Position numbers and translations under genes: made by a program
Part shown: positions 1-5,386 of the stretch, piece after piece
Position numbering within the stretch: position 1 is the stretch's first letter
Layout of the letters: each line of letters begins with the position of its first letter
Source of the DNA: Escherichia phage phiX174
Sequence record: EF380029.1
Direction: 5' to 3' (one strand)
DNA: 5,386 nucleotides
The notes under the pieces: generated by a model
The model's database searches: none
Seen by the model: the letters and a program-made list of their open reading frames with translations, nothing else
Told to the model about the DNA's origin: nothing

Positions 1-51
1 GAGTTTTATCGCTTCCATGACGCAGAAGTTAACACTTTCGGATATTTCTGA
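1..51 (+). CDS. B: Internal scaffolding protein B, C-terminal segment; continues from 5075..5386 across the junction, stop TGA 49-51
   Basis: Reading GAG TTT TAT CGC TTC CAT GAC GCA GAA GTT AAC ACT TTC GGA TAT TTC TGA gives [16 protein letters not shown], the known B C-terminus; the stop overlaps the K start (TGATG, 49-53). Confidence 0.9.
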
Positions 52-136
52 TGAGTCGAAAAATTATCTTGATAAAGCAGGAATTACTACTGCTTGTTTA
101 CGAATTAAATCGAAGTGGACTGCTGGCGGAAAATGA
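1..136 (+). CDS. A: Replication initiation protein A, C-terminal segment; the ORF enters from 3981..5386 across the circular junction (codon 5385-5386+1) and stops at TGA 134-136
   Basis: Frame continuous with the open frame running from ATG 3981 to the window end; translation matches the phiX174 A C-terminus (...[31 protein letters not shown]); stop overlaps the C start as ATGA (133-136). Confidence 0.9.
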
Positions 137-221
137 GAAAATTCGACCTATCCTTGCGCAGCTCGAGAAGCTCTTACTTTGCGACCTTTCGCCATCAACT
201 AACGATTCTGTCAAAAACTGA
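51..221 (+). CDS. K: Protein K (small accessory protein, 56 aa), overlapping the end of A and the start of C
   Basis: ATG at 51, stop TGA 219-221; hand translation [56 protein letters not shown] matches phiX174 K. Missing from the ORF track, probably because it is below the length cutoff. Confidence 0.85.
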
Positions 222-369
222 CGCGTTGGATGAGGAGAAGTGGCTTAATATGCTTGGCACGTTCGTCAAGGACTGGTTTAGATATGAGTCACATTTTGTT
301 CATGGTAGAGATTCTCTTGTTGACATTTTAAAAGAGCGTGGATTATTATCTGAGTCCGATGTTGTTTAA
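133..369 (+). CDS. C: Protein C (DNA maturation/packaging switch), 78 aa in this copy; truncated relative to the 86-aa reference by an in-frame TAA at 367-369
   Basis: ATG at 133 inside the track ORF 115..369 (which starts at an upstream GTG); translation [78 protein letters not shown] matches phiX174 C up to residue 76. Confidence 0.85.
320..349 (+). promoter_or_regulatory. Promoter for the D-E-J-F-G-H transcript, inside gene C: -35 TTGACA (320-325), 18-nt spacer, -10 TATTAT (344-349)
   Basis: Consensus -35 hexamer and a near-consensus -10 at appropriate spacing, at the position of the known phiX174 D promoter (transcript start near 358). Confidence 0.6.
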
Positions 370-389
370 CCATTAATAGGTAAGAAATC

Positions 390-848
390 ATGAGTCAAGT
401 TATTGAACAATCCGTACGTTTCCAGACTGCTTTGGCCTCTATTAAGCTCATTCAGGTTTCTGCCGTTTTGGATTTAACCGAAGATGATTTCGATTTTCTG
501 ACGAGTAACAAAGTTTGGATTGCTACTGACCGCTCTCGTGCTCGTCGCTGCGTTGAGGCTTGCGTTTATGGTACGCTGGACTTTGTGGGATACCCTCGCT
601 TTCCTGCTCCTGTTGAGTTTATTGCTGCCGTCATTGCTTATTATGTTCATCCCGTCAACATTCAAACGGCCTGTCTCATCATGGAAGGCGCTGAATTTAC
701 GGAAAACATTATTAATGGCGTCGAGCGTCCGGTTAAAGCCGCTGAATTGTTCGCGTTTACCTTGCGTGTACGCGCAGGAAACATTGACGTTCTTACTGAT
801 GCAGAAGAAAACGTGCGTCAAAAATTACGTGCAGAAGGAGTGATGTAA
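390..848 (+). CDS. D: External scaffolding protein D (152 aa)
   Basis: Track ORF 390..848; translation MSQVIEQSVRFQTALASIKLIQVSAVLDL...RAEGVM matches phiX174 D apart from a few substitutions (T5I, A23V, T132I versus my recollection); stop TAA 846-848 overlaps the J start (TAATG). Confidence 0.95.
   Translation: MSQVIEQSVRFQTALASIKLIQVSAVLDLTEDDFDFLTSNKVWIATDRSRARRCVEACVYGTLDFVGYPRFPAPVEFIAAVIAYYVHPVNIQTACLIMEGAEFTENIINGVERPVKAAELFAFTLRVRAGNIDVLTDAEENVRQKLRAEGVM
568..843 (+). CDS. E: Lysis protein E (91 aa, MraY inhibitor), fully embedded in D in the +1 frame
   Basis: ATG at 568 (internal Met of the TTG-initiated track ORF 520..843) preceded by GAGG at 555-558; translation MVRWTLWDTLAFLLLLSLLLPSLLIMFIPSTFKRPVSSWKALNLRKTLLMASSVRLKPLNCSRLPCVYAQETLTFLLMQKKTCVKNYVQKE matches phiX174 E with two C-terminal substitutions. 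Confidence 0.9.
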   Translation: MVRWTLWDTLAFLLLLSLLLPSLLIMFIPSTFKRPVSSWKALNLRKTLLMASSVRLKPLNCSRLPCVYAQETLTFLLMQKKTCVKNYVQKE

Positions 849-964
849 TGTCTAAAGGTAAAAAACGTTCTGGTGCTCGCCCTGGTCGTCCGCAGCCGTT
901 GCGAGGTACTAAAGGCAAGCGTAAAGGCGCTCGTCTTTGGTATGTAGGTGGTCAACAATTTTAA
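848..964 (+). CDS. J: Small basic DNA-binding/packaging protein J (38 aa)
   Basis: ATG 848 with AAGGAG at 835-840; hand translation MSKGKKRSGARPGRPQPLRGTKGKRKGARLWYVGGQQF*, stop TAA 962-964. Too short to appear in the ORF track. Confidence 0.9.
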   Translation: MSKGKKRSGARPGRPQPLRGTKGKRKGARLWYVGGQQF

Positions 965-968
965 TTGC

Positions 969-984
969 AGGGGCTTCGGCCCCT
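969..984 (+). terminator. J-F intergenic hairpin (AGGGGC-TTCG-GCCCCT), the partial terminator / mRNA-stabilising stem after gene J
   Basis: Perfect 6-bp GC-rich stem with a TTCG tetraloop immediately after the J stop; no strong U-tract follows, consistent with partial read-through into F. Confidence 0.6.
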
Positions 985-1000
985 TACTTGAGGATAAATT

Positions 1001-2284
1001 ATGTCTAATATTCAAATTGGCGCCGAGCGTATGCCGCATGACCTTTCCCATCTTGGCTTCCTTGCTGGTCAGATTGGTCGTCTTATTACCATTTCAACTA
1101 CTCCGGTTATCGCTGGCGATTCCTTCGAGATGGACGCCGTTGGCGCTCTTCGTCTTTCTCCATTGCGTCGTGGCCTTGCTATTGACTCTACTGTAGACAT
1201 TTTTACTTTTTATGTCCCTCATCGTCACGTTTATGGTGAACAGTGGATTAAGTTCATGAAGGATGGTGTTAATGCCACTCCTCTCCCGACTGTTAACACT
1301 GCTGGTTATATTGACCATGCCGCTTTTCTTGGCACGATTAACCCTGATACCAATAAAATCCCTAAGCATTTGTTTCAGGGTTATTTGAATATCTATAACA
1401 ACTATTTTAAAGCGCCGTGGATGCCTGGCCGTACTGAGGCTAACCCTAATGAGCTTAATGAAGATGATGCTCGTTATGGTTTCCGTTGCTGCCATCTCAA
1501 AAACATTTGGACTGCTCCGCTTCCTCCTGAGACTGAGCTTTCTCGTCAAATGACGACTTCTACCACATCTATTGACATTATGGGTCTGCAAGCTGCTTAT
1601 GCTAATTTTCATACTGACCAAGAACGTGATTACTTCATGCAGCGTTATCGTGATGTTATTTCTTCATTTGGAGGTAAAACCTCTTATGACGCTGACAACC
1701 GTCCTTTACTTGTCATGCGCTCTAATTTCTGGGCATCTGGCTATGATGTTGATGGAACTGACCAAACGTCGTTAGGCCAGTTTTCTGGTCGTGTTCAACA
1801 GACCTATAAACATTCTGTGCCGCGTTTCTTTGTTCCTGAGCATGGCACTATGTTTACTCTTGCGCTTGTTCGTTTTCCGCCTACTGCGACTAAAGAGATT
1901 CAGTACCTTAACGCTAAAGGTGCTTTGACTTATACCGATATTGCTGGCGACCCTGTTTTGTATGGCAATTTGCCGCCGCGTGAAATTTCTATGAAGGATG
2001 TTTTCCGTTCTGGTGATTCGTCTAAGAAGTTTAAGATTGCTGAGGGTCAGTGGTATCGTTATGCGCCTTCGTATGTTTCTCCTGTTTATCACCTTCTTGA
2101 AGGTTTCCCATTCATTCAGGAACCGCCTTCTGGTGATTTGCAAGAACGCGTACTTATTCGCCACCATGATTATGACCAGTGTTTCCAGTCCGTTCAGTTG
2201 TTGCAGTGGAATAGTCAGGTTAAATTTAATGTGACCGTTTATCGCAATCTGCCGACCACTCGCGATTCAATCATGACTTCGTGA
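1001..2284 (+). CDS. F: Major capsid protein F (427 codons)
   Basis: Track ORF 1001..2284; GAGG at 990-993; translation MSNIQIGAERMPHDLSHLGFLAGQIGRLITISTTPVIAGDSFEMD... matches phiX174 F with about 8 scattered substitutions. Confidence 0.95.
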   Translation: MSNIQIGAERMPHDLSHLGFLAGQIGRLITISTTPVIAGDSFEMDAVGALRLSPLRRGLAIDSTVDIFTFYVPHRHVYGEQWIKFMKDGVNATPLPTVNTAGYIDHAAFLGTINPDTNKIPKHLFQGYLNIYNNYFKAPWMPGRTEANPNELNEDDARYGFRCCHLKNIWTAPLPPETELSRQMTTSTTSIDIMGLQAAYANFHTDQERDYFMQRYRDVISSFGGKTSYDADNRPLLVMRSNFWASGYDVDGTDQTSLGQFSGRVQQTYKHSVPRFFVPEHGTMFTLALVRFPPTATKEIQYLNAKGALTYTDIAGDPVLYGNLPPREISMKDVFRSGDSSKKFKIAEGQWYRYAPSYVSPVYHLLEGFPFIQEPPSGDLQERVLIRHHDYDQCFQSVQLLQWNSQVKFNVTVYRNLPTTRDSIMTS

Positions 2285-2310
2285 TAAAAGATTGAGTGTG
2301 AGGTTATAAC

Positions 2311-2342
2311 GCCGAAGCGGTAAAAATTTTAATTTTTGCCGC
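2311..2342 (+). other. F-G intergenic structured region: candidate PriA (n') primosome assembly site for complementary-strand synthesis, possibly also a post-F terminator
   Basis: GCGGTAAAAATT (2317-2328) pairs with AATTTTTGCCGC (2331-2342) around a TT loop (12 bp, one G-T/U wobble); a small CCG-AAG-CGG stem sits at 2312-2320. The PAS is known to lie in the phiX174 F-G intergenic space. Confidence 0.5.
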
Positions 2343-2394
2343 TGAGGGGTTGACCAAGCGAAGCGCGGTAGGTTTTCTGCTTAGGAGTTTAATC

Positions 2395-2922
2395 ATGTTT
2401 CAGACTTTTATTTCTCGTCATAATTCAAACTTTTTTTCTGATAAGCTGGTTCTCACTTCTGTTACTCCAGCTTCTTCGGCACCTGTTTTACAGACACCTA
2501 AAGTTACATCGTCAACGTTATATTTTGATAGTTTGACGGTTAATGCTGGTAATGGTGGTTTTCTTCATTGCATTCAGATGGATACATCTGTCAACGCCGC
2601 TAATCAGGTTGTTTCTGTTGGTGCTGATATTGCTTTTGATGCCGACCCTAAATTTTTTGCCTGTTTGGTTCGCTTTGAGTCTTCTTCGGTTCCGACTACC
2701 CTCCCGACTGCCTATGATGTTTATCCTTTGGATGGTCGCCATGATGGTGGTTATTATACCGTCAAGGACTGTGTGACTATTGACGTTCTTCCCCGTACGT
2801 CGGGCAATAATGTTTATGTTGGTTTCATGGTTTGGTCTAACTTTACCGCTACTAAATGTCGCGGATTGGTTTCGCTGAATCAGGTTATTAAAGAGATTAT
2901 TTGTCTCCAGCCACTTAAGTGA
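2395..2922 (+). CDS. G: Major spike protein G (175 aa)
   Basis: ATG 2395 (Met 16 of the TTG-initiated track ORF 2350..2922) with AGGAG at 2383-2387; translation [63 protein letters not shown]... matches phiX174 G; stop TGA 2920-2922. Confidence 0.95.
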
Positions 2923-2930
2923 GGTGATTT

Positions 2931-3917
2931 ATGTTTGGTGCTATTGCTGGCGGTATTGCTTCTGCTCTTGCTGGTGGCGCCATGTCTAAATTGTTTGGAG
3001 GTGGTCAAAAAGCCGCCTCCGGTGGTATTCAAGGTGATGTGCTTGCTACCGATAGCAATACTGTAGGCATGGGTGATGCTGGTATTAAATCTGCTATTCA
3101 AGGCTCTAATGTTCCTAACTATGATGAGGTCGCCCCTAATTTTGTTTCTGGTGCTATGGCTAAAGCTGGTAAAGGACATCTTGAAGGTACGTTGCAGGCT
3201 GGCACTTCTGCCGTTTCTGATAAGTTGCTTGATTTGGTTGGACTTGGTGGCAAGTCTGCCGCTGATAAAGGAAAGGATACTCGTGATTATCTTGCTGCTG
3301 CATTTCCTGAGCTTAATGCTTGGGAGCGTGCTGGTGCTAATGCTTCCTCTGCTGGTATGGTTGACGCCGGATTTGAGAATCAAAAAGAGCTTACTAAAAT
3401 GCAACTGGACAATCAGAAAGAGATTGCCGAGATGCAAAATGAGACTCAAAAAGAGATTGCTGGCATTCAGTCGGTGACTTCACGCCAGAATACGAAAGAC
3501 CAGGTATATGCACAAAATGAGATGCTTGCTTATCAACAGAAGGAGTCTACTGCTCGTGTTGCGTCTATTATGGAAAACACCAATCTTTCCAAGCAACAGC
3601 AGGTTTCCGAGATTATGCGCCAAATGCTTACTCAAGCTCAAACGGCTGGTCAGTATTTTACCAATGACCAAATTAAAGAAATGACTCGCAAGGTTAGTGC
3701 TGAGGTTGACTTAGTTCATCAGCAAACGCAGAATCAGCGGTATGGCTCTTCTCATATTGGCGCTACTGCAAAGGATATTTCTAATGTCGTCACTGATGCT
3801 GCTTCTGGTGTGGTTGATATTTTTCATGGTATTGATAAAGCTGTTGCCGATACTTGGAACAATTTCTGGAAAGACGGTAAAGCTGATGGTATTGGCTCTA
3901 ATTTGTCTAGGAAATAA
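2931..3917 (+). CDS. H: Minor spike / DNA pilot protein H (328 aa) with glycine-rich N-terminal hydrophobic segment and C-terminal coiled coil
   Basis: Track ORF 2931..3917; GAGG at 2921-2924; translation [32 protein letters not shown]... matches phiX174 H with about 7 substitutions; stop TAA 3915-3917. Confidence 0.95.
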
Positions 3918-3926
3918 CCGTCAGGA

Positions 3927-3950
3927 TTGACACCCTCCCAATTGTATGTT
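3927..3950 (+). promoter_or_regulatory. Candidate gene A promoter in the H-A intergenic region: TTGACA (3927-3932) and TATGTT (3945-3950)
   Basis: Perfect -35 hexamer just after the H stop, but the spacer to the best -10-like hexamer is only 12 nt, so the exact elements are uncertain. Confidence 0.35.
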
Positions 3951-3955
3951 TTCAT

Positions 3956-3980
3956 GCCTCCAAATCTTGGAGGCTTTTTT
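3956..3980 (+). terminator. Intrinsic terminator after gene H: stem GCCTCCAA / TTGGAGGC with ATC loop, followed by T6; the 3' arm contains the gene A Shine-Dalgarno GGAGG
   Basis: Perfect 8-bp inverted repeat 3956-3963 / 3967-3974 directly followed by TTTTTT (3975-3980), ending one base before the A ATG. Confidence 0.7.
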
Positions 3981-5386
3981 ATGGTTCGTTCTTATTATCC
4001 TTCTGAATGTCACGCTGATTATTTTTACTTTGAGCGTATCGAGGCTCTTAAACCTGCTATTGAGGCTTGTGGCATTTCTACTCTTTCTCAATCCCCAATG
4101 CTTGGCTTCCATAAGCAGATGGATAACCGCATCAAGCTCTTGGAAGAGATTCTGTCTTTTCGTATGCAGGGTGTTGAGTTCGATAATGGTGATATGTATG
4201 TTGACGGCCATAAGGCTGCTTCTGACGTTCGTGATGAGTTTGTATCTGTTACTGAGAAGTTAATGGATGAATTGGCACAATGCTACAATGTGCTCCCCCA
4301 ACTTGATATTAATAACACTATAGACCACTGCCCCGAAGGGGACGAAAAATGGTTTTTAGAGAACGAGAAGACGGTTACGCAGTTTTGCCGCAAGCTGGCT
4401 GCTGAACGCCCTCTTAAGGATATTCGCGATGAGTATAATTACCCCAAAAAGAAAGGTATTAAGGATGAGTGTTCAAGATTGCTGGAGGCTTCCACTATGA
4501 AATCGCGTAGAGGTTTTACTATTCAGCGTTTGATGAATGCAATGCGACAGGCTCATGCTGATGGTTGGTTTATCGTTTTTGATACTCTTACGTTGGCTGA
4601 CGACCGATTAGAGGCGTTTTATGATAATCCCAATGCTTTGCGTGATTATTTTCGTGATATTGGTCGTATGGTTCTTGCTGCCGAGGGTCGCAAGGTTAAT
4701 GATTCACACGCCGACTGCTATCAGTATTTTTGTGTGCCTGAGTATGGTACAGCTAATGGTCGTCTTCATTTCCATGCGGTGCACTTTATGCGGACACTTC
4801 CTACAGGTAGCGTTGACCCTAATTTTGGTCGTCGGGTACGTAATCGCCGCCAGTTAAATAGCTTGCAAAATATGTGGCCTTATGGTTACAGTATGCCCAT
4901 CGCAGTTCGCTATACGCAGGACGCTTTTTCACGTTCTGGTTGGTTGTGGCCTGTTGATGCTAAAGGTGAGCCGCTTAAAGCTACCAGTTATATGGCTGTT
5001 GGTTTCTATGTGGCTAAATACGTTAACAAAAAGTCAGATATGGACCTTGCTGCTAAAGGTCTAGGAGCTAAAGAATGGAACAACTCACTAAAAACCAAGC
5101 TGTCGTTACTTCCCAAGAAGCTGTTCAGAATCAGAATGAGTCGCAACTTCGGGATGAAAATGCTCACAATGACAAATCTGTCCACGGAGTGCTTAATCCA
5201 ACTTACCAAGCTGGGTTACGACGCGACGCCGTTCAACCAGATATTGAAGCAGAACGCAAAAAGAGAGATGAGATTGAGGCTGGGAAAAGTTACTGTAGCC
5301 GACGTTTTGGCGGCGCAACCTGTGACGACAAATCTGCTCAAATTTATGCGCGCTTCGATAAAAATGATTGGCGTATCCAACCTGCA
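3981..5386 (+). CDS. A: Replication initiation protein A (rolling-circle nickase), N-terminal and central segment; continues across the junction to 1..136
   Basis: ATG 3981 with GGAGG at 3969-3973; MVRSYYPSECHADYF... matches phiX174 A. No complete ORF is listed in this frame (0 mod 3) from 3981 to the window end, consistent with an open frame that only terminates after wrapping. Contains the + origin at 4299-4328. Confidence 0.9.
   Translation, partial: MVRSYYPSECHADYFYFERIEALKPAIEACGISTLSQSPMLGFHKQMDNRIKLLEEILSFRMQGVEFDNGDMYVDGHKAASDVRDEFVSVTEKLMDELAQCYNVLPQLDINNTIDHCPEGDEKWFLENEKTVTQFCRKLAAERPLKDIRDEYNYPKKKGIKDECSRLLEASTMKSRRGFTIQRLMNAMRQAHADGWFIVFDTLTLADDRLEAFYDNPNALRDYFRDIGRMVLAAEGRKVNDSHADCYQYFCVPEYGTANGRLHFHAVHFMRTLPTGSVDPNFGRRVRNRRQLNSLQNMWPYGYSMPIAVRYTQDAFSRSGWLWPVDAKGEPLKATSYMAVGFYVAKYVNKKSDMDLAAKGLGAKEWNNSLKTKLSLLPKKLFRIRMSRNFGMKMLTMTNLSTECLIQLTKLGYDATPFNQILKQNAKREMRLRLGKVTVADVLAAQPVTTNLLKFMRASIKMIGVSNL
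4299..4328 (+). other. Viral (+) strand origin of rolling-circle replication; protein A nick site between G4305 and A4306
   Basis: Exact 30-mer CAACTTGATATTAATAACACTATAGACCAC, identical to the phiX174 origin core as I recall it, inside gene A; followed by a small CCCC-GAA-GGGG hairpin at 4331-4341. Confidence 0.85.
4497..5386 (+). CDS. A*: A* protein: in-frame internal translation start within gene A (continues to 1..136)
   Basis: ATG 4497-4499 in the A frame, preceded by GGAGG at 4484-4488 at about 8 nt spacing; this is the established position of the A* start in phiX174. Confidence 0.75.
   Translation, partial: MKSRRGFTIQRLMNAMRQAHADGWFIVFDTLTLADDRLEAFYDNPNALRDYFRDIGRMVLAAEGRKVNDSHADCYQYFCVPEYGTANGRLHFHAVHFMRTLPTGSVDPNFGRRVRNRRQLNSLQNMWPYGYSMPIAVRYTQDAFSRSGWLWPVDAKGEPLKATSYMAVGFYVAKYVNKKSDMDLAAKGLGAKEWNNSLKTKLSLLPKKLFRIRMSRNFGMKMLTMTNLSTECLIQLTKLGYDATPFNQILKQNAKREMRLRLGKVTVADVLAAQPVTTNLLKFMRASIKMIGVSNL
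4863..4891 (+). promoter_or_regulatory. Candidate gene B promoter inside gene A: TTGCAA (4863-4868), 17-nt spacer, TACAGT (4886-4891)
   Basis: Sigma-70-like hexamers with canonical spacing about 185 nt upstream of the B start, in the region where the phiX174 B promoter is reported; assigned by eye only. Confidence 0.3.
5075..5386 (+). CDS. B: Internal scaffolding protein B, N-terminal segment, embedded in gene A in a different frame; continues to 1..51
   Basis: ATG 5075 with AGGAG at 5063-5067; translation MEQLTKNQAVVTSQEAVQNQNESQLRDENAHNDKSVHGVLNPTYQAGLRRDAVQPDIEAERKKRDEIEAGKSYCSRRFGGATCDDKSAQIYARFDKNDWRIQPA... matches phiX174 B (A11V and P23S versus my recollection). Confidence 0.9.
   Translation, partial: MEQLTKNQAVVTSQEAVQNQNESQLRDENAHNDKSVHGVLNPTYQAGLRRDAVQPDIEAERKKRDEIEAGKSYCSRRFGGATCDDKSAQIYARFDKNDWRIQPA

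Follow-up and report, generated by a model that had tools for sequence, protein, structure and literature searches.

Virion-strand C>T excess in a complete phiX174 genome, EF380029, is best explained by hydroxylamine-treated passaging of an experimental line

Treatment with hydroxylamine turns cytosine into N4-hydroxycytosine, a base that pairs with adenine. The closest described system for the genome analyzed here is the mutagenesis experiment on phiX174 conducted by Silander, Tenaillon & Chao 2007 (PLoS Biol 5:e94). In this experiment the ancestor AP100 was obtained from a clone of B. Fane's laboratory after 100 passages at 32 C; its descendants were then carried through 90 transfers with 100 plaques as the bottleneck (line 100c) and through 55 more transfers with a bottleneck of 250. 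Ahead of every plating on the host, a mutT strain, free virions were exposed to hydroxylamine (250 mM, 140 min, 37 C). The reported spectrum was 89% C>T, and the published rate was 0.18 silent C>T per transfer. The ancestor was described as having 1,151 cytosines, with 309, 736 and 106 sites where C>T is silent, missense or creates a stop, respectively; our recount in AP100 gave the same 1,151 cytosines and 312, 733 and 106 sites.

The window (the whole stretch of DNA analyzed, 5386 nt) is, as judged from its proteins and its position among related genomes, the complete phiX174 genome of GenBank record EF380029, the third Ne=250 replicate of this published laboratory line. The isolate name is presumably 250B55, given the neighboring records 250A55 and 250C55. 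A protein look-up produced exact matches for C (ABN49846), D (ABN49847), F (ABN49850) and H (ABN49852), with the D, F and H matches each located on one 5386-nt contig. All four accessions sit between those of EF380028 (ABN49831-41) and EF380030 (ABN49853-63). Each record of the series, whose 24 genomes run from EF380009 to EF380032, has 11 consecutive protein accessions (the first ones are ABN49622 in EF380009, ABN49754 in EF380021, ABN49831 in EF380028 and ABN49853 in EF380030), therefore EF380029 should hold ABN49842-52, and the C, D, F and H proteins would occupy precisely the matched positions. The identification thus combines four exact protein matches, accession arithmetic and phylogeny. 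We consider it nearly certain that the window is this experimental line and that its C>T changes came from hydroxylamine-treated passaging with plaque bottlenecks. None of this is new: the 2007 publication already gave the sequence, the C>T bias and what caused it, and the window holds no new biology. Coordinates of the features are given in Table 1.

Table 1. Features of the phiX174 genome in the window (reference coordinates)
Feature	Position(s)	Strand	Basis or comment
Complete phiX174 genome	1..5386	+	98.8% identical to NC_001422; 99.4% to EF380021, EF380028, EF380030
Nine sites with the window base in wild relatives	833, 1650, 1727, 2731, 2811, 4518 (all three wild genomes); 1460 (S13, NC41); 3139 (NC41, NC1); 2085 (S13)	+	Wild-genome comparison
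C>T after AP100, common to 100C90 (17)	403, 784, 1120, 1150, 1648, 1969, 3002, 3095, 3130, 4329, 4514, 4583, 4696, 4760, 4841, 4913, 5141	+	Site table
C>T after AP100, only with 250A55 and/or 250C55 (8)	874, 1546, 2504, 2787, 2800, 3998, 4490, 4873	+	Site table
C>T after AP100, private to the window (20)	346, 362, 373, 428, 457, 800, 1017, 1435, 2104, 2418, 2859, 3026, 3120, 3475, 3557, 3674, 4172, 4589, 4646, 5106	+	Site table
Non-C>T, mutagenesis phase (7, all missense)	1301 A>G (F T101A), 1428 A>G (F D143G), 1609 G>T (F L203F), 3055 A>G (H N42S), 3178 T>A (H L83H), 3339 G>A (H D137N), 4026 G>T (A D16Y)	+	
Premature TAA, gene C Q79* (367 C>T)	367..369	+	Cuts last 8 residues QPLIGKKS
H codon 64, CCT (Pro) > CAT (His) > TAT (Tyr)	3120..3122	+	Two single-base events

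The window and NC_001422.1 have equal length and a common origin, and were compared position by position. We found 63 substitutions (1.17%) and no indels: 49 C>T (78%), five A>G, four G>A, two G>T and one each of C>G, C>A and T>A, with no T>C. The ratio of C>T to G>A, 49:4, has a binomial p = 7e-12 (the genome contains 1157 C and 1254 G). With the worst effect counted for each substitution in overlapping frames, 32 substitutions are missense, 30 silent and one nonsense. An earlier sequence-only reading had anticipated this picture well: it had put the differences at ~60 (~1%), four fifths of them C>T on the + strand and about four G>A, with about half of all changes missense and missense about as frequent as silent. 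Eight of the C>T positions listed in that reading (346, 362, 367, 403, 457, 784, 800 and 874) are exact, while a ninth, given as 1016, is really 1017. In the alignment the spectrum was neither balanced nor mostly synonymous, and the number of differences was not far lower than the one given in that reading.

Genomes of AP100 (EF380009), 100C90 (EF380021), 250A55 (EF380028) and 250C55 (EF380030) were used to partition the 63 differences by origin into nine reference oddities, two pre-experiment changes and 52 changes of the mutagenesis phase. The nine sites where the window matches wild relatives include three of the four G>A and three of the 49 C>T; by comparison with the wild genomes, these sites are to be assigned to the Sanger reference lineage or to known recurrent adaptive sites, not to mutagenesis. 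C1727T, for instance, is a well-known adaptive change, a reversion to the wild state (PMC3606162). The pre-experiment changes, C Q79* (367) and H P64H (3121), were in AP100 already, and the window has every one of the 11 changes that separate AP100 from the reference. Use of the Sanger reference alone would misassign about one-sixth of the differences (11/63), i.e. the nine reference-lineage sites and the two pre-experiment changes.

Beyond AP100, the window is nested in the 100c > Ne=250 clade: 22 further changes are common to 100C90, 10 more are found only with 250A55 and/or 250C55 and 20 are private, all 20 of them C>T. The window differs from each of the three sisters at 32-33 sites. In the mutagenesis phase 45 of 52 changes (86.5%) are C>T, with one G>A and no T>C (45:1, p = 1e-13). 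The 45 C>T (346..5141) comprise 16 missense, 28 silent and one intergenic change and no nonsense; among the private ones are C A77V, D A23V, E T78M, F T6I, H H64Y, H A182V and B A11V. The seven remaining changes are located in capsid, pilot and replication genes. Seven of seven being missense compares with 73% expected (P = 0.11 taken alone); we take these changes, in F, H and A, as candidates that were probably selected. A>C or T>G transversions, expected from a mutT host, were not found in the window.

The proposed mechanism would explain the single direction of change. Lesions would be limited to the + strand, the only strand inside the virion, and each would become a + strand C>T at the first complementary-strand synthesis, essentially never a G>A or T>C; with only the packaged + strand exposed, cytosine damage is read out as C>T and not as G>A. 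At ~0.5 viable C>T per genome per transfer, plaque bottlenecks would fix silent and mildly deleterious missense changes, and nonsense and strongly deleterious changes would be purged. That the agent is hydroxylamine is known from the published protocol; the sequence alone fits any agent damaging only cytosines of the packaged strand. The proposal of the sequence-only reading, cytosine deamination of packaged single-stranded DNA, was thus right in its + strand logic and differed from the documented agent, hydroxylamine acting on virions, in the chemistry; its conclusion that the genome is a mutagenized, lab-passaged derivative and no wild isolate is borne out by the match to EF380029 and its hydroxylamine and bottleneck experiment.

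The rate agrees with the published one: 29 neutral (silent or intergenic) C>T were observed vs 26.1 expected (0.18 x 145 transfers; Poisson P = 0.31). Selection can be seen as well. Normalized to C>T opportunities, omega for C>T is 0.23 (Fisher p = 1e-6), and none of the 45 C>T fell on the 106 possible nonsense sites (P = 0.013 under neutrality). Missense changes make up 52% in the window vs 20-28% in wild phages, and missense or nonsense changes 33/63 vs 68/237 in the wild control described below (p = 8e-4); a published value for 16 wild isolates is 20% missense. Purifying selection is therefore weakened relative to wild phages and is still present. More missense change than normal purifying selection allows, as had been suggested from the sequence, is thus seen in the missense share, but omega and the lack of nonsense in the mutagenesis phase show that selection was not lost.

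Mutated cytosines were also characterized by context and location. Tests of 5' and 3' neighbors and of TC, CC, GC and CpG contexts detected no bias at neutral mutated cytosines. A context bias at all C sites (p = 0.005) was gone with only silent and intergenic sites considered, and so reflects codon position rather than chemistry. Along the genome the mutated sites were evenly spread (KS p = 0.48-0.62). An apparent cluster at 346-373, with three mutagenesis-phase changes in 28 nt, was rejected, as an equal or denser cluster appeared in 57% of random draws. Predicted + strand pairing at neutral C was 0.65 for mutated and 0.66 for unmutated sites (p = 0.76), a comparison of low power (n = 29) made for DNA whose structure in the capsid may differ.

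Could ordinary propagation without a mutagen, through spontaneous cytosine deamination or a natural bias of ssDNA phages, have produced the same spectrum? As a natural control we used 237 polarized changes on terminal branches of wild phiX174-clade genomes (S13, NC41 and NC1). The strand asymmetry in the window has the sign that deamination predicts (C>T far above G>A), and some asymmetry is indeed natural, since pyrimidine transitions on the + strand of the wild phages are ~3.3 times as frequent as purine transitions. The wild branches, however, have 77 C>T and 72 T>C, vs 45 and 0 in the mutagenesis phase of the window (p = 9e-13 for the C>T share). The natural bias is thus strand-asymmetric yet balanced between C>T and T>C, the mutagenized spectrum is one-directional, and the one-way 45:0 is the mark of mutagenesis. 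From the published spontaneous rate, 1.1e-6 per nucleotide per cell infection, no more than 0.25 silent C>T would be expected at the 312 neutral C sites in 725 generations, against the 29 observed. Given also that the source experiment applied hydroxylamine at every transfer, we regard a purely spontaneous origin as very improbable. The methodological value of the case is that a one-way, single-strand spectrum was correctly read as that of a mutagenized laboratory derivative.

Two further explanations have still smaller probability. The C>T changes might not be heritable, being instead a product of template damage or chemistry (a deaminated template, a phiX spike-in partly converted by bisulfite) or of in-silico alteration. 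Template damage also gives unidirectional C>T, and phiX174 is a common sequencing spike-in of which many near-identical copies have been deposited under unrelated organism names. Random damage or editing would, however, show neither the hierarchical nesting with independently deposited sisters (22 changes with 100C90, 10 more with 250A55 and/or 250C55) nor the selection seen in omega and in the 106 unused nonsense sites; both codon-position placement, which is not random, and sharing with sisters were tested, and the resulting proteins are deposited as GenBank entries. We give such an artefact almost no weight. An APOBEC/AID-type cytidine deaminase that edits the single-stranded genome would account for strand-specific C>T, as these enzymes use ssDNA, but the 5' T or C preference is missing at neutral sites: 4/61 TC sites are mutated vs 25/251 others (p = 0.62), with p = 0.25 for CC and a 5'-neighbor chi-square p = 0.31. 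No strong TC, CC or WRC bias was seen among the mutated cytosines. No APOBEC/AID-type enzyme is known to act on phage DNA in E. coli. With a documented chemical cause at hand, enzymatic editing appears equally negligible, and hydroxylamine treatment of virions is the reading that we keep.

The nonsense codon in gene C noticed in the sequence-only reading is Q79* (CAA>TAA). The stop precedes the start codon of gene D (390) by 23 nt, within the leader of the D message. The change predates mutagenesis: it was acquired on the way to the 'high-fitness' ancestor and was retained in every descendant examined. It is present in AP100 and all descendants fetched, whose records annotate C as 133-369, and absent from wild S13, NC41 and NC1, in which the eight lost residues are almost invariant. 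A BLAST search with AP100 335-400 gave 100% matches in 13 records, all from the EF3800xx series. The cluster of the 78-residue C protein includes 19 contigs, one of them 5513 nt long, so the truncated C may occur outside this series. Truncated C is undiscussed in Silander et al. 2007 and in two papers on phiX174 evolution. A literature search by accession HM753658 found nothing. That Q79* is adaptive rather than merely tolerated seems to us rather unlikely. If it is adaptive, the neighboring 362 C>T (C A77V), a recurrent change seen in four lines, might be a follow-up adjustment; by our estimate about one site with four or more hits would arise by chance. An adaptive Q79* would mean that the DNA-packaging protein C can do without its C-terminus or that D expression is tuned from 367.

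The two-base change CCT to TAT in gene H, noted near 3121-3123, was confirmed as a change of codon 64, with the altered bases at 3120-3121. As 3121 C>A is found in AP100 and all descendants and 3120 C>T in the window only, the codon changed in two events rather than in one double change. In wild S13 H codon 64 is TCT (Ser); the codon is thus variable in nature too.

Among known systems the sister lines 250A55 (EF380028), 250C55 (EF380030) and 100C90 (EF380021) are the closest to the window. They share with it the AP100 ancestry, the protocol, the truncated C, H P64H and 22-32 derived substitutions, and their spectra are as dominated by C>T as that of the window. In the hydroxylamine work on phages S13 and T4 (Tessman 1968), as represented by its citation as ref. 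58 in PMC1845161, free virions were treated in vitro; the modified cytosines were those of the packaged strand of ssDNA phage, and only C>T on the viral strand resulted, as here. Classical use, as far as this source reflects it, consisted of a single treatment and yielded individual mutants, whereas the line in the window passed through 145 successive treatments with bottlenecks, and dozens of changes were therefore fixed in one genome. Unmutagenized phiX174 evolution lines (Wichman, Bull, Brown; PMC2935103, PMC3606162) resemble the window in the phage used, in laboratory passage, in recurrent sites such as 1727 and in the concentration of changes in F, H and A. By the descriptions in these papers, their changes are mostly missense and adaptive and fall into several types, G>T transversions and A/T>G/C transitions among them; unlike the window, they are described without a unidirectional flood of C>T with many silent hitch-hikers. 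Wild S13, NC41 and NC1 (from the Rokyta et al. 2006 set) are like the window in genome organization, length and dominance of pyrimidine transitions on the + strand, but they have a C>T:T>C ratio of 77:72, 20-28% missense changes and a full-length C, in contrast to 45:0, 44-52% missense and a truncated C in the window.

The window is a complete phiX174 genome: aligned to the Sanger reference (NC_001422), it matched over 5386 bases in the same coordinates with 98.8% identity, 63 substitutions and no indels. The substitutions comprised 49 C>T, five A>G, four G>A, two G>T and one each of C>G, C>A and T>A, with no T>C among the 63; given base composition, 49 C>T versus 4 G>A has p = 7e-12. With each change classed by its worst effect over overlapping frames, 32 were missense, 30 silent and one nonsense (in gene C). 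The sequence-only reading proved accurate in its totals (all differences, C>T, G>A and missense); the alignment bore out both its strand-asymmetric C>T excess and its nonsense codon in C. Its positions were mostly exact, with two one-base slips (1016 for 1017 and 3121-3123 for 3120-3122).

Three records were closer to the window than the reference, EF380021 (100C90), EF380028 (250A55) and EF380030 (250C55), each 99.4% identical to it; EF380009-EF380032 are the accessions of Silander, Tenaillon & Chao (PLoS Biol 2007;5:e94). Records in this series have 11 consecutive protein accessions each (order A, A*, B, K, C, D, E, J, F, G, H), starting at ABN49622 for EF380009, ABN49831 for EF380028 and ABN49853 for EF380030; thus, EF380029 should span ABN49842-52. 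Exact protein matches of the window (C, ABN49846; D, ABN49847; F, ABN49850; H, ABN49852) fell at exactly the predicted numbers, which identifies the window, by its proteins, as EF380029. As this accession lies between those of 250A55 and 250C55, the isolate is presumably 250B55. The search also returned near-complete phiX174 genomes under unrelated names, 98.8% identical to the window (matches H18, H19, H20 and H33): Protaetiibacter phage SSC1, Enterobacteria phage ST5386 and a record from Enterobacteriaceae bacterium bta3-1; a 'Mycolicibacterium phage J1' record of 24,953 nt holds a whole phiX174. These look like sequencing spike-in carry-over.

In the 2007 experiment, a high-fitness ancestor, derived from a phiX174 clone of B. 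Fane by 100 passages at 32 C, was taken through 90 transfers with plaque bottlenecks of 3, 10, 30 or 100; the Ne=100 population of highest fitness, 100c, then gave three Ne=250 replicates kept for 55 further transfers (275 generations). Each transfer involved 250 mM hydroxylamine with 1 mM EDTA at 37 C for 140 min, and the plating host after treatment was E. coli mutT (Silander et al. 2007). The suggestion of a mutagenised, lab-passaged derivative was therefore right.

Eleven sites separate the ancestor, AP100 (EF380009), from the reference, and at each of them the window has the AP100 base. Among its 52 later changes, 22 are common to 100C90, 10 more are common only to 250A55 and/or 250C55, and 20 are private, every one of them C>T. 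The 52 comprise 45 C>T (86.5%; 89% of all substitutions in Silander et al. 2007), three A>G, two G>T, one T>A and one G>A, so that C>T stands to G>A as 45:1 (p = 1e-13) and to T>C as 45:0. We counted 1,151 cytosines in AP100, equal to the published figure; C>T there would be silent or intergenic, missense or stop at 312/733/106 sites, in agreement with the published 309/736/106 (Silander et al. 2007). Silent or intergenic C>T changes numbered 29, likewise in agreement with the 26.1 expected from the published silent rate (0.18 per transfer x 145 transfers).

Sites and intervals discussed, in reference coordinates
Position	Change or base	Gene and effect	Occurrence
133-369		gene C as annotated, not 133-393	100C90, 250A55, 250C55
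264	T		100C90 and 250C55 only
362	C>T	C A77V (codon 77 GCT>GTT)	window
367	C>T	C Q79*	AP100 and window; new to laboratory lineage
833, 1650, 1727, 2731, 2811, 4518			AP100/window base in 3/3 of S13, NC41, NC1
1460, 3139			AP100/window base in 2/3
2085			AP100/window base in 1/3
1007	A>C		250A55 and 250C55, not window
1609, 4026	G>T		window, after AP100
1648	T		missing from 250A55 only
3120	C>T	H H64Y	private to window
3121	C>A	H P64H	AP100 and window; new to laboratory lineage
3178	T>A		window, after AP100
3825, 4850			250A55 and 250C55, not window
4329	C>T	A R117C	whole 100c lineage
4490	T		window and 250A55 only

The 11 AP100 differences were polarised with three wild or independent phiX174-clade genomes (S13, NC41 and NC1). 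At nine of them, either the Sanger reference is the aberrant sequence or the site is known to recur; at the six where the reference stands alone against AP100 and these three genomes, the difference reflects the reference lineage, not the query. C1727T is described as a well-known adaptive change and as a reversion to the wild state (PMC3606162). Only the two changes at 367 and 3121 are new to the laboratory lineage. The nonsense codon, being already in AP100, did not arise during the mutagenised bottleneck phase. The apparent two-base change in H (codon 64, CCT>TAT) is real, but it combines two separate events: P64H predates the experiment, and H64Y came later, on the private branch of the window. 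The codon varies in nature too, since S13 encodes Ser there.

Hydroxylamine would modify cytosine in packaged single-stranded DNA, leading to C>T; N4-hydroxycytosine pairs with adenine (reference 58 in Silander et al. 2007). As the agent, it rests on the published protocol and known chemistry and is not provable from sequence; a test for preference of mutated sites for unpaired cytosines gave no signal. The sequence-only reading had the right substrate, cytosine in packaged single-stranded DNA, but took the process to be deamination rather than chemical modification. Spontaneous deamination could draw on the strand asymmetry of natural lineages, where pyrimidine transitions are ∼3.3 times as frequent as purine transitions, but in these lineages the two directions are about equal (77 C>T versus 72 T>C in the wild phiX174-clade control), and a spontaneous rate of 1.1e-6 substitutions per nucleotide per cell infection gives at most 0.25 silent C>T in 725 generations versus 29 observed; this explanation fails. 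The changes are shared with sister genomes in a nested fashion and bear the imprint of selection, which excludes a damage or conversion artefact and artificial editing; APOBEC-like editing is excluded because neutral sites show no preference for any neighbouring base. The sequence, its C>T bias and the hydroxylamine treatment behind it were all published in 2007 and are already known.

The S13 (AF274751) terminal branch is itself skewed (19 C>T versus 4 T>C, 5 G>T; 15/35 missense), unlike the C>T:T>C of NC41 (22:19) and NC1 (28:33); laboratory mutagenesis or damage may also have occurred in the past of the S13 stock used for sequencing. Sites 264, 1007, 1648, 3825, 4490 and 4850 fit no simple tree, and nine changes are in all three Ne=250 lines yet not in 100C90; these patterns may reflect polymorphism already present among the 100c founders, repeated hits at a site or recombination. 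With a mutT host, more A>C and T>G transversions would be expected; the window has neither, its only post-AP100 transversions being the two G>T and one T>A, and 250A55 and 250C55 have a single A>C in common. The annotated viral-strand synthesis origin (4306) is 23 nt upstream of the change at 4329; substitutions cluster around the origin in long-term chemostats (PMC3606162).

Of the points left over, only the retained gene C truncation is at all novel; we found no discussion of it in the source paper or in the phiX174 evolution literature searched. The window's 78-residue C protein with A77V has the same sequence as ABN49659, ABN49670 and ABN49824, which accession arithmetic assigns to EF380012, EF380013 and EF380027. 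Each of these has exactly one mismatch to AP100 within 335-400; EF380031 and EF380032 have none. The change at 362 thus appears to have originated in four of the lines, a recurrence that is only suggestive, as by rough estimate about one four-hit site is expected by chance.

Normalised to C>T opportunities, omega for the mutagenesis-phase C>T changes was 0.23 (Fisher p = 1e-6). Gene-by-gene values, from very small counts, were 0.06 for F and 0.15 for A, the two lowest; G and H had about 0.25, whereas C, D and E, which are small or overlapping, came close to 1. None of the 106 C>T nonsense opportunities was taken in this phase (P = 0.013 under neutrality); only 1/560 substitutions was nonsense in Silander et al. 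(2007). All seven non-C>T changes of the phase are missense, in F, H or A, which suggests selection, although not significantly on its own (P = 0.11). The window's C>T missense:silent ratio, 16:29, is below the 141:162 of Silander et al. (2007), a difference that is not significant (p = 0.20). Before such normalisation, the raw missense share of 52% in the window agrees with the earlier remark that about half the changes are missense, and is well above both the 28% among the 237 polarised changes of the wild control (p = 8e-4) and a published 20% in 16 wild isolates (about 77% being expected under neutrality).

Follow-up and report, generated by a model that had tools for sequence, protein, structure and literature searches.

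The window, the whole stretch of 5386 nt that was analysed, is a full-length circular phiX174 genome, collinear with the reference NC_001422/J02482 (100% coverage, 98.8% identity) and 99.4% identical to EF380021. It differs from the reference by 63 substitutions and no indels; on the viral strand, 49 of these substitutions read C>T. The reading frames A, A*, B, K, D, E, J, F, G, and H of the reference set are free of internal stops, and gene C is 8 codons shorter, ending in a TAA at positions 367-369, as it does in the laboratory ancestor AP100. The C>T excess arises from hydroxylamine mutagenesis of virions in the experiment of Silander et al. 2007 (PMC1845161), and 89% of the substitutions in the lines of Silander, Tenaillon & Chao 2007 (EF380009-EF380032) were C>T (PMC1845161). 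We compared the window with these lines. Isolate 100C90 has 35 substitutions, 33 of which recur in the window, and further changes are common to the window, 250A55, and 250C55. The window and 100C90 differ at 32 positions, 28 of them by C>T, in line with the reported 89%. No record of the phage collection matches the window exactly; it is probably EF380029, which is absent from that collection. These shared changes indicate that the window is, by its sequence, a member of the hydroxylamine lines of that study, apparently derived from AP100/100C90 clones.

We then searched the window for the exact string GATC and found 0 copies on either strand, and 0 again when the window was read as a circle. 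The preliminary description had reported this absence by eye, and no site had been missed. It had also put the expected number at roughly 20 and proposed a comparison with Markov models. Base composition gave an expectation of 19.9 copies. The first-order Markov expectation was 18.9, and the maximal-order model, calculated from the window counts of GAT (105), ATC (56), and AT (400), gave 14.7 with z = -4.81. Dinucleotide-preserving shuffles of the window contained 18.25 +/- 4.2 GATC, while simulated sequences contained 18.9 +/- 4.2 (minimum 6) under the first-order and 14.9 +/- 3.8 (minimum 2) under the second-order model. Of 3000 simulated sequences, not one was free of GATC, and the Poisson probability of zero ranged from 4e-7 to 2e-9. 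The related words GATT, GATG, and GATA, described earlier as numerous, occurred 37, 37, and 31 times.

GATC was the only absent tetramer among the 256, and its z was also the most negative. Joint depletion of several palindromic restriction sites was looked for in the window, and GATC alone was significantly depleted. The remaining 15 palindromic tetramers had z values from -2.2 to +0.06, with weak deficits of CTAG (2 vs 5.3 expected) and TATA (12 vs 19.4 expected), and general avoidance of palindromes or restriction sites was rejected on these values.

The contribution of coding sequence was assessed by permuting synonymous codons, at unchanged proteins and codon usage, over the 1433 codons that are singly coded. 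The 5000 permutations yielded 12.3 +/- 2.3 GATC with a minimum of 4, indicating that coding constraints are not the cause of the absence. When Asp preceded a codon starting with C, it was encoded by GAC in 16 of 16 cases, compared with 74 GAT and 30 GAC elsewhere (Fisher p = 3e-8). Similarly, the Ile codon ATC was used in 0 of 17 cases after a codon ending in G, against 16 of 76 otherwise (p = 0.04), and Ser TCN in 0 of 2 cases after xGA, against 118 of 136 otherwise (p = 0.02). These results show that avoidance in coding DNA is achieved by synonymous choice, namely GAC before C, an Ile codon other than ATC after G, and AGY Ser after xGA.

GATC counts were also obtained for other phages. Thirty Bullavirinae or related loci contained 0-7 GATC where 14-22 were expected (z = -3.2 to -5.8), and the depletion was common to all phiX174-, G4-, and alpha3-like phages examined; in ID1, the NC5 group, S13, and ID34, which are phiX174-like phages from nature, there are 1-2 sites. 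A Vibrio microvirus had 0 GATC (16 expected) and M13 had 3 (17 expected). In contrast, Chlamydia phage Chp2 (22 found, 22.5 expected) and Bdellovibrio phage phiMH2K (16 found, 14.4 expected) were not depleted, and three distant environmental microviruses had counts at expectation. By the presumed Dam status of their hosts, the relatives on Dam+ hosts are depleted and those on Dam-lacking hosts are not. The factor common to Escherichia, Salmonella, and Vibrio hosts is Dam/MutH/SeqA and not any single restriction enzyme. Since Dam, MutH, and SeqA occur together in the same bacteria, the comparative data cannot separate the three as the agent.

The preliminary description had further stressed that the absence was kept despite many C>T changes. 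This is true of the window, but it does not amount to evidence for selection. GACC is a one-step precursor of GATC and occurs 22 times in the ancestor, and the observed spectrum of 63 substitutions predicts 1.15 new GATC (P(0) = 0.32-0.33). When a higher synonymous rate was allowed for, 1.05-1.78 new sites were expected (P(0) = 0.35-0.17). That the window stayed GATC-free through 63 substitutions, most of them C>T, is what neutrality predicts, and it should not be taken for a sign of ongoing selection. Moreover, sister lines did gain GATC from GACC, namely 3B90, 10A90 (two sites), 10B90, and 30A90 (two sites), and these 6 events compare with 6.9 expected under neutrality at bottlenecks of 30 or fewer (Table 1). 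GACC>GATC is the commonest route to GATC under C>T bias, and it was seen to happen. One or more GATC occur in at least 29 phiX174-like records of the phage collection; the survey, made with 270 concatenated 41-mers, gives a lower bound, as 10B90, whose GATC adjoins a second substitution, was missed by it, and some alignments spanned two neighbouring query segments, which made the exact site ambiguous.

Table 1. Positions in the window that bear on the gain, loss, or absence of GATC
Feature	Position	Strand	Observation
Whole phiX174 genome, GATC-free	1..5386	none	Exact search, expectations, and identity to phiX174 records
Reference GACC, here GACT	425..428	+	C>T at 428; precursor lost, not converted
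GACC (Asp GAC + C), gene D	528..531	+	Kept in window; GATC in 3B90 (EF380011)
GACC (Asp GAC + C), gene F	1313..1316	+	GATC in 10B90 (EF380014); probably also in EF380024/25, decoding ambiguous with a second site, 1265, in the same alignment
Reference GACC, here GGCC	1427..1430	+	A>G at 1428; change also in 100C90 and in another seven lines
GACC (Asp GAC + C), gene F	1616..1619	+	GATC in 10A90 and 30A90
GACC (Asp GAC + C), gene G	2644..2647	+	GATC in 30A90
GACC (Asp GAC + C), gene H	3666..3669	+	GATC in 10A90

Selection per GATC site is weak, and new sites fix at the neutral rate in laboratory lines that are small and bottlenecked. Six genomes came from bottlenecks of 100 or more; they had fixed no synonymous GACC>GATC change, where 3.55 were expected (P(0) = 0.029, counting distinct events). 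A direct comparison of lines with N <= 30 and N >= 100 gave P = 0.083, with a split that was chosen post hoc. We therefore put forward with little confidence that single GATC sites may be under weak, measurable selection, with a per-site cost of about 1/100 to 1/30 under mutagenic conditions; under mutagenesis, mismatches and lesions would activate MutH. A cost of this size is hard to square with the normal growth of an engineered phage carrying 20 GATC sites.

The absence of GATC from phiX174 is long known and published, and its confirmation in the window adds nothing new. The same calculation for phiX174 gave 20.18 expected sites and P = 1.7e-9 (Pereira-Gomez & Sanjuan 2015, PMC5014478), and Dam-site avoidance in enterobacteriophages goes back to McClelland 1985 and Deschavanne & Radman 1991, as cited in PMC5014478 and PMC5075021. 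The preliminary description had also named phiX174 as a phage known to be GATC-free, a trait usually attributed to counterselection by Dam methylation and MutH-directed mismatch repair. The literature bears this out in so far as Dam/MutHLS-linked counterselection is discussed there for this phage (PMC5014478, PMC5075021), but the link is a standard hypothesis, and the 20-GATC phage shows no growth defect.

The depletion is specific to GATC and is unexplained by composition, codon usage, or protein sequence, which supports selective avoidance. We consider it probable that the missing GATC reflects selectively maintained avoidance of a site common to the host Dam methylase, the MutH endonuclease, and SeqA. 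In the mechanism suggested by the literature, phiX174 replicative-form DNA would be made too quickly for full Dam methylation, and its GATC sites would then be unmethylated or hemimethylated on the wrong strand. MutH activated by MutS/MutL could nick or break such phage DNA, or direct repair wrongly, and the small cost of each site would be purged in huge natural populations. In the double-stranded replicative form of the phage, roughly one GATC site in two was found to be methylated (PMC5014478, PMC5075021), and lower phage yields in dam- mutH+ hosts are described in the cited passages of PMC5014478 and PMC5075021. Mutation pressure runs opposite to avoidance, with C>T turning GACC into GATC. 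Against avoidance, the 20-GATC phage matched the wild type in growth (8.68 against 8.11 per h; PMC5014478), and some engineered sites were without effect on the mutation rate, though they are absent from the wild type too (PMC5014478); GATC was gained at the neutral rate in the hydroxylamine lines with bottlenecks of 30 or fewer, and natural phiX174-like phages tolerate 1-2 sites.

Several other explanations were weighed against selective avoidance of the Dam/MutH/SeqA site. In one, a high mutation rate was favoured by second-order selection: GATC-free lineages would evade mismatch repair and both mutate and adapt more quickly, an indirect advantage that would account for the loss of the sites. 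Adding 7 or 20 GATC sites lowered the mutation rate of phiX174 8- to 50-fold, and this drop was reverted in repair-deficient cells (PMC5014478). We nevertheless regard this explanation as unlikely, since indirect selection on modifiers is weak, the stepwise loss of the final sites out of about 20 would add little escape, and the benefit is lost under stress (PMC5014478); near-total depletion in every relative, including M13, is not what it predicts. The agent could instead be another reader of GATC: SeqA would sequester hemimethylated sites, or Dam methylation itself would interfere with replication of the replicative form, with the action of gene A protein, with transcription, or with the packaging of single strands. 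The host correlation for such interference is identical to that for MutH, the effects of engineered sites are strongly position-dependent, notably close to the promoter of A and the terminator of H (PMC5014478), and an effect on replication or encapsidation was raised by Deschavanne & Radman, as quoted in PMC5014478. However, the 20-GATC phage grows normally, and no sequence feature sets this reading apart from the MutH model; we assign it a low probability.

Classical restriction avoidance, in which enzymes of natural hosts would cut phage DNA at GATC (MboI/DpnII-like enzymes acting on unmethylated and DpnI-like enzymes on methylated DNA), appears very unlikely. GATC is a palindromic type II site, phages often avoid the sites of host enzymes, and MboI cuts under-methylated replicative-form DNA in vitro (PMC5014478). 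However, the other 4-base palindromes of the window are not depleted, so the general signature is absent. The depletion is also uniform across Escherichia, Salmonella, and Vibrio phages, for which Dam/MutH/SeqA is the shared factor. The probability that no selection acted, and that chance, base composition, codon usage, protein sequence, or context-specific mutation bias produced the absence, is negligible. The sole relevant fact in its favour is that the genome is short and absolute counts are small, but the main mutation pressure, C>T, makes GATC from GACC and did so in lines under relaxed selection. Chance, composition, codon usage, and protein constraint were ruled out by the Poisson values given above and by the failure of any simulation or any of the 5000 permutations to reach zero.

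Without GATC, phiX174 cannot be mismatch-repaired, and GATC avoidance is the textbook reason why this phage, although copied by the accurate host polymerase, has a mutation rate about 1000 times that of E. coli, an escape from methyl-directed mismatch repair that experiments by others have documented. The GATC-free state is not absolute, with 1-2 sites in laboratory lines and wild relatives. As far as the cited accounts of enterobacteriophage Dam-site avoidance go, the phenomenon and the phage are the same, with zero sites against about 20 expected and mismatch-repair components blamed, and our counts for G4, alpha3, phiK, and M13 (0-3) fit the published pattern; the window differs in being laboratory-evolved and 63 substitutions away from the reference. 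Restriction-site avoidance is likewise the depletion by selection of a short palindrome of a host nuclease, partly through synonymous codons. Here, however, one palindrome alone is affected, the presumed nuclease is MutH, a mismatch-activated repair enzyme and not a restriction enzyme, and the cognate methylase is an orphan with a housekeeping role. Engineered phiX174 carrying GATC (Cuevas et al. 2011, as cited in PMC5014478 and PMC5075021; Pereira-Gomez & Sanjuan 2015, PMC5014478) shows the same short-term tolerance as the GATC-bearing sister lines. The engineered sites were designed, whereas the sites of 3B90, 10A90, 10B90, and 30A90 were spontaneous changes during hydroxylamine mutagenesis and became fixed under strong bottlenecks.

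GATC is the recognition site of the host Dam methylase, the MutH endonuclease and SeqA, and the preliminary description of the window reported that this tetranucleotide is absent and proposed an exact search and a Markov comparison as checks. We ran both, and the absence was borne out: GATC occurred on neither strand of the window nor across its circular junction, while 18.9 copies were expected under a first-order Markov model and 14.7 under a maximal-order model (z = -4.81). Base composition alone gave 19.9, matching the roughly 20 that had been anticipated. Dinucleotide-preserving shuffles of the window contained 18.25 ± 4.2 GATC, and the minimum in 3000 simulated chains each was 6 (first-order) and 2 (second-order). 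The depletion was specific to GATC, which alone among the 256 tetramers had a zero count and which also had the lowest z-score; the remaining 15 palindromic tetramers ranged from z = -2.2 to +0.06. The Poisson probability of a zero count was 4e-7 to 2e-9, confirming that the missing GATC lies far outside chance. GATA (31 vs 16.3, z = +4.6) and AATC (23 vs 14.8, z = +2.7) were over-represented, probably as a statistical mirror of GATC avoidance within the Markov expectation. GCCG was also high (31 vs 18.2, z = +4.2), and CTAG was low (2 vs 5.3).

We then permuted synonymous codons within genes, using the 1433 codons read in one frame only and keeping proteins and codon usage fixed. The permuted genes contained 12.3 ± 2.3 GATC, with a minimum of 4 in 5000 runs, compared with 0 observed. 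When the next codon started with C, Asp was encoded by GAC in 16 of 16 cases, whereas other contexts had 74 GAT and 30 GAC (Fisher p = 3e-8). After codons ending in G, Ile was never ATC (0/17 vs 16/76, p = 0.04), and after xGA codons Ser was never TCN (0/2 vs 118/136, p = 0.02), AGY being used instead. The signal rests on these three codon choices in GATC-forming contexts (Asp GAC, Ile non-ATC and Ser AGY). Together with the permutation, they indicate that the depletion is independent of coding constraint and targets the DNA word itself, not the proteins.

The depletion extended across the clade. G4, WA2, FL76, alpha3, phiK, ID32, ID1 and 18 Bullavirinae contigs from IMG/VR carried 0-7 GATC vs 14-22 expected (z = -3.2 to -5.8). 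No GATC occurred in a Vibrio microvirus, against 16 expected, and M13, an unrelated ssDNA coliphage, carried 3 vs 17. Chlamydia phage Chp2, with 22 GATC vs 22.5, and Bdellovibrio phage phiMH2K, with 16 vs 14.4, were at expectation, as were three distant microviruses from the environment (32, 19 and 19); Spiroplasma phage SpV4 was intermediate (4 vs 10.9, z = -2.5). To our knowledge, Dam, MutH and SeqA are restricted to enterobacteria and vibrios together with related gammaproteobacteria, and GATC depletion thus follows hosts that read GATC. Two environmental microvirus contigs from IMG/VR were clearly depleted (L031, 3 vs 18; L033, 7 vs 20), and L034-L036, which neighboured them among the search hits, showed no depletion. 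The observed/expected GATC ratio might indicate the host of uncultured microviruses.

The zero count, its expectation and the proposed cause are all already known. Pereira-Gomez and Sanjuan (Virus Evol 2015, PMC5014478) made the same calculation (20.18 GATC expected, P = 1.7e-9) and concluded that the forces responsible for it "remain unclear". As cited there, Deschavanne and Radman (1991) argued for MutH-dependent counterselection from a lower phage yield in dam- mutH+ hosts, and a review (PMC5075021) restates both explanations of the avoidance. We regard counterselection linked to host Dam/MutHLS as the probable cause, the identity of the selective agent being what we infer. The preliminary description made the same attribution, which is the standard explanation in the literature (PMC5014478, PMC5075021) but is unproven. 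Fast phage replication would leave GATC in phage DNA under-methylated, and such sites would be exposed to MutH nicking or misdirected repair; in the dsDNA replicative form of the phage, methylation was found at about half of the GATC sites (PMC5014478). Each site would then carry a small cost that large natural populations could purge, and mismatch-repair escape and a high mutation rate would be consequences of GATC loss.

The same study bears on second-order selection favouring a high mutation rate. The phiX174 mutation rate fell 7.7-fold once 20 GATC had been introduced, and by up to 50-fold with some intergenic sites, while some GATC sites left it unaffected; the growth rate of the 20-GATC phage did not change significantly (8.68 vs 8.11 per h; PMC5014478). 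We consider this selection an unlikely origin of the absence. Interference of SeqA or Dam with replication or packaging appears somewhat less likely still. MutH, Dam and SeqA co-occur, which prevents comparative sequence data from telling them apart. Natural hosts with GATC-specific restriction are an improbable source, and the absence of any selection is hardly credible. We retain Dam/MutHLS-linked counterselection as the preferred reading.

The reference NC_001422 and the window are GATC-free, but this is not an absolute trait of phiX174 as a species. A survey with 270 concatenated 41-mers, with a single GATC-creating change in every one, matched at least 29 phiX174-like records, a lower bound, including DQ079885, DQ079888, DQ079889, DQ079891, M14428, AF274751, DQ079882 and DQ079887. 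Wild isolates NC5, NC16, NC37, NC51, S13, ID34 and NC11 had at least one GATC, and ID1 had two, at 1949 and 5366. The Bull/Wichman laboratory lines (AF2993xx/HM775306) had a common GATC through T>C at 2018, and four further lines of the Silander experiment were matched.

The window is a complete phiX174 genome of 5386 nt in standard orientation and origin, and 161 phage records aligned with it over its full length. Its identity was 98.8% to NC_001422/J02482, from which it differed by 63 substitutions and no indels, and 99.4% to EF380021, EF380028 and EF380030. The closest records fell within EF380009-EF380032, the lines of Silander, Tenaillon and Chao (PLoS Biol 2007, PMC1845161), in which virions were exposed to 250 mM hydroxylamine at each transfer and C>T made up 89% of substitutions. 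On the viral strand, C>T accounted for 49 of the 63 window substitutions and G>A for only 4. Given this kinship, the many C>T changes noted in the preliminary description are a chemical-mutagenesis signature, and their asymmetry reflects hydroxylamine acting on single-stranded virion DNA. The substitutions comprised 29 synonymous, 33 non-synonymous and 1 non-coding. The window descends from 100C90 (EF380021), sharing 33 of its 35 substitutions, and no entry of the phage collection is identical to it. Changes at 1609, 2504, 3178, 3189, 3998 and 4873 were common to the window, 250A55 and 250C55; population 100c founded the latter two. EF380029, whose number falls between those of 250A55 and 250C55, has no entry in that collection, and the window is probably this record, perhaps isolate 250B55. 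Substitutions clustered at 1648-1650 (C>T at 1648, A>G at 1650) and 3120-3121 (C>T, then C>A), each cluster including at least one change inherited from 100C90.

The absence had also been presented as retained despite many C>T changes. NC_001422 contains 270 tetramers one substitution from GATC, including 22 GACC, where 15 of the 22 changes are synonymous. Randomising the 63 substitutions by type created a mean of 1.15 GATC; P(0) was 0.32 when calculated analytically, and 20,000 simulations gave 0.33. With a higher synonymous-site rate, 1.78 were expected relative to the reference (P(0) = 0.17) and 1.05 relative to 100C90 (P(0) = 0.35). Since P(0) is 0.17-0.35, the GATC-free state is the neutral prediction and the argument is uninformative; it is also contradicted by sister lines that gained GATC.

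GATC gains in sister lines of the hydroxylamine experiment
Line	Accession	Genome label	Position	Change
3B90	EF380011	L039	528	synonymous GAC>GAT before C
10A90	EF380013	L041	1616, 3666	synonymous GAC>GAT before C
10B90	EF380014	L042	1313	synonymous GAC>GAT before C
30A90		L044	1616, 2644	synonymous GAC>GAT before C

Every gain affected an Asp codon, one site was hit in two lines, and the 6 gains in nine sister lines compared with a class-aware neutral expectation of 6.9, in keeping with weak selection under laboratory conditions. All six arose where the bottleneck was ≤30 plaques. With bottlenecks of 100 or 250, the six genomes, window included, contained 0 GATC vs 4.16 expected, or 3.55 (P(0) = 0.029) when substitutions common to the three 250-lines were counted once. 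A direct test of six out of six events in the small-population group gave 0.66^6 = 0.083, with the split (≤30 vs ≥100) chosen post hoc on data already seen. This weakly hints at selection against GATC in the laboratory lines, a lead and not a result.

Two gene truncations were also observed. C>T at 367 converts CAA to TAA (367-369) in the window, shortening gene C by 8 codons (133-369 vs 133-393); the same TAA occurred in AP100 (EF380009), the laboratory ancestor, and in every Silander line compared, where C is annotated 133..369. In the small-population line 10A90, gene K is annotated 51..161 instead of 51..221, likely a nonsense mutation fixed by drift.

Follow-up and report, generated by a model that had tools for sequence, protein, structure and literature searches.

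The gene C of the phiX174 genome analysed here terminates at a premature ochre codon, and this early stop is an ordinary, already deposited variant of a published, laboratory-evolved lineage. The stretch of DNA that was analysed, hereafter the window, comprises one complete phiX174 genome, 5386 nt in standard numbering (EF380029.1). Its C frame begins at ATG 133, reads MRKF...GLLSESDVV and is then closed by TAA at 367–369, past which the same frame runs on as PLIGKKS up to the ancestral TGA at 391–393. Translation gives 78 codons, whereas NC_001422, with C annotated at 133..393 and D at 390..848, has 86. A sequence-only reading had claimed this eight-codon shortening, and the details it gave for the reference, an 86 aa C whose TGA overlaps the D ATG within ATGA at 390–393, were all correct. 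As an in-frame stop is read directly from the sequence, chance is not at issue here; the meaning of the change is.

Position-by-position comparison with NC_001422 attributed the stop to C367T, which converts Gln79 from CAA to TAA (Q79*), and placed next to it C362T (GCT to GTT), which replaces Ala77 of protein C with Val; both substitutions had been proposed in the earlier reading. These two belong to a cluster of four of the 63 differences from the reference, the others being C346T, which is synonymous at L72 of C, and C373T, which now lies 3′ of the new stop. Between the new C stop and the start of D there is an untranslated gap of 20 nt (370–389), likewise as anticipated. The predicted product is identical to GenBank ABN49846.1, and the premature stop is a genuine, heritable C367T nonsense substitution.

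In other respects gene C is unremarkable in its setting. It sits between A/K and D (K at 51–221, D at 390–848), its start overlaps the stop of A (ATGA, 133–136), and its residues 1–76 are identical to those of wild-type C (NP_040707, 86 aa) at the same genomic position, from which it differs by the absence of QPLIGKKS, by A77V and by a stop that no longer overlaps the D start. The features of the region, all on the plus strand, are as follows.

133..369, plus strand: gene C, shortened, 78 codons and TAA, ending ...SESDVV (translation; Pfam Phage_C match)
320..349, plus strand: promoter pD inside gene C, −35 TTGACA at 320–325, 18-nt spacer, −10 at 344–349 (consensus scan)
362, plus strand: C362T, A77V, at about +5 of the pD transcript if this starts near 358; recurrent in the series (comparison)
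367..369, plus strand: premature ochre stop TAA created by C367T (difference from NC_001422; in 24 of 24 series genomes)
370..389, plus strand: former C codons 80–86, now a 20-nt spacer, with the D ribosome-binding site (RBS) ATAGGT at 376–381 and C373T inside it (sequence; preprint location at codons I82/G83)
391..393, plus strand: ancestral C stop TGA, within the ATGA at 390–393 that overlaps the D start, no longer reached (translation)
390..848, plus strand: gene D (external scaffolding protein), intact at 152 aa, with T5I (C403T) and other changes (identical to ABN49847.1)

Lineage and inheritance of the early stop

The window belongs to a series of 24 records, EF380009–EF380032, from the study of Silander, Tenaillon and Chao (PLoS Biol 2007; PMC1845161), in which a phiX174 clone supplied by B. 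Fane was taken through 100 passages at 32 °C to yield a high-fitness ancestor, and the lines derived from this were kept through plaque bottlenecks of 3, 10, 30, 100 or 250 and treated with hydroxylamine at every transfer. In that experiment 89 % of the substitutions were C>T, and the highest fitness was reached by the 100C and 250 lines (PMC1845161). When we compared the 23 other genomes of the series with the window, TAA was present at 367–369 in every one, each with C annotated at 133..369; the carriers include AP100 (EF380009), the derivatives of low fitness (DEL1 and DEL4) and every evolved line. Thus related isolates do end C at the same codon, the outcome of an alignment that the sequence-only reading had said would mark a clade variant.

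AP100 differs from NC_001422 at only 11 positions (367, 833, 1460, 1650, 1727, 2085, 2731, 2811, 3121, 3139 and 4518), and all 11 differences are found in the window. Three of them (833, 2731 and 2811) are common to the usual laboratory/Illumina strain, whereas C367T is not. The subsequent history is equally legible, as 49 of the 63 differences between the window and NC_001422 are C>T on the viral strand, with no other class exceeding five. This genome-wide excess is the signature of hydroxylamine acting on single-stranded virion DNA, and marks the window as a mutagenised laboratory line. The nearest records were EF380021, EF380028 and EF380030 (99.4 % identity); these are 100C90, 250A55 and 250C55, which together with AP100 resemble the window in having TAA at 367–369, a 78 aa C, the 11 ancestral differences and the hydroxylamine C>T signature. 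The window carries 22 of the 24 derived changes of 100C90 and has 31 changes in common with each of 250A55 and 250C55, whilst a further 32 differences separate it from 100C90 (28 of them C>T, including C346T, C362T (A77V) and C373T around the stop). Its F, H, D and C proteins exactly match ABN49850, ABN49852, ABN49847 and ABN49846, numbers that lie between the protein blocks of EF380028 (ABN49831–41) and EF380030 (ABN49853–63), as expected for EF380029. Its place in the series suggests that the window is most likely line 250B, derived from population 100C by another 55 transfers.

Outside EF380009–EF380032 we found no T367 variant in the public collections and phiX contigs searched. All 121 public phiX contigs carry C at 367; an exact-pattern scan that allowed neighbouring Y variants did not find the T367 form in IMG/VR, GTDB representative genomes or JGI metagenomes; and perfect matches to the 60-mer of AP100 in the phage collection came from records of the series only. 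The wild-type (C367) form, by comparison, was present in at least 120 genome contigs. The early C stop is thus an inherited marker of a laboratory lineage, already fixed in AP100.

A sequencing or assembly error, or a defective genome drawn from a mixed population, could in principle have produced the same reading, and the one point in favour of either is that nonsense changes are generally rare in essential phiX174 genes. Against them, T367 is common to 24 genomes, each deposited separately and distinct from the others at tens of positions; propagation was through plaques, and fitness was highest in the 100C and 250 lines. We rejected both on the strength of these concordant genomes and fit, plaque-propagated lines, and give them next to no weight. 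The sequence-only reading had offered a tolerated natural variant, a defective genome and a sequence error side by side; its word 'tolerated' holds, 'natural' must be replaced by laboratory-evolved, and the other two fall with the presence of TAA in the 23 other genomes, AP100 among them.

Several further observations were made during these searches. The exact AP100-type 78 aa C was listed on 19 contigs, the longest of 5513 nt, a size typical of assembled phiX spike-in and not of the GenBank EF records; this may reflect a gene call cut off where a contig ends, or else another instance of T367. G3339A, A3189G and A1428G (in genes H and F) were present in 14, 12 and 9, respectively, of the 14 independent groups of lines, a pattern which points either to a mismatch at these sites between the sequenced AP100 clone and the population that truly founded the lines or to very strong parallel selection. 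Full phiX174 genomes with 98.8 % identity to the window were also contained in MZ417522 (Mycolicibacterium phage J1), MT947439 (Protaetiibacter phage SSC1) and PP417747 (ST5386), and at least 120 bacterial genome assemblies held phiX contigs of 5386–5513 nt. The occurrence of phiX in records from unrelated hosts and in bacterial assemblies is almost certainly sequencing spike-in contamination.

Conservation and drift of the protein C tail

The lost residues lie outside the conserved part of the protein. Pfam Phage_C (PF12025) matches residues 5–72 of the 78 aa C over profile positions 1–68 of 68 (170.3 bits, E = 7.6e-51), as compared with 169.9 bits for the 86 aa form, so that the whole domain is kept. 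As the top protein homologues of C were nearly all mis-assembled or oddly called phiX spike-in fragments, natural diversity was taken from tblastn instead, where similarity to phiX174 C in annotated phage records ended at residues 75–79. Across the other C proteins of the Bullavirinae (G4-like, alpha3-like and Salmonella phages; G4, ID2, lillemer and PJNS002) the last invariant column is S73, and beyond it the tails of these 84–86 aa proteins vary in sequence and length. A Lys/Gly pair near the end does recur, and coincides with the Shine–Dalgarno sequence of D (ATAGGTAAG in phiX174, AAAGGAAAC in G4), which leads us to infer that the tail sequence is dictated largely by the D leader. In a single-sequence AlphaFold2 model of low confidence (mean pLDDT 59), helices were predicted at 7–28, 34–54 and 57–68 and residues 75–86 fell below a pLDDT of 50; the tail is thus probably unstructured and outside a conserved three-helix core. 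What the window does not share with its relatives is the family norm, as natural Bullavirinae C proteins are 84–86 aa long and their genes overlap D by 4 nt or leave a 1-nt gap, compared with 78 aa and 20 nt here. An Rfam scan of the window matched no family.

In order to see how the tail has evolved since the stop arose, we counted independent C>T events over the 14 independent groups of lines, with the following results by class of site.

Nonsynonymous C sites: 0.32 events per site
Synonymous C sites: 0.88 events per site
Non-coding C sites: 0.75 events per site
Stop-creating or stop-removing C sites: 1 event at 106 sites (in K of 10A90)
C tail sites, 370–389: 1.25 events per site (5 events at 4 sites)

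The value for the tail compares with 0.86 per site at neutral sites. For the changes that would be P80S and P80L if the tail were still translated, we found three independent origins at two sites, as compared with 0.64 expected at the nonsynonymous rate. Following the stop, therefore, the C tail drifts in a neutral-like manner, which speaks against the tail peptide being needed, and also against suppressor read-through of the stop. As the tail is moreover neither conserved nor part of the Pfam domain, the peptide is probably dispensable in general.

Read-through deserves separate mention, since a host ochre suppressor would allow full-length C still to be made, much as in suppressed conditional-lethal mutants. 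The original study names the host simply as E. coli (mutT) and gives no suppressor genotype (PMC1845161), and in a recent preprint nonsense variants of phiX174 are almost always lethal (bioRxiv 10.64898/2026.07.25.740675), both of which leave room for such an explanation. The single change at 106 stop-creating or stop-removing C sites in the whole experiment, which fell in non-essential K of 10A90, argues against efficient suppression, however, and the frequency of the changes at codon 80 indicates no selection on the tail as a peptide. We accordingly consider read-through very improbable. That the experiment yielded a single nonsense substitution is the original authors' own observation (PMC1845161), reproduced here; it is presumably the K truncation of 10A90 (EF380013), in which K is annotated at 51..161 rather than 51..221. 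A premature stop was thus tolerated twice in this experiment, but K is dispensable as a whole (bioRxiv 10.64898/2026.07.25.740675), whereas C is essential and has lost only its tail in the window. The literature searched contained no mention of the gene C ochre mutant och6.

Gene D expression and the C/D junction

The promoter pD was the one sigma-70-like promoter that the consensus scan found in the region. From its geometry and from the classical transcript start, which we take to be at 358, pD transcripts should begin near 356–358; as such, the new C stop would lie only ∼10 nt into the D leader, and the C frame would be untranslated on pD transcripts. C346T alters the −10 element from TACTAT to TATTAT, which brings the consensus matches from 10 of 12 in the reference to 11 of 12 in the window, and the same change arose independently in 30A90. 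Published data fit this position: G319T and A323G are −35 mutations of the D promoter (PMC3606162), and synonymous changes at C codons V63, D64, L71, L72, S73 and S75 are deleterious, an effect attributed to pD (bioRxiv 10.64898/2026.07.25.740675). According to the same preprint, codons I82/G83 of C hold the D RBS, whilst C itself is translated from longer pB transcripts (PMC3608072).

With the C stop at 367–369 and the D ATG at 390–392, the two genes no longer form an ATGA stop/start pair. The sequence-only reading had suggested that translational coupling with D could thereby be removed. The overlap is indeed out of use, and its loss is real, but the effect on D is probably small, because pD should give rise to most D mRNA and D has an RBS of its own. 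Furthermore, an engineered phiX174 from which every overlap was removed is viable, if less fecund, and G4 (JF719730) provides a natural case in which the C stop and D ATG do not overlap: its C gene (84 aa) ends in TGA, followed by one base and the D ATG (653–659 region), so that the gap is 1 nt as opposed to 20 nt in the window, and its tail is unrelated to that of phiX174. ID2, lillemer and PJNS002, unlike G4, have a C stop overlapping the D ATG as in phiX174.

Among the 24 genomes, the strongest 50-nt excess of independent C>T events anywhere in the genome was found at 357–406, a segment that runs from the last part of C through the D leader into the opening codons of D. It holds 13 events at eight C sites, whereas the genome average predicts 3.5 and the neutral rate 6.9 (P about 0.02). 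The recurrent changes in and beside it are listed below.

C362T, A77V in C: at least 4 independent origins
C403T, T5I in D: 3 independent origins
C371T, in the tail, non-coding: 2 independent origins
C373T, in the tail, non-coding: 2 independent origins
C346T, pD −10 TACTAT to TATTAT: 2 independent origins

Four of these five (346, 362, 373 and 403) are present in the window. C362T, which affects the penultimate residue of the shortened C and is a candidate target of positive selection, was found in 3C90, in 10A90, in 10E90/10F90 and in the window; C403T was found in 3D90, in 100B90 and in the 100C/250 clade. Relaxed constraint, a hydroxylamine mutational hot spot and tuning of D expression after the truncation are all possible sources of this activity.

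The last of these could extend to the stop itself, in that C367T may have been selected during the 100 transfers, acting either in the D leader, at about position +10 of the pD transcript, or, on long transcripts, by freeing D translation from that of C, with the changes at 346, 362, 371, 373 and 403 later retuning D. C367T is one of at most eight AP100 differences absent from the common laboratory strain, and the excess at 357–406, the repeated origins of C362T and C403T and the twofold origin of a more consensus-like pD −10 would all accord with such a history. Predicted RNA folding of the leader (358–440) points the same way, as opening the D RBS is predicted to cost 6.7 kcal/mol with C367T, up from 4.2, and about 4.1 once 362T and 403T are added. 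These folding effects amount to 1–3 kcal/mol, however, and their sign flips or the effect vanishes with other boundaries (358–480, 300–440). Moreover, the P value of the hot spot is modest given the neutral rate and the many windows tested, and fixation in a single ancestor fits selection, hitch-hiking or pre-existence in the founding clone alike. We therefore think it rather unlikely that the stop was adaptive. The wider proposal, that the truncation freed seven overlapping codons as a 20-nt D leader and, with the loss of the ATGA, set off compensatory or tuning changes (346, 362, 371, 373, 403) that made the junction the fastest-evolving segment in the experiment, is similarly doubtful; if true, it would offer a small worked example of how the release of an overlap opens regulatory sequence to adaptation.

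Proposed explanation and its meaning

C367T is inherited and, in the collections searched, restricted to this lineage, and we are strongly inclined to accept an explanation in which it leaves a functional 78 aa C and affects D little. The substitution was already fixed in AP100, the laboratory-adapted clone (100 transfers, 32 °C) that founded the hydroxylamine experiment, and removes C residues 79–86, a poorly conserved, probably unstructured tail whose codons appear to double as the D leader and Shine–Dalgarno region. Judging from viability and high fitness, the 78 aa C should still perform the switch to single-strand DNA synthesis and packaging. Expression of D would be largely unaffected, as most D mRNA would come from pD, ∼10 nt upstream of the new stop, and carry its own RBS; only on the long transcripts from pA or pB would ribosomes stop 20 nt before the D ATG, and there they would probably still be within reach of the D RBS.

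Our confidence is no higher mainly because of the preprint cited above, in which 99 % of nonsense variants are lethal and only protein K is named as an exception (bioRxiv 10.64898/2026.07.25.740675). If gpC Q79* were lethal in the wild type, the lines studied here would owe their tolerance of it to the AP100 background, to the mutT host or to growth at 32 °C. The truncation might thus be costly in a wild-type background, in another host or at another temperature, and dependent on other AP100 changes. A fitness value for C367T in a wild-type background should already be contained in the 2026 saturation-mutagenesis data.

Little of this is new, as the shortened C has been annotated in 24 GenBank records since 2007. 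For genome scanning, it illustrates how an early stop in a well-known reference genome can be the marker of an experimental-evolution stock, the origin being revealed in this case by the genome-wide C>T bias. With regard to the biology of the phage, the loss of the C tail agrees with its poor conservation in related phages, although the tail may be of some value in nature, as natural Bullavirinae all keep a C of 84–86 aa. Nevertheless, the last eight residues of the essential, 86-residue protein C, together with the C/D stop–start overlap, can go without preventing vigorous growth.

Follow-up and report, generated by a model that had tools for sequence, protein, structure and literature searches.

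Genes E and B of phage phiX174 are embedded in other genes, so that each base of the D/E and A/B overlaps is read in two frames. Are the changes carried by the phiX174 genome EF380029.1 in these overlaps distributed as though the host proteins D and A were held more tightly than the embedded proteins E and B? The first-pass annotation of this genome answered that they are. It reported that four of five overlap changes spare the host frame, and took this to fit tighter constraint on D and A than on B and on the dispensable C-terminal part of E.

The window is the whole of EF380029.1 (5386 nt). Numbered in the usual way for phiX174, it has the layout of a full genome of this type, and its + strand encodes all of A, A*, B, K, C, D, E, J, F, G, and H. 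The two overlaps are made up of the following features.

390..848, + strand: gene D, external scaffolding protein, host frame of the D/E pair; an intact ORF of 152 amino acids whose coordinates are identical in the NC_001422 annotation
568..843, + strand: gene E, lysis protein, nested in D (NC_001422 annotation)
3981..5386, + strand: gene A, first part, host frame of the A/B pair; by annotation it runs over the origin of the circular map to 136
1..136, + strand: gene A, last part, which holds the end of B (to 51) and the A/K overlap and has no differences from NC_001422
5075..5386, + strand: gene B, internal scaffolding protein, first part; its annotated end is at 51

Both pairs are read out of phase from the same strand, and all four ORFs are intact in EF380029.1. 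From the computed frame offsets, E lies in the +1 frame relative to D, with D codon position 3 falling on E codon position 2, and B lies in the +2 frame relative to A, with A codon position 3 falling on B codon position 1. In the ORF listing, the E frame is open upstream of 568 from a TTG; the annotated start is the ATG at 568.

Base-for-base alignment of EF380029.1 with the Sanger reference NC_001422 gave 63 differences and no indels. Five differences, read directly from this alignment, are located in the overlaps.

784, C>T, + strand: D T132I (ACT>ATT), E L73L (CTG>TTG); the sole host-missense overlap change
800, C>T, + strand: D D137D (GAC>GAT), E T78M (ACG>ATG)
833, A where the Sanger reference has G, + strand: D A148A (GCG>GCA), E R89Q (CGG>CAG)
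5106, C>T, + strand: A L376L (CTA>TTA), B A11V (GCT>GTT)
5141, C>T, + strand: A S387S (AGC>AGT), B P23S (CCG>TCG)

The D/E, A/B, A/K, and K/C overlaps of EF380029.1 contain no further differences from NC_001422. The differences named in the first-pass annotation at these five positions, with their codon and amino-acid effects, are all correct against the same alignment.

Differences from a reference are not necessarily substitutions in the lineage under study, and the whole pattern could be an artefact in which the apparent changes are Sanger errors or private states. This is true of 833. The A at this position is present in AF176034 (the Bull/Wichman laboratory ancestor), in AP100 (EF380009, the ancestor of the experiment of Silander et al.), in 14 of 14 wild relatives, and in the phiX copy in IMG/VR, and the backbone of the 2026 mutational scan reads GTGCAGAAGG there; G is found only in NC_001422/J02482. 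Position 833 is a peculiarity of the Sanger reference, not a substitution in the EF380029.1 lineage, and since the G is private to that record, any phiX174 genome compared with it will show a spurious E R89Q. Four other Sanger-specific states relative to AF176034 exist, at 1650, 2811, 4518, and 4784. At 784, 800, 5106, and 5141, on the other hand, the Sanger record, AF176034, and AP100 all have C and EF380029.1 has T, which refutes the artefact for four of the five sites; its probability as an account of the overlap changes is negligible. EF380029.1 therefore carries four real overlap changes, all C>T, three of them silent in the host frame. The example of 833 teaches that differences from the Sanger reference should be polarised against the true ancestor before they are called substitutions.

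In the phage collection searched, the closest public records to EF380029.1 are EF380021, EF380028, and EF380030, each 99.4% identical, which come from the study of Silander, Tenaillon & Chao (2007, PLoS Biol 5:e94, PMC1845161). In that study, each transfer of the phiX174 lines included treatment with 250 mM hydroxylamine, a mutT strain served as plating host, and bottlenecks ranged from 3 to 250 plaques; C>T made up 89% of the substitutions (PMC1845161). All 11 of the AP100 markers relative to the Sanger record were found in EF380029.1, as were 22 of the 24 changes of 100C90. Among the 52 post-AP100 changes of EF380029.1, 31 are common to 250A55 and likewise 31 to 250C55. In its ancestor markers, including a stop in gene C at 367, and in its C>T share, EF380029.1 resembles the Silander lines (EF380009-EF380032). 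These shared sequence states place it as a descendant of population 100c and a sister of 250A55 and 250C55, and since its accession number falls between theirs, it is almost certainly isolate 250B55. On the + strand, C>T accounts for 45 of the 52 changes from AP100 (87%; a total slightly inflated if, as is probable, it includes founder states at 3339, 1428, and 3189) and for 48 of the 60 differences from AF176034. This spectrum matches hydroxylamine treatment of virions as in Silander et al. (2007), and the C>T bias of the mutagen sets the null for any silent-versus-missense count in EF380029.1.

Translation of all gene frames, including A over the origin, revealed a premature stop only in C, where C>T at 367 changes CAA to TAA (C Q79*; gene C, 133-369) and the last 8 residues of the protein are lost. 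AP100 and all Silander lines share the stop (C is annotated 133..369 there), which AF176034 and all the wild genomes lack. Near 367, EF380029.1 also has C>T at 346, 362 (C A77V), and 373; the change at 362 is recurrent, in four independent lineage groups. G>A at 3339 occurs in 10 of 10 independent laboratory lineage groups, A>G at 1428 in 8, and A>G at 3189 in 6. These three are probably polymorphisms of the AP100 founder or sequencing differences, not parallel evolution. At 3120-3121 (gene H codon 64), adjacent C>T and C>A convert CCT (Pro) to TAT (Tyr); the change was made in two steps, with 3121 already in AP100 and 3120 acquired later.

Within the lineage, the changes at 784 and 5141 date from the 100c stage, and those at 800 and 5106 are subsequent. 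The 784T state is also found in 100C90, 250A55, and 250C55, has a separate origin in 3A90, and occurs in none of 15 wild genomes. The 5141T state is common to 100C90, 250A55, and 250C55, has a separate origin in 10B90, and is natural in ID22. Within the 100c lineage, 800T is private to EF380029.1; it arose separately in 3A90 and is natural in ID22 and NC11. The 5106T state is private to EF380029.1 among 14 laboratory genomes and absent from the wild genomes examined. The presence of both 784T and 800T in 3A90 and EF380029.1 raised the question of cross-contamination, which was set aside: the two genomes have just six changes in common, three of which occur in at least five independent lineages. 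Contamination between lines was also argued against by Silander et al. themselves (PMC1845161).

The split of the four changes has to be read against what frame geometry and the mutagen would produce in any case. We enumerated all possible C>T changes in the ancestor for each overlap and classed them by their effect in both frames. In D/E, 23 would be silent in D and missense in E, 21 missense in D and silent in E, 13 missense in both, 1 silent in both, and 5 nonsense. The corresponding numbers in A/B are 26 silent in A and missense in B, 29 missense in A and silent in B, 10 missense in both, 0 silent in both, and 18 nonsense. Host-silent changes thus make up 24 of the 58 non-nonsense C>T changes in D/E and 26 of the 65 in A/B, a null share of 0.40-0.41. 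One rival explanation is chance plus codon geometry, in which a 3:1 split appears with no difference in constraint. Under this null, at least three host-silent changes of four have P = 0.18, and at least four of five P = 0.087. Since about 40% of the changes would be host-silent from geometry and C>T bias alone, neither count is significant. Likewise, the embedded proteins carry three amino-acid changes in the overlaps of EF380029.1 and the host proteins one (P = 0.18; n = 4). The statement that four of five changes spare the host frame holds against NC_001422, but with 833 set aside as a reference quirk it becomes three of four, which is within chance. More generally, it is the mutational process that defines the null, and a C>T mutagen gives 40% host-silent overlap changes from geometry.

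A wholly neutral version of the chance explanation fits poorly. In the single-gene regions of EF380029.1, C>T is found at 28 of the 267 possible synonymous sites and at 12 of the 583 possible missense sites, a missense/synonymous rate ratio of about 0.20. We scaled overlap models to the synonymous C>T rate (28 hits in 267 sites). The log-likelihood was -8.02 with both frames neutral, -3.50 with the embedded frame neutral and the host frame at omega 0.2, and -3.84 with both frames at omega 0.2. The neutral model is far worse than the others and is rejected; its expectation is about 5 host-missense changes (1 observed) and 2 double-missense changes (0 observed). The gap between the asymmetric and symmetric constraint models is only 0.34 log-likelihood units at n = 4, too small to tell them apart. 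The overlap changes of EF380029.1 are compatible with tighter constraint on D and A, and too few to demonstrate it.

The sister laboratory lines enlarge the sample under the same mutagen. Comparison of 13 Silander genomes and EF380029.1 with AP100, counting distinct C>T sites, gave the following fractions of sites hit.

Plain synonymous C sites: 116 of 267 (43%)
Plain missense C sites: 90 of 583 (15%)
Nonsense C sites in single-gene regions: 0 of 76 (0%)
Overlap sites silent in the host and missense in the embedded frame: 18 of 49 (37%)
Overlap sites missense in the host and silent in the embedded frame: 9 of 50 (18%)
Overlap sites missense in both frames: 2 of 23 (9%)

By distinct sites in these lines, no difference was seen between the silent-host overlap class and plain synonymous sites (p = 0.43) or between the missense-host class and plain missense sites (p = 0.68); the two overlap classes differ from each other (Fisher p = 0.044). 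The absence of hits at all 76 nonsense sites also speaks against chance without selection. When independent events are counted over 10 lineage groups, the silent-host class has 0.449 events per site and the missense-host class 0.320, a ratio of 1.40 that is not significant (p = 0.33) and leaves room for the chance explanation. The asymmetry is weaker by events because host-missense sites recur, with four hits at 5185 and two at each of 39, 784, 5095, and 5311. In lines shaped by a mutagen and by drift, it amounts to no more than a weak trend.

The same lines bear on a different explanation, in which E T78M and B P23S or A11V were positively selected during plaque passage, for example through lysis timing or assembly. 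E T78M arose independently in 3A90 and EF380029.1 and B P23S in 10B90 and the 100c line, and their natural occurrence in ID22 (and, for T78M, in NC11) is what such selection might leave. Recurrence in at least two lineages, however, was seen at 8% of silent-host/missense-embedded sites compared with 12% of plain synonymous C sites, silent-host events occur at 0.79 times the synonymous rate, and the change at 5106 is private to EF380029.1. Since recurrence at silent-host sites is no higher than at synonymous sites, there is no sign of selection for E T78M or B P23S; neutrality under a strong mutagen predicts this level of recurrence. Positive selection is a very improbable source of these changes.

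Some further sites in the laboratory lines deserve mention. C>T at 5185 (A T402M, silent in B) occurs in four independent lineage groups and is unchanged in EF380029.1, and residue 402 of A is variable in wild phage too; either a mutational hotspot or a benefit of this A change within the overlap may explain the recurrence. In the K/C overlap (51-221/133-369) of the sister lines, C>T changes that are missense in K and silent in C occur at 5 of 10 possible sites, and those silent in K and missense in C at 0 of 8. A K nonsense change, Q37*, is carried by 10A90. EF380029.1 itself has no changes in the K/C overlap. These counts are consistent with K/C being a third overlap with one-sided constraint, in line with K being non-essential. 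In 10D90, G>A at 575 gives E R3H and is silent in D; E R3H is an 'Epos' change, of the kind that removes the need for host SlyD.

The extension to phiX174-like genomes proposed by the first-pass annotation was carried out on 15 phiX-clade genomes, natural or ancestral (phiX Anc, S13, NC1, NC7, NC11, NC16, NC51, ID1, ID22, ID34, ID45, WA4, WA10, WA11, and PJNS001), which contain 703 variable sites with every ORF intact. Fitch counts on a neighbour-joining tree of these genomes put 34 events on 17 sites, a ratio of about two, and since this excess is probably due to recombination, the tests were built on variable sites instead. Null expectations were weighted by the spectrum of substitutions at four-fold sites in single-coding regions. 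Among the variable sites in D/E, 17 are silent in D and missense in E, 4 missense in D and silent in E, 3 silent in both, and 0 missense in both; in A/B, 23 are silent in A and missense in B, 8 missense in A and silent in B, 0 silent in both, and 3 missense in both. Host-silent sites number 20 of 24 in D/E, where the null share is 0.34 (p = 1e-6), and 23 of 34 in A/B, where it is 0.29 (p = 3e-6). Silent-host/missense-embedded sites outnumber the reverse class by 17:4 in D/E (p = 0.004) and 23:8 in A/B (p = 0.003). The overlap sites of wild phage thus lean host-silent, in the direction described by the first-pass annotation, and this directly observed asymmetry rejects symmetry between the frames. 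Taken with the neutral model's poor fit, it makes chance and geometry an unlikely explanation, in spite of the non-significant counts in EF380029.1.

The positions of the wild changes are also informative. Missense changes in E fall at residues 2, 3, 7, 9, 36-60, and 74-88, and none falls in residues 10-35, the membrane-spanning core (P = 0.003; 15 genomes). The lytic activity of E maps to the membrane-spanning region, according to Buckley & Hayashi 1986 as cited in a review (PMC8227390). The notion of a dispensable C-terminal part of E fits the data, with T78 in the variable tail and wild missense changes avoiding 10-35. In B, 18 of the 22 variable residues in wild phage lie within 9-43. E T78M, B A11V, and B P23S of EF380029.1 all fall inside stretches that vary in wild phage. 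Out-of-frame overlaps were left out of the silent/missense count of wild phage in Wichman & Brown 2010; the within-clade D/E and A/B counts fill that gap, a small addition and not a new principle.

A scan of IMG/VR for phiX-clade genomes found one phiX copy; the others are G4-like or alpha3-like and were used solely for protein identity across clades. Between phiX and G4-like phages, identity is 85-89% in the overlap part of D and 57-84% in E, and 72-78% in the overlap part of A and 56-60% in B. Between phiX and alpha3-like phages, D is 83-87% identical and E is alignable over its first 67-72 residues only, whereas A (overlap part, 38%) and B (31-38%) are equally diverged. The A/B asymmetry is therefore not universal. 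Within D itself, the part overlapping E (568-848) is 83-89% identical across clades, compared with 64-81% for the N-terminal part (390-567). The segment 451-769 in D/E has 89-90% DNA identity to the alpha3-like phages ID32 and ID62, with no megablast match elsewhere in those genomes, and the N-terminal 67 residues of E in ID32 and ID62 are 87-90% identical to those of phiX. This likeness suggests either a D/E exchange between clades or unusually strong conservation.

We consider that the four changes are best explained by a mutagenised line in which purifying selection acts more strongly on D and A than on E and B. Hydroxylamine, applied at every transfer, deaminates cytosines on the packaged + strand and yields C>T, and the line passed bottlenecks of 100 and then 250 plaques. 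Since almost no overlap change is silent in both frames, a surviving C>T is missense in at least one protein. Purifying selection would remove most changes that alter D or A, and would tolerate most of those in the first third of B and in E outside its membrane-spanning part. Under such selection, survivors are expected to lean host-silent and embedded-missense. This explanation is likely correct; the four real changes fit it and are too few to serve as proof. The identity of the sites, the provenance of the line, its mutation spectrum, the frame geometry, and the asymmetry in wild phage are shown directly. That differential purifying selection, rather than chance, lies behind these particular four changes is what we infer. 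The broader claim of the first-pass annotation, that D and A are more constrained than E and B, holds in general from the wild counts, the identities to G4-like phages, and a mutational scan, but the changes of EF380029.1 cannot carry that inference.

In the mutational scan, a complete mutagenesis of phiX174 in which all substitutions were measured (bioRxiv 10.64898/2026.07.25.740675), the share of detrimental missense changes is 89.4% for D, 89.1% for F, 64.4% for A, 64.3% for C, 31.9% for B, 26.3% for E, and 0% for K, percentages that rest on mutations affecting a single ORF only. About 90% of E mutations are excluded from them because D is also changed by these mutations. The ranking of tolerance by direct measurement agrees with the ranking of constraint obtained here, D > E and A > B. 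phiX174 is the textbook genome for the discovery of overlapping genes. Unequal constraint on the overlapping frames of phiX174 and G4 was already the subject of Miyata & Yasunaga 1978 and of Fiddes & Godson 1979, as cited in PMC8227390. It has thus been known since the 1970s and is not new, and the constraint difference, long described and now measured by deep mutational scanning, has little discovery value here.

The known system closest to these overlaps is the asymmetric or segregated evolution of overlapping genes, a term from Pavesi 2019/2021 (review PMC8227390). The likeness is that in wild D/E and A/B purifying selection holds one protein, and amino-acid changes in its partner fall on that protein's synonymous sites; the difference is that EF380029.1 offers four events only, produced by a chemical mutagen under drift. 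In 23 of 23 overlaps of known genealogy, the faster-evolving frame is the de novo frame (PMC8227390). Genealogies from codon usage (Pavesi 1997 and 2006, reviewed in PMC8227390) make E and K de novo, and have the C-terminal, overlapping stretch of A added de novo over an older B. E, as the de novo frame in the literature and the faster frame here, agrees with the rule. B is the faster frame here although the published genealogy makes the C-terminal part of A de novo. Since B is the older frame in that genealogy, "host versus embedded" describes the geometry of A/B and not its history. Should that genealogy be correct, the phiX and G4 clades would depart in A/B from the rule of a more variable de novo frame, an idea that we regard as possible but rather doubtful. 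If true, it would mean that a newly overprinted enzyme tail (A) became more constrained than the scaffolding protein B beneath it.
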